Source of the DNA: Epithemia pelagica
Lineage: Eukaryota > Protista > Bacillariophyta
Direction of reading: 5' to 3'
DNA: 64,000 nucleotides
NCBI GenBank assembly: GCA_946965045.2
Contig: OX337241.1
Location: 558,001-622,000, forward strand
Part shown: one piece after another, positions 1 through 64,000 of the stretch
Layout: every line of letters starts with the position of its first letter
Numbering within the stretch: the stretch's first letter is position 1
The notes under the pieces: generated by a model
The model's input: only the letters and a program-made list of their open reading frames with translations
Told to the model about the DNA's origin: nothing
Databases searched by the model: none
Made by a program: the position numbers and the translations under genes

Positions 1-2
1 AA

Positions 3-1304
3 TTGGAGGAACATGTGCGAAAACTCAAGCAAGAATGGACTGATGCCACTAAATTAGAACAAGAAGCCCTCGAAGTACGACAGCGATTATTTGGGGGCCG
101 TATTGTATCAAGAACAGATACAATGGGGGATCTTGGACGCGATGCAAAGAGTTTGCATCGAATGTTTCCGGGTACCAACGGTGGTGACATGGCGGTCATT
201 GTAGATGATCGTGAAGATGTTTGGGCCAATGGCCTAGTGGCACAACGACAACAACAACTGTCGTCTTCGTCATCATCAAACGCTCAAGATCAAGGCACAC
301 ATGCGGGCGAACCTCCTGACAATTTGCTTTTGGTAAAGCCCTACCATTGGGGACCCTTTTCAGGATTTGCCGATGTGAACAATGCTTCTGGAACTGACTG
401 GTCCAAGCAAAATGCTCCTTCTGGGACCGAATCAGCTTCAACAAGTGAACAGAAACAACAACATCCGTCAGACAATAACAAAAAGGTGATGGCTCCGACT
501 ACGGTGAAGGAGGAAGATGACGAACAACTATTATGGACGGCAGACATCTTGCATCGTATCCACAAAGCATACTACGAAGACCACAAAAACGACGTCAATC
601 AAACGGTACCAGCAGTGGTTCGAAAACTACGGAGTGAAGTGTTGAAGGGAAGCGACGTCCTTTTATCTGGTCTGGTACCACTTCATCGACAACAACCCTC
701 AACGGATGGCAACACAAGAATCAGACGCCCTCGCCCGCAGTTTATTCGGTATGCAGAAACTCTGGGTGCCAAAGTGTCCTCGCAAGTTCATTCGGACTTG
801 ACCCATGTGATAGCGGCGAAGGAGGGAACCGAAAAAGTCCTCGCAGCCCGTCAACAAGCTCCCAATTGTTCCATCGTGAAAGCATCATGGATAATGGAAT
901 GCGTGTGGAGCTTCACCTTGCGGAATGTTGAAACGCACTTGTGGCCGTTACTGTTGTCCACCAGCCGGATCAATGATGAAAGCAAACGTCGCAGTCAGCA
1001 CCTCAACCATTTAAAGCCTCTGATTGAGAATTTGACGGAACCCAAACCATTAAAGCCAATTCCTCCCGTACAAGACAATGACGCTACAAACGCAGTTGAT
1101 AAGGTCACAACAAGCATAACATTTGAAGCGGGAACGGGTGATGAGACGAAGGATGTGGCTAATGAATTCAATGTTGATTCCGACATTATCTATGGTTTGG
1201 AGCGTGAAGAGAACGAAGAAGACGGCGAAAACTATGATGATGACGACGACGACGATGATGATGATCTTGCGGCCGAATTTGAACGGGAAATGTGGGATGG
1301 TTGA
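3..1304 (+). CDS. FCP1: RNA polymerase II CTD phosphatase FCP1/CPL-like, C-terminal part (5'-partial)
   Basis: FCP-homology C-terminal motifs (DLGRDAKSLHRMFP, AVIVDDREDVW, NLLLVKPYHW) followed by a BRCT domain (LSGLVP...LGAKV...LTHVIAAKEGTEKV...SWIMEC) and an acidic tail. The ORF is open from the window edge. Confidence 0.85.
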   Translation: MEEHVRKLKQEWTDATKLEQEALEVRQRLFGGRIVSRTDTMGDLGRDAKSLHRMFPGTNGGDMAVIVDDREDVWANGLVAQRQQQLSSSSSSNAQDQGTHAGEPPDNLLLVKPYHWGPFSGFADVNNASGTDWSKQNAPSGTESASTSEQKQQHPSDNNKKVMAPTTVKEEDDEQLLWTADILHRIHKAYYEDHKNDVNQTVPAVVRKLRSEVLKGSDVLLSGLVPLHRQQPSTDGNTRIRRPRPQFIRYAETLGAKVSSQVHSDLTHVIAAKEGTEKVLAARQQAPNCSIVKASWIMECVWSFTLRNVETHLWPLLLSTSRINDESKRRSQHLNHLKPLIENLTEPKPLKPIPPVQDNDATNAVDKVTTSITFEAGTGDETKDVANEFNVDSDIIYGLEREENEEDGENYDDDDDDDDDDLAAEFEREMWDG

Positions 1305-2024
1305 TGAAAGTCCCACCAGTGGAAATGAGTCTGAGTCCAGTCGTTTTAATCCGACGCCTGAGCAACAGAGCTCGGCGTTCTTTTGAAGATGTATCACACC
1401 GTCGGCAAAAGCCAGATGCATCATCAGCTTTGCGCGTGACGTCGTCGATTGTCACAGCAGTCCCGTACGGGGAACATGGCACATTGACTTTGGTTCTGCA
1501 GTATCATTATCCCCGTACTCTTCAAGCACAACGCCATATTCGGTGTCTAACACGTCTTCCCCGGCTTCGACAGGTTTTCGAAGAACATCCGATGAAGCAG
1601 ATTGGGAGATTTGGAAAGGAACCTACGATTATCTGAAGAATCATAGCTTCCAGTTCACTATTTGTAGGCTCGAGGAATAGGTCAGCAGCGAAGAGGATCT
1701 GCATCTTTGACTTCCAAAGCTTGCCAATTGCTGAACGATTGCTCTTCCTATACTTTTGCCTGAAATATTGAACTCATGCGCTAAGATAAAACTACAAACC
1801 GGAGAACCGTGCCACTCTAGTATTGTTCATTTCGAGGAACGTATCAACACGCATCGCATCCTCGTTGTCCAAGAGGGCGAACATCGATCCAACTAAAACA
1901 TGTATGACATTGCTCTATGTATAATGTTTATTCCATGTATATCGATCGAGCTGTCAAGCTCATCATGTACGGACTACATGAGACATGGGTGGATTGGGTA
2001 ACTCATCTCTCCTTTTGGTGCGCA

Positions 2025-5000
2025 TCATCGAGGAATTGCGGCCACGCTTTTCATGTAAGCGTTCCGAAGCGAATCGTCCACTTGCGGTGGATCTCTCATG
2101 TACTGCGCATGACATTGCATTGCCTTGACACCACCATTAATCCCTCCGGGCAAAACGCCTCGTCCCACACGAACCACGCCGTCATTGGGTTCACCAATCA
2201 AGGCGTGGGTGAGCATATGACAATAGTTGTATCGATCCTTGTGTTCTTCATATTGGGTCCGGTAATAAGTGACTCGTTTCCGAGCCCAGGGTTGCATATT
2301 GTCCAACCAATTTTCGGCCCCTTCCTCGGTCAAGTCGTGGACCGACCCACAGCCCAACCCAAAAATGGCGCCCATGGAAGCCGCCATTCCGGCCAGGTTG
2401 GTTCCTTGAAAGGGTGTACCCAGCGTTTGAATCCATCGTCCTTCGTATTGATTGTTGTCCAAACAACTCCAATAAAAATTATGCATGTGCAGTGCGGCGG
2501 CTCCCCCTTGGGAATGGGCCACAATGTTGCCCGACATTCCGCCCGCTTCGTAGGGACACACTTTTTGCCGAATTGCATAGGCAAACTGATCATGGGTGCT
2601 GCTGCTATAGGGGTCTTCGTATCGCACCACGGTATGTCGACCCGAGGAAAAGTGTGCCACGGGCCATGTATTTTGGGAACAATATCCGTGCACTAAAATA
2701 AATTTGTGGTTGGGCGATCGAAGTCGTCGTGGACCATGATTTGTTTCATTCCCAACCACGGAAGAGGAGGGAGACGACAAGACACGTGGTCTTCGACCCA
2801 TGCGCATTTCGTCATGAACGTCTCGCTCTTCCTGGGTTGGAACTTGACTCAGCAGTCTGCGAGCGGCCAACGTTGTCGTAGAAGTAGCCGTTGAAAACGA
2901 AGAAGAGTTGCCAAAACTCTCCCGATCAGAGTCTTGATGATGATCCGCAAAGAGACGGCGGCGATGGCCATGGGGACTGTGTTCCGTTGGTGTTGTTGTC
3001 GTAGTACTCATTCGGTGCGTAATTTGATAGCCATTGTTGGGATCTTGACAAACCACATCTTCAATGTCCACATCCCATCCCGATTCCACGTCCGACAAGT
3101 CCAAGGCGTCCAATCCTCGTCGAATCCATCCCACATGCACGACAATCAAGGGCGATTCCGGAGTCACCATGGCAGCCACATCGACAATGGAATGTTGTTG
3201 TTGTTGTTGTTGTTGACGATCCTCCGACGACACGACCCACGAGCCTTGGTCCTTTCGATCAGAACCTGGTGTCGTTTTTTCTCCCATTTTGGTGGCGGTG
3301 GTTGGTTTGGTTGTCTGTTTCTTTTGGGTGGACAGTTTGGTTGTTTCGGGTGGTGGTGATGATGATGGCTCATTGGCAGCGACCAAGACAACCAATCCGA
3401 CCCGAATGGTACAAAGCAACCGACGATGATCCGGTCCGACGTGTTGATCGTCCTTGTTTCTATTATGGGGAAGACCCGCCAAGGACACTTGGACATCGCC
3501 CTCTTGCGTCAAATTGGTGGACTCGATCCACACGGGTTGCACCGGTGGTGGTTGCCACCACGGCAAGGACCACCACGCTGGATCTTGGTCGTCTTCTTGT
3601 GGTGATGGTGGTGGTGGCGTGGACAAGAGATGGCTTCGTTGGTAGACATGTCCATCGTGGGTTTCCACTTCATAATGCAACACCACGACCAAGTCCTTGT
3701 GGTTCCGGTCGTCGTCGTCGTCAGCACTGGTCGTCGCAGGAGTGCTGGGAGGATGCTCGCTCTCCGTACTCCACTCACCAGAAGTCGACGCATTCAAGAC
3801 GGTATTGTTGGTCCCCCTTCGCCAATCATCTTCTCCCACAATGGCCAGCACATTGTCATGACGACCATCGAGGACTCGTTCCATGATTTTATTGATTTGC
3901 ACATGGACCATGTGTTGTCTTCGTGGAGATCTCAAGGACGTGGACGAACCATTGTTGTTGTTGTTGTCATCATCATCATCATCATCATCATCATTCGAGT
4001 CGTCTTGGACCGTCCTTCTCCTTCTTTTCCTTCGTCGGTGTGTGCCGCCATTTGGCAGCGGCAAGGGCGATTCAAAGGCTTCGACTTGAACGCCTCGAAT
4101 GGTGGCGGTGGAATCCACCAGGGTGGGCCGCACCACTTGACGTGTCTTGGTGCGATTGCCGATTCGAATCCGTTGCAAAAAGGATTCCACCACGACGCCT
4201 TCCTGGCGATTGACTTGATCCAACATGACCACGACAAAGTCCACCGCTGAGGAGGACGACTGTTTGTCATCGTCCTTGTTGTGATTGTGGTTGTTGTGCG
4301 CTTTGGGGGTGTGTTTGTGTGGTTTGTGGGTACGACTGTGGTGGCTTGCCCTGGCAGCCGTAGCCGATGGAGCCGTGCACGAGACTTGGACTCGCGAACC
4401 TTCGGGAGGCACGTTGGAATAGTCAAAGGGAAATCCAATGGATCCTTCTGAATCGGACAAGCCAAAACAATTGTGCAGCAATTCCTTGTTGGTTGTTGTG
4501 GAATGGTTGGTCGTTCGGGTGGTGGCAATGGGAAAGGAATGGGAATGAAGAATTCCCCTTGCTCCGGGAGCAATTTGCAACTCGAGTTGGGGGACATGCA
4601 AGGGCCAGGACGACAAGACCGCCTCATTTTCATGGACATCTTGGAGGGGTATGGGAAGACACACCACTCCATGGCCCGCACCCGAACTCAATTTGAATTC
4701 CATGGTATTCTTCGAGGATGATGATGGATCACACGAGGCAAAGACAATGGAAGCTTGGGACGTGGCATTGGAGGACCACCAGGAAAAGGGTTTTTGGTTG
4801 TTCTGGTGGTTGGTATTGAATTCTTCTTGTTGTTGCTTGGCATCGCGTCGTTGGTTTGGTACCTTGTCGGACAAGCGACGCGATTGTTGAATGAGGGATT
4901 CATCGGCCACCATTTTGGCATGCAGCAAGGGCGGCTGGGCCTGGCACTGGGGACACACCCACCACCCAACGCCCACCAGAACAAGTACCAGTACCTCCAC

Positions 5001-5057
5001 CACTCGCCGCCGCAACGGCCGGCGGATGCGATGCGGCACGACCGTGTTGTTCCTCAT
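2025..5057 (-). CDS. Secreted conditioned-medium-factor (CMF)-like protein with C-terminal alpha/beta-hydrolase domain
   Basis: 1010-aa ORF with an N-terminal hydrophobic signal (VLVLVLVGVGWW...CQA). The C-terminal domain has LVHGYCS, AHSQGG (GxSxG-type elbow), YWSCLD, QTLGTPFQGTNLAG, NDGVV and QCH, matching my recollection of the Dictyostelium CMF/bacterial homolog family. Confidence 0.65.
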   Translation of the reverse strand: MRNNTVVPHRIRRPLRRRVVEVLVLVLVGVGWWVCPQCQAQPPLLHAKMVADESLIQQSRRLSDKVPNQRRDAKQQQEEFNTNHQNNQKPFSWWSSNATSQASIVFASCDPSSSSKNTMEFKLSSGAGHGVVCLPIPLQDVHENEAVLSSWPLHVPQLELQIAPGARGILHSHSFPIATTRTTNHSTTTNKELLHNCFGLSDSEGSIGFPFDYSNVPPEGSRVQVSCTAPSATAARASHHSRTHKPHKHTPKAHNNHNHNKDDDKQSSSSAVDFVVVMLDQVNRQEGVVVESFLQRIRIGNRTKTRQVVRPTLVDSTATIRGVQVEAFESPLPLPNGGTHRRRKRRRRTVQDDSNDDDDDDDDDNNNNNGSSTSLRSPRRQHMVHVQINKIMERVLDGRHDNVLAIVGEDDWRRGTNNTVLNASTSGEWSTESEHPPSTPATTSADDDDDRNHKDLVVVLHYEVETHDGHVYQRSHLLSTPPPPSPQEDDQDPAWWSLPWWQPPPVQPVWIESTNLTQEGDVQVSLAGLPHNRNKDDQHVGPDHRRLLCTIRVGLVVLVAANEPSSSPPPETTKLSTQKKQTTKPTTATKMGEKTTPGSDRKDQGSWVVSSEDRQQQQQQQHSIVDVAAMVTPESPLIVVHVGWIRRGLDALDLSDVESGWDVDIEDVVCQDPNNGYQITHRMSTTTTTPTEHSPHGHRRRLFADHHQDSDRESFGNSSSFSTATSTTTLAARRLLSQVPTQEERDVHDEMRMGRRPRVLSSPSSSVVGNETNHGPRRLRSPNHKFILVHGYCSQNTWPVAHFSSGRHTVVRYEDPYSSSTHDQFAYAIRQKVCPYEAGGMSGNIVAHSQGGAAALHMHNFYWSCLDNNQYEGRWIQTLGTPFQGTNLAGMAASMGAIFGLGCGSVHDLTEEGAENWLDNMQPWARKRVTYYRTQYEEHKDRYNYCHMLTHALIGEPNDGVVRVGRGVLPGGINGGVKAMQCHAQYMRDPPQVDDSLRNAYMKSVAAIPR

Positions 5058-5590
5058 GTTGAGTCCTTGATATTTTTTGTGTATTCTTGGAAAATTCTGG
5101 CTTTCTCAATGGCTCTGTTGCAGGAATGTCCTCTCACTCTCCCAATGATTCATTCACCCACAACCTGCAGTGTAAAAGTGTGCTCTCTCTTTGGCTTGCT
5201 TCCAAATTCCAAACATAAAACAGAATAGATGACGACCACCAAGACGCAATTCCAACAACAGAGCAGAAAACAAGATCGAACAATAGAACGATAGTCTCAA
5301 GTCTCAAGAGGAGAATTCTCTGCTGGCGTTGCATCGTTGGGTGTTCTTTGTTGCAGCCCTTCGCGGGCATTCTCATCTCATGGAACGACTGCAAACTGCA
5401 AACTGCAAACGTGCCAACAACCGTATGCGTCGTGTGGTGGTGGGTGATGGTCGGACGCGAATCTTCCCCCAAAATGATGCATAGGGTGCGACAGCTTTTT
5501 GTGCGACCGAAAAATGAGGAACAGATGCTACCCAGGCTATCTCCTTTTTCTCTTTCTTCGATGAACCTCTCTTTGAACGTGTATTGTCAA

Positions 5591-6115
5591 TCTCTCTCTC
5601 TCTACTCTAATAGCTGTGTTCGTTCACGAGGATGCGCGTCCTCTCGAGACTCACCCCAAACTCGCTCTTCGAGCTGCTAGCTAGTAGAGTTGTGTATTTT
5701 TGGGCGGCCGGTCCAGCTGCAATGAACGACGACACTGGTGTGGGTTCGGCCCTTGTCGTCGTCTTTGTAGAAGAACTCTCTCTCTCTCTACTAGCAGTTA
5801 GTTCACGAGGATGCGCGTCCTCTCGAGACTCGCCCCACACTTGGTACTCGAGCTGCTAGCTAGTAGAGTTGTATTCTTGGGCGGCCGGTCCAGTTGCAAT
5901 GAACGACGACACTGGTGGGTTCGGCCCTTGTCGTTGTCGTCGTCGTCGTTGTAGAAGAACTCTCTCTCTCTCTCTCTACTAGCAGTTAGTTCACGAGGAT
6001 GCGCGTCCTCTCGAGACTCGCCCCACACTCGGTGCTCGAGCTGCTAGCTAGTAGAGTTGTATTCTTGGGCGGCCGGTCCAGTTGCAATGAACGACGACAC
6101 TGGTGTGGTGGGTTC
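5591..6115. repeat. Tandem repeat, 3 units of ~179-188 bp
   Basis: GTTCACGAGGATGCGCGTCCTCTCGAGACT recurs at 5622, 5801 and 5989. Each unit contains a (CT)n tract and a copy of the HACD stop-codon region. Confidence 0.95.
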
Positions 6116-6925
6116 AACACTGGTCGTCGTGGATTCCAAAAATTTGCGGCGCTGTTTCAGCAACTGTGTCAGGAGGGAATAAAATCCCAGGGGCCACAAA
6201 CCTAGAATCAACATCCACAAATACGGCCGTCCGCCCTGGACTGCCACATGTCCCAACATGCACACTTCCCCAATGACACCCAGGGGAAATAAAATGGGAC
6301 CGGCCGTATAGCGAATCCATTTCGCCGCATGTGAAATCCTCATTCGTATTCGTTGGGAGGTGGTTGTGGTGGTTGTCGGTGCGGATACGGGAGGGTTGGC
6401 CAAAGAAGAAGAAGACGAGGAGGAGCACCACTCGTACTCGACGGCCGTGCAACCGGCAAAACAGGCAAATCGAATGGTATCGCCCAAGGACCAACACAAG
6501 ACGGTCCACAAATGGGCTCGTTGGAGACAGCCCAGTGGCAAGAGGGGTGTCACGAGGTATTCAATGCCCCATCGGACCGAGGCAAACAAACCGACTTGGA
6601 GTGGATGGGAGCGAGTCGTAGCCACAATGGCATTCACGACTTCCCAAAATCCAGCAATGACGGCCAAATGCACGGCAGGGGTCAAGTGCGAGACACACCA
6701 ATCGTCCGTTTCGTCGTCGTGGGTTGGAACGACAAACGAATAAAGCACCAACGTGATGAGGACTCGGGCCCAAATCACCAAGAGTGTGGCATTCACAAAC
6801 AACATGTACAGTCCTCCTCCTCCTCCTCCTCCCGCCGTCAATCTTCTGGGACCATTACTCCCAGACTCTCCTGTCGTCGTCTCACCTGGCTGTTGTTGTT
6901 GTGGTAGAAGCGGTTGCTCTTCCAT
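6044..6925 (-). CDS. HACD: Very-long-chain (3R)-3-hydroxyacyl-CoA dehydratase (HACD/PTPLA/PHS1 family)
   Basis: Multi-TM protein with WEVVNAIV, WSLGDTIRF (WSxxExIRY-like) and WIRYTAGPILFPLGVIGE (RYTxFxxLYPxG-like). Probable ATG at 6925 (MEEQP); the ORF track extends to 6994. Confidence 0.75.
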   Translation of the reverse strand: MEEQPLLPQQQQPGETTTGESGSNGPRRLTAGGGGGGGLYMLFVNATLLVIWARVLITLVLYSFVVPTHDDETDDWCVSHLTPAVHLAVIAGFWEVVNAIVATTRSHPLQVGLFASVRWGIEYLVTPLLPLGCLQRAHLWTVLCWSLGDTIRFACFAGCTAVEYEWCSSSSSSSLANPPVSAPTTTTTTSQRIRMRISHAAKWIRYTAGPILFPLGVIGEVCMLGHVAVQGGRPYLWMLILGLWPLGFYSLLTQLLKQRRKFLESTTTSVEPTTPVSSFIATGPAAQEYNSTS

Positions 6926-7582
6926 GGTGAAGATGATCCGTTCGGCTCTTTGCGAATCTTTGTGATGGATCCGAGTGTGACATCCGCGACCCATTCGACG
7001 GCTTCAAAAATGAATCGCACAAAAAGGTCGCGCTTTTAGAAACGACACACGTCAGACAGTTTGTGTGGTTCTCCGTTGCTCAGAGAAGTCGCGGATGAAG
7101 TGCGGGTTTGGGGTTCGTATTTGTAACTTGTGACACAAGACAGACACTTCTTTCAAAGAATCGCATCTGGTCCCTTCTGCAAGGAATTCTCAAATCTCGC
7201 CTCGTGCGAAGTTCGCACGTGAACCACGCATTCCAACCCTCACACCTTTGCCATCCAATCAACGTGCCGGTCCAGCTCAGACCATCACCATCGAAGCAGT
7301 TTGGAACATCTTCTCTTCGCTTTTTGTGTTTTGACTTTGTGTTAAACGTTACACCCCATTGATTGAGACGACAAGGGACAAGGATTGTGGTTTCGTTTGA
7401 TTTCATTGAAGCTCTAGAGAAACCGCAGCACTCAAAAAGCAGAATCATACCCACACCTTGACACTATTGATACCTTCCAATCTCCAACAACACCAACAAG
7501 CCTCATTCTTTGGCATTTCAATCACTTTTTAAAAGATTATTTATCGTACACAGTCTCTATCATTGCTCCAAGAACAACAACA

Positions 7583-8348
7583 ATGGGACCGTCCTACCTT
7601 TTTTGCCTTGTGACCTTCTTGGCTCAATACGAACATTCGTTGTTGGTGCAAGCCTTTGGCGTTCCGACCTCCGGGTCGCCGTCCATGACGAGCAGGACGT
7701 TGCTACATTTGAAACCACAACAGGGTTCCGAACTGGTACAAGCATCGGAACATCTCTATGGTCCGCACGATAATGACGACGACGACGATGACGAGTCTCG
7801 TCCTCCCGCACACCCGGTAGTGGAAAAGCAACGATCCTTTGTGCGTCGGGCCTTTTCCTTACCCTCATATTTGTGGCATCCTCATGCCAAAGCGGAAGGC
7901 CTCCGCATGTACCATACCAATAAGAACGACCATCATGCTGTCAACCATCCAAATGAAAAGATTGCGACAAAGCATCATCCGGACACAAAGAAGAATGATT
8001 TTGTCCAAGAAGTGTTTCATGATGTTCATGAACTTCATAAATATGAGGATGTGGTCTATTTTCCGGTACGTTCGAACCATCTAGTAGTGTTGATGGACGA
8101 TACACACTTGGATCCGTCATTTTCTCACTGTAACGTTTGCTCTGGACCACCAGATTATTGGATTCACCTTTGTGAAAGATGCACCTGGACATTCAAGGCC
8201 CTTGCCTGGATTGACAAATCCATCCTGTCGGTTGCACGATGACAATGAAGTTTACTACGGAAGCTTCCATCCAGATCCCACGCGAAGAGCTCAAGAGAAC
8301 AATGGCGATCTGTCGACGCCCAACGATGAGTCTTCTACGTTGCCATAA
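7583..8348 (+). CDS. Hypothetical signal-peptide/plastid-targeted protein; exons 7583-8065, 8154-8348
   Basis: Signal peptide ending VQA-F. A GTACGT...CCAG intron (8066-8153) joins DVVYFP to IIGFTFVKDAPGHSRPLPGLTNPSCRL in frame, ending TAA at 8346-8348. Confidence 0.7.
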
Positions 8349-8921
8349 AGAAAAGGAAACTTTTCTGCGATCAACGAGTTCCTTCTCCAAAGAAAAGGGC
8401 AAACTGCCAACTCCCAACGAAGGACCCTTCAAGCTACCACAAGAAGACACGATTCTGCCTCATCGCTGACAGGCAATGTCACTCTCGCCACTCCTTATTC
8501 GCATTCTTGCCCTCTTTTCAAGAAGATACATACCTTGCATTTTTGGATGTTGATTTAGTTTCTGTTGTTGTATTAATGGACCGCGCTTCAAATTGCATTT
8601 CCGAGCTTTCTTTCCCCTATCAGGATGTTCCTTAGATTATAGTGATCATCCTCTCTATGGTTCAAGAAATTAGAGCGCTTCAAAAACATTTGTTTTAGCA
8701 ACAGTTATGTGCATGTTTTAATTGGAACCAAGAAAGGGTATCTTCTCGCCAGTGGTTCCACAAGCGATCTACTAGTGATGTTTCCGAAGAGCAGCTGCAT
8801 CTGAGTGCATCCCCCACGTAGAAAATCAGACCAAGGTGATGGTCCATGCGTCTCGCTTGATTAAAAGTCCAACACGGAGTCTTGAGGAGGAGGAGGAGCG
8901 CAAATTCCAACGTTTCAAGTG

Positions 8922-9842
8922 TCATCTGTTCTCCGTCTCTGGACTAAACGTTCCGGAAGATTCCTCGGACACGTTGTTGTTGATGATAATGACTTCAGGT
9001 TCTGAAATGAAGCGTACCATTTGCTGCGGGCCTTGTGAATTTTCCTTCAAGATTGAGAGCGCTCTTGGTGGAGGGGGAGGAAGTCCATTCGAGTCCGTAC
9101 TGCGGTGAGTATCCAAAGTGGACATGCTGTTACTCTCTCTTCTTTGTTGTTGCAACAACAATGATCGACGGCTTCCTTGCTTGGGAACATAGGTCTTGTT
9201 CGGCACCAACATGTAGAGCGTCCCATAAAAGAAGGGCAAGGCGGCACCCTTCGGAGCTTTCCGCCATTTCTCCGAGTGCGGTTGCTTGACTTCCGTTGCC
9301 AACAACCACTTCTTCTTGCTTCCACTTGTCTTGCTGGTGACTGTAATCACGGTTCCTCGGATTACGGCGAAATCACGCGGCCAATTCATATTGTTGTGTA
9401 GCCAGGTGCGGCCGGTAGGATCTTCCTGCCAGTGCAATCCGTGTTTGTGTGTGTTGGGGCGGCGCTTTTTCAAGAAAAACTCTTTAATTTCGCTACTGTC
9501 GCCATCTTCTTCCCCTGTCACGGAACTGGTTACAGAACGAAATGACCGGTTCAGGTTTGAGGAAGATGCAATACTTGTGGTTTCGGAGCGGACCTCATCG
9601 TCATCGTCTCCTTCCGCTGGGTTTGAAGAAGGATCTTCCAGGGACATGATACTGTTGCAAGAGGATGGATTAGACTCTTCCGTACCTTCCCAACCACATG
9701 TGCTGGAGGGTAATGTGTTGAGCGACTCCTCCTTGAGCAGCACGGATTTGCGGTTTCGCGGAGACTGCTGCTGCTGCTTGCGGAGCGGATGATCCGCAGC
9801 CATTTTGATGAAACCGGAAGAAGTGCTTTGTTTTTGACCCAT
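8922..9842 (-). CDS. Hypothetical protein with conserved-looking C-terminal domain
   Basis: 306-aa ORF with a low-complexity N-half and a Trp-rich globular segment (GLHWQEDPTGRTWL..NWPRD..WLLATEVKQ..WRKAPKGAALPF). Confidence 0.7.
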   Translation of the reverse strand: MGQKQSTSSGFIKMAADHPLRKQQQQSPRNRKSVLLKEESLNTLPSSTCGWEGTEESNPSSCNSIMSLEDPSSNPAEGDDDDEVRSETTSIASSSNLNRSFRSVTSSVTGEEDGDSSEIKEFFLKKRRPNTHKHGLHWQEDPTGRTWLHNNMNWPRDFAVIRGTVITVTSKTSGSKKKWLLATEVKQPHSEKWRKAPKGAALPFFYGTLYMLVPNKTYVPKQGSRRSLLLQQQRRESNSMSTLDTHRSTDSNGLPPPPPRALSILKENSQGPQQMVRFISEPEVIIINNNVSEESSGTFSPETENR

Positions 9843-10498
9843 GGTTAGTTTGCTTTCAAACTGGATAAATGGATCACCTCAAACAATGAATCAAATCTTG
9901 GTTGCAAAGGACACTGGAGACTACCGTAATCAACACACGATTCCAAAACACGGAAAGAAGCGAAGGGTATTGGTTCACTGGAATGATGGGGGCGATCACT
10001 GCGTGTAGATTGTGTCGGATTTTGCGGCGATATTATCGCGTGTGGTGTGCGGTGCGGCAGTATTTTGCCCGTTGACCTGCTGCCTTTTATTTTTATGGGT
10101 TGCTCTGGTCGTCACGTGTGCGGGTGTCGTCTGGGGGGCCGCACACTTGTTGGACACCTTTGGAAAACGATATGAAATATGAAGCTTTGGGGATGGTCCC
10201 GAGCGGTCCCGAGTTTCCACAAGACCCTCTATGAAGTCCTAATCACACCGCCACCGCATCTCAGATGGAGTGTAACGGTCAAAGCCTGTCCGTCGACCAA
10301 GCACTTGAATCTTCCGTTGGGATTGGCATCCATAGTACTGGAACATCGCGAAATTGCCTTTTGCGCCTGATGGTCAGCAACGTCGGCAACATGACACTCA
10401 TAGCAAAGGCTCGTAGCAGTGGTAGCTTACCAAGTCAACCTATAGATACAATCAGTTGGCATACAAATAGACAACTAACATTCATTAGTCATTAGGCA

Positions 10499-11466
10499 CT
10501 AGTCTTCGTAGTCAACCTGAAATAGTTGTTCGCCGTTGTTGATTGTAAGCTGGCAGACGATGGCAACAGCTCTGAAAACGTCCGCATGCTGGTTGAACTC
10601 GTGTCGAAATGTCTGGGCGAGGCAGCCCCAAAGCTTGAACCTCTTGTTGATTGTTTCCTGACGACTACGGACACGTTGTTGCATTTTTTTCTTTTCGGGT
10701 AGATTGGTGAAGCCCTTTGGGCATTTTACTTTCTGGGGATGTTCCCCGACGTATCCATCATCTGCTTCAATGCGCTCGTTGGGTTCGAGGTGCGAGAGTA
10801 GTGAGTTGCGGAAGATCATAAGATCATTCCACAACCCACACTCATATGGCCCGTTGATCCACACAATATCTCCGGTGCGAATACAAAGGCCCACCTCATA
10901 CCGAAGACCACTCTTTTTAAACTTGTACGAAAAAAACCTGCGGCCATGCTCGGGGACACGAAAGTCCGTCCCATCAACTGACATCAGGCAGTCATTGCCA
11001 ATATCTGTCTTAAACCTATTCTCAAATATTATCTGAAGCAATCTGGTTAGATAAGAAAAGACAGACATCACTTTCGCAAAGTAGGAGCACCACTTACCAC
11101 TAGGGGTTCTAGGTTTGCAATCGCCGGAATGAATAACCACGTCCACTTGCGGAAGGTTTCCGGGTCAACACCACCTACAAGGGCACACAATGACTTTGCA
11201 TTTGAGTAGACCTTCAGAAATAGAAGGGTCCACAACAAATGAGTCATTGTACCCCCTGTAGGTATGGTGTCGGTGGTTCCCAGCAAGGACCACAAAGACA
11301 AAAACACTGCCACCGAACACCCAAAAAAACTCCGGAACTCCAGATCCTCAGTCTCTGGAGAGCGCTGTCTTCGACCATCACGTCCCCAGATCCGACGAGC
11401 AATCCTGAGCACATCATTGGCATCAGGTGGCTCGGGCCGTGGTCGCTTTCGATCTGGTTCATTCAT
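10499..11466 (-). CDS. Harbinger/DDE_Tnp_4-type transposase; exons 11466-11098, 11032-10499 (300 aa)
   Basis: Catalytic motifs SVDGTD, EADDGY and RQETINKRFK. A 65-bp GTAAGT...TTCAG intron joins LEPLV to IIFENRF in frame. Confidence 0.88.
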
Positions 11467-12001
11467 CTTTTGTTGTGACACAGTTTGGTATTTGATGTTG
11501 TCTGGCTGGGGAGCAGGGGTCGTGTGAGAGTTGCACCAACCGACACTCAAGACCCCAAACAAGTTATGCCCAATCATTGATTACACATGAAAAGCAGGAA
11601 GGGTTAGGTGAGTCATCTACTATATGTTCAAAAAGTTCTGTTGGTCATGTCACATGGACATAAAATTATTGGTACATAGCCAACACACCAATCATAGATC
11701 ATAGTTAGGAGTAGTCATAGCCCATGGACAACGGACATTCCTCACAGATCATGCTCATAACCATAATAGAGTGGCAAGACAACAACAACTATTGTAGGAA
11801 CTAGTTAACGATTCTACCGGGACCCATTTGAACTTTGAAGTCATTGGACGTTGAGTTTACTCTATGACATTGGATTCGGGGAAGCACATGAACAAAGAAA
11901 TCACATCTCTGTTGTGTGCTCGTTTCTGATCTTCCATAGATGAATATATGCCCTGTATGTGTGATTGAATAATTGATTTTCTGTACAGGTTTTTTGTTTT
12001 A

Positions 12002-12250
12002 CACTTTTTGGCCGTTTTACACTTTTTGGCCGTTTTGCGCCTTTCGGCCGTTTTGCACTTTTTGGCCGTTTTGCGCCTTTCGGCCGTTTTGCGCCTTTCG
12101 GCCGTTTTGCGCCTTCCAGTACAAAATCCTACGTATTTTCTCGTAGCACCGGCCGTTTTGCGCCTTTTGGTCGTTTTGCGCCTTTTGGACGCTTTGCGCC
12201 TTTTGGCCGTTTTGCATTTTTCGGCCGTTTTGCATTTTTCGGCCGTTTTG
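12002..12250. repeat. 18-bp minisatellite (consensus ~GGCCGTTTTGCGCCTTTT/C) inside the PHIS element
   Basis: About 12 imperfect 18-bp units in two blocks separated by ~35 bp of unique sequence. Shadow ORFs show 6-aa periodicity. Confidence 0.9.
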
Positions 12251-12638
12251 TGATTTCCGTAGTTTTGCGATTTCTGTATTTCTGCGAATCAATCCTACTC
12301 GCTTAAGCCCATCTAAATTGTGGTCACTAATATGTAGCAGCATAGCATGGATCTGCTCGTCACCGTCACACTTACTCGTAAACCATTAGTTTACTCATCA
12401 CATAAAAAATTGTTACTATACCCCTAGTTATGCCTGCATGATTTAGTATTGACTTGCTGCCGGTTTTAAAGGTAGAAAGATTTAAGCCTATCAGTGATGT
12501 CTCACGAGTTCCCATGTGATACGTCTCCCTACCGCTCTGAATTTTGTTCCCGCATGGCACAGGTTGTGGGTTGTTGCTTCACAGGACTGAAGCCTGTTGT
12601 GGTTTTTCAAAAAGAAAATCTCGCCACAAAACCACATA

Positions 12639-13747
12639 ATGTCAGAAGTTGGAGCAGCACCAAAGTGGGGCAAACAAGACGACGCCAAACTAGCAGCGTT
12701 GTTCCGGAAGAAGTTGTCCAAGGGTGGAGTGTCACCACAGGACTTGGGAAGAGATAACATTGAAAAGGTGCGCCAAACTCACTTTCCTGAGCGTGCCTAC
12801 CGGAACTTTGCACCTCTGTTCCGCAGGAAAGCACGTGCCTTCAACGTGGAAAGCTCACTTGCTGGTGCAAGGAAAGCCCAAGGTACGTACTGATTCAATT
12901 GCGAATATCTTCTGCTGACCAGTTTCTAACTGGTTCTTGTAACTGTTCAACAACAATGGGTCGAAACAAAGAAGACGAACGCGAGGAAGTCGAAGAGGAG
13001 GCAGAGGAAGTTGACGAGGCTTCTGCAGGTGAAGAAGAAGAACTTGAAGTAGAAGAAGAACAGGCAGGTGGCGAGGCCCAGGACATTTCAGACCTCTTGG
13101 GAAAAATGAGTATTGGACGGGCATCCACCAAATCACCTTTTGGAATGGAAGTTGTCTTCCCTTACTTTCTCTACACGTATGAGGAAATGGACCAAATGCA
13201 TGTGAGTATCGATTTCCTTGTCTTTGGATTCAAGGAAAGTGCATTTCGTCCGCAGGTTGCTTCTGGTGGGCAAGAGTTGGAGCTCGGAACCATCATCCCT
13301 CCCATGTTCGTGCACCCTGATAGACTCTTCCAAGCAAATGAGGAAATCAACGACAACACACACAAGGCAACGGCCTACAAAATGATGGTGGATAGCATCC
13401 AGAAGAAGCATGGCGATGGCACGTCCGAACAGCGCCTATTTGGTGAACCACAGAGGGTCAAATTGCCGTTCACATGCGAGCAGGAGATCTCAATGTGGGA
13501 GGTTCAACACTTTCCTAACATTGACAGGGACTTTGACCCGATGACTGGTCATACACACATGGTCTCCATCTTGGCAATTGATCTTGTTGCCACGGAGAAG
13601 CGCGTCAGGAAGAGGAATGGTGGAGTTCGTGTCTTTGGCTCACCCTCTGGGATCCGCAACAACAACAATTATCGCAACAACAATAACAACGACAACTACA
13701 CCTATGATGATGATGACAACGCCACTATGGTGCGCGCTGATGAATGA
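12639..13747 (+). CDS. Second ORF of the PHIS element (putative DNA-binding partner); exons 12639-12882, 12972-13747 (339 aa)
   Basis: A GTACGT donor at 12883, CTAAC branch-like site and AAG acceptor at 12971 join ARKAQ to EDEREE in frame. Basic helical N-terminus (KWGKQDDAKLAALF...YRNFAPLFRRK), acidic linker and C-terminal domain. Lies within the TIRs. Confidence 0.7.
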
Positions 13748-15603
13748 ATGCTATTTGACCATGGCGAGGAACCACTCTGGCCTGATGGTGCATTCAATCA
13801 TAATCTTAGTTATTAATATATTTACCTAGTTTAGCAGTTTGTTTCCACATTGCGGATGTTAGCTAACATAGGATTGGGGATTTCCCAACTCTTGACCAGG
13901 CCCAAAACGCAATTTCGCGATGTTCCACTCTTTCAGCTACAGGGCACTAATCATATCATTCCTTGATTAAGACCGTCTTCGGAGCAGTACTATTCAAGCT
14001 TAGAAACCAAACGCAGAAAAGTCCTGCCCGAAGCCAAGAATCCCTATGTAATCTTCAGTGAGACAGAGGTAGTTATTGAATATCCTTTCCGTACGACTCA
14101 AGGTCTCTTCTCCCATAGATCCATCACTATAAGCCCCTAACTGAAGACCAACCGAAACTATCGTCAGTCCAACAAGTTTGCGAAAGTCAAAAGACGGCGC
14201 TTAGTTGGAGGCATGGGACAACGGGACCCAGCAGATGTCCTTTTCTTGTCTTTTTTCTTTTTTTATCCTGTGCGTCTCTCTTTCTTCAAGCTAGCAGCTA
14301 CTCTAGCCTCTAGCTGCAATAGTTCCGGATCTTCCGCTACTACGATGCTCACATGATGGGAGTCCTGCGAGAAGAAAAAAGTAAGAGACGCCGTCGCTCT
14401 TGCTTCATGATGTTTTAAGATGGGGACCCAAGAACCGAGGGATTCCTGATCATCCATCTAATTTGTCCAGGTTCAAGACTCAACGTTCGATTCTCACTTT
14501 TTCGTTGCGCTCGGTGTACTCAACATTTCCTCAAACGAATCGAGTTTAATCCCAAGCTACAGAGAACAAATAATACAGCACCAATACCTTATCATGAGAG
14601 TCCAAGTCCTCCTGTCATCAATAGTTGAAGAGTGGGGAATCGTCACTGTTTACCTTTTAGGTAGTTTCGTTTCTAGGCAACATGAATTTGAGCGGTCGGT
14701 AGTCCCGTCGCTAGTAATCCACAAGAAGGAAAGAAAGTAGCGACCGGCGCACCACACATTGGACGGGATTAGCGATCAACTCGCGTTCAAGGTTCAAAAA
14801 GATGATGTCTCGTCTCCAGCGACTCAAGGTAGATACATGGAGAATGTGCAACTGTAAATGGACACTGGATAAAACATGGAACAATGATGAATGATGAGTA
14901 GAGCAGAGACTTGAGACTGCAGCTTACCTCTAGATAGTTTATTCATGAGACATGTCGACATCTACTGCTAGAGTCTACTCGTAGAGATGATAGGAGACAG
15001 GAAAGAGCTCGCGACTCGCGACAACAATGGGTACGTTATGCAGAATGCTGATCGCATTGATCAAAAAAGGTATAGTCTATTATTTCAGCTGCCGCGGCAT
15101 CAGTGCCACGACTACGATCGCCGAAATAATAAAGATGATGCATGAAGCAGAACTCCTTGACCCTTGACATTACGAGTAGACATTGCACGAGGACTTGAGT
15201 CAATCAGTGAAACAGGCAGGGCAGTATCCATGTTGTTTCCCTACCGATTCCCTTACCTGTCAAGTACTCCCTACCTCCACAAACAATCTTAAACCCTAAC
15301 TCTAACTGCTTGAGAGTCATTGAAGACATAGAGTAGTAGCAGAAAGGTATGGTAGCCTCATGAAAGGCAACACTCTACCTATCAAGAAAAGTCTCGTTTC
15401 ACAATGTCCACGAAGAATTTTTTGTAGCACACAGTCTCCAGTGGTCATCCAAGAGAACAACGAAACGGACTGTCGTTGGTGGCAAGCCCTATTAGCGACG
15501 ACTACCAACTAGTCTAGAGCAATGACATGTGCATCCAATACAATTCCTAGCTAGAACAATGATTACTCCTTGGACGACGACGACGATGACATGGATGGAA
15601 CTC

Positions 15604-17157
15604 CTACCATCCAAAGAATTTGCGTCGGTTGCGACGATGCTGTTGGTCGCGGCGATTCTCCACCGCCTGTGGTTGTTGTGGTTGTTGTGTCGTCGTGGTT
15701 CGTTCCAGCACCAACGGATGCGTGCACTGCGCCAATTGACGCAATCGTGCCAATTCGTGTTGCACCACGGCAATCTTTTGGACATTCTCCGCCGTATCGG
15801 GACGCAATTCAAAGGTGCGATCGGACGTGGATATATCATCGTGATACAAGGGACGTTCAAAAGCCACCACACCTGAATTCAGGCCGTCGCTCAACCGCGT
15901 GGCAGCAGCCGCAGTATCGTCGTCGTCGTCATCGTCGGTGTGGACGGCCAAGCCTCCCCCAACTGTATCTTGGATCCACATGCGGGACGTGAGTTGTCCT
16001 CCCATGATCCAATCGGGCAAGGTGGCCGTCCCAATCAAGGTATGGTCGTCCAGGATTTCGATATCTTCCAGGGCCAATAAATTGTCCATGATATGTTCCA
16101 ACACGACATTGGAATTTCGTAAGGCTCCTCGAAACATGCGTTCCATGCGAATCATGGTCACCTTGCCATTTTTGGAGTCTTGCTTTTTGTACGACAAGCG
16201 CTGACTGGTGGTGGCCTGTAATTCGTCCAGAATGCGAGGCAACGAGTCGGGACCCTCCAACAGCGAGACAAAGGTACCATTGATCCACACTTGCACGACT
16301 GGCAATGGACCCTCCTCCTTGTCTTGTTGTTGTTCTTGCAGAACTTGCACTTCTTTTTCCAACAATTCGACAATCATATCCGTGGTGGTAACGTCTCGCA
16401 AGGTGGATCGTCGCATCACGGGTGGTCGTTGTTGTTTCAATTCGGTCCAGTCGACTTGCACATGGGAGGGACCCACGCGACGAATCCGGTGAATATCCGA
16501 AACGTGGCGAAAGGGCCAGTGTTTGGCAAAGGCCCATCGATTGTGCGCTTCCACCAAGGCATGACGCATGCGTGGCGTAAGCACTGCATCGAGACTGGTG
16601 TTGTCGTCGTCCTGGTTGGTGGCAAGAGGAATGGTACGACCGTGATCCGGACTGAGTTGGACATACGTGACATGCGAGGTACCACCCAGACCCCATTGCA
16701 ATCCAGAAGGCAACATTTTTTCTCCCGTCCGTTTGTCGCGAAAGGTGGAATGAACGGTAAAGACTGGATCGTCCTCCTCCTCGTTCTTGTTGTTGGTGGT
16801 GCCATTGTCCGGACCGCAGTGGATCAAGCGAGACATGTCTTGGACCGGTGGGGAGACAGGGTGGGACGCGGGTTCCTGTTCTGGAGACGACGACGATAGT
16901 TGAATCAAGGGGGGTGGTACAAAATCGTCGGTGGTTGTGGTTGTGCCATTCTCGTTGCTCGAGTCAAACGTGTCGTCGTCCTCCTCCTCGAGCGTCGTTG
17001 GAGAGCTGGCTGGTTTGTCGGACGGCCAACTCACGGTGGAGCGCCATAGCAGCGATTGGGATTCCAGGGTCGATTCCATCCTAGTCTTGTTGTGGTTGTT
17101 GAAACTCGTAGTGGTAGTCGTAGGAACAAAAAGGCGACAATGAGAAAACACTGGCAC
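15604..17157 (-). CDS. Hypothetical protein (5' end uncertain, possibly an upstream exon near 17284-17325)
   Basis: 517-aa ORF with poly-T/Q/D tracts and globular segments. The frame stays open upstream of the GTG used by the ORF track, and no family was recognised. Confidence 0.65.
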   Translation of the reverse strand: MPVFSHCRLFVPTTTTTSFNNHNKTRMESTLESQSLLWRSTVSWPSDKPASSPTTLEEEDDDTFDSSNENGTTTTTDDFVPPPLIQLSSSSPEQEPASHPVSPPVQDMSRLIHCGPDNGTTNNKNEEEDDPVFTVHSTFRDKRTGEKMLPSGLQWGLGGTSHVTYVQLSPDHGRTIPLATNQDDDNTSLDAVLTPRMRHALVEAHNRWAFAKHWPFRHVSDIHRIRRVGPSHVQVDWTELKQQRPPVMRRSTLRDVTTTDMIVELLEKEVQVLQEQQQDKEEGPLPVVQVWINGTFVSLLEGPDSLPRILDELQATTSQRLSYKKQDSKNGKVTMIRMERMFRGALRNSNVVLEHIMDNLLALEDIEILDDHTLIGTATLPDWIMGGQLTSRMWIQDTVGGGLAVHTDDDDDDDTAAAATRLSDGLNSGVVAFERPLYHDDISTSDRTFELRPDTAENVQKIAVVQHELARLRQLAQCTHPLVLERTTTTQQPQQPQAVENRRDQQHRRNRRKFFGW

Positions 17158-18147
17158 ACCAACGCGAGTCGATAGAAAGCGTCGGGTAAGGGTTCGAATG
17201 GTTGTGGGAGAAATACTATTGCTTCTTTGGCAAAGACTGGATATTCACACACACATCTAGTTGTGGTTCCACCCAACCCAATTTTGTGTCACCTTGTCAG
17301 CAATTCCAGGAGAACAATGGAACGGATTCTCATGATGATTCCTGAACCGCCTTTTTGTCTTGTGTGTGGAGTACGTTTGGTCGAGTACGTACATGATGAG
17401 AGACAGCAGAGTGAACATGTACGATGGATCAGTGTCGGATCGGCGACCGTCTCCATGGTCGGAGGATTTTCAGGATCGGCATCGTGGTCGTTCCAAGTTT
17501 CAGACGTATGGATGGCAGTCGCTGTTGAGGTCAGACCGTCACCCGGTGCCGGTTCCAAACGTCAAGCGGGCGATGCACGGACTGTCTACGGAACACTGCA
17601 TTCGCATTTAACTACCCAGAGCTCGTAGCATTTTAAAATCCAATTCAACTTTATTGTCCTCATCCTTCGGGTTGATGAGAAGTACTGCAAAAATCCGAAC
17701 ACGAGCCACACCCCGAGAACTTTTTGCGCTGAAACGAAACGAATCATTGCGAAAAGTTTAGCTACTCTCAAGAGTCCAAAGTTTCAATCATGAGTTAATA
17801 TCTCATTACTTACGTTGTGTTATTTGTCATGGGACTGAGCAGAGCGTTCGGTTGTCCTAAGTTGGAAGTGCCACGGTCTGAGTCAGCCCAATGCTACGTC
17901 ATCCTTTCGTTCGCAGATGTCGGTGCGTTCGAATTGTTCCACCACCACATGCGCCACACGAACGAACACACACAAGACAAGATTGCATCGTGTCGGTCAT
18001 TCAGAAGAAACGACGTAGAGCTCTCCGCTTTACCAGGTTGCCCCGAAGAAACCACACCAGCCGACACAAAGACATCAGACACGTTCATAAAGAAGAATGA
18101 TGGCAAGCCATCAACAACCACACCGAAAATCTCCCTCCACCACCACC

Positions 18148-19784
18148 ATGACGATGACAATGATCCCGACTCGTTGGACCATGGCCGCACTCTTCTTGTT
18201 GGCCGCTTCGTCGACGATGACGACGAGAACCAATGCGTTCTCATTCCACGTCACGCCAAGAACGACGACAAGAACAACCAACCCATCCATTGGTTCTTCG
18301 TTGAGCAGTACGGCGGTGGATGTCACCTTGGACGATAAGGTCTTGGTTCCGGGCAGTACCACGGTCGACGAGGCGGTGGGAGGAACCTTGGGACCGTCCT
18401 TGACAGAACCCGAAGTCCGCGCCTTGTTTCAATTGTGGAACGATGCCTTGGCCACGGGCGATTCCCGCATTGTGGCCAAACGATATTCGTCCGATCCCAT
18501 GTTGCTTCCCACGGTATCGGACCTTCCACGCACCGATTACGACGGCATTAAGGATTATTTTGACACCTTTTTGCAATTGGAACCGCAGGGGACCATTTTG
18601 CAGGGCAAGGTTCGGATTGGCAATGGATGGGCGCAAGATGCTGGTATTTATGAATTTACCATGCGAGCGACCGGTGCCAAGGTCAAGGCACGATATTCCT
18701 TTGTCTACATTTACGAAAATGGACAATGGAAAATTTCCCATCATCATTCCTCCACCATGCCCGAAGGCAAGGTCGAAATGGAGCAAAGTCAAGTGCGCAA
18801 CTTGTTTCATCTCTGGAACGATGCCTTGGATACCTGTAAGTGCGCGCGCATCGTTTTTTTATTCTTGCGCGAAATGCACAGGAAACTAATGGTTGTTCCT
18901 GGTTCTCACGTTGGTTGATTGTCTTTTGATTTTGTTCTCTCTCTCATGGCTCGTGGTTCGATTGCTGTGAAATGTCGTCTTTTTCATTTCCTAGTGGATT
19001 CGGAATTGGTGGCGAGTCGCTACGCCAAGAATGCCGTCCTCCTTCCGACCGTGTCCGATGTCCCTCGCACCGATCATGAAGGGATTAAGGATTACTTTGA
19101 CAACTTTTTGCAATTGAAACCCCAAGGTGTCATTTTGGAAAGCTTTGTCACGATTGGCGATGATTGGTGCAAGGATGTGGGCATTTATGAATTTACCATG
19201 GGCACCACGGGGGACAAGGTCAAGGCTCGCTACTCCTTTGTCTATGTCAAGGAAGATGGACAATGGAAAATCTCACACCATCATTCTTCCGCCATGCCGG
19301 AAGGGGGCAAACCCAAACTCACCGAAGCTGAAGTCAAGGATCTCTTTTACTTGTGGAATGATGCCCTGGCGACCTGTAAGTCATGTGTGTGGTTGTTCTT
19401 GTTGTGTGATTGTTTCCAATAGTCACTCATTGATATAATATATTGTGTGCTTTCCCAACAGTGGACAGCGAAACGGTAGCTCGTCGCTATGCGAAAAAGG
19501 CCGTCTTGTTGCCCACCGTGTCGGATACTCCCCGAACCGATCATGACAGTATCAAGGAATACTTTGACAACTTTTTGAAAAACAAGCCTCAAGGAACCAT
19601 TCTGGAATCCTATGCCCAAGTGGGCAATGGTTGGTGCAAGGATGTGGGCGTTTACGAATTTGATATGCGTGAAACGGGAGACAAGGTCAAGGGACGGTAC
19701 TCCTTTGTTTACACCTTTGAAGATGGGGAATGGAAAATCTCACATCATCATTCTTCCGTCATGCCAGAAGCGTACTTGTCGTAG
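18148..19784 (+). CDS. Iota-class carbonic anhydrase (LCIP63/COG4875-like), 3 CaMKII-AD/SnoaL-like domains, plastid-type presequence; exons 18148-18835, 18995-19375, 19462-19784
   Basis: Three repeats of LFxLWNDAL...LLPTVSD.PR...DYFD.FL...YEF...W.ISHHHSS. Two GTAAGT...AG phase-1 introns restore the frame (1392 nt total). Signal peptide ends TNA-F. An alternative ATG exists at 18097. Confidence 0.85.
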
Positions 19785-21060
19785 ACCAAAGACCACCACG
19801 ACGATGACGCTCTCGCAAATGTCACGGTCGGATGCGGATTTGTGGCGCAACGACTACAGAGGGAACTTCATTTTTATTTCTGGCGGCAAGGCGGAACGAT
19901 TTACAACCATGATCACCACCAAAGCCACGCCCTTGCGCACCACATTCATTTCGAGCTATATATCACGTGTTATACTAATTCATCCTGTATGTTGTCTACC
20001 TCGTTTTCAATCTCTCGCGCGCAACTTGAACATCATGCACCAGGAGACTGTGAACAAGTCTTTTGCTTGTACACCTCGACAATGGCTCATCGCAACATGA
20101 AGGGTATTTCGTAACGTTTATTTCGCGAGAGGAGTATCTGACTAGTAGAAACCTTAAGCGGAAACCAATGTCGTCGTCTGCAACTGTACGTGTTTGGCTT
20201 TGGATGGTTCTACAAGCTTGGGTGGTTCCATTTCAAACACGGACCGAATGGCTAGGCTCTCTCTCCGAAAACTGGGTTTTGCAGTGTACACTGTCAACGG
20301 AATCATCCGTCAAGCAGCATCTTCCTGTCGTTCTTGAGGCAGCTCGTCCATGGCAAGAGCAATGACATTCCCTTTTGTGTACCAAAGGCATGCAGACTAC
20401 GCACCAGGTACAAATCCAAAGAAATCTCGTGCAGTTGACAATGTGAGCTTTTATCCCAGCTGGCGACTCTTTGCAACTGGAATATGGAAGTAGGGTCCTG
20501 ACACAAGGTACAAAGCCTGAAGAGACGACTTTCTTGTGCAGACCCCAAGCGGCTTCGTCGACATGACATTCCACGAAGCTCATCTTTGTGATTCCATCCT
20601 ATTTACTTTTCCAGCAAGAGAAACTATATCGAAGCAGCATCTTCCTCAAATCTTTTCTTCCAATTTCTTGTCCATCGCCACACATCCAATCTTTGGAAAC
20701 GACTAAACTCTTGATTTGATTTGGGTGTGCTTTTCTGCTGCATAGGCCATGAAAAACTCCAACAAGGATCAAATCCAAGTGGAGTGTAGATGGATAACTT
20801 TCTCGATACAAAGCCGCTTGCTGATTGATCTGAGGTGTCAGTCAATGCCTTTGTCTATAAGCGGTACTAGTCTTGGGACTGGGAAGCATTGTCACGGCAA
20901 ACTCTATGGGAAACCTCAAGTCACTTCCATTAGTCGAGGCACGTCTGAACCACAAGACAAATTTGAACTTCCCCCATTGCTGCCATCTATCCTGGCCATC
21001 GGACCCTCGAATCAGGTACTGGCGCTTGGTTCTCAACACAACGGCTTAGAGGCATACCAT

Positions 21061-21260
21061 AACAATGATGAACAGTGAGCAATGCCAGCGAAACCACTTC
21101 GTGGTATGAAGTTCGCAGTGTCAGCGAAACCACTTCGTGGCATGCCCGAACAATGATAAAGTGCGCAGTGCCAACGCGACCGCTTTGTGGTATGCCCGAA
21201 CAATGATAAAGTGCACAGTGCCAACGAGACCGCTTTGTATGCCCAAAGTGAGCAATGCCT
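21061..21260. repeat. ~50-bp imperfect minisatellite, ~4 units
   Basis: CAGTGCCAACG..ACC.CTT.GTGG.ATGCCCGAACAATGATAAAGTG repeated, with deletions in the outer units. Confidence 0.85.
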
Positions 21261-23710
21261 GAAATCGTTTTGAGGATTAAATTCTCATGTCATTGTCGTC
21301 GGCACCCTTGTCATATACCGTTCTTGATAACAACCAGCTGTCGAGCTCTGAACGGTGAACGACATGGCAAGTTCGGATGAACCAGACTGTGGTTGCATCC
21401 GCAACCCCCTCCCTTCAGTAGGATTTTTTGTTTTTGCTACTGCTGCATAGCCTTGTTCGTTAAGCCAAGGCTCCATGACACGGTATTGAAGAAACCGCAC
21501 TTGATTATCCTCTTGTCGGTCTGCAACGTATTGAAGCCAATATTGTTGATGAAACAAAGGGCAACTCTCGATTATGTGCCTCCTGGTATGATATTGCGCG
21601 AACCATTCACATAGAGAGAGCGAGAATCCTGGAGAATGAGGATCTTTCTCTCTCCCGACATCTTGATGCTCATGCCTATCAGGAGCTAGGAAACGTGCAT
21701 TGGTGAGAAAGGAAGCCAATGCGCAGTCGGAGGGGATACAAAACAGTAACCATCAAACAACAACTCGAACAAGCAACGAGCACAACTGATCTTCCTTGAG
21801 TTCATCTCGGATATCAAAGAAATTCGAACGCAATGAAAGCTGTGTCGTGATTCCTTCCTTCCAAAGGGGCTTGTGCATGATATTTTGGTACATTGCGCGG
21901 GTACATGGCAGTTTTTTTGGCTAGGTAAGACCATGGACGTGCTATGCCATGGTCTTTGCTCTTTCGGAACGAATAACGGAGTGTGGAGTGCCATGTCCCG
22001 AAAAGACTTTGATGCGTTGTGGCTCAACATTCCATCCTTTCCTTTCCTTTCCTTTCCTTTTCTCCTCTCCTTGATTCTAGAACGTCCAGACCAATACATT
22101 TTTTCCATTGGATAGATCCATGTACAACAACGTTCTCTCATTTCGCGCACCCTATTATTACAGGACAGGTGAAATGATCCGGTACATTCTCATGACCTAA
22201 CACCACAGAAATTCCAGCGACTTGGACGTTCTTGTGGTTCCAAATTTCGACGTCACCCAGTTCTCCGATGACTTTGATGCGTCGTGCCTCAAAGTTTCCT
22301 GGCATTCCAACATTCGTGTCCTTTTCTTGTCTCCTTGACTCCAGATCCATACCAACACATCTTTTTCCATTGGATTTCACCCTTTTGCAGGACACGTGAA
22401 ATGATCCATTACAGTCTGATGACTTGAGATGGAAATTTCCGAACCACCCAGTTCTCCGGGGAACGGTTGACGAATTGCCTCATTGTCACGTCGCTCGCTA
22501 GGAGAACATGAATCACACCATGACAAAGTCTCTGCAGTGTACCACACAGATATTGCACCTTTCGTTCCACCTCCAGAAGCAACCTCCTTCGGCACGGCAA
22601 ACAGGCGATCCTTATGAAAGCGGACGATGGTGGACGGAAGATAGGCAACGCGAGAACTTGGAGTTGCGTCACCCCGTGGCATGTGCCAATGAACAAGTGA
22701 ATTAGGACAATCCTTGCAGGTCCGACAAAGGTTTCGACATCCGTGTAGGCCTTAGATTTGGGGTTTATACAAACTACGAACGATGAGCCCTTCACACCTT
22801 CACAGCATCTTTGGGAAAACATTCAACAATATGTGTCATCTGTGTTGCATCTCAATGGTATTCTCAAGTATTCTCTTTGCAGCTCGCGGTTTCCGCCATT
22901 GTCAAATCACAAATCAGCAAAAGTCGCCAACAGAAAATCTAAGAGTGTGATGCCATTCAAATTTCAAATGCAATGTGACACAACAGCGACCCGATCGCGC
23001 TTAGGACGCTTGAGAACCGTCTCCCAACACGAGAAATCAGAAATCAGTCAAATGAGGAATGAGCATGATGAGGATCTGTTGTCGAACACATGTGCTCAAG
23101 TGTCAGAGAGGAATGGAATTCAAACAATAGGAGAACAATGATCTCCAATGAATGGTCTTTCCTGGTGGCTCTGATGCTACATTCACCAACATGGCCCACG
23201 AGCGAACGTGCACAGACAACCGAATTGGTTGATTCGCGGCGACACGTGTGTTCCTTGCATGAGCACATCACATTCAGGTTCGTAAAGGCAAAACAATAGA
23301 TCCAAGATCGGGCAGGCGAAGTAAGGATCCAGGGGTTGGTCAAAGACGGCCGAATTGTTGGACTGTCGTTGTGGGAAATTCAGTCACGTCGAAGACGTCA
23401 CGATAGAGGGAGATTGGAAGGGAGATTCTCTTGCGGATCGACATTATTTGAGTGATGTGCCACTCGCAACCAGATCAAGGTTAAATAGAATGTTAGACAT
23501 GGTTGAAGAGGAGCTATGAAAGAAGGTAGAGTGTTCTCAGGCACTAAGGAAATTGCAGCTGCGTCGTGCATGACGCGACGATACAGGGACTTTGTATAGC
23601 TTCCTACGCAAACACTCACGTTCAACTGAAGTAGTGGAAAGAGCAGATGGTGAAAAAATGTAAAACTAAATCATTGATAGTACGTCACATGGACGACGAA
23701 TAGGGACAGT

Positions 23711-24743
23711 TTAGGCAGAGACTTGTCCAGTGGTGCGTCGGGTGATGAAGCGAGTGAGACGTCGGGAGAGGAGCAATTCTTCGTCTTCTTGGCGGATGAA
23801 CCATTCACGGAACTTGTTGTTCGAGAAGGATCCGATACCAAAGGCCGGCAAGATTCGAAGACTTCGGGCAAAGGACACTGTGGGCATTTCCTTCCGCAAG
23901 GTGGCCATTCGTTCGGCCGTTGTCGCCGTGCGGTTGCCGTAGTAGTCCATGGCATAAATGTGGAGTGGGGCAGTGATCACTTGTGTTACCATGGGAATCG
24001 CCAAGGCCATGGACAAGGCCGCCGTGTTGCGTTCGACACCATGTTCTTTGGTAAGGTAGTCTGCTGCACGAGGTGCCAAGTAGAAAGTGGAGTACATTGT
24101 GGCAGCATCACGAGCAGCAAACAAACCAATGGTGCGCAACGGAGTGGATGGCTTGGGTCCAGAGCCTTGTTTGCTCAATTCACGGGCAAACACAGAGTCA
24201 CGCCAGGCCAAAAGAGAAATGTTGGCCACAGAGGCGGCAGCGACCTTGTATTGTTTGCGTGTCTCGTCACCATGGACACGACGGGCGTCCATGGCAGCTT
24301 CCGAAAGATTGGCGACCGCATAGGTACCAAAGTAAACAGTGAAGGTCAAACGGAACGCGAGCGATTTCATAAAGGCAGCAGGTGTGCTGTACAACAACGC
24401 AAGCAAACCAATGAGAACGGAACGTTTCAAATCAAACAAGATTCGTCCATTTCGACGAGCATCTGACTTACAAAATCATTTCTTTCGTGGCATTTCCAAT
24501 TGCCTTCATGAATTGTGCCGATCCAGAAATGTCTTGGACAATGCACTTATCGATGATACTGACCAAAGGAGACACCAAAAACGAAGCGGCAAAAGCACAT
24601 CCAACTTCCTTGGGGATACGATCCTTCATCTTCTCGACAAAGTGATGATGCTCTTCCGTGGCATCACTGAAAAGCCAATCGGCAGCCCAGGAGAGCTGGC
24701 CATTGTTATCGTTTTTCTTGACAGCACTTTGCTTGATATCCAT
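23711..24743 (-). CDS. Uncharacterised mitochondrial-carrier-like membrane protein; exons 24743-24472, 24386-23711 (315 aa)
   Basis: An 85-bp GTAAGT...ACAG intron joins EMIF to TPAAF in frame. Hydrophobic helices with carrier-like Pro motifs (SPLVSIIDK, APLHIYAMD, RILPAFGIG). Confidence 0.7.
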
Positions 24744-26357
24744 CTTGGTCTAAAACGTTTGAAACAAACAAAGAAATCCGCTTCGGGTTGAAACTTGATG
24801 TGTTTCGACGACAGTCGAGAAGAGAATTTATGAACTGGGTGGGAGATTGAGGATATCATGAATCATGACATCACGTTACAACACCACGTGAAAATCCTTC
24901 CCGCCAAATTGAGAGTGGGTGGTCGGTGGTGTCCATCAACACGTTGGATCCTATTGTCCACGTGGGTGAGCTGACGTCATATTCTTCATTCTAATGCCTA
25001 CAGTGGCCAAACTCTTATTGTTAGCTGGTTCGCGAATGCGTTCATTTCCTTAAAGGATTATTTACAATTGACAAACCTGAATACGTGTGATAAGGAAACT
25101 TTTTGCGAGGTTCCCTTTTTTCGCGTAGATTGGGGGAAACAGGATGCACGTGTGGTATGTCCGTCACCAGTTCTACTCGTTGGTGTGAAGTTTTTGGGGT
25201 GACTTCATCAGATGTCTGTAGAGCTTTACCTCGTTCGTAGCATTACAAACTGCCAGATCACTCCTAAATACACGTGACGTCATCCGTTTCTTGGGCAGAA
25301 TCGAACGATTTTATTTTTTTCGGAGTCTCCTTTTTGCTTGCTGTGACTGGTAACTGATGATGCGATGCAGTCCAGCAAGATGCATGGGGCCCATGACGTG
25401 GCTTCTGGAAACGTCACCTTGGGGGATTCCCAAAACCAGGCGAATGCGAACGCCCAATAAAGTGAGAGGAGTATGAGTAGCTAGCCTCTCTAGAGATAGA
25501 GGTCGCTCGGAACTCGGAACGTTTGTTTCTAAGTCGAGTGTGGAGAATGGGACTATGTCTATCATCTACTCTCTCACCTGCCGCCATTTTACCATGGAGT
25601 ATCTTTTGCGAGTTCTTATCATTCAACGAAGCTTCAGGTACGGATACCTAACCAGGGTGATGAAAGTCATCATAATACTCTAGGTAGATCCTCTCTTCCT
25701 CTAGATCGTCCAAACCCAAACGCAGACAAGGACGCAGTAGCCATGATCTGTGTGATCGACGCGGCTCGTAGGCTTTCTTTCATTACCTTGAATGCGTGCT
25801 GTTTGTGTCGTCCCGCAGATCCACAAAGGTTAACGATGGAGGATTAACGATTGGCGAAAAAAGAAATACGATCATGCATTGTATCGAACGACACTTTTAC
25901 AGAAACGTTTATCATCAGTTCCTAGTTCCCTCTCTACCATCATACATCATACCATCAACCATCAGTGATGAGCATTCCTCTTTCTTTTCAGTCGAGTCGT
26001 TGACAATTGGCTCTACCACAACATAGTTCGTACCGCTTTCCTCATTGCATGTAGGTGATTCATAGCTCATAGATGCCAATGCGGAACAGGAGAAGCGAGA
26101 TGAGAAAACATGATGGAGAGGCAGAAAGGTTTCCTCAGACGACTTCTCATGATTCATGATGTGTATAACTTTGCAGGTCTAATTGTGCGTGCGACTGTGG
26201 GGTCATTCCTCTCTGTTGCAGTTGTCGAATTGCGCGAGCCTCGATTGGTGCCCTGTTTCCTGTTCTTTCAATTCCTGTTGTGCCCTCTTTCTGCACTTTC
26301 TGTCTTCTTTTCTCTTTTCGCTTGTCTCCTAAATCCCCGTAGCTAGCTACGGGGAAT

Positions 26358-26449
26358 TGACGTCATACTATCGTCATCATATGACGTCATCTCGATACGG
26401 GGAATTGACGTCATACTATAGAGACGCAAAGAGCCATCATATGACGTCA
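26358..26449. promoter_or_regulatory. Cluster of four TGACGTCA (CRE/CCRE-type bZIP) palindromes upstream of iota-CA 2
   Basis: TGACGTCA at 26358, 26382, 26406 and 26442 in an A-B-A-B duplicated arrangement, 130-220 bp before the ATG at 26579. Confidence 0.75.
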
Positions 26450-26578
26450 TCTCGATAATACGTATTTGGATTTGGGTTCAGATTTCATCTGCATTCATCA
26501 ATCGACAACAGTCATAAAAATCTATCTTTGAGAAGCCTTGTCATTTTGTCGTGTCGCTGATCTAGTTGAATCTCCACC

Positions 26579-28103
26579 ATGTCGATTTCCATGTCCAAGA
26601 AGACCTTTAGCCAGGCCGTCATCAAGGCCATGAAGATGCAACGATCCTCTGTTGTTGCTGCCATGCCCTCGGTCCAAGGCGGTGCTGCTCCGGCCATGAA
26701 ATCTATGAATACCCGCATGTTCACCTCCGCGGCACTCAAGTCCACCACGGTCGTGCAAGCTCCTTTTGAAGCCTCCAAGCCTGCTCTCTTCTTTGGCGGT
26801 GGAAGCAAGGCGTCCGCCGGAACTATTTCCGAAAGTGAAGTGCGCTCCTTGTTCAACCTCTGGAACGACGCCTTGGCCACCCTTGACTCTGACAAGGTTG
26901 CCAGCCGTTACTCCTCCAACCCTATTTTGCTTCCTACCGTGTCCGACACTCCCCGTACCGACTACGCCACCATCAAGGACTACTTTGACAACTTTTTGAA
27001 GTTGAAGCCCCAAGGTGTTATCTCTGAGGGCAAGATCGTCATGGGAGACGGCTGGGCCCAAGATGCCGGAATCTACGAATTCACCATGGGTGCCACTGGA
27101 GACAAGGTCAAGGCCCGATACACCTTCACTTACGTCAAGGAAGGCGACGAATGGAAGATCTCCCACCACCACTCTTCCACCATGCCCGAACAAAAGCCCT
27201 CTATCGACGAAGCCGGTGCCAAGCAATTGTTCCACTTGTGGAACGACGCCCTCGCCACTTGTAAGTCCACACCGTCTCGACAAACGATTTACTGATCAGT
27301 TCAATCTAACACGTGCTTTCTCTAATTCAGTGGACTCTGACACCGTTGCCAAGCGTTACGCTAAGAAGGGAGTATTGTTGCCCACCGTCTCTGACACTCC
27401 CCGTACTGACTACGCCACCATCAAGGACTACTTCGACAACTTCTTGAAGATGAAGCCCCAAGGTGTTATCTTGGAAAGCCATGCCACCATTGGTGTCAAC
27501 TGGTGCCAGGACGTTGGTCTTTACGAATTCACCATGGGTGCCACTGGTGCCAAGGTTAAGGCTCGTTACACCTTCGTCTACGTCTTTGAAGACGGCGAAT
27601 GGAAGATTGCCCACCACCACTCCTCTATGATGCCTGAGGCCACTATCCCCAAGGCCATCACCGAAGACGAAGTCAAATCGCTCTTCAGCCTCTGGAACAA
27701 CGCTTTGGCCACACGTAAGTTTACAAACGCATTTGAAAAAATGTCGTGACCACTGATTCTAACTCTCCTCTTTTCCCTCGCAGTTGACAGTGACACTGTT
27801 GCCAAGCGATATGCTTCCCAATCTGTTTTGCTTCCCACTGTGTCTGATATCCCACGAACTGACTATGGAAGCATCAAGGACTACTTTGACAACTTTTTGC
27901 AAAAGAAGCCCCAAGGTGAAATCTTGGAATCCAATGTCCGCATTGGCCACAACTGGTGCCAAGATGCCGGTATCTACGAATTCACCATGGGAGCCACTGG
28001 TGACAAGGTCAAGGGCCGATACAGTTTTGTCTACGTCTTTGAAGATGGCGAATGGAAGATTGCCCACCACCACTCGTCCGTCATGCCTGAAAGCTTCCTT
28101 TAA
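26579..28103 (+). CDS. Iota-class carbonic anhydrase (LCIP63/COG4875-like), 3 domains, mitochondrial-type presequence; exons 26579-27260, 27331-27714, 27784-28103
   Basis: Same three HHHSS-ending domains and the same two phase-1 intron positions as the 18-kb paralog (1386 nt total). The N-terminus is K/R/S/A/M-rich, has no acidic residues for ~60 aa and has no hydrophobic signal core. Confidence 0.88.
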
Positions 28104-29940
28104 ACAAAGAATAGGGGAGACAAGAAGCATGGAGACTAGAGGTATTCATTAAAACTTTTTAATATCACAGACAGCAGTTGATAAGTCACTAAAAACATAT
28201 ATGAATCGGCTAACGAGCCGTGGATACAAAGAATGACTCTTCATCAGAACACAAGCTCTTCTGAGCAACCGGGCAACATCGTTTTTCTACCCTCAATCTC
28301 TTGTCCCCTGTTTCGAAACGTTCATTTGAGTAACAGAATCATTGGTTGAGCAAAGGGTCATTTCCGTCACGCTTAAGAAGAGACGAAAATACCGCGTTCC
28401 GTGTTGGTTTCACGTCCCAAATCCATGCCCTTTCTGTAGAATCCCGTTGCATGACTGGACTGTTTGATACACTTAAAACATACCCTTCTAGCTAAATCAC
28501 GCCTTAGGATCAACTTCTTGTCCTTTCTGTAGTGGCTGATATCGAGTGTCGAGCCTCTTGTTTCAATTTTCAACAGACTCGTAGCTCGTAGCCTACACCT
28601 ATATTCTTCATAACCGAGATTGGCATTGAAAATTGACAATTGACAATTACTGACATGCCCACTTTTGATTCAAGATGTCCCTTGTCCCTTGGTATTTCAC
28701 ATTGACAAGTCCTCCTATTTGCTATTCGTACTACTCCTCTAGAGGAGTAGGTAGGAGTAGGTTACTATTCGTACTCCTACTCCTACCTGGTACGGCTAGC
28801 TCCTCTAGTCCTGTAGCCTCTAGCTACCTAGCCTCTGGTGAACAGAAAATCAGAACATCAATCGCCTTCTGTCGGAAGTAGAGTACTCGTACTGTATATG
28901 CTCGTACCTCTGATTTCTTATTGTACCTCGGATTGATATGGTCGAGGGCATATAAGTTGTTTGTTTCTCAATCACAGTTCAGTCACAGATGGTGATGGCT
29001 GGCCTTGTGAGTTGTTAATCATTCCAAGTAATAGCTCTAGCTAGCTATCCTTCCCACTTTTGTTTGTAGGAGGTACGCGAGAGGGAGTATATACGTACTC
29101 TAGTAGTAAGACTACTTAACGGTGATTCAATCCCTTAGAGGAGGGTCGCCCGGCGCGGAGGGTAGAATTACGAGGAGGGCTTATGTTCGAGGAGGGCGCA
29201 TGCCCGAAAAGACATTTGCCCGTCGAGTCATTCTCCCGACAAGCCGGGCGCCCGACGAGGAAGGAATGAGAAATCACAGGGGAGTAATCTGCTTACTTTA
29301 TATCTAGGTATGTAGGTAGTGACTAACGCCCGGTTTTATTATGAGATGGGATGTCGCAGGGACATAATGTTCCTTGCGCGGCTCACCCATGACGTCGCGC
29401 GATTCGCACGATTACTACTTCCCGGCTCTACAAAAAATTCTACTGTAAAATAAAAATGTGAGACGAACTAACTGCATAGCTGGGTATATAGTCAGTAGCT
29501 CTAGCTATATAGCTAGCCCCGTCTTGGAAAAGGAGGAATTTTTAAATTTTGAAACGCCACACAAGGCGTCACATCCCAGATCTCAATTCGCAATTCGAAT
29601 GAGAGCCATAGAGATGTTCCAGTCAATGCCAGACGATGATCTTGGGTGTTCCAAGCAGCCGAAACTAGTTGGCGTGCGCATCCATGTCGTCTACTCGTAC
29701 TCATTCGTAAGCCCATCATCGCGTTTTGGTTGTGTCAAATCCGTAGCCTCCGCAAACCAAAACTCCTAACACAACACCTAACGCCTAAAGTCTGAAGTGG
29801 AAGGTGGAAGGTAGGATACGGGCAACTGGGATAAGTCAGAGAGCACTAACATATAACCGAGAAAATTTCGACAACACGACACCACACGACGGTCTCTTCG
29901 AGCTTCGGATGCAAGTGGGGTATATATCACACAACAAACC

Positions 29941-30810
29941 ATGTCTAACTTGAATGCGGTTATACCACAGCTGAATGAGCAAGCTATTAGATCGATGAGA
30001 AATAGAGAGTTTGCCATCGCTTCCTCGCTTTTATCTCACGGGATACAACAACTTGAAGAATACGAAAAACAAGGAGACCTTAAGGAAGAAAATGTGAGTA
30101 ACCCTCATAGTTCAGGGAACACCAAGTGCAACGATATCAAGACAGCAAGCAGTGTGGATCAAGGCTCCACCTTTTGTCCTAATTTCGGATTGACAAGTCC
30201 TTCAAATGCCTCGTACTTGTCATGTGACATATTTGTTGATGTTTCGATTTGTGTCCATGAAATGGCTGTGGATGCTGGGTCGTTTCGTTTTTTCACCAAA
30301 GCCCTTACAATACCGAGAAGTTCCTTGGATATAGTGTATGAAAGCGACTACCACATCCTTTGTGCTATCCTTTTATACAACATTGGCTTAACTCTCCAAC
30401 TTCAAGGCGCCTATGATCGCGAACTGGACAGGCAAGTTCATCAAGAACGTCAGAATAACAATTACCTACAGGAAGCTCTTCTTTCGTATGAAATGGCCTT
30501 GGGTCTTCTCAGTATGGCAGATGATCACCCCTGGTCTACGCTCGTGGAGCTGGCACTCCTCAACAACTGTGTTGCCATTCATTACCTCAATGGTCTCCAA
30601 GATACTGTTTCAGAACAACTTCCCTCTTGCATTGATCGTATGCGATTCCTGTTCCAAATTGTCATAAGCAACGCCAAACACACCAACGGATATCTTGTTT
30701 GTGCGTCCATACCAAGGATACAGGTTCCCACCCGCGAGACATTGCGTTTCATGGCGTTAAATTTAATGCACAGTGCGATGGATCTCATTAGACCGGCATC
30801 AGCAGCATAA
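29941..30810 (+). CDS. Hypothetical helical (TPR-like) diatom-family protein
   Basis: 289-aa ORF with LNEQAI..M, AILLYNIGL, LALLNN and a terminal ASAA pattern typical of an expanded diatom family as I recall it. Confidence 0.65.
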   Translation: MSNLNAVIPQLNEQAIRSMRNREFAIASSLLSHGIQQLEEYEKQGDLKEENVSNPHSSGNTKCNDIKTASSVDQGSTFCPNFGLTSPSNASYLSCDIFVDVSICVHEMAVDAGSFRFFTKALTIPRSSLDIVYESDYHILCAILLYNIGLTLQLQGAYDRELDRQVHQERQNNNYLQEALLSYEMALGLLSMADDHPWSTLVELALLNNCVAIHYLNGLQDTVSEQLPSCIDRMRFLFQIVISNAKHTNGYLVCASIPRIQVPTRETLRFMALNLMHSAMDLIRPASAA

Positions 30811-30932
30811 CACACGGCAAGTTTTGCTCGTTTTTTCCCTGTACAAAGCATGGAGACACAGTCAAAGGGCATTTCCTCCTGCGATCAATTTACCTAGGTA
30901 ACAACAGCTAGTAACGAAACTCTTTAAAACAC

Positions 30933-31914
30933 TTATAGAAAGTCGCCACTATCCGTAGAAAGGTCTGCAACGCACTCTTCCGCCTCTATCAACAGACGTT
31001 CAAGTCGATACCGTTCTGCTTGTAAGCGTTCGTTTTCATCAATAAGTGCAGAAGAATGGTCTTTCAGATTTTGCAGCTCGACACGTTGTCGCTCTCGCTT
31101 TTGTCGAGAGCGGAGCATATCAGCCATTCTTCGTTTTGCCAATCTTTCTTCTTCGTCGTTGCCTGAAGGTGCATCGTCCGACATTTCCCCAGAAACATCA
31201 AAGCTTGCACCAGCCTCGTTCGTGTTCGTCCCGCCCACTGTGCGTTCCGTGAACTTCTCCCACAGTCCATGACTACATCAGTGCCTTCTTCATTGCGATT
31301 GCGCCCCTTGACAACAAGGAGTTTGTCCTTGTACATTGCATATTCATACCCCATGCGCTCCCTGCACCAGTTCGAGAAATCCTCAAACTTCCATTCACCG
31401 CCCAGAAACAACGGAATTCCTGTCTTCTTTAGGCCCAGGTCCAACAACTCGCTGAAGATCTTGTTTTGTTCGGATTCTACGTGAATCTCGATTTTCAACC
31501 ATGAAGTCATATAGAATTGCCGAAGAAGATGAACAGCTGCCTGAAGAATGTCAGTCCCAAAGGTTGGGTTCTTTTGCTGTGGTATACTGAGCAGATGAAA
31601 CTTGAGCTTAACAGGGAAGATGTTTCTGAGGAGGGTCGCTCTTCTTCGAATGAGTTCCGCGTCCAGTGGTCGCTTCGTTCGAGGCGTGACAGCAACCACG
31701 AATGCGTGAACTCCATCGATTTGGGCCGTATCGTCTTCCGCAAGGACTTTGCACCAATAGAATGTGCCCCTCGACAGGCTGTCAATGGAGACACTTAGGA
31801 TGCGCTTTCTGGGATCGAGCAGAACGCATTGCATACCAGTCGTAGTGTTGGGCAGAAAGGCAGGACAACCTGCTCTCAAACTCAGCAAGTCGTCAGGGGT
31901 CAAGGCCCCTGTCC
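30933..31914 (-). pseudogene. 3' part of a Copia-interrupted gene (CRAL-TRIO-like domain + C-terminal bZIP-like region), with an additional frameshift near 31270
   Basis: Removing 31915-38213 rebuilds LPLTLTGT-GALTPDDLLSLRAG in frame with the 38616 fragment. A basic+leucine-zipper segment (RRMADMLRSRQKRERQRVELQNL..L..ENERL) lies in a different frame. Confidence 0.75.
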
Positions 31915-32377
31915 TGTTGTTTTCCTGCTACCGTGGGCAACAAGAACGAGCTCAACCCGTGTAAAACAAAGTTAAGTTGTGTGCTTAGTCTTTTACTTCT
32001 ACTCGTAGCGATGGCTGTGATCCGTTGGATCATCGGCCGTTGGATAAAGTAGATTGGAGATCTTTTTGCGATCTTGTTGCAATCTTGGTTTCCTATGTAT
32101 CGTCGTCCAGCCCGTTCTTGCCTGTCAGAATGTTTAGACGACGACTGTTATGGGATGCCATAGGATCTCGTTTCTCTATGTATTGGACTTGTTTGGGCCG
32201 TTATTGTTGATGACGCGTTGCTCCAAATGAGACTTGGTCGGCCCATTGGTTCATTTGTTCTGTTTGAAATAACGATGGTACTCGTCTCTTGTCGGTCGAA
32301 TCTTCTACTTCCGAATGCCGGTTCCGAATATTGGTCGCACTTCTTCATTCACTGACCATATCTCATTATTTTGAACA
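31915..32377 (-). repeat. 3' LTR of Copia 1 (463 bp)
   Basis: TGTTG...TTGAACA, matching 37745-38207. PPT GAGAGGGAG (minus strand) directly adjacent at 32378-32386. Confidence 0.95.
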
Positions 32378-32404
32378 CTCCCTCTCGGCCGAGTAGAGTC
32401 GATG

Positions 32405-35400
32405 TTACCATCCTTGTATACTCTCGCGATGTTTCTCGAACGATGATTCGTTGAGCGATTTAGTGAAGATATCCGCGGTCTGATCGTCTGTCGCACACGG
32501 GTGAATCTCGATCTCCTTTCGTTCCACAAAAGATTTAAAATGGAACAACTTGGTGCACAGATACCGTGTCCTGGGTCTGTACTTGTATATCGTTGCGAGT
32601 TCAACCGCACCACTGTTATCTTCGAAGGCCTTGCAGTGTATATTGGGTGTCGTAGAGAGAATAGGGAATCCCAAATCCTTCATCTCACGAGTGATCGCCA
32701 TCAACGGAATGACGGTACGTAGTGCGTGTGACAAACTGATGATCTCTGCTTCTGTGGTTGATAAGGCTATCTCTGACTGCAGTTTTGATTGCCAGAGGAT
32801 GGGGCAACCTGCATAGAAGACCACAAATCCCGTTCGAGACCGAGCCATGTCCTTGTTTGGGTGGTCGAGCTTGTTAAAATTGCCTGCAAAGTCCGCGTCG
32901 GCGAACACTTGGAAAGATTTCGTGGTGTCGGGTTTTAGTATCATTCCTTGCTTTCTTGTCCCGGCGAGGTAACGTGCTATGTGTTTGACGGCTTTCCCAT
33001 GAATTGCTTTTGGGTTTTCGCAAAATCTGGCGCATTGGTGGACGGCGAAACTAATATCTGGTCTCGTGCTCTTTTCCAGGAAGTTGAGTTTCCCGATCGC
33101 CGACCTGCAATGGAAATGGTGATCAAAGGCTTTTCCGTCTTGGTCTTGTCTCAAGCGTACTGTGGTTGGTGCCGGTGTTTCTTTCTTCTTGGTTGATTCG
33201 TCGGCAAGGTGAAGATCTTGGAGGATTGAGTCGATTAAATGTGGCTGAGTCAAGTGGATGGTGCCATCCTCTTTTCTGTCGATGTTGACCCCAAGAAAAT
33301 CGTTGACTCCGTCTTCATATGTCATCTTCAGACCACTATTCTCCATTGTAACAATCAACCGGTCGAGTTCTTCTTTGTCAGGACCCAACAATAAAGAATC
33401 GTCCGTATACAAAATGTATACGCATTTACCATGATAAAAGAGGCACTCGTCGTGTGCACTTTGTTGGAAACCGACTTGCTTAAGTCGTTCCACGAGGTGT
33501 TGATTCCATACTCGGGCACCCTGCTTCTGCCCATAGTAATTTTGCTTGATCTTGAGGACATAGTCCTCTGCTCGCTGGTTTCCTTTTGTATCGAAGGTGA
33601 AGCTTTTCGGCGCTTCCATATACATATCAGTCTCTGCGACTGCTTGCGTATATGCCAGCACATAATCTACCTGTTTGATGTACCATCCTTGTGTGAGTGC
33701 CATTGTCAGGATGAATCTCACGACAGGCCATTGAATCACGGGAGCGTAGGTTTCCCAATAGTTAACCCCCTTTTCTTGCATGGACCCATCATATGCCAAT
33801 CTGGATTTCCATTTGTAGACTTCTCTAGTTTTTAGTCTTCTCTTTCGGACGCAACTCCACACTCCTCGAGAGATTAGCGCCCCTTTTGGAATGTCCTTTC
33901 GCTTGACCACCTCCCATAGTCCATTATCGCTATGATCTTGAACTTCTTTCTGTGCTGCCTTGATGAATTCCGCTCGATCCTCTTGTTTCATCGCTTCATG
34001 CCAGTACATAACATCTGGATTGCTGTTAGCTTGAGCGGTATTGACTGTCACAGTTGGTTTAGCTGTGATAGCTACTTCTCCGATCGCGTCTTCGGGCTCT
34101 TGGAGCGAAGTCAAGTAGTCTTGATATCGTTGTGTTCGACGAGGAGTACGTTGGGACCGCCTAGCTCCCTCATGCTCTGGCATAGTTTCTCGTTCTTCCA
34201 TTGGCGGGTTAGCATCGTTAGTTTGGTCCCTGTCTTCGGGTATCGTAACGTCGATCTCACGTCGGGATGACGTCGTTGTACTTCCGAATTCCACGCGTGG
34301 TTGATTCTCCCTCATGCGTGGTCTGGATTTTGTGAACCCTGCCTTATACTGCCATTGAGATATTGGTTGGGCCTCTCCAAAACTTTTGCGTATAGTTTCA
34401 AATTGGTCATCGTATTGAACATGAAATTGAGGTGACGTCAATCCGGAAGAAAGGGATAAGATAAGCCCGATTGTCCTTGCATGTTGGGGAGAATAGCCCA
34501 AGAAAATGCCAACTCGAGCTCGTTCGGACCATTTGGGAATTGGAGTTCCGCTTTGTAATTCGTTATCGAGTACGTATGCTGGGCATCCGAACGTATGTGC
34601 AAGTCGTGTATTGAATCTTACCGTTGAACCTGTAAATAGTTCCATTGGCGTCTTTTCCTTGTGTTTCTTCATTGGTGCCTCATTGAACATGTCGTTGGCA
34701 TAGCGGACTGCATAGGGCCATAAGTTCGTCGTCACTGTGCTAGGCCAGCGTCGTTGGGCGTGTATTAGCATTGTTCTTCCTGATTCTTGTAGTTCTCTAA
34801 TACGACGTTCGGCCATGCCACTTTGAAAATGGGCATTAACCCCACTGAAGGTTAATCGTTGATTCTTCATTTGTACCGCTTCCCGGAATTTATTATCGGC
34901 AAAGATGCCGTTATCGGCGTGATAATGTCGGATCTTGACTCCGTGAGTGTCTGCCCAAGCTTCAAACCGTTCTTTAGCTTCGATCGTATCTTTAGCTGAT
35001 GTAGTCCGTTGAAGGTGTACATAGCCTACCCCTGAGAAGTGGTCGACGAAAACCGTAGCCACCCTATATCTGTCCCGTGTGGGAGTCCCTCGTAGATGCG
35101 CAATGTAACCCGGAGTCTTTGATATCATTTGGTCGACTGATACACATTGGCCCGGTGACGTCATAGTATCTAGTGTTCCACGATGACCTTTGATTCGCCA
35201 GGGACGTCGCGTAGCTTTCCCGTACATACACGCCGTACAGACCGGGACCTTACAGTTTGCAAGTCGCTTTGGGAGTCCTCCTTGGCGTGCCAGGCTTTGG
35301 ATTTTCGCCATCGACAGGTGACCCATTCTATGATGCGTTCGGAGTAACTCTAGCGTTGGACTTTCAGGGAGTACCTCTTCTTCATTAGGAATCACGTGTA

Positions 35401-36400
35401 CGGTATCGCTGGGGTCTATGAGGAACTCGGTAGTCATCGGTACATCTCTTGTTGGAAAATAATGTTCATTTTGTTCGTCGTCGAGATTCTTGTGATTTTC
35501 GTCGATACTCCAATCGTCTCCCTCATCTTGGTCCATTGTTGATGGAGACCGTTCCATGACGGATTCGTCGTCGTCTTCAATGAGGTTTGCGTTGTTGACC
35601 AGCAAGGGCTTGTTGTCCTCTTGTTGGATTGTCGTGCCTGCCTTTTTGCAAAACGCTTCGTATTTTGTGTATCCTGGGGCAGTCGTAAACTCACCCACAT
35701 TTGAACCTCGTTGTTTCAATGGAATCGTCCGTTTGAAGAGTCCTTGCCCCCAAATCAATTCGATAGCGTTGCTATATGTCACACATCGTGTTCCTCTCGG
35801 CAAGGGTTTGATATCTTTTGCTGTTTGTGCCCAATGTTGGGGCGAAAGCAGTTTGGTTGGAGTCGATGGGATGTAGAAGGACCTTGGGAGCGTGATCGTA
35901 TGGATCTTGCCGTCGTCGTCCTCGATGTCCCATCGTATCGTCGTCTCGTATATATCTGGTTGATATGTTCCTGCTACTCCCTTGACCTTTCGTTTGATTT
36001 TGATTGGTTTGGTGCAGCAGTCTTGTATGTCGTTCGTAATTGACGCGGTTGCGCAATTGTCGATCAAGACTTTCCTGCTGTCGGTATCAAAGCCAACTTC
36101 GTGAGCCGCTTGGTGAGTAACTTGTCCAGTTGTCGAAGTCAGTATCGTTGCCATACATAATGCCCGGAGGAGTCCTGTATAGTTATTTCTCCGTCGTCTC
36201 CGGCCATGGTCGATTCTTCGTTTCTTCTTCACTTTGATTTTGGTCGCGAGAGAGGTCGCTATGGAGTCGCATAGCCCTTGGACGTAGTCTAGGACTGACT
36301 CCAGGTGGTAGCACCTAGGACACCATAGCCCGTAGCACAGCATAGTGTAACTTGATAAAAGGATCGTCACTAATACTGTGTAAACGAGCTGCTTGATCAT
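32405..36400 (-). CDS. pol: Copia 1 Pol (protease, integrase, reverse transcriptase, RNase H)
   Basis: LIDNCAT (PR); HHRMGH...CTAC, VSVDQM, FVDHFS, HADNG, ERRIRE (INT); QVDYVLAY, YTDDSL (RT); FADADF, EAE, FEDNSG, ADIFTK (RH). Confidence 0.95.
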   Translation of the reverse strand: MIKQLVYTVLVTILLSSYTMLCYGLWCPRCYHLESVLDYVQGLCDSIATSLATKIKVKKKRRIDHGRRRRRNNYTGLLRALCMATILTSTTGQVTHQAAHEVGFDTDSRKVLIDNCATASITNDIQDCCTKPIKIKRKVKGVAGTYQPDIYETTIRWDIEDDDGKIHTITLPRSFYIPSTPTKLLSPQHWAQTAKDIKPLPRGTRCVTYSNAIELIWGQGLFKRTIPLKQRGSNVGEFTTAPGYTKYEAFCKKAGTTIQQEDNKPLLVNNANLIEDDDESVMERSPSTMDQDEGDDWSIDENHKNLDDEQNEHYFPTRDVPMTTEFLIDPSDTVHVIPNEEEVLPESPTLELLRTHHRMGHLSMAKIQSLARQGGLPKRLANCKVPVCTACMYGKATRRPWRIKGHRGTLDTMTSPGQCVSVDQMISKTPGYIAHLRGTPTRDRYRVATVFVDHFSGVGYVHLQRTTSAKDTIEAKERFEAWADTHGVKIRHYHADNGIFADNKFREAVQMKNQRLTFSGVNAHFQSGMAERRIRELQESGRTMLIHAQRRWPSTVTTNLWPYAVRYANDMFNEAPMKKHKEKTPMELFTGSTVRFNTRLAHTFGCPAYVLDNELQSGTPIPKWSERARVGIFLGYSPQHARTIGLILSLSSGLTSPQFHVQYDDQFETIRKSFGEAQPISQWQYKAGFTKSRPRMRENQPRVEFGSTTTSSRREIDVTIPEDRDQTNDANPPMEERETMPEHEGARRSQRTPRRTQRYQDYLTSLQEPEDAIGEVAITAKPTVTVNTAQANSNPDVMYWHEAMKQEDRAEFIKAAQKEVQDHSDNGLWEVVKRKDIPKGALISRGVWSCVRKRRLKTREVYKWKSRLAYDGSMQEKGVNYWETYAPVIQWPVVRFILTMALTQGWYIKQVDYVLAYTQAVAETDMYMEAPKSFTFDTKGNQRAEDYVLKIKQNYYGQKQGARVWNQHLVERLKQVGFQQSAHDECLFYHGKCVYILYTDDSLLLGPDKEELDRLIVTMENSGLKMTYEDGVNDFLGVNIDRKEDGTIHLTQPHLIDSILQDLHLADESTKKKETPAPTTVRLRQDQDGKAFDHHFHCRSAIGKLNFLEKSTRPDISFAVHQCARFCENPKAIHGKAVKHIARYLAGTRKQGMILKPDTTKSFQVFADADFAGNFNKLDHPNKDMARSRTGFVVFYAGCPILWQSKLQSEIALSTTEAEIISLSHALRTVIPLMAITREMKDLGFPILSTTPNIHCKAFEDNSGAVELATIYKYRPRTRYLCTKLFHFKSFVERKEIEIHPCATDDQTADIFTKSLNESSFEKHRESIQGW

Positions 36401-36436
36401 GTCGTGCAGCCCGGGGAACCATCCCGGGTTTGGTTG

Positions 36437-37693
36437 TCATTCGTCGGTGCTGTTGTCGCTGTCATCGTCTTCATCGTGGGTAGCACCGGCTAGGGCGCTA
36501 GCAAGGCGGAGTCCTGGGTTCGTTCCCGTGTTCTCGGACGTAGTATCATCTTTGTTCTCGTGTGCTGCGTCGTAGGCCCGTTTCTTATCTCCTGTCAGAC
36601 CACGTCCGTTACACGTTGCGGACGTGTGGTTTTTATTGGTCGACCACTTTCCGTGCCACTTGCACCAGTACCACATTTTTCCGTTGACTTCCTTCGTCTC
36701 GGACTGACCACTCTTTGGTCCCACCGTAAGCCAGGCCTTATCGTTGTCAGTTGCCTTGTCCGTCTTCCCTTTGTTTGTCTGTTTCTTCTGGTCAGTGGGG
36801 TTAGTCTTACGTTTCTGTTCCTTGAGTTTATTCACGGATGCTTCAAGTGCGATCAATTTCTGGTCGCGTGCCGAGAGAGCCTGCCATTTCTTCTGTTCCA
36901 CGAGCGTCTGGTACTTGGTGCGAGCAACGCTCATTAGTTGACGCGGGGTCAGTCCTGGATTGTCTCCTTCTTCATATGCGTTCTTCTTGCGACGAATGGA
37001 CTCTAGAAAGTTATCGTCGTTCACGGTTTCGTAGGCCTTAAATAGATTCGGTAGAAGGTCGAGCGTCTGCTCGCCACGCGCGTTGAGAGCCCGAAGAGTC
37101 TCGTCTACATAGAAGTTAAACTTGGCGATGTCCGCGTTCACATCCATAATATAGATGTGAAGGTCAGCCAAGCGTTGGCGTAGAACCATAACGGTGGCTT
37201 CAGTGTCCACATGTGCCAACGAGATCAAAACCTTGAGGAGAAGGGGTCCGGAACCACGCCCATCGATAGTGAAGTCTTCGCGTCGAATATTGACCTGTGC
37301 CTTAGCGTCGTCGGTAAGTGATGCCATAATGCAAGTGTATGCCATGTATGCATTCTGTGTCTGACGATTGGCTCCATTGAAGTGTTCAACATAGGCACGG
37401 ACTTGTTGCAAGGAGACGCGACCGTACTCGCTGGTGAGCAAACGAAGATTGGCGTTGGGGGCAGCGATCGCTTCTGGAATTGCAAAGATCGAAGTCCAGT
37501 TTTGTTCAACGATCCTGTCTTGGAGAGTATCAAGGAACGTCTTGAGTCCGTCGGCTTCAAGGTCGTAGAGATCTCCGCTATCGTATAATCCGCGAATCGC
37601 TTGCTTGTAAAACTTCGCTCCTCCTGCCGTCGTGAAGTTGATCACTTGATTGGCGTTGGCATGAGCGGGTGAAAGGGCAAAATTTGCGGCCAT
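36437..37693 (-). CDS. gag: Copia 1 Gag
   Basis: 418-aa ORF just after the 5' LTR with a C-terminal WYWCKWHGKW...HTSATC knuckle-like motif. It is in frame with pol across a single TGA. Confidence 0.9.
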   Translation of the reverse strand: MAANFALSPAHANANQVINFTTAGGAKFYKQAIRGLYDSGDLYDLEADGLKTFLDTLQDRIVEQNWTSIFAIPEAIAAPNANLRLLTSEYGRVSLQQVRAYVEHFNGANRQTQNAYMAYTCIMASLTDDAKAQVNIRREDFTIDGRGSGPLLLKVLISLAHVDTEATVMVLRQRLADLHIYIMDVNADIAKFNFYVDETLRALNARGEQTLDLLPNLFKAYETVNDDNFLESIRRKKNAYEEGDNPGLTPRQLMSVARTKYQTLVEQKKWQALSARDQKLIALEASVNKLKEQKRKTNPTDQKKQTNKGKTDKATDNDKAWLTVGPKSGQSETKEVNGKMWYWCKWHGKWSTNKNHTSATCNGRGLTGDKKRAYDAAHENKDDTTSENTGTNPGLRLASALAGATHDEDDDSDNSTDE

Positions 37694-37730
37694 GGTGGAT
37701 GATGAATTGACAACGTTTTAGCTGTAAACA

Positions 37731-37746
37731 GCGCAGAGGAAGCGTG
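37731..37746 (-). other. Putative primer-binding site of Copia 1, complementary to the D-arm of initiator tRNA-Met
   Basis: The plus strand reads GCGCAGAGGAAGCGTG abutting/overlapping the LTR end; eukaryotic tRNAi nt 10-26 is GCGCAGYGGAAGCGYG. Confidence 0.6.
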
Positions 37747-38207
37747 TTGTTTTCCTGCTACCGTGGGCAACAAGAACGAGCTCAACCCGTGTAAAACAAA
37801 GTTAAGTTGTGTGCTTAGTCTTTTACTTCTACTCGTAGCGATGGCTGTGATCCGTTGGATCATCGGCCGTTGGATAAAGTAGATTGGAGATCTTTTTGCG
37901 ATCTTGTTGCAATCTTGGTTTCCTATGTATCGTCGTCCAGCCCGTTCTTGCCTGTCAGAATGTTTAGACGACGACTGTTATGGGATGCCATAGGATCTCG
38001 TTTCTCTATGTATTGGACTTGTTTGGGCCGTTATTGTTGATGACGCGTTGCTCCAAATGAGACTTGGTCGGCCCATTGGTTCATTTGTTCTGTTTGAAAT
38101 AACGATGGTACTCGTCTCTTGTCGGTCGAATCTTCTACTTCCGAATGCCGGTTCCGAATATTGGTCGCACTTCTTCATTCACTGACCATATCTCATTATT
38201 TTGAACA
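37745..38207 (-). repeat. 5' LTR of Copia 1 (463 bp)
   Basis: Copy of 31915-32377. Confidence 0.95.
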
Positions 38208-38616
38208 CTGTCCCCGTTAGAGTCAAGGGTAAGAAAGCTCGCTCAGCTCCAAAAAGGGCCTTTCGTTCAGTCCAATACATGCAAAGTCGTCTTGCACGGG
38301 CCAACAAGTCGTAATCACAGAAACGCACAAATTGGATCGGATCTGTCTCAGTTTTGACCAACTCTGCATCTAGGGCCATAGCTTCGGTATATGCTCGGGT
38401 TTCGTGTTCAGGGAGACATCGAATCACCGAATCCACATGATGTCTCACTCGTTCCCGTAGTTCGGGAAGGAAGGAAATGTCGACATATCTAGGATGAACA
38501 TGGTTATAGCTTGGTGGATTTGGAGCATTACCAATGAATGATAAGCTGTTGCCCGAGACTGGGACCGCCGCCCTATTGATATATGCCGGATAACTGGGTG
38601 GCAAGAAGGAGCGCAT
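38208..38616 (-). pseudogene. 5' part of the Copia-interrupted CRAL-TRIO-like/bZIP gene
   Basis: ATG at 38616. TETDPIQFVR...RRLCMYWTERKALFGAERAFLPLTLTG continues in frame into 31914 after removing the element and one TSD copy. Confidence 0.75.
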
Positions 38617-38802
38617 GTTCACATTGGATATTGGATGTGTTCATCTTGGATCACTGTGTTCGTTTCTCGCATTGAGCAATTTTTTGGTGGCAGCAATCGA
38701 CATGGATCAATGATCAACGACGGTTGAATTTCTCCGAGAACGGGCGACCAGTCTCACACATCACAGAGGCCTTGAAAGAGAAAGCTACCTACTACTCCTA
38801 CC

Positions 38803-39016
38803 TGTTGGAACTAAACAAGCCGTGCTGTAAAGGCAACGTCAAAAGGCTTCTTATTTTAGATATTTCCGATAGAATGAGCTCTTTGCTCATCTGTAGTTTT
38901 CTTTTGCGCCTTGCCACGTCGCTTGACTAAGATCCAACCTTCTTCATCTTCTTCATCTTTGCTGGTCGCTGTTTGGTCATCCTGTTCCTTGCTCTGTTCC
39001 TGGTTCCGTTCCAACA
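38803..39016 (-). repeat. 3' LTR of Copia 2 (214 bp)
   Basis: TGTTGGAAC...TTCCAACA, matching 44731-44944 except G/A at 38868/44796. Confidence 0.95.
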
Positions 39017-42000
39017 CACTCCTTTGTGAGGAATGGTATGGACTAGTGCTCACAATATTCATTACGGAATCCCGTACGCGGTAGAACAGATTGCCTTGGA
39101 GAGGTTTCGTGAAGAAGTCTGCCAACATCTCTTCTGTTGGGCAATACTCCACTCTCAATGCTTTTTGTTGAATCTTATCGGTCACGAAGAAATATCGTAC
39201 GTTGATATGTTTGGTCCTTTTTGAACTTGATCGCCGTCCATTCTTTTCTAACAAAATCGTACTTTTGTTGTCTTGCATTAGGACGACATCCTTCACCTTC
39301 ACACCTTGTGCTTGGAGGAAGTTTTGGCTCCACAGTAATGACGGCATTACGTCATGTACCCCGATCAATTCACTTTCGGTCGAGCTGCGGGCCACCAACT
39401 TTTGTTTGGATGACACGGCATGAGACACACCCTTCCCCATGGTCATACACCCGCCGGTATGACCTTTCATGTCGGGATGTGCAGCGTATGAGGCATCAGC
39501 CCACCAGCGTAGGACTCCGTCGGTGTTAGCTTCCAATCGCAGGACCAGATCAAATGTGGATTGAAGGTATTTGAGAACCCGACAGAGTTTCCGATAATCG
39601 TCCTCATCCGGCGATGCAACGCGGGTACACAAAAAGGCAACGGCGGTGCGAATGTCTGGACGCCCTCTTTGGGCCAGATATGATAGCTGCATTGTGATGC
39701 TATGATACTGATCCGCCTTGTCCTTGTCCAACTTGGTTGCATTGTCGCGTGTGTTGTTAAGATGGAGTGCTGCTGGGGTCCTCGAACGTCCTCTCATCTG
39801 CTTTGGCAAATCATCCATAATGGTTGCGATATATGGCCGCATATCTACTTGCAGCACCCCATCTTCACTAAAGTCGAGATACATTCCCAAATAGTCGTGC
39901 CTTTTGCCGCGTGATACGGACAATTCGCCAAGGCGTCCGAACTCAGATTTCAAATCTTCCAAAATGTGGGTTACAACTTGAGCCGAATCGTGGGACACCT
40001 TCAAGTCATCAATATGCCAGGTGATGGTGCATTGCTTGCCATTCACCCACTTGTTGGCGACGCAAGAATCATAGGGGTTAATTACAAATCCCCAGCTCAC
40101 CAGCACCCGGGACAAACGCTCCCAAAACAAACGTGCGGCGCGAAGGGTCCCATACAATGCTTTTAGCATTTCAACATAGATGACTGGCTTCCCTTTTTCG
40201 TAGGTTACATAGGGTTCGTACATCTCACGGTCCACCTCTAGCAATAATTCCGCCATGAGACCGTCCAACCGCATGAACACATTCGGATCCATATCCGAAT
40301 GCATGAAGGCGCCTGGGATGTCAATTATGGCCACGTCTCTGCGTTCAATTGCGTCGATGATGGCGGTGAAGAAGACTGCATCGGTTGAAACAGTAGGCGA
40401 TGCAGAATCAGCCTTGTCGATGAAAGAACGTTGCTTGCGACCGTCCGCGCAACCACGGCCTTTGATTTTACCGCACCGCTTTCTCTTTAAAAACATAAGA
40501 TACCCTAGAGCTGCTTTGATTTGACTCCACGACAAATCGGATCGGTGCACCGCACGGATGACTCCACGGTCGTGTAATTGTTGCATCTCTTTTTTAACTG
40601 CAGCAACTCCTTTATCGCCGAACAACTTCAACCCATATTTCATGGGGTACTGAGGTGTAGATTGATTGACCTCAGTCAATGTTAAATAGACAATACCCCT
40701 ATAAAGGTAACCGTCATATCGACCCTTTGGAAGGGAGTCAAGACACGCAAAACTGTGTCCGTATCTGTATCGATAGTCGCGTGCTCGATTTGGCCGTAGA
40801 TTGTAATGCGGTTGTTCATCATCAATCATCTCAGCTCCGTGTTGGTGGTCATCCGGAAACAACTCTTGTGATGATTCGGACTGATCGTCGTTGAATTCGA
40901 TCTCCATACTTTCATTCAGGGTTTCCACGTCCCCCTCATTATTCTCGACAACCTCATTGTCCTCCTGATTGTTTTGACTCTCCTCGTCCTCCACTACTGA
41001 GCCAGCATCCTCCTCTATGATATCATCCTCCTCCTGAGCATCATGCTGGACATCGTCGATGGTCACAGCGGCCGGTTCCTCCTCTTGCATTTCTTCCCCC
41101 ACTACCAACTCCTCCACTCCTAAATCCTCCATCACTCCTTGATTTTCCCCCACTCCTGGGTTTTCTGTCGCTTCTGGATGATCGACGGCTGGCTCCAATT
41201 CCTGAGCCACCATGTCATCATCATAGCGGAGATCCTCATCTGATTTGTCGTCGTCGACATAGGTGTCATCATCGGCCTCGTTGAACAGTGGATTGTCATC
41301 ATCTAGCGATAGGATCCTGTTGTCGCGGTTACTGAATGCTAGTCCTGGCTGCATGGACTGTGCAGCTGCCAAGGCCTCCACACGCTTAATCACTTCATCC
41401 GGCATAGGTAAAGTTGTTGCGTTATTTCTGGTGATGACCCGTCCACTGTCAAGGCTAAGGAAATAGTAGCTTCCTTGCCTGTTGCCGGTAGGACGTAAAG
41501 CCAGAGCTCCGATCGTTCTGGGAGCCATTGAATTGTCGTGTTGCTCGTGGCATTGTACGTATTGTCCAAACTCGTATCGACAGTGGGCTCGATAATCCAT
41601 CTTCTCTCCCGTTACGATTTCGCGTGGGCTCATGGTAGTCGATATCCCATTTTTATTCGGGAAACTGTTTAACCAAAACACGACAAACTTGGCCAGTTCA
41701 ATCACCATCACTTTGGGAACGGTTGCATATGGCAACATGTTGAAGGCGCTACGCATGCGGTCTTTCACAGTTCTGATGAACCGTTCGGCTTCTCCCACGT
41801 GTTCGTCTTGAGCTGTGGTGTTAAGCTGGATGCCCAGCATATTAAGCCGATGTTGGAAACTTTCGTAGGCCAGTGCTCCATCGAACAGCAGTACTCGCGG
41901 ACGTAGATCGCCTCGTCTTAGCACGCCAACAATCCGTTTGATTGCTGTCATCATTGCATCTTCAGTCAATCGTGGAAGAGCTTCAACCATGCCGAACCGA

Positions 42001-43943
42001 ATCTTTCGTGTTGTTGCCAGCAAGAACGGGATTCCGTTCACATGCATGACGTCCATAGCTAATGTGATGTCCTTGTGTTCATCCTTGATACTAGGAGGCA
42101 CTAGGATCTCAGTGTCCACAACAGGTGCCTTTCTTCGGGTAGTCTTTCCTTTTAATGATCCAAGGTCGGGACCATATATTGTCTCTGCTCTTCGAATATC
42201 CTTGGCATTGATGGGTGTGTTAGGGAGCATGTTCCCTTCCACAATTTTGATAAAATCCCTTGTTGATGGGCGACCGATTCTTGCCTGTATGTTTCTTGCT
42301 AATTTAGCTCTTGAGACTTCCCTTGGGGAGTAACCACGTTCGTTAGTAGACACGGTAGTTAAGAAACTACCATGTGCTAGGTTACTACTATCCATATAGA
42401 ATAGTCCTTCGGGACTCTGATGAAAGGTGTGCTTGAGTCTTCCCGTTGCAGGATCTTTTAATTCGAAACTATTGCCGTCCACGCTATTATACGTAATGTG
42501 GAATCTTGCTTGGGCATTGTGGAGTGATAGAATGTTGGCAGGGCCAGCCTTGTCGTACCAGACTAAGCCGTATCCTGGTAACAGGCCTTGATGATACAAT
42601 ATGCGGCTGCCCGCATGGCTGGACACCGTGATTGGATGGTCACTTGAGTGAATGTTCTTGAGTAGTGCTTGATTGACGATGATATCTACTGTGGACTGAT
42701 TGTCCAGGAGGATCCAGTTAGGAGGGATGCTGGCCTGTGAAGAGGAAGCAGCAAAGGAGAATGCAGGAGGTGAGTCTGTTACAACTGGGGGAATGGATCG
42801 GGAGGATGAGGTTACTGTACCTTGTCCTCGATTACCTGATTCTTGGGTCCCTGCTCCGGATGTGTTTTCTGTGAGGGTCGAAGTATCATCAGATGACACG
42901 CCCTGGGTATGGTATGCCACTCCAGTGGCAGACTCATTCCCAGTTTGGTTCACATTCACTTGATTATTCTGGTTGTGTCGATTGCTCATCAGCCGGTTAT
43001 CGATAATGGCACGGGCCTCGGCGAGGCTTGATGGATAGTTGTTCTGTCCATCCAAAAAGGTGTTTTGAAGATGAGATTCATAATCTTTTTGGCCGCATGT
43101 ACGTATAAACCGCACGGCCACACATCTTTCTTGTGCTTCCTTTCTGTCCTCATCGGTCACCTTGCTCCGCTTCTCGCGTTTAGCAATCTCGGCGGCGAAG
43201 TCTTCGTCATACAGTACAATGTTCAACTCTTCTAGAACCTTGTACTTTGCGCGAAATACCTCATAATATGCTTGAATAGTTTGATTATTTTTGCGACGTA
43301 AGGAGAAGAATTCTTCTTTCAAACGGTCCCTCGACACCGCCGTGTAGAGACGATTTGAGTCGTAGGTGAATGTGGTTGCTTTGATGAGTTTAAGCAGAGC
43401 CACGCCATCCCGCTTGTCTTGAATCGGTTGGTATTCACTCTTGGCTCTCAACTTGTCGCGTAGTAGGGGAGTGCACTGCCCCAGTAGCAAACTGAACAGC
43501 GAGGATCGAAATCCTTCATATACTAGCATCTGTTCCTCTCTTGCTTTGTAATTGAGTTTCCATTCTTCAACCTCAATCAGATCTTTCATATCTTTAGGAC
43601 GCTTGACTGGAGGAGGATCAGGGAGTTCCAGTTGCTCCACTGCTTTCTGGAAGTGCATGTTGTGTCGATTGTAATTGGTACCAATGTACCCAACCAACAA
43701 CTCAATGTTTCGAATATAACGTTTGGACTGAGAGTCCTCTGAGTAATCAAAGGTGCAGTCCTTTAATGAAGGCTCCTGGCCTTGGAAGCGAGACTGATTG
43801 GCTGGACCTTGATTCCTGTTGCCTCGACCACGTCCGCCGCCACTGCGCCTGGACCCTCCGCCTTGGCTGCGCGTGTTGGACGATCCTGCATTGCTGCTGG
43901 GTGCTGCGTCAGGGCGGGCCTCCGTCCCTGAACGATTACTCAT
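38856..43943 (-). CDS. gag-pol: Copia 2 Gag-Pol polyprotein (1695 aa)
   Basis: WILLDNQSTVD (PR); AMDVMHV, HVGEAERFIRTVK (INT); DIPGAFMH, WHIDDL (RT); WADASYA, QDNKS, ADFFTKP (RH). The stop codon lies inside the 3' LTR. Confidence 0.95.
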   Translation of the reverse strand: MSNRSGTEARPDAAPSSNAGSSNTRSQGGGSRRSGGGRGRGNRNQGPANQSRFQGQEPSLKDCTFDYSEDSQSKRYIRNIELLVGYIGTNYNRHNMHFQKAVEQLELPDPPPVKRPKDMKDLIEVEEWKLNYKAREEQMLVYEGFRSSLFSLLLGQCTPLLRDKLRAKSEYQPIQDKRDGVALLKLIKATTFTYDSNRLYTAVSRDRLKEEFFSLRRKNNQTIQAYYEVFRAKYKVLEELNIVLYDEDFAAEIAKREKRSKVTDEDRKEAQERCVAVRFIRTCGQKDYESHLQNTFLDGQNNYPSSLAEARAIIDNRLMSNRHNQNNQVNVNQTGNESATGVAYHTQGVSSDDTSTLTENTSGAGTQESGNRGQGTVTSSSRSIPPVVTDSPPAFSFAASSSQASIPPNWILLDNQSTVDIIVNQALLKNIHSSDHPITVSSHAGSRILYHQGLLPGYGLVWYDKAGPANILSLHNAQARFHITYNSVDGNSFELKDPATGRLKHTFHQSPEGLFYMDSSNLAHGSFLTTVSTNERGYSPREVSRAKLARNIQARIGRPSTRDFIKIVEGNMLPNTPINAKDIRRAETIYGPDLGSLKGKTTRRKAPVVDTEILVPPSIKDEHKDITLAMDVMHVNGIPFLLATTRKIRFGMVEALPRLTEDAMMTAIKRIVGVLRRGDLRPRVLLFDGALAYESFQHRLNMLGIQLNTTAQDEHVGEAERFIRTVKDRMRSAFNMLPYATVPKVMVIELAKFVVFWLNSFPNKNGISTTMSPREIVTGEKMDYRAHCRYEFGQYVQCHEQHDNSMAPRTIGALALRPTGNRQGSYYFLSLDSGRVITRNNATTLPMPDEVIKRVEALAAAQSMQPGLAFSNRDNRILSLDDDNPLFNEADDDTYVDDDKSDEDLRYDDDMVAQELEPAVDHPEATENPGVGENQGVMEDLGVEELVVGEEMQEEEPAAVTIDDVQHDAQEEDDIIEEDAGSVVEDEESQNNQEDNEVVENNEGDVETLNESMEIEFNDDQSESSQELFPDDHQHGAEMIDDEQPHYNLRPNRARDYRYRYGHSFACLDSLPKGRYDGYLYRGIVYLTLTEVNQSTPQYPMKYGLKLFGDKGVAAVKKEMQQLHDRGVIRAVHRSDLSWSQIKAALGYLMFLKRKRCGKIKGRGCADGRKQRSFIDKADSASPTVSTDAVFFTAIIDAIERRDVAIIDIPGAFMHSDMDPNVFMRLDGLMAELLLEVDREMYEPYVTYEKGKPVIYVEMLKALYGTLRAARLFWERLSRVLVSWGFVINPYDSCVANKWVNGKQCTITWHIDDLKVSHDSAQVVTHILEDLKSEFGRLGELSVSRGKRHDYLGMYLDFSEDGVLQVDMRPYIATIMDDLPKQMRGRSRTPAALHLNNTRDNATKLDKDKADQYHSITMQLSYLAQRGRPDIRTAVAFLCTRVASPDEDDYRKLCRVLKYLQSTFDLVLRLEANTDGVLRWWADASYAAHPDMKGHTGGCMTMGKGVSHAVSSKQKLVARSSTESELIGVHDVMPSLLWSQNFLQAQGVKVKDVVLMQDNKSTILLEKNGRRSSSKRTKHINVRYFFVTDKIQQKALRVEYCPTEEMLADFFTKPLQGNLFYRVRDSVMNIVSTSPYHSSQRSVLERNQEQSKEQDDQTATSKDEEDEEGWILVKRRGKAQKKTTDEQRAHSIGNI

Positions 43944-44682
43944 TGTCCGTAATCACTGCTATGTTGTTCCTTTGACGACGGTGTTCTTCTGTTTGCCGTG
44001 TCGTAGGATTCCAAATGGAAAGAGTGTAGAACCGGCTTCCAACACTGATAACACGACCTTCGAGGTTTCGTGCTGGGGTACGCTGAGCGAGACGCAGCGA
44101 ATTCAATACACGGACTCGTGTCCCGATTGGCAACTCTCGAGGGACGTTCACCGGGCGAACTGGCACACCAACGCGTCTGGGTTGATTGCGCCGTTGATGG
44201 CCGTTGTTGGACGGGATATCTTGAGGGACCGGTTCTTGTGGTGCCAGCCCGTGAATACGGCGGATCAGTTGTCGTCGTTCTTCGATGGCGTTTTGGTGTA
44301 CGGCCGCTCTCGACGTTGATAGTTGAGCTAAATCGAATCTGAGTTCTTCTTGTCGATCTCGTTCCAATTGGGCTCTGGCTTCACTAAACGCCGCCTCGCG
44401 CTGTCGTGCAGCTTCCTCGTACCTCCGCTCCAATTGTGTGTACGCTTCTTGTTCGAATCTGAGTTCTTCTTGTCGATCTCGTTCCAATTGGGCTCTGGCT
44501 TCACTAAACGCCGCCTCGCGCTGTCGTGCAGCTTCCTCGTACCTCCGCTCCAATTGTGTGTACGCTTCTTGTTCGTTGATACTCAATTGGGTCAGTTCGG
44601 CCAAAAGACGCCCCAATGGCGTTTCTGGGTCAACGTGTTCTTCAACTTGATCTGTGACACTATCACCGTCCCCGGAAGCCAT
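43936..44682 (-). CDS. Extra upstream ORF of Copia 2 (coiled coil + KOW/SH3-like C-terminus)
   Basis: 248-aa ORF starting 48 bp after the 5' LTR whose stop overlaps the gag ATG (ATGAGTAA). It contains an in-frame 120-bp duplication and IGTRVRVLN...EGRVISVGSRFYTL. Confidence 0.7.
   Translation of the reverse strand: MASGDGDSVTDQVEEHVDPETPLGRLLAELTQLSINEQEAYTQLERRYEEAARQREAAFSEARAQLERDRQEELRFEQEAYTQLERRYEEAARQREAAFSEARAQLERDRQEELRFDLAQLSTSRAAVHQNAIEERRQLIRRIHGLAPQEPVPQDIPSNNGHQRRNQPRRVGVPVRPVNVPRELPIGTRVRVLNSLRLAQRTPARNLEGRVISVGSRFYTLSIWNPTTRQTEEHRRQRNNIAVITDNE
44333..44575. repeat. Exact 120-bp tandem duplication in Copia 2 ORF0
   Basis: Lines starting at 44341 and 44461 are identical; the 40-aa EQEAYTQLERRYEEAARQRE... 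block is doubled. Confidence 0.95.
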
Positions 44683-44730
44683 TCACAGTAGTTCACAGGA
44701 CAATCTGGAAAGTATTTTCTATTGGAAATA

Positions 44731-44944
44731 TGTTGGAACTAAACAAGCCGTGCTGTAAAGGCAACGTCAAAAGGCTTCTTATTTTAGATATTTCCAATAG
44801 AATGAGCTCTTTGCTCATCTGTAGTTTTCTTTTGCGCCTTGCCACGTCGCTTGACTAAGATCCAACCTTCTTCATCTTCTTCATCTTTGCTGGTCGCTGT
44901 TTGGTCATCCTGTTCCTTGCTCTGTTCCTGGTTCCGTTCCAACA
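44731..44944 (-). repeat. 5' LTR of Copia 2 (214 bp)
   Basis: Copy of 38803-39016. Confidence 0.95.
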
Positions 44945-44971
44945 CTACCTGCCACGAGAGAGTACTCTCTA

Positions 44972-46339
44972 GTGCCTCCTCTCCGGGTGTGCCCATGACG
45001 GGCGAAAATGTACCGTTGGGCACATGTTTTCAACTAGATAGAACTCGATCAATATTGGCTCGATGACAATGATCAGGTGCTTATTCCTAATCTCTAAGGT
45101 ATCCTCTGTCACCATTTGATGTTCCATTTGGACTACATAGGACTAATTATGGTTCTAGGAGAGCCTCTATCAGGGGCTTTGTGCAGTGTGCAACGTGTGT
45201 GGGCACATTGTGGGCACATTGTGGGCACCTTCAAGAAAAGCATGTAAGCTCGACAAATAGCCTTGGTATCTCCTAGTATTTGAACTCATAGGCAATGCAA
45301 CAAGGCTCCTGGGCTGCTGTTGCTGGAGGCTGTTTCCATTCGGTTGTTGTGGTCGCTGGCGTTGACGACGACAACTTCGATTCCTGTCAAGGTTTCATTC
45401 TCGTTGGCTCCAGACGCGTGGTGACGAGAAGGACCTGTTGCGCATTTGATGAGGCCACCACTTCTTGTTCTTGTTGATCTTGCTCTCATTGTTGTGGTTG
45501 TTGTTCTTGGGTGGCCACGTGAGTAATTGCAGTGGTCTGAGGAAGCTGCTGTCCCTGCTGCTGTTGCACTTGTCGTGCTCCTGCTGCTGGAGGGCGTGGT
45601 GCACGATAGACATCTCCAGGGAATCTGTCATCTTGATGTATCTTTTGAAGCTGATGAGACGTCTTGTGTAAGAGCTTACCCGTCCTGCTTCCATGAGTAG
45701 CTCAACTTCCCAAGCCTTGCTGCCCCGGGCTTGCACAATGATCACAGGTTCATTGCTGCCCCTGATGAAAGCCCTGGACCCAGGACCAAGCCAACTTCCT
45801 CCAGCCATTCCTTCTTCTTTGTCATCTGTTTTGTCTTGCTGTTATCACTACCCTCAACACTGTCATTTCTCTCGTTGTCTTGTTGTCGTGCTCAAGAAAT
45901 TGACACTTTTTATAATGATTCAATCATTACAAAAAGGTTCAAATACTTGAATACAAAAAGCTTCCATAGAGCATTCCTCATCCTGATGAACACTCCCAGT
46001 GGGGACTGTTCAGATAGCACAAGAACATGTGTTGCCATTGTATGATTGTTGGATTGTTGGATTGGTGTGTGCATTCAAAAGTTTGGGGTACACTCTTATT
46101 CTTGTCAAAAATCTTCTGGGTGTCTCCAGTGGGGTTTGCACTTCCGAATCAGCGCCGACCTGGACACGCCAGGCCAGACATGGCCGGGACGTGGCTGGGT
46201 GACAGAGGATGTCTTTGAGAAAAAGTTTGAGCATCCACATGTTGCCGTAGGCCTAATATTGGTCATGTTCCATCTAGTTGAAACTATGTGCCCAACGGTA
46301 CGTTTTGACCTGTAATGGGCACACGGCTAGAGGAGGCAC
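44972..46339. mobile_element. Non-autonomous/decayed TIR DNA element (~1.37 kb, ~90-bp imperfect TIRs, TA or CTAG TSD)
   Basis: 44965-45058 CTCTCTAGTGCCTCCTCT..GTGTGCCCAT.AC.GG..AAAA.GTACCGTTGGGCACAT..TTTCAACTAGAT.GAAC...AATATT aligns to the reverse complement of 46253-46346. The interior holds a frameshifted ORF remnant and GTGGGCACATT x3 at ~45199-45228. Confidence 0.8.
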
Positions 46340-47504
46340 TAGAGAGCAAGCTCGTAGACAAAGGACAACTCCTCTATTGTATTGATACTGAATATGACCA
46401 AAATCAAAAAGCATCAGGACTAAGGATTAAACACTACGCCTACTAGTGGCACAACCTAGAGGACGTCAATCGAGAAAAACTCTTTCTGGAAAGAGGTCAA
46501 ATTGGGCACTTTGCCCTACTCTACACCATATAATAATAATATTATTATTAAAGTCCATAGTCACTAATGAAGTAGTGTTGATTGTTGATAGTTGATAGAG
46601 GACGAATGACGATTGACGATCTCCGTTGTCCGTTGTCCGGTCCGGTGTCAGTGTCCCGGTTCCCGGTGACTCATGATATTACTCGATCCAATAATATTAT
46701 TCTTGGACTCGCCCAGCCAAGTAGGAAGATCGAATATCGAATGGTGACGATTGACGAAGGATTGTTCACCCCTCCGCGCGACCTCATCACTGCTGAGGGA
46801 ATTTTCGACAAGATCAATGCAGAATGAGCGACAGGAAATAGGAACTTAGAAGATCTGACATCTGACAGGACAGAGGACAGGGGACACGAGCAGGTAGGTA
46901 AACCTTACTTGGACTTTATAGGGGGAAGTCGCAGAAGAGGAGGGGAAAGAAAGGAAGAGAAAAAAGAAGAAGAAGAAGGAAAAAAGAAAAAAGAGGAAGA
47001 ATTAGTGGTAAGATTCCCTTTGCTACGAACGTGCGATTGCCACCATCATATTATGATCTCATTGGTTGGTCCATTTGTCACTGCTTCTGGTCTGTGTGGG
47101 ATGTGTGGTGACTACGTGTTGCTCCAATGTCCCGGTGGAGGGGGATTTGGCAGTTCCCTACGGTCGTTCTACGGTGTGTCTTTTACCTATACAAAACATT
47201 GTCAGCCTCACATATGCCTTTGATCTCTGATTGTATTGCCTGTGCGAAGATATTGGCATACATTGTTTCCAGTATATCGCGCAATCATAGCTACGGCATG
47301 GACGAGAAGTTTTGCACAGTTTTTGTTAGTTCATTATTTTCTGATCGATGGTTTTCTCACAACTGTTGTTGTTGTCATCGTTGTTGTTGTTATATCTCTT
47401 GAATCTTTGTCTTAAAGTGTCTGGCCTGCATGGTAAGTCGCGACTGTTGGCTGTTGATGCTGTGTTGATTTTTGCTGCTCTCTAACCGATGTTGTTGTTG
47501 TGTT

Positions 47505-50500
47505 TTAAGGGTACGATGCATTACTGGGATGGTTGGAACAAGATTTGTCATGGGGTGGGATGCCCCGACGATTGGGCCTCCGCCAATACTGAATATTGCG
47601 GATGCAACAATTTTGAGTCGGTTGTGGATGTGTTGGTTGTTGATGGACCGGTTGGCAACCAAGGTACGACGAGTAATACACCGCTTGCTGCAGCAGCTGT
47701 TGCTGAAAGTGATGAACACTAGCAAGCGGCGTATTTGGCGGAAGCAATGGTGGAAGTGATGGCATTTGTGGTTGTGGCATGGTGATTGGTCTGGGGGCCG
47801 GTTGTATTGCTATTCTTGGTGGCGATTTGGGAGCAGGTTGCTGTTGTGTTTGTGGTGGTGGTCGTTGTGGTCGTGTTGGAGAAGACTGTTGCACTGTTGG
47901 AGCTGGTGGTGGCGGCAGCTCCTCCTCCTCATCACTCAACATTGGATCATCGTCATCTGCTTGGTTTGCTTCGTCTTGATGCTCTTCTTTTTCCTCAACT
48001 TGTTGCTCTTTTTCATTTTCTCGTGATTGTTCTGTATCTTGTTGTTCCAGTGTCTCGCTTGTTTGCATTGTTTCTTCATCTTGCATATTGCGCTGAGCCT
48101 CACATTTCTCACAGGGACAGAAGTCATGCTGTTGGACCGAGATGTTCCAGACCTCGTTGAGTTGCTCATAAACTTGCAAGTACTCAGAAAAAAAGCGTTC
48201 ACCATTGTCTTGCGGTAAGTGCTCGACGTCATCAAACAACTTGGATGCGCCGCATCGAACGGCCAACTTGTTGATAAAGGCAAGTTGCTGGTGGTTCCAA
48301 TGACTCACCACTGTTTCCCACGCCGCAGACATTTTCTTGTTGCGTTGTTCCGTTGTCTTCGACACAAAGCGCAGCTTGTGTCGAATCTGACGGTTGTACC
48401 ACGCCGTTCCGCACAAGTTCAAGTCGTCCGAGAGTTTTTCATTTGTGCCCCCATTACTGAAATGGGCCAAGTTGTTGTGCCATGACTCCAATTTGGATTC
48501 CCCTCGGTAAGAGACCCATTCGGACAATTGATGGCTTGATTTCGGGTGTGGTTTGATCTCACGATACATGTCTTCGATTGGAATCGGATCTGCGAGAAAC
48601 TCTGCCTTTTTTTAAACAGTTTTCGATTGCTGAGTGTGTATCTTGTGTGAACAATGGTTGTTGTGTCTTGTGATCGAGCCTTCCTCGTGCCGGTGGCCCA
48701 CTGTCACTACTACTTCTCACTTTATATTTTATCTTCCACTCCTCCAGGCGCATCACGATTGTTTGGAACGCGCGGATGATTTTCCGTAAGTACTTGCCGT
48801 ATCTTTCGCGAAAAACCTTGGTCTGTCTCATTTCTGCTATTTGCTTGTCATTATATTTCTTGCCTCCAAGGGTGCCATTCTTCAGGGCCGTGATGACTTT
48901 ATGGAAGTCACCATCGTGATACTCGTAGATGCAATCCAACAATTCGCGCAACGCGTCACCAAAGTCCATGTGTTTACGGCGCAGGGTCTTCATAATTCGC
49001 TGGAGGAAATGAAAGAGTCCCAGTCTTGGGACTACATCTTCACCCAACAATCCAACCCAATAATCACTCTTGTGGGGGAATGTGTCGGAATAGATGACGC
49101 TCGGGTTAAAATTTCCACGGTTGTTGGGCAGCATGGGAGAAGGTCTTGGTTTCCAAGTTTGGAACCAAGATTGCACATGCAATCTCGCCTACTTCATTGG
49201 CAGCATCCCATACAGCTTCTGCCTTGAGCCTCTTGGGATAGTTCTTGACTGCTTGGAAGGTGTGGTCTTGGGCAAAACTTGTTTGGCAGCCCACTGCTTG
49301 GATTTCCCTGGTGTGCCTCTCATAGTCACTTGCTCTCCAGGGATTGAGTCTGGATCTTGATGCCTCGTGGTAGGCCTGTCTGATTGTCTCACCAAGAGGA
49401 GGATACCTGGTGAGCCACTCTCCATCTTTCGCTGGATACTCTTGCCCTTGCTGATGTGTTGCATCGCAGAAGGAGTAATAGTTAGTTATTCTATTCCTAT
49501 AATCCCTGTTGATTGCAGCATACAATAGTCCACTACAGTGGTCACCATTGCCATAGGTAAGCATCTCCTCCTCCAACACTGTTGTTGTTGTAATGTCGAA
49601 GTGCTGGGCACCTCGAGCCCACTTTGCTTCGACCGGATACCATTTCGCAAAATGTGGATGCAACGAATTGAGAAGTGCTCCGTCGTTGCCGGCATGCGTG
49701 GTATTGCACTCCTTGCAATGGTAGTGCGTGACAAGGGCGTAAGACGGTGCGCCATCAAGACCAAAAATGGGGAATAGACTTTTGCTCTTGGAAAGGTTGG
49801 TCCGCTCGCGTTGTAGTGTACAGTTGTTACACTTTGGACACTTAAGCCCAATTTTCTGAAACTCCACCGGCATAAACAGCTCCCAGTCAACAATGTACAA
49901 ACATCGCCCTACAATTGAGTCCCACGGGGCATTATTGTTGTTTCGCACGTCGGGTACAGTCAAACACATGTCGCGCATGAACGGCTTAAGTGACCGCACG
50001 TCGCGCTTCCGTTCCAAACAAGTTTCGGCGATAGTCTTGGCAAGCGCGTACATTGTTTTCGGACACGTGATCGACTCGTCTTGTTCTATCTCCTTGTATT
50101 TAGCCAGTACCGATTGCATAAATACATACTCATCCGACCCAACGGCGGACGTCACCTGATTATTGATCAGGCAGTCCGTGCGCGCAATACAGTTGCGCTT
50201 CCCCTTTCGAACCCTGGAAAGTTTCAAATCGTCCTCTGTCACGGTCGTTGCTTCATTTGAAGCTTCCGAGACAGGTTTATTGTTGAGACGAAAGAAGAGG
50301 TTGAAATCTTCTTGCCTCATGATGATTGGATGGTAAGTCACTTCCTTGTTGGCCTCTTTCTTCAGTCGTTCCTCCTCCTTCATGGCCTCTACCAAGTGGT
50401 CTGGTATGCCCCTGGTCTTTGTGTTCTTTGGGCAGAAGACGTGATGGGGGCGCTTGGGAGGCTTGGTCCCAAGCCTTTTGGAACTGTAGATGGTGCAGTC

Positions 50501-50827
50501 CCTGTCTGGCTCAAAGGCCTTTTTCTTCTCAAGCGTGAGCTGCCTCAACTGCTTTGCCTCTTGTTGCTTCCTCTTCTTGTTGCTTCTCTGTTGTGCTAAC
50601 GACTTTGCCCTTTTTGTTTGGTTGTTTCGTCGTTGACTCTGCCCACCCATCTCTTGCTCCTTGCTGAGCTTTTTGTATGGGTTCACCACCAAGGGTGCTG
50701 GTGGTGGTGGAGGAGAGTCATTCTCCTCAGGGACAGTCATCGTGGTTGGGTCCATTGTTGCTCCAGAAACATCGACACCATTGTCCATGTCCTGGGGCAC
50801 GGCAACCGCGACCGGCCTCATTGGCAC
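47505..50827 (-). pseudogene. Large DDE-type transposase-like ORF (Mutator/ISL3-clan-like) broken by two frameshifts
   Basis: Three consecutive overlapping ORFs (573+207+354 aa) join at ~49120 and at an A7 run at ~48607-48613 (KKAEFLADPIPIEDMY is restored by removing one A). Motifs: CPKC/HCKEC, QDHTF, NEVGEI, YSDTFP, RLGLFHFLQRI, RGESKLESWH. Element ends were not found. Confidence 0.6.
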
Positions 50828-52080
50828 GGAATCGTGTTGGAGACGAAATCCCTGTCGTTTCGGCTGTTTTCGTGAGGAAGTCGGTTCCGTGGCTTTTTGC
50901 GCGTGGCGCGCGATGTCTACTGGTAAGAGAAGACATGTCTTGTGTGAGTTTTCGTTAAGTATTTTGATGTCTTGTCTATGTCTTGTGAGTTTTCTAACCC
51001 AATCATATTTCTGCCTTCTATTTCGTGAGCCCCTACTTATCCTTCAACCGGAATACTGGGCGTCACAGAACGACTGCATTGGACAGTAATTGACGCAGAA
51101 TGGCCGCAGAGTAAGCAGTAAGACGTAAGCCAGTCTGAAGGCTTAGGGCTTAGGGGGAAGTAGGTGCTTTAGGCTTTAGGCTCTAATCCTACTTTCTACG
51201 TAGGAGTAGGAGTATTCGTACCATTACTTGTGATTTGGTATTATTATTTGGTATATCGAAGGAGAAAAATATTGGTTGCAGTTTAAGCTCTCCTACAAAA
51301 GTGCTAACTCCAATGTCAATGCTCAATTCTAAGTTTGAGAGAGCGAGTAGTAATAAGGACTGTAAACTTAGGCAACAAAAAGTTTTGCTTCAGTAAATAT
51401 TGTAAAGTTTAGGTTTTGAAATTTAGGTAGCTATGCATAGTTAACAAAAGGGAAAAGGGCCTACCTTAACTTGGGTGGGCATGGCGTTGAGTATCGTAAT
51501 TTACGAAAACTTCTGCACCTCAACTTAGGCCGAGAAACTTCGGCTAAGAAACTTGAAGACCCTAAGTATTATACTCTATGGTACTCATACTTTATTTGAC
51601 TTGTTTAGACGAAAGTCAATTGCCAGGACGGGAAATTTGAAAGATAAAAAAAATCCAAAATCCAAAATCCCACAAAACAAGATGATAAACAAGCGAGATT
51701 TGAGTAGTAGTAGTTTTGGAGGACGCGACAGAAGTGCGAGTGACGACTGTCTAGTCTACACCAAGATCAAAAACCGGCGTGCGCATTTAGCGAACTAAGA
51801 AGTAGTATTACTTCCCGGCCCTAGGTGGGAAAGAAACTAAACTAGTATTCACACTCTTTGCTGTTTTCGATCTGTGATATTGACCTACGAGACGAACCTG
51901 CCCAACAGACATCCAACGCGCAGCTAAGGCCGCCAAACTCTTTTCCGTTCGCCTAATCGGCTTCTTCCGAACTGGACCTGCATCCTCGAGACTAGTCGGC
52001 ACTGTGGTTGTCGATCCGAAGCCCCGCAAGACCCAACTCGGAAGCTACTACCGACTAATCTGGTAAACCTGAATTCCGCC

Positions 52081-55000
52081 GTGAAACCCAGACTTTTCCA
52101 AGCACCAGCAAGCCGAAGAGAAGTTAGAGCCCAAGCGACAAAAACGAAAGTCTACCGTGGAAAGATGAGTGAAGCCAAACCTACCCTAAGCGTTGACACG
52201 TCTGTCGGAATGGCAAAACCCAAGGGTACGACCGGAATCGGCCAGGAGACGGAAAACAACGACCATAACCGTCGTGAGGAAAAGCTTCGGAAATTGGTAC
52301 GAATGCTGGCCGAAGAGGTCTCGGAACGCTTCGTCCCGGCCCCCACGGAGGACGAACGCACTAATGATGCTATAAACGGCATCGGTGACTTCAAAACCCG
52401 ATGCCGTTGGGCTGAGTTTTGGCGTAATGAGCACAAGGAGAGAACCGAAACCGAACAAGCTGTGTGGGCGAATTATTACACCAACAACCCCTCACTACTC
52501 TCAAAAGCCCAGTGGGAGAAATCAATCACTGACCCCGAATGGCAATGGCCAGACCCGTTCTCCGGAAAGAACTACAAAGAAGAGGCCGAGGACGTGGAAG
52601 AAGAAATCCTAATCTCTGGCCTCCAAAGTGGTGTCAAACCAGAGCACAAACGCAAAAACGCACCCGTAGGCTCAAACGAGTTGGAATGCTTCCTAAAACA
52701 AGTCGAAGAAGCAATCATCAATGAGTCACTTACCAATAAACCGACCCGTAACGAAAACAAGCTGTCTCTGGAGTTCAAGGACATACTCAAACAACTCCGC
52801 GAGTTTGATCTGGTGGCGATACCCACGGACAAAACAAACTCGTTCACGCTAATGTCATCCAGGGAATACGCGAAAGAGATCAAGATTCACCTCGACAAAA
52901 GTGCAGTCCGTATCAACAGGTCCAAACTCAATGAAATTGTGGAGAACTGCTTCTCATTCATCACGGAACTCGACCGCTATCTGTCCAAGAACGAGAGGGA
53001 GTTTCTGAAAGAAAAGGTGAATTCGAAAGCGATTCCCCAACCGAAAATCCTGGTCAAGGACCACAAAAAAAAGAAGAACTCGAATGGATCGTACCCTACC
53101 AGACTCGTGGTCCCTGCAACCAACTTCACTGCTGGATTCCCAAAGATTGGATACCTCGGTATCAAGAACTTATTCAAGAAGCACAAGGTTGAGTTCGGAC
53201 AACGCAACATAGTCCAAGCGTCGGATCTCAAGGACAGGTTGGAGAAGTTCAACATCAATGCAGGAAATGCCACAATCGTTTCAGTCGACGCAGAGGCGAT
53301 GTACCCATCAATCAAGTTCCAGTTGATCTATGATGCAGTACAGTACTACGCCGAAGCTATGCCCCCAGAAACCAACAAAGCAATCAGCCTGTGTCTCGAC
53401 CTTATCTTCTTTGGGATGTCGAACACATTGATTTCGTTCCAAGACGGGTTCTACCTCTACGACGGCGACAAAAAACCCGAAGAACGAGGATTGACGATAG
53501 GCGGCTACGAATCAGCCTGGCTGGCGGATTTGGTGATGTCATACCTCCTAGAGGTGACATACGACACACTCTACGACCCGATGCACTTCTTCGGAGTCTA
53601 CAGAGACGACGGGTTGGCGGTGTTCAAAGGCAAAAAGACTACAAACGAAATCCAAGAGTGGCTCGAATCTTTTCAATCTGACATCGACGACATAGCTGGA
53701 AACAACTTTTTGAAGTTTACGGCAGTGGTGTGGGACCCATTAAACCACCACTCAGAGTGGGACATCTCCAATACTGCGATCACGGTTGACAAATCCCCGT
53801 CGTTTCCCTTCCTGGATATGGAGATGTATTGGCTGAGTGAGCAGTCGCTAGCCTTCAGAGTCCACTTGAAGAAGAACCAACAACTCAAGTATCTCAACAA
53901 AGGTAGCTCGCACACTCCGGGATGCTTCAAAGCGATTCCCAATGGAGTGATCAAACGCCTAACCAAGCTCACATCAATCAACGATTCAAACAGCAACCAA
54001 ACTCTCAACGAGCTGTATCCAACACATTTCCAAGCCCTGTCCGACGCGAACTTGATTAAACCAGATCAAATCCTGACCTTGGCAGACTCCATAGACGAGA
54101 TGGAACGAGCGAAGAATGATGAGACCTCAAACGCAACCAAGAAAGGCCGCGATAGAGACCGGAAAAGAGCGATCTACTTTAGGATTGGGTACTCCAACTT
54201 CTGGAGGAGGCCCATCCACAAAGTGATCAAGGAGATAAAAGGACGCTTCCCCTCCCTGTCCTGGTTACGCGTGTCAATGTCCTACCACAGGTTCACGAAT
54301 ATCCGTGAACACTTCCAGGGCGATTTGAACACCAAACTATCGGACACATTGAGATCCCTAGACTTCGAAGATCTTGATTGTAACTGCAGGAACAAGGAAG
54401 CCTGCCCCTACGGTGGGAAATGCAGGCGTTCGATAGTAGTCTACAAAGCGACGTGTCTCAAAACGGGCAAATTCTATATCGGCAACACGCAACAACACGT
54501 AAAAAAGCGAATGCAACAACACGTTCAGGATGTCAAAGCCTTAGTCCTCCAGAACAAGAGCTCCGACTCTTTTGCAAGCCACTTTGCGGCGTTCGTCCCG
54601 AGAGACATTCCGAAAAAGGAAATGAAAAACCACGTGAAATTGCGAGTCGAGCTCCTATGGCAAGGGAAGCCTCTTTCAACCGTAAAAACCTTCGGCACGA
54701 AAACGTGCAAACTCTGCGCTCGAGAGAGATTGGAAATCCTACGGGCGACCAAATTCAACCCCAAACTAGCAATCAACAAGTGTAACGAAATATACGGCGA
54801 ATGCCGCCACAAACCGAGATTTCACCGGTTCCCGACAAACAACAACAACCCCAGCACTGATGAGTCGATAGACGACGAAAGAGTCTCTATCTGTCGGCCT
54901 GTCTCAACCACGTCAACTGACTCGAGCTATTCTTGCTTCACGTGGACCTCGAACCTGTCCCCCAACACGACTACAACAAACGATGTAAACAACTTTGGTG

Positions 55001-55230
55001 AGGACAGGAGGGACGAGAGCTTGCTCAATGAAATCCCTTCGATGTCCTACCAAGAAAGGCGACTTGAAGGCCTCAAAGCGAGGTTTGCCTTCAGTATCCC
55101 GAAGACCACTCCCCCAGTGATCCAAATGGACGATAGCAAACTTGAGGACCTACCGACCGCCGAAGAATCTTTGATGACTGATGATGTAGTTTTGGAGGAC
55201 GCGACAGAAGTGCGAGTGACGACTGTCTAG
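52081..55230 (+). CDS. Penelope-like RT + C-terminal GIY-YIG endonuclease, copy 1 (first ATG 52165)
   Basis: PTDKTN, PTRLVV, IVSVDAEAMYPSI, GLTIGGYESAWLA and YRDDGL (RT); CNCRNKEACPYGGKC linker; SIVVY..FYIGNT...KRMQQH and CKLC (GIY-YIG). Confidence 0.92.
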   Translation: MKPRLFQAPASRREVRAQATKTKVYRGKMSEAKPTLSVDTSVGMAKPKGTTGIGQETENNDHNRREEKLRKLVRMLAEEVSERFVPAPTEDERTNDAINGIGDFKTRCRWAEFWRNEHKERTETEQAVWANYYTNNPSLLSKAQWEKSITDPEWQWPDPFSGKNYKEEAEDVEEEILISGLQSGVKPEHKRKNAPVGSNELECFLKQVEEAIINESLTNKPTRNENKLSLEFKDILKQLREFDLVAIPTDKTNSFTLMSSREYAKEIKIHLDKSAVRINRSKLNEIVENCFSFITELDRYLSKNEREFLKEKVNSKAIPQPKILVKDHKKKKNSNGSYPTRLVVPATNFTAGFPKIGYLGIKNLFKKHKVEFGQRNIVQASDLKDRLEKFNINAGNATIVSVDAEAMYPSIKFQLIYDAVQYYAEAMPPETNKAISLCLDLIFFGMSNTLISFQDGFYLYDGDKKPEERGLTIGGYESAWLADLVMSYLLEVTYDTLYDPMHFFGVYRDDGLAVFKGKKTTNEIQEWLESFQSDIDDIAGNNFLKFTAVVWDPLNHHSEWDISNTAITVDKSPSFPFLDMEMYWLSEQSLAFRVHLKKNQQLKYLNKGSSHTPGCFKAIPNGVIKRLTKLTSINDSNSNQTLNELYPTHFQALSDANLIKPDQILTLADSIDEMERAKNDETSNATKKGRDRDRKRAIYFRIGYSNFWRRPIHKVIKEIKGRFPSLSWLRVSMSYHRFTNIREHFQGDLNTKLSDTLRSLDFEDLDCNCRNKEACPYGGKCRRSIVVYKATCLKTGKFYIGNTQQHVKKRMQQHVQDVKALVLQNKSSDSFASHFAAFVPRDIPKKEMKNHVKLRVELLWQGKPLSTVKTFGTKTCKLCARERLEILRATKFNPKLAINKCNEIYGECRHKPRFHRFPTNNNNPSTDESIDDERVSICRPVSTTSTDSSYSCFTWTSNLSPNTTTTNDVNNFGEDRRDESLLNEIPSMSYQERRLEGLKARFAFSIPKTTPPVIQMDDSKLEDLPTAEESLMTDDVVLEDATEVRVTTV
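54852..54893 (+). ncRNA. Minimal type I hammerhead ribozyme motif, copy 1
   Basis: CAGCA-CTGATGA-GTCG-ATAGA-CGAC-GAAA-GAG-T-CTC-TA-TCTG: conserved core, 4-bp stem II and a near-palindromic minimal stem III. Stem I has a bulge. Confidence 0.65.
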
Positions 55231-55556
55231 TCTACACCAAGATCAAAAACCGGCGTGCGCATTTAGCGAACTAAGAAGTAGAATTACTTCCCGGCCCTAG
55301 GTGGGAAAGAAACTAAACTAGTATTCACACTCTTTGCTGTTTTCGATCTGTGATATTGACCTACGAGACGAACCTGCCCAACAGACATCCAACGCGCAGC
55401 TAAGGCCGCCAAACTCTTTTCCGTTCGCCTAATCGGCTTCTTCCGAACTGGACCTGCATCCTCGAGACTAGTCGGCACTGTGGTTGTCGATCCGAAGCCC
55501 CGCAAGACCCAACTCGGAAGCTACTACCGACTAATCTGGTAAACCTGAATTCCGCC

Positions 55557-58500
55557 GTGAAACCCAGACTTTTCCAAGCACCAGCAAGCCGAAGAGAAGT
55601 TAGAGCCCAAGCGACAAAAACGAAAGTCTACCGTGGAAAGATGAGTGAAGCCAAACCTACCCTAAGCGTTGACACGTCTGTCGGAATGGCAAAACCCAAG
55701 GGTACGACCGGAATCGGCCAGGAGACGGAAAACAACGACCATAACCGTCGTGAGGAAAAGCTTCGGAAATTGGTACGAATGCTGGCCGAAGAGGTCTCGG
55801 AACGCTTCGTCCCGGCCCCCACGGAGGACGAACGCACTAATGATGCTATAAACGGCATCGGTGACTTCAAAACCCGATGCCGTTGGGCTGAGTTTTGGCG
55901 TAATGAGCACAAGGAGAGAACCGAAACCGAACAAGCTGTGTGGGCGAATTATTACACCAACAACCCCTCACTACTCTCAAAAGCCCAGTGGGAGAAATCA
56001 ATCACTGACCCCGAATGGCAATGGCCAGACCCGTTCTCCGGAAAGAACTACGAAGAAGAGGCCGAGGACGTGGAAGAAGAAATCCTAATCTCTGGCCTCC
56101 AAAGTGGTGTCAAACCAGAGCACAAACGCAAAAACGCACCCGTAGGCTCAAACGAGTTGGAATGCTTCCTAAAACAAGTCGAAGAAGCAATCATCAATGA
56201 GTCACTTGCCAATAAACCGACCCGTAACGAAAACAAGCTGTCTCTGGAGTTCAAGGACCTACTCAAACAACTCCGCGAGTTTGATCTGGTGGCGATACCC
56301 ACGGACAAAACAAACTCGTTCACGCTAATGTCATCCAGGGAATACGCGAAAGAGATCAAGATTCACCTCGACAAAAGTGCAGTCCGTATCAACAGGTCCA
56401 AACTCAATGAAATTGTGGAGAACTGCTTCTCATTCATCACGGAACTCGACCGCTATCTGTCCAAGAACGAGAGGGAGTTTCTGAAAGAAAAGGTGAATTC
56501 GAAAGCGATTCCCCAACCGAAAATCCTGGTCAAGGACCACAAAAAAAAGAAGAACTCGAATGGATCGTACCCTACCAGACTCGTGGTCCCCGCAACCAAC
56601 TTCACTGCTGGATTCCCAAAGATTGGATACCTCGGTATCAAGAACTTATTCAAGAAGCACAAGGTTGAGTTCGGACAACGCAACATAGTCCAAGCGTCGG
56701 ATCTCAAGGACAGGTTGGAGAAGTTCAACATCAATGCAGGAAATGCCACAATCGTTTCAGTCGACGCAGAGGCGATGTACCCATCAATCAAGTTCCAGTT
56801 GATCTATGATGCAGTACAGTACTACGCCGAAGCTATGCCCCCAGAAACCAACAAAGCAATCAGCCTGTGTCTCGACCTTATCTTCTTTGGGATGTCGAAC
56901 ACATTGATTTCGTTCCAAGACGGGTTCTACCTCTACGACGGCGACAAAAAACCCGAAGAACGAGGATTGACGATAGGCGGCTACGAATCAGCCTGGCTGG
57001 CGGATTTGGTGATGTCATACCTCCTAGAGGTGACATACGACACACTCTACGACCCGATGCACTTCTTCGGAGTCTACAGAGACGACGGGTTGGCGGTGTT
57101 CAAAGGCAAAAAGACTACAAACGAAATCCAAGAGTGGCTCGAATCTTTTCAATCTGACATCGACGACATAGCTGGAAACAACTTTTTGAAGTTTACGGCA
57201 GTGGTGTGGGACCCATTAAACCACCACTCAGAGTGGGACATCTCCAATACTGCGATCACGGTTGACAAATCCCCGTCGTTTCCCTTCCTGGATATGGAGA
57301 TGTATTGGCTGAGTGAGCAGTCGCTAGCCTTCAGAGTCCACTTGAAGAAGAACCAACAACTCAAGTATCTCAACAAAGGTAGCTCACACACTCCGGGATG
57401 CTTCAAAGCGATTCCCAATGGAGTGATCAAACGCCTAACCAAGCTCACATCAATCAACGATTCAAACAGCAACCAAACTCTCAACGAGCTGTATCCAACA
57501 CATTTCCAAGCCCTGTCCGACGCGAACTTGATTAAACCAGATCAAATCCCGACCTTGGCAGACTCCATAGACGAGATGGAACGAGCGAAGAATGATGAGA
57601 CCTCAAACGCAACCAAGAAAGGCCGCGATAGAGACCGGAAAAGAGCGATCTACTTTAGGATTGGGTACTCCAACTTCTGGAGGAGGCCCATCCACAAAGT
57701 GATCAAGGAGATAAAAGGACGCTTCCCCTCCCTGTCCTGGTTACGCGTGTCAATGTCCTACCACAGGTTCACGAATATCCGTGAACACTTCCAGGGCGAT
57801 TTGAACACCAAACTATCGGACACATTGAGATCCCTAGACTTCGAAGATCTTGATTGTAACTGCAGGAACAAGGAAGCCTGCCCCTACGGTGGGAAATGCA
57901 GGCGTTCGATAGTAGTCTACAAAGCGACGTGTCTCAAAACGGGCAAATTCTATATCGGCAACACGCAACAACACGTAAAAAAGCGAATGCAACAACACGT
58001 TCAGGATGTCAAAGCCTTAGTCCTCCAGAACAAGAGCTCCGACTCTTTTGCAAGCCACTTTGCGGCGTTCGTCCCGAGAGACATTCCGAAAAAGGAAATG
58101 AAAAACCACGTGAAATTGCGAGTCGAGCTCCTATGGCAAGGGAAGCCTCTTTCAACCGTAAAAACCTTCGGCACGAAAACGTGCAAACTCTGCGCTCGAG
58201 AGAGATTGGAAATCCTACGGGCGACCAAATTCAACCCCAAACTAGCAATCAACAAGTGTAACGAAATATACGGCGCATGCCGCCACAAACCGAGATTTCA
58301 CCGGTTCCCGACAAACAACAACAACCCCAGCACTGATGAGTCGATAGACGACGAAAGAGTCTCTATCTGTCGGCCTGTCTCAACCACGTCAACTGACTCG
58401 AGCTATTCTTGCTTCACGTGGACCTCGAACCTGTCCCCCAACACGACTACAACAAATGATGTAAACAACTTTGGTGAGGACAGGAGGGACGAGAGCTTGC

Positions 58501-58706
58501 TCAATGAAATCCCTTCGATGTCCTACCAAGAAAGGCGACTTGAAGGCCTCAAAGCGAGGTTTGCCTTCAGTATCCCGAAGACCACTCCCCCAGTGATCCA
58601 AATGGACGATAGCAAACTTGAGGACCTACCGACCGCCGAAGAATCTTTGATGACTGATGATGTAGTTTTGGAGGACGCGACAGAAGTGCGAGTGACGACT
58701 GTCTAG
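55557..58706 (+). CDS. Penelope-like RT + C-terminal GIY-YIG endonuclease, copy 2
   Basis: Same 1049-aa ORF with five amino-acid differences from copy 1. Confidence 0.92.
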   Translation: MKPRLFQAPASRREVRAQATKTKVYRGKMSEAKPTLSVDTSVGMAKPKGTTGIGQETENNDHNRREEKLRKLVRMLAEEVSERFVPAPTEDERTNDAINGIGDFKTRCRWAEFWRNEHKERTETEQAVWANYYTNNPSLLSKAQWEKSITDPEWQWPDPFSGKNYEEEAEDVEEEILISGLQSGVKPEHKRKNAPVGSNELECFLKQVEEAIINESLANKPTRNENKLSLEFKDLLKQLREFDLVAIPTDKTNSFTLMSSREYAKEIKIHLDKSAVRINRSKLNEIVENCFSFITELDRYLSKNEREFLKEKVNSKAIPQPKILVKDHKKKKNSNGSYPTRLVVPATNFTAGFPKIGYLGIKNLFKKHKVEFGQRNIVQASDLKDRLEKFNINAGNATIVSVDAEAMYPSIKFQLIYDAVQYYAEAMPPETNKAISLCLDLIFFGMSNTLISFQDGFYLYDGDKKPEERGLTIGGYESAWLADLVMSYLLEVTYDTLYDPMHFFGVYRDDGLAVFKGKKTTNEIQEWLESFQSDIDDIAGNNFLKFTAVVWDPLNHHSEWDISNTAITVDKSPSFPFLDMEMYWLSEQSLAFRVHLKKNQQLKYLNKGSSHTPGCFKAIPNGVIKRLTKLTSINDSNSNQTLNELYPTHFQALSDANLIKPDQIPTLADSIDEMERAKNDETSNATKKGRDRDRKRAIYFRIGYSNFWRRPIHKVIKEIKGRFPSLSWLRVSMSYHRFTNIREHFQGDLNTKLSDTLRSLDFEDLDCNCRNKEACPYGGKCRRSIVVYKATCLKTGKFYIGNTQQHVKKRMQQHVQDVKALVLQNKSSDSFASHFAAFVPRDIPKKEMKNHVKLRVELLWQGKPLSTVKTFGTKTCKLCARERLEILRATKFNPKLAINKCNEIYGACRHKPRFHRFPTNNNNPSTDESIDDERVSICRPVSTTSTDSSYSCFTWTSNLSPNTTTTNDVNNFGEDRRDESLLNEIPSMSYQERRLEGLKARFAFSIPKTTPPVIQMDDSKLEDLPTAEESLMTDDVVLEDATEVRVTTV
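58328..58369 (+). ncRNA. Minimal type I hammerhead ribozyme motif, copy 2
   Basis: Identical motif exactly 3476 bp downstream of copy 1. Confidence 0.65.
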
Positions 58707-60008
58707 TCTACACCAAGATCAAAAACCGGCGTGCGCATTTAGTGAACTAAGAAGTAGAATTACTTCCCGGCCCTAGGTGGGAAAGAAACTAAACTAGTAT
58801 TCACACTCTTTGCTGTTTTCGATCTGTGAGATTTGAGTTATAATTACTTTTTCCCGCTCCAGTCGTCATTCGTCATTCCTCTTTTCTTCCCGAACCGTGA
58901 CTCAGATGCCCAGCCACAAGAGATAAGAGATACTCCTAAGAGATAAACAATAAACACACCCTGCGACAGACTGATTTCCACTGGGATCTGGGATCTGGGA
59001 TGAAGAGAGGAACTGTCAAAAGGACGAGAACAACTCCCCACAACACATTTCCATTATTCAAGCAGCCCATACTACTATTATTCTATACACCTATGCCCCT
59101 TTTAGAGATTATAGTACTCCTATCTTGCATCTTCCGAGATCCGAACCGATGACCATAACATCTAACAACATCATCTTTTTGATGATGTCAAATCACATTC
59201 CCATTTTCCCCATAATTTCTTATATCCCAAATCCCAAAACCTTCACTCTGACAATCGATCGCAGCGTATTCGCATAGATTCGCATTTGGGTATCAGTGAG
59301 TTGCTTCAAATCGATCTTGGATGTTCCAAAGCTTCTAGAGCTCCACGGAATTCCTAGGTGAATGTTCTACGTGAGCTCCATGGAATTCTTTGTCCATGGT
59401 CTCCGGGTGTTGATTATCTCAAGCGTTTTAGGAGTAGTAGACATTATAATTATAGCCATTGGCACGCGAAAGCTTCAATCTTCGTTTCTCTCTCTATGGC
59501 ATCCGAAGGAGGTAGGAGTAGAATTATTCTAGTGGCTCCTACTAGGTATGCAGGCAGGTGAACTTCGCTAGCTAGGGGTCGAACATGAACCTTAGATCAC
59601 CTCGGCTATCAACCGTCATGACTCTTTTGTCAGGAGGACCGTTCCAATGGACGTCTTACATGCCCCAAGGTGACGTATCAATGAGAGAGCGGACAACCAC
59701 TACTACACACATGCAGTAGGTCAAGACAGGATCCAAAGTAGTGGGTAAATCATAATACTATACAGTCTCCAGCGTTGGCGTTAGGGGATTGATTCTTGAT
59801 GGTAAAAAGTGGTGTTGACAGTTCAACGAATGATTCGTGTGGGTGATTCTCCAGTCCTCGAGTCGCAACTGCGGTTGCTATAAGACTGTTAGCAGTTTGG
59901 AAAGGTGCCGTGGCTCGACCATGGGCTCCGCAAGGAGACCCACCGTCCATAGTTCCAAAGTGCGGCAGCCTTGTTCTTTGTAACTCGTCGTCATCGCCGC
60001 CTGTCTTT

Positions 60009-62616
60009 TTACACATCTTGTAGCTGCGGCACTTTTTGACGTTGCGACAATCGCAAAATGGTACCTCGAATGTGGTGCGAGTTCAATCCCGCTTGTTCGT
60101 ATTGCTGGTATTGGGAGGCGGCTTCAAAGTAGGTATCGGGAATGACCATGGGTCGGAACTTGAGCTTACCGTCATCCAAGGCGCCGTCCAAGGACAAGAA
60201 ATGAAGGACGTGATCGCCAAAGCCACCAATCGATCCTTCTTCGACGGTAATCAAGACGGAATGTTCATCGGCCAATTGACGGACCAAATCCACATCCAAG
60301 GGCTTCATAAAGCGGGCATCGGCGACGGTAACGCCCAAGGTAGGGTCCATGTCTTCCACTTCTTGCGCCGCCACCAAGGCTTCGTGCAAGCGAGTTCCAA
60401 AGGACAAGATTGCCACCCGATCCGCCTTGGACTTGCCTCGGACCGCCGACTCGTCACGGTTAAAACCACCCGGACGACGGATGATGCGTCCCTTTCCAAT
60501 CGGCACGACTTGAGCCTTGGGCAAGGTTCCATCCGCGTCGAGCTCGTATCCAAAGAGCGATTGCAACTTGTCGGCACCGTATCCGGTTCCACGAGGGTAT
60601 CGGCAGACGGACGGACCCTTGTCAAAGGCGGCTTGCGTCGCAATCATGTTGCGCAATTCAATTTCATCACTGGGCGCCATAATGGTCAAATTGGGGATGC
60701 ATCCCAAATAGCTCAAATCGTAGCAACCATGATGGGTGGGACCGTCGTTTCCAACCAATCCGGCGCGGTCCAAGACCATGCGGACGGGCAAATTTTGAAT
60801 GGCTACATCGTGCACCACTTGATCGTACCCACGTTGCAAAAAGGTGGAGTAAATGCAGCAAAAGGGCTTGAGGCCTCGCGTGGCCATACCGGCCGCCATG
60901 GTCACGGCATGTTGTTCGGCAATGCCCACATCAAAGGTGCGCTTGGGAAAGCGGCGGCCAAACAAATCCATTCCCGTGCCACCGGGCATGGCGGCCGTAA
61001 TACCGACAATGCGACGATCTTCCGTGGCCGAATCAATCAAGGCATTGGCAAAAATCGAGGTCAAACTGGGAGCAATCGGCTTGGACTTGATTTGTTGGCC
61101 CGTGCCCAAGTTGAATTTGGCCACACCGTGCATACGATCACTGGCTTGTTCGGCGGGTGGGTATCCATAGCCCTTGACAGTTTTCAAGTGCAACAAGACG
61201 GGCTTGGTGTCGGTGCTGTCTCGCAATTTTTCCAAAATGGGCACCAAATTGTCCAAATCGTGACCATCCACAGGTCCCACGTAATAAAAGCCCAATTCTT
61301 CAAAGAGGGTACCACCCGAGACAATACCACGAGCATACTCATCAATACGCTTGTTCACGTCTTGAATTCCTTCCGGCAAGAGTTTGTTGAAGGACTTGGC
61401 AAAGGACCGAATGTCTTGAAAGGGTTTAGAGACCAAGAGATTGGACGTGTAGGTGGAAAGTTGGGAGGCTGGCACCACTCCACCCGCACTGGGTGTTCCA
61501 GTGGGGAGACTGACTTGTCCATTGTCGTTGAGAATGACAATCATGCGGTTTTTCAAATACCCCGCCGAGTTCATGGCTTCATAGGCCATTCCACCGGTAA
61601 TGGCACCATCTCCAATCACCGCAATACAATTGTTTTGCCGAGGAGATGATCCCGTCATGGACTTGGCAATGGACATGCCCTGGGCGGCCGAAATCGAAGT
61701 CGACGAGTGACCGGCCCCAAAGGAATCGTATTCACTCTCCTTGCGTTTGCAAAAGCCGGAAATACCACCGGCTTGTCGGAGGGTCGACATGCGTTCCCGT
61801 CGGCCCGTCAAAATCTTGTGAGGGTAGCATTGATGCGAAACATCCCAGATAATATCATCTTGTGGCATGTCAAACACATAGTGCAACGCCACCGTCAGTT
61901 CATTGACACCCAAGGAGGAACTCAAGTGACCGCCCGTTTGCGAGACGGATTCCAAAGTTTCCCATCGCAACTCGTAGGCCAATTGCTTCAATTGCCTCAA
62001 GTCCAGCTTTTTCATGTCGGCCGGAGACGAAATGCTATCCAAAATGGGCTTGACGGCCGGTCCAGCGTAGGGAGGACCGGGGACCGAGCTGCTACTACTG
62101 CCACTGTTGCTCCCAGTGCCTTCGGCCGCGGCCTGGTGCAACCGACTGGTGCGGGGACCAGCCCATAAAGTGGATGTCGTGGTAAAGGCCGTGGCCTGTT
62201 ATAACGTGGAAACCCATCAGGATGATCGAGAGTCGCATCGAGAGCCATCCATCCAGCAAAAAGGCAAAAAAAGAGCAGTTCGACAGGTGTAAGACCCAAA
62301 AGATACCTTGAAGTAACCCGGTTCTTGAACAAGAGATTCCAGAGACTTGGTGGGGCGCAACGCGATGGTGATGGGTGTGTACGGGTGGACGACCCATCAT
62401 GGCGGCATTCAAGCCGGTCCACAATTTCTCATGGTCGAGCACGAAACCCTCCCATCCAGAAAGAGCCATGCTTCACCTGCTCAATGGTCGCTTTCTCGCG
62501 TTGCCACACTTGTACGCTGGATTCCGGCTCACACAAGAAGAACATAGAGAGATACTTGCAACACATACCTCCAAGGCCAGAGTGGCTGCCATGAGGACGC
62601 TCAATTGGAACTTCAT
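60009..62616 (-). CDS. DXS: 1-deoxy-D-xylulose-5-phosphate synthase, plastid-targeted; exons 62616-62569, 62195-60009 (744 aa)
   Basis: GGHLSSSLG, DVSHQCYPHKILTGRR, AGHSSTSISAA, IGDGAITGGMAYEA, LNDN, DVGIAEQHAV and YSTFLQR. A 373-bp GTATGT...ACAG intron joins the signal peptide MKFQLSVLMAATLALE to ATA-FTTT. Confidence 0.95.
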
Positions 62617-63300
62617 GGCTGTGTGTGTAGATTCGTTCTTGTGGAGATGAGTCGATGCAACACCAGAGTCTTTGTGGTTGTAAATGTTCTCCTCTTTGAA
62701 TGGAAGTGCTGTTCCAACGACCAAACGACTGCACACGAGAAAAACCCAAACAGTGGTGATGCTTGTGGGGCTCGGGGCGAGATCTGACTCTCGAAAACAC
62801 ACCTTGGCGTGTATCACGACCCTCCCAAGGAACACTACGTGAATAGGTTTGTGGCGCATCCTCATATCCTGGAATCACGCTGGGATTTCCTCTTGCTTCA
62901 ACGTCATGATCCAACGTCAGCTACCGCTGGTTTCGCGTCACGAACAGTTCGAATTTCCAGCGGCTTTCCAAAGGCATAGGTTAGTTTCCGTTCCTACATA
63001 CATCACGTATTCGCGTTGAGTTGTCGTGAGTCCAGGAAAGGGGGGCTACTCACGATTATCCTTTGGGGGTGTGTTGCGAGAGTTGTGACTCATCCGTTCG
63101 CATCCATCAACATCGATATCCAGGAGGATGATGCGATGGCGATAAGAATTCTGCGTTCGCAGTCTCTATTCCATTACGAACGATTCACACAACCTTGGAA
63201 CGTGTAAACAACACATTTGCCTCTCAAGAACCAGTGCATGGAATCAAGCTGAACGTTAGTTTGATTCTAGTAGACGGAAGTGAAAAGTTTGCCTGCCGAA

Positions 63301-63969
63301 ATGGTTTTGTCGTCGCTCAAGAATCTTTGTGCCAGAGGACGGTTGCTCGTCGTCTGGCTCTGTTTGCTTCTTCCGATGCGATCTGCCGTGGGAAGGGTGG
63401 ATCATCCAAGTCGAATGATGAAACGCTCATCGTGTGCCTTTGCTCAAGTCCCCGAATCCTTTCGTGAACGATCCATCCCACAAGCCATGTCCTCTTTGTC
63501 GCCGTCGAGACTCGCCATGGTGCCTACGTCGCACAGTTTGGTTCATGTCCTCCAATCGTCCTTTGTTCTGGCGGCACAAGACACTGTCGCGGCTGCTCTC
63601 CCACCACCGAATGGGGACGCGGCACAACCACTGGCGCCGGAAACCATTGTGGGTATTTTTGTTGTGGGTGTGGTCCCCTTTGCCGTGGCGACGGTCGAAT
63701 TTTGGCGTCGCATTGCCGTGGGTGCCTCCTTTGGAACCGGAACGGATTCCGTCGTCTTTCCCAATACTACCACAATTGGACAAGACGACAATCCACTGTC
63801 CAGTCGAGGACGTCGCATTCTGGGAACAGATGCACTTGTCACGGCCTATCTCTTGTTTGGTCTGGCCGCGGCCGTCTTGGCCTTGGTCCTGGTTTCGGTC
63901 GTCACATCGGATCCACTAGTGGGAGAATTGCCCGTGACTGCACAACCACCACCACCACCACAAGTGTAA
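63301..63969 (+). CDS. Hypothetical two-TM membrane protein, probably plastid-targeted
   Basis: Hydrophobic N-terminus and two predicted TM helices around VEFWRRIAVGASFGTG..IGQD..SSRGRRILG. The start (ATG 63301 vs 63415) is uncertain. Confidence 0.6.
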   Translation: MVLSSLKNLCARGRLLVVWLCLLLPMRSAVGRVDHPSRMMKRSSCAFAQVPESFRERSIPQAMSSLSPSRLAMVPTSHSLVHVLQSSFVLAAQDTVAAALPPPNGDAAQPLAPETIVGIFVVGVVPFAVATVEFWRRIAVGASFGTGTDSVVFPNTTTIGQDDNPLSSRGRRILGTDALVTAYLLFGLAAAVLALVLVSVVTSDPLVGELPVTAQPPPPPQV

Positions 63970-64000
63970 CAACCCTATACAATTGGTGTATTTGGCTTGC

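Follow-up and report, generated by a model that had tools for sequence, protein, structure and literature searches.

Our analysis identifies, in the diatom Epithemia pelagica, a tandem array that we read, with a probability of about 0.85, as an autonomous Penelope-like retrotransposon (PLE) of a diatom-resident lineage. The insertion is recent and the element intact, and its lineage has not been described outside animals before. The array lies within a stretch of 64,000 nucleotides of contig OX337241.1 (the window), to which all coordinates refer, and it is composed of the following features.

51695..51705, no strand: left copy of the target-site duplication (TSD), GAGATTTGAGT, identical to 58828-58838
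51706..51709, + strand: junction bases AGTA, matching neither target nor element when the junction is compared with internal unit sequence
51710..51877, + strand: leader (pseudo-LTR), 168 bp, 5'-truncated, equal to the last 168 bp of a unit by period-3476 identity
51853..51863, + strand: putative ribozyme substrate half in the leader, ACUC-UU followed by UGCUG, predicted cut between them at 51858/51859
51878..55353, + strand: unit 1, 3476 bp, with 5' UTR, ORF and 3' UTR, from the unit comparison
52165..55230, + strand: ORF of unit 1, 1021 aa and stop, start backed by homologues
52762..54084, + strand: reverse transcriptase (RT), aa 200-640, with DKT motif, RT1-7 and thumb, from the AF2 fold and invariant residues
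54379..54423, + strand: Cys-rich linker CxC-x5-C-x5-C, conserved in 30 relatives, a linker type also found in Hydra-type elements
54433..54831, + strand: GIY-YIG endonuclease (EN), from Pfam and the AF2 fold
54852..54885, + strand: putative ribozyme enzyme half of unit 1, in the ORF tail, with CAGCA (helix I), CUGAUGA, GUCG/CGAC (helix II), GAAA and GAGU (helix III)
55329..55339, + strand: putative substrate half of unit 1, predicted cut at 55334/55335, 104 nt past the stop codon and 19 nt before the unit end
55354..58829, + strand: unit 2, 3476 bp, 99.74% identical to unit 1
55641..58706, + strand: ORF of unit 2, 1021 aa, intact, with consensus residues at all five differing positions
58328..58361, + strand: putative enzyme half of unit 2
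58805..58815, + strand: putative substrate half of unit 2, predicted cut at 58810/58811
58828..58838, no strand: right TSD copy, identical to 51695-51705

An open frame of 1049 codons counted from GTG is read directly at 52081..55230. This GTG is a mechanical start, and we took ATG 52165 as the start of the intact unit 1 protein because homologues begin at the same position. The RT motifs are legible in the protein (PTDKTN, TRLVVPATNF, SVDAEAMYPSI, GLTIGGYESAWLADL, YRDDG, FLKFT and FPFLDMEM), as are those of the endonuclease (VVYKATC...FYIGNT, with CKLC ahead of the catalytic E). The Cys linker reads C739-x-C741-x5-C747-x5-C753, its four cysteines being nearly invariant among 30 relatives. T221-D-K-T-N225, with DKT in place of DKG, is invariant in the family, and D375 and R480-D481-D482-G483 of the RT are invariant across relatives; a G-T-S-x-K-F-V-P block is kept across the diatom family, and the family consensus RWKEF is RWAEF in the present copy. 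Residues Y760, Y771/G773, R782, E854 and N871 of the GIY-YIG domain are conserved in relatives. This domain is without CCHH and carries CxxC before E854 and CxH after N871, both nearly invariant in 29-30 relatives.

A Pfam search of the query protein did not match RVT_1 and scored GIY-YIG at 20.1 bits, under the 22.6 cut-off; relatives exceed the Pfam cut-offs for RVT_1 and for GIY-YIG (23-28 bits), and the PLE-associated DUF8422 is listed for many of them in precomputed annotation. The AF2 model of the RT (pLDDT 91) has its best PDB matches among TERTs (Tribolium 3du5 at 3.6e-9, Candida and human), followed by R2 and LINE-1, and the family profile matches a canonical PLE protein (DKG, CCHH) at E 1e-5 and a Hydra-type protein at 3e-23. 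As modelled, the RT is of the PLE/telomerase type. I-TevI, T4 EndoII, Hpy188I and UvrC-N are the top folds for the EN model (AF2 pLDDT 86), and the C-terminal domain is, on this structural prediction, a GIY-YIG nuclease fold. Searching PDB sequences with either the protein or the family profile matched nothing but designed leucine-rich repeats, which we rejected as spurious products of repeated matching to a short IPxGVxxRLxKLT. With motifs read directly and folds in agreement, the full RT, Cys linker and GIY-YIG with CxxC that the initial annotation saw in one uninterrupted ORF are all present. Its description of the element as canonical applies to domain order only, since the EN lacks the CCHH of Penelope, Neptune and Nematis and is of the Hydra type, and since the hammerhead is non-canonical.

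The whole insertion is a 7.1-kb head-to-tail array (51706-58827) made of the 168-bp truncated leader and two 3476-bp units, or 2.05 units. Period-3476 identity begins at 51710, and the 3' boundary of unit 2 is ambiguous at 58827-58829 because GA is common to the unit and the TSD. The 11-bp duplication reported at first is real but encloses this 2.05-unit array, not a single ORF, and a second intact ORF (open frame 55557..58706, ATG 55641) had gone unmentioned. Units 1 and 2 show nine differences, about seven of them derived in unit 1; at five positions the unit 1 ORF departs from the family consensus, which the unit 2 ORF follows at each of them, and the leader has a single difference from unit 1. 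We conclude that a single integration event set down the 2.05-unit concatemer between the TSD copies.

The exact empty site can be read in public contigs (1850, 1737 and 447 nt, from three runs), where 51705 runs straight into the 30 bases after 58838, and the same runs yield the filled state as well, at a depth like that of the flanks. The empty-site contig shows three differences in 51541-51546, and flanking sequence left of about 51565 has further copies elsewhere, so that the empty site could be a duplicated locus and not the other allele. Read support was examined for the left and internal junctions; the contigs join a unit end to a unit start and carry each of the two variants at 52576/56052. 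Letters particular to unit 1, at 54074, 54800 and 54981, were not seen in the read contigs. Other genomic copies in these contigs are 5'-truncated at 54894, 54902, 55257, 55313 and 55326, with 3' ends at 55345, 55355 and 55358, that is, within a 13-nt window 11-24 nt past the predicted cleavage site, and read depth climbs toward the element's 3' end. As had been proposed, the element bears signs of recent activity. Separately, one contig fuses a truncated copy to (CCCTAA)n.

Comparative analysis supports a predicted type-I hammerhead in each unit, with helix III interrupted by about 450 nt and the catalytic half double-coded in the ORF tail, where in unit 1 it encodes the peptide STDESIDDERV. 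Across the family the interruption spans about 120-570 nt and the core lies within the ORF. The core was found 19-37 nt past an FHR motif in 27 of 29 relatives, and of 23 loci, 18 have a matching substrate site 123-566 nt downstream, where a control with foreign arms gives 15%. All three helices covary: 4 positions in helix I, 3 in helix II and 5 in helix III show 100% pairing, with 2-4 pair types each, and the MFE fold of 54846-55346 closes helix I. The pseudo-LTR holds the substrate half only, the enzyme half being outside it. We also considered a contiguous type-I hammerhead, with helix I formed by core-flanking bases and the nearby GUC at 54883-54885, and rejected it, the complementarity being absent in every locus. 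The ribozyme assignment is a comparative one, and what is new in it is a predicted type-I hammerhead with an interrupted helix III and its core in the ORF tail.

In the mechanism that we propose, the GIY-YIG endonuclease would nick the target and the RT would copy the element RNA from the nick (target-primed reverse transcription). The hammerhead would cut transcripts spanning two cleavage sites to unit length, and more than one round of copying would restore the leader-plus-unit layout for the next cycle. The 3' ends past the cleavage site, together with the seamless units, imply that the copied template had an intact junction, and the RNA template would then be either a circle, re-ligated and copied more than twice around, or a multimer that was not cleaved. 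The nine unit differences, with about seven derived in unit 1, are not predicted by one-pass copying of a single template. A template that was not circular is a genuine contender, if somewhat short of an even chance: the RT could have copied a linear transcript that read through an existing tandem donor and stayed uncut, or jumped end-to-end between two processed linear RNAs. Tandem donors exist (this array and its relatives), copying of two different RNAs would give differences between units 1 and 2, and other target-primed RTs are known to jump end-to-end from one template to another. Against a linear template, the three cleavage-site junctions are identical and without added bases, and 3' ends 11-24 nt beyond the cleavage site could not be templated by a processed linear RNA, although the circle and the uncleaved multimer are equally compatible with both observations.

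It appears unlikely that a single copy was inserted and that unequal exchange or local duplication later made the two-unit array, or that the array is an assembly artefact. The predominance of derived differences in unit 1 and the three unit-1 letters unseen in contigs fit such a history. The standard PLE insertion, however, has full units behind a truncated leader, all within a single TSD (PMC8557442, section 6), and the same form occurs as partial tandems in relatives L002, L004 and L084, the last with an inverted 3' fragment; the contigs, moreover, hold the unit-unit junction and both 52576/56052 variants.

Nor is it at all probable that the hammerhead-like core is a by-product of the conserved peptide STDESxxDERV, or of chance, and no ribozyme. 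Rfam found no hammerhead in 51000-59500 at E<=10 and, in a 211-nt search, gave Hammerhead_3 just 15.1 bits (E 1.2), under threshold; the arms of helices I and III measure just 4-6 bp. Yet the RNA core is kept in three reading phases with unrelated peptides (TDE... versus LRTRLTQKK), positions 2-4 of helix II pair in every case, through four pair types, and the arms covary with the distant substrate site (CAGCA/UGCUG, CAGUG/CACUG, CAGUA/UACUG, CAGAA/UUCUG and GACA/UGUC). The core is also identical or compensated between subfamilies that are saturated at synonymous sites elsewhere.

The family is diverse within this genome. Three intact subfamilies lie on three contigs of the same assembly (pS about 0.8, pN about 0.18), two of them on contigs of 1.07 Mb and 1.24 Mb. 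Cylindrotheca fusiformis contributes a further member, from its EukProt set, and the family also takes in about 100 metagenome loci. The saturated intact subfamilies, the C. fusiformis protein and the metagenome loci together indicate a resident, under-described lineage and not a recent transfer or contaminant. A DXP synthase (DXS) gene 1.2 kb downstream clusters mainly with Bacillariophyta, whereas the remaining close neighbours of the array are transposons, so the element's placement among diatom genes is shown in part. A tree with one canonical outgroup resolves the diatom family (93/90) and the Hydra-type animal proteins (100/100) as two clean, deeply separated groups; our clade placement is based on diagnostic motifs, this one canonical PLE outgroup and Hydra-type proteins identified by motif. 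The split is supported at 100/100, and the branches joining the groups measure 3.2 and 1.2 substitutions per site (more than 4 together).

Between the two origins first offered, these subfamilies, the second diatom and the long branch to the animal group favour an under-described stramenopile EN+ clade and weigh against recent horizontal acquisition. The latter, in which a Hydra-clade element would have come from an aquatic invertebrate, has the diagnostic motifs on its side, common as they are to Hydra-type elements of a bivalve and a bryozoan, both aquatic hosts. It is nonetheless very improbable in view of the 100/100 split and its branch lengths, the ORF of about 1000 versus about 700 aa, the unit of 3.5 versus 2.4 kb, the different hammerhead architecture, the synonymous saturation of three resident subfamilies and the member in a second diatom. 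An ancient transfer between diatom and animal lineages, in either direction, may have occurred. A contaminant or chimera joining animal or other foreign DNA to diatom contigs is scarcely credible, even though the assembly belongs to a collection of metagenome assemblies and relatives are plentiful in metagenomes, given filled and empty sites in the same runs at flank-like depth, a precise TSD, the other subfamilies on megabase contigs and the diatom-like DXS. In the literature on PLEs of diatoms or stramenopiles we found no C-terminal EN+ elements.

With a diatom-resident PLE as our preferred reading, a tentative extension, which we hold at rather less than even odds, is that diatoms host an ancient clade of C-terminal-EN PLEs of their own, a protist counterpart of the metazoan Hydra clade, which replicates through a split-hammerhead unit RNA, circularised and copied by rolling-circle target-primed synthesis. 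If so, the C-terminal-EN architecture predates animals or crossed between diatoms and aquatic invertebrates, and rolling-circle copying of circular RNA would account for partial-tandem PLE insertions. Published RT-then-EN PLEs come from animals, plus one conifer transfer (PMC8557442), as the initial annotation had it, and the EN+ PLEs reported in the stramenopile-alveolate-rhizarian supergroup are of the permuted, N-terminal-EN Chlamys type only (PMC12477816). The known range of the PLE class is broadened by a diatom RT-then-EN lineage that is intact, diversified and apparently mobile. The isolated Hydra clade would also gain a relative outside animals, with implications for where C-terminal EN+ PLEs arose. 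Searches with standard descriptors can miss split ribozymes in PLEs scored as hammerhead-less, and here 34 nt would double as ribozyme core and codons. The clean 2.05-unit insertion and preserved empty site, in culturable algae, make a tractable system for studying PLE tandem formation.

Among known systems, the Hydra clade of PLEs is the closest, with its C-terminal GIY-YIG, DKT, RWK, CxC-x5-C linker and no CCHH (Craig, Yushenova, Rodriguez & Arkhipova 2021, PMC8557442). The diatom family shares all of these, with DKG changed to DKT, as well as the order of RT then EN, the CxxC/CxH around E/N, a divergent RT4(B), a hammerhead and partial tandems, and Hydra-type proteins are its nearest matches outside the diatom family. 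It differs in host (a diatom, not an aquatic invertebrate), in size (ORF of about 1000 aa and unit of 3476 bp, versus about 700 aa and less than 3 kb), in target (GAGATTTGAGT, not (TA)n) and in the very long branch between the groups. The N-terminal GxKF/Y is not conserved in the Hydra clade, whereas GTSxKFVP is conserved in the diatom family. The predicted diatom hammerhead is split with its core in the ORF, whereas that of Hydra-type loci L085-L089 is contiguous, minimal type-I, with a short palindromic helix III, and lies in the UTR. Penelope/Poseidon, Neptune and Nematis have in common with our element the domain order, pseudo-LTR, tandem insertions, 5' truncation, telomerase-like RT and a hammerhead near the 3' end; unlike these canonical C-terminal EN+ PLEs, it has no CCHH within the GIY-YIG core, DKT and not DKG, another linker and only 22% identity.

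Protists offer two further comparisons. EN+ Chlamys PLEs occur in the brown alga Ectocarpus, likewise a stramenopile, and the paper on them states that PLEs were earlier unreported in TSAR (PMC12477816, 2025). In Chlamys the EN is N-terminal, the RT is preceded by a CxC domain, an IFD is present and a hammerhead is usually missing, whereas the EN here is C-terminal. EN-deficient, telomere-associated protist PLEs with hammerheads include a Thalassiosira oceanica diatom variant (Cervera & de la Pena 2014, PMC4209133). They resemble our family as protist PLEs linked to type-I hammerheads with a large helix III, but those elements have no EN and sit at telomeres, whereas ours is interstitial, encodes an EN and is bounded by a TSD, and its putative hammerhead is split by hundreds of bases and extends into coding sequence. 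Such discontinuity has a parallel in the 3' UTRs of rodent Clec2 (Martick et al. 2008, as cited in PMC4209133), where, by that citing account, enzyme and substrate strands also lie hundreds of nucleotides apart on one RNA, although as an element of a cellular mRNA, not of a retrotransposon, and not double-coded in an ORF. For non-LTR retrozymes and circular hammerhead RNAs, the proposed cycle runs from self-cleavage to circular RNA to reverse transcription (bioRxiv 10.64898/2026.07.22.740005; PMC5680766). Like our array they consist of tandem units each with a type-I hammerhead, but they are non-coding and dependent on PLE enzymes, whereas the predicted hammerhead here is part of an autonomous element.

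The open reading frame reported by the initial annotation, 52081..55230, is present without interruption, and its homologues point to an ATG at 52165, where relatives also start, giving a protein of 1021 aa. The full reverse transcriptase (RT) motifs claimed for it were all found, together with the linker (C739-x-C741-x5-C747-x5-C753), GIY/YIG blocks and a CKLC that precedes the catalytic Glu. An intact copy of the Penelope-like element (PLE) thus exists as described, but it is one of two, 99.74% identical and each with an intact ORF, within a 3476-bp period spanning 51710 to about 58829. Likewise, the reported target-site duplication (TSD) is real, with 11 bp at both ends, but surrounds the 7.1-kb array and not the single ORF.

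Features of the PLE array and its surroundings
51695-51705 and 58828-58838: TSD GAGATTTGAGT, enclosing the entire 7.1-kb array
From 51710: leader, 168 bp, identical to the 3' end of a unit
51878-55353: unit 1, 3476 bp, intact 1021-aa ORF
55354-58829: unit 2, 3476 bp, intact 1021-aa ORF
51853-51863, 55329-55339 and 58805-58815: predicted hammerhead substrate ACUC-UU|UGCUG, complementary to the core arms
60012-62141, minus strand: DXP synthase gene; recorded members of its nearest Atlas cluster are mostly Bacillariophyta

The units differ at 9 sites, about 7 derived in unit 1 and 1 in unit 2; the differences include 52576, 52732, 52783, 53115, 54074, 54800 and 54981 (positions in unit 1). All five amino-acid changes are derived in unit 1, two of them (P637L and A879E) on conserved positions, and unit 2 has the family-consensus state. 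Had both units started out identical and decayed at the same rate, the changes would be symmetric, unlike this bias. Just upstream of the insertion, a 573-aa ORF (49106-50827, minus strand) weakly matches the KDZ-transposase CxC5 cysteine cluster and DUF6729, and is probably, by these matches, part of a broken KDZ-type transposon (DNA class).

Searches of the Pfam and PDB sequence libraries returned weak matches for the window copy, but in Pfam its relatives score above the RVT_1 and GIY-YIG cut-offs. A model of the RT (aa 200-640, folded together with 30 relatives; pLDDT 91) best matched telomerase RTs (Tribolium 3du5, 3.6e-9; Candida; human), above R2 and LINE-1. The endonuclease (EN) model (aa 690-895, pLDDT 86) had I-TevI as top match (probability 0.92-0.96, E about 0.1), followed by T4 EndoII, Hpy188I and UvrC-N, all top matches being GIY-YIG nucleases. 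A telomerase-like RT joined to a GIY-YIG nuclease is the hallmark of PLEs. The thumb motif IPxGVxxRLxKLT (aa 587-612, about 53923-54000) is similar to the leucine-rich-repeat consensus; PDB sequence matches to designed LRR proteins were rejected as spurious, being repeated matches from this motif alone.

Read contigs from three runs of one organism, which contain 81-88% of sampled words from 51000-59500, were compared with 51300-57299. One contig per run (1850, 1737 and 447 nt) carries an empty site, with the left flank up to 51705 followed by 30 bases equal to 58839-58868 and exactly one TSD copy. Loose contig ends place 5' truncations of other copies at 54894, 54902, 55257, 55313 and 55326; in further copies unrelated flanks take over from the 3' end at 55345, 55355 or 55358, and summed contig depth increases toward the element 3' end. 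Together, the empty site, the truncations, the varied 3' ends and the 3'-rising depth are what target-primed reverse transcription usually leaves behind. The empty site is likely the other allele but may be a duplicated locus; its contig differs from the window at three positions (51541-51546). The left flank at about 51434-51565 is itself repeated elsewhere in the genome, several contigs diverging at 51564/51565. In addition, high-depth contigs (runs X1 and X2) return from 54947 to 54902 with one added T, indicating other copies in which about 46 nt of the variable C-terminal tail, immediately 3' to a predicted hammerhead core, are tandemly duplicated.

This core was located with the pattern CUGANGA...GAAA, once per unit within the ORF tail (54857-54880 and 58333-58356). 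It codes for the peptide STDESIDDERV, conserved in the protein alignment, and lies 19-37 nt downstream of the C-terminal FHR motif in 27 of the 29 relatives extending to FHR. Three reading phases are used for it, one subfamily having ..LRTRLTQKK.. and not ..TDE..DER.., so the constraint acts on RNA. A contiguous hammerhead was rejected because the bases adjoining the core cannot form helix I. We searched each locus for a U-H site with flanks complementary to both core arms; 18 of the 23 loci have such a site, 123-566 nt downstream, versus 15% with the arms of other loci. In the units, the site lies 19 nt before the unit end and 104 nt past the stop codon. The arms covary in helix I (CAGCA/UGCUG, CAGUG/CACUG, CAGUA/UACUG, CAGAA/UUCUG, GACA/UGUC) and helix III (A-GAGU/ACUC-U, A-AAGU/ACUU-U, A-AAAGU/ACUUU-U, A-AUUGUCA/UGAUAAU-U). 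Across the 18 two-half hammerheads, helix I positions 1-4, helix III 0-4 and helix II 2-4 are always paired, pairing in helices I and III being partly built in by choosing sites for complementarity, which does not apply to helix II; each variable helix position has 2-4 pair types and the A15.1-U16.1 pair is invariant. Helix I is closed in the MFE fold of 54846-55346. The predicted ribozyme has type-I hammerhead connectivity with a helix III loop enlarged to hundreds of nt, which is why the standard Rfam models miss it.

Alongside this conserved predicted ribozyme we observe the array, TSD, empty site, truncations and intact catalytic residues. Replication would begin, as established for Penelope, with nicking of the target by the GIY-YIG nuclease and target-primed reverse transcription, and, at the 3' junction, the GA common to the element end and the target is consistent with priming by microhomology; four bases without a match, AGTA, lie at the array 5' junction. 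The ribozyme would trim transcripts with two cleavage sites to exactly one unit, leader cleavage requiring the core of the next unit since the leader has only the substrate half. Genomic 3' ends lie 11-24 nt beyond the predicted cut site and none of the three junctions has added bases, so the copied RNA had an intact junction. The template may have been a re-ligated circle copied 2.05 rounds; an uncleaved multimer or a template jump would serve as well, and the data do not separate them from the circle.

A first search with the window protein returned 62 proteins (36-98% identity), the family profile 98, one being from the pennate diatom Cylindrotheca fusiformis (name from EukProt), and a metagenome scan 103 loci (microbial-mat, marine and other). 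The window's own assembly (ENA ERZ21939226; window on the 240,582-bp contig ctg1222l) holds two further subfamilies, with DNA about 70% identical and intact ORFs, on contigs of 1.07 Mb and 1.24 Mb. Against the window copy their pS is 0.79-0.82 (saturated) and their pN 0.18, indicating purifying selection on the protein during long diversification within the genome. Two metagenome contigs (L002 and L004) have two hammerhead substrate sites each, 3704 and 2832 nt apart, so relatives of other unit lengths are likewise assembled as partial tandems. A sister-subfamily copy (L084) has short inverted 3'-end fragments (4033-4424, 10397-10453) beside a pseudo-LTR, matching the inverted-copy arrangement known from PLEs, and a piggyBac-like DDE_Tnp_1_7 ORF between its ORF and the distal 3'-end copy.

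In the open literature examined, eight PLE clades are recognized, Hydra in animals only (PMC8557442; 2026 preprint). There, TSAR had no reported PLEs until Chlamys was described from Ectocarpus (PMC12477816), and diatoms had only hammerhead variants linked to EN-deficient telomeric PLEs (PMC4209133). We found no C-terminal EN+ PLE from diatoms in the open literature (Repbase and subscription journals being outside this scope). Of the two alternatives initially proposed, the saturated divergence of intact same-assembly subfamilies, the Cylindrotheca protein and the long branch to the Hydra-type group favour an under-described resident clade over recent horizontal acquisition. The folds, the relatives and the diatom-like DXP synthase also support the original reading of a C-terminal GIY-YIG PLE in diatom-type surroundings. 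In one run X2 contig, (CCCTAA)n repeats of telomere type run straight into a copy truncated at 55257. Some copies thus sit within or next to telomeric repeats, a placement reminiscent of the EN-deficient PLEs attached to telomeres.

The Hydra clade is described as having a C-terminal EN, DKT replacing DKG, an RWK motif, divergent RT4(B), no CCHH, a CxC-x5-C linker, CxxC and CxH around E and N, canonical hammerheads, (TA)n targets, a length < 3 kb and aquatic invertebrate hosts (PMC8557442). Beyond the diatom family, the next profile matches were P0157 (E 3e-23) and a canonical PLE protein with DKG and CCHH, P0158 (E 1e-5). P0157 has at least 2004 relatives, about 700 aa on 2.3-2.9-kb contigs, including proteins named from Solemya velum (bivalve) and Watersipora subatra (bryozoan). 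With ADKT/S, MRWKAF, CNC-x5/6-C, no CCHH, CNLCxxE and N..CRH, this group is, as identified from motifs, the Hydra clade by the published diagnostics. A maximum-likelihood tree (794 columns), with 29 rows from the diatom family, 25 of Hydra type and one canonical outgroup, sets the diatom family (93/90) apart from the Hydra-type group (100/100); the branches linking the two measure 3.2 and 1.2 substitutions per site. The window copy clusters with the three same-assembly subfamilies (100/100), and the Cylindrotheca protein falls in a different subclade. On this tree, with its one canonical outgroup, the diatom family appears as a distinct deep lineage having Hydra-type protein architecture: its corresponding states are invariant TDKTN, RWKEF as consensus, the CxC-x5-C linker, absence of CCHH, CxLCxxE and N...CRH. 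In contrast to the split diatom form, the UTR of Hydra-type loci holds a minimal type-I motif in one piece (GAAAC, palindromic AAAUUU, GUA), in agreement with the contiguous type-I hammerheads of the Hydra clade (PMC8557442).
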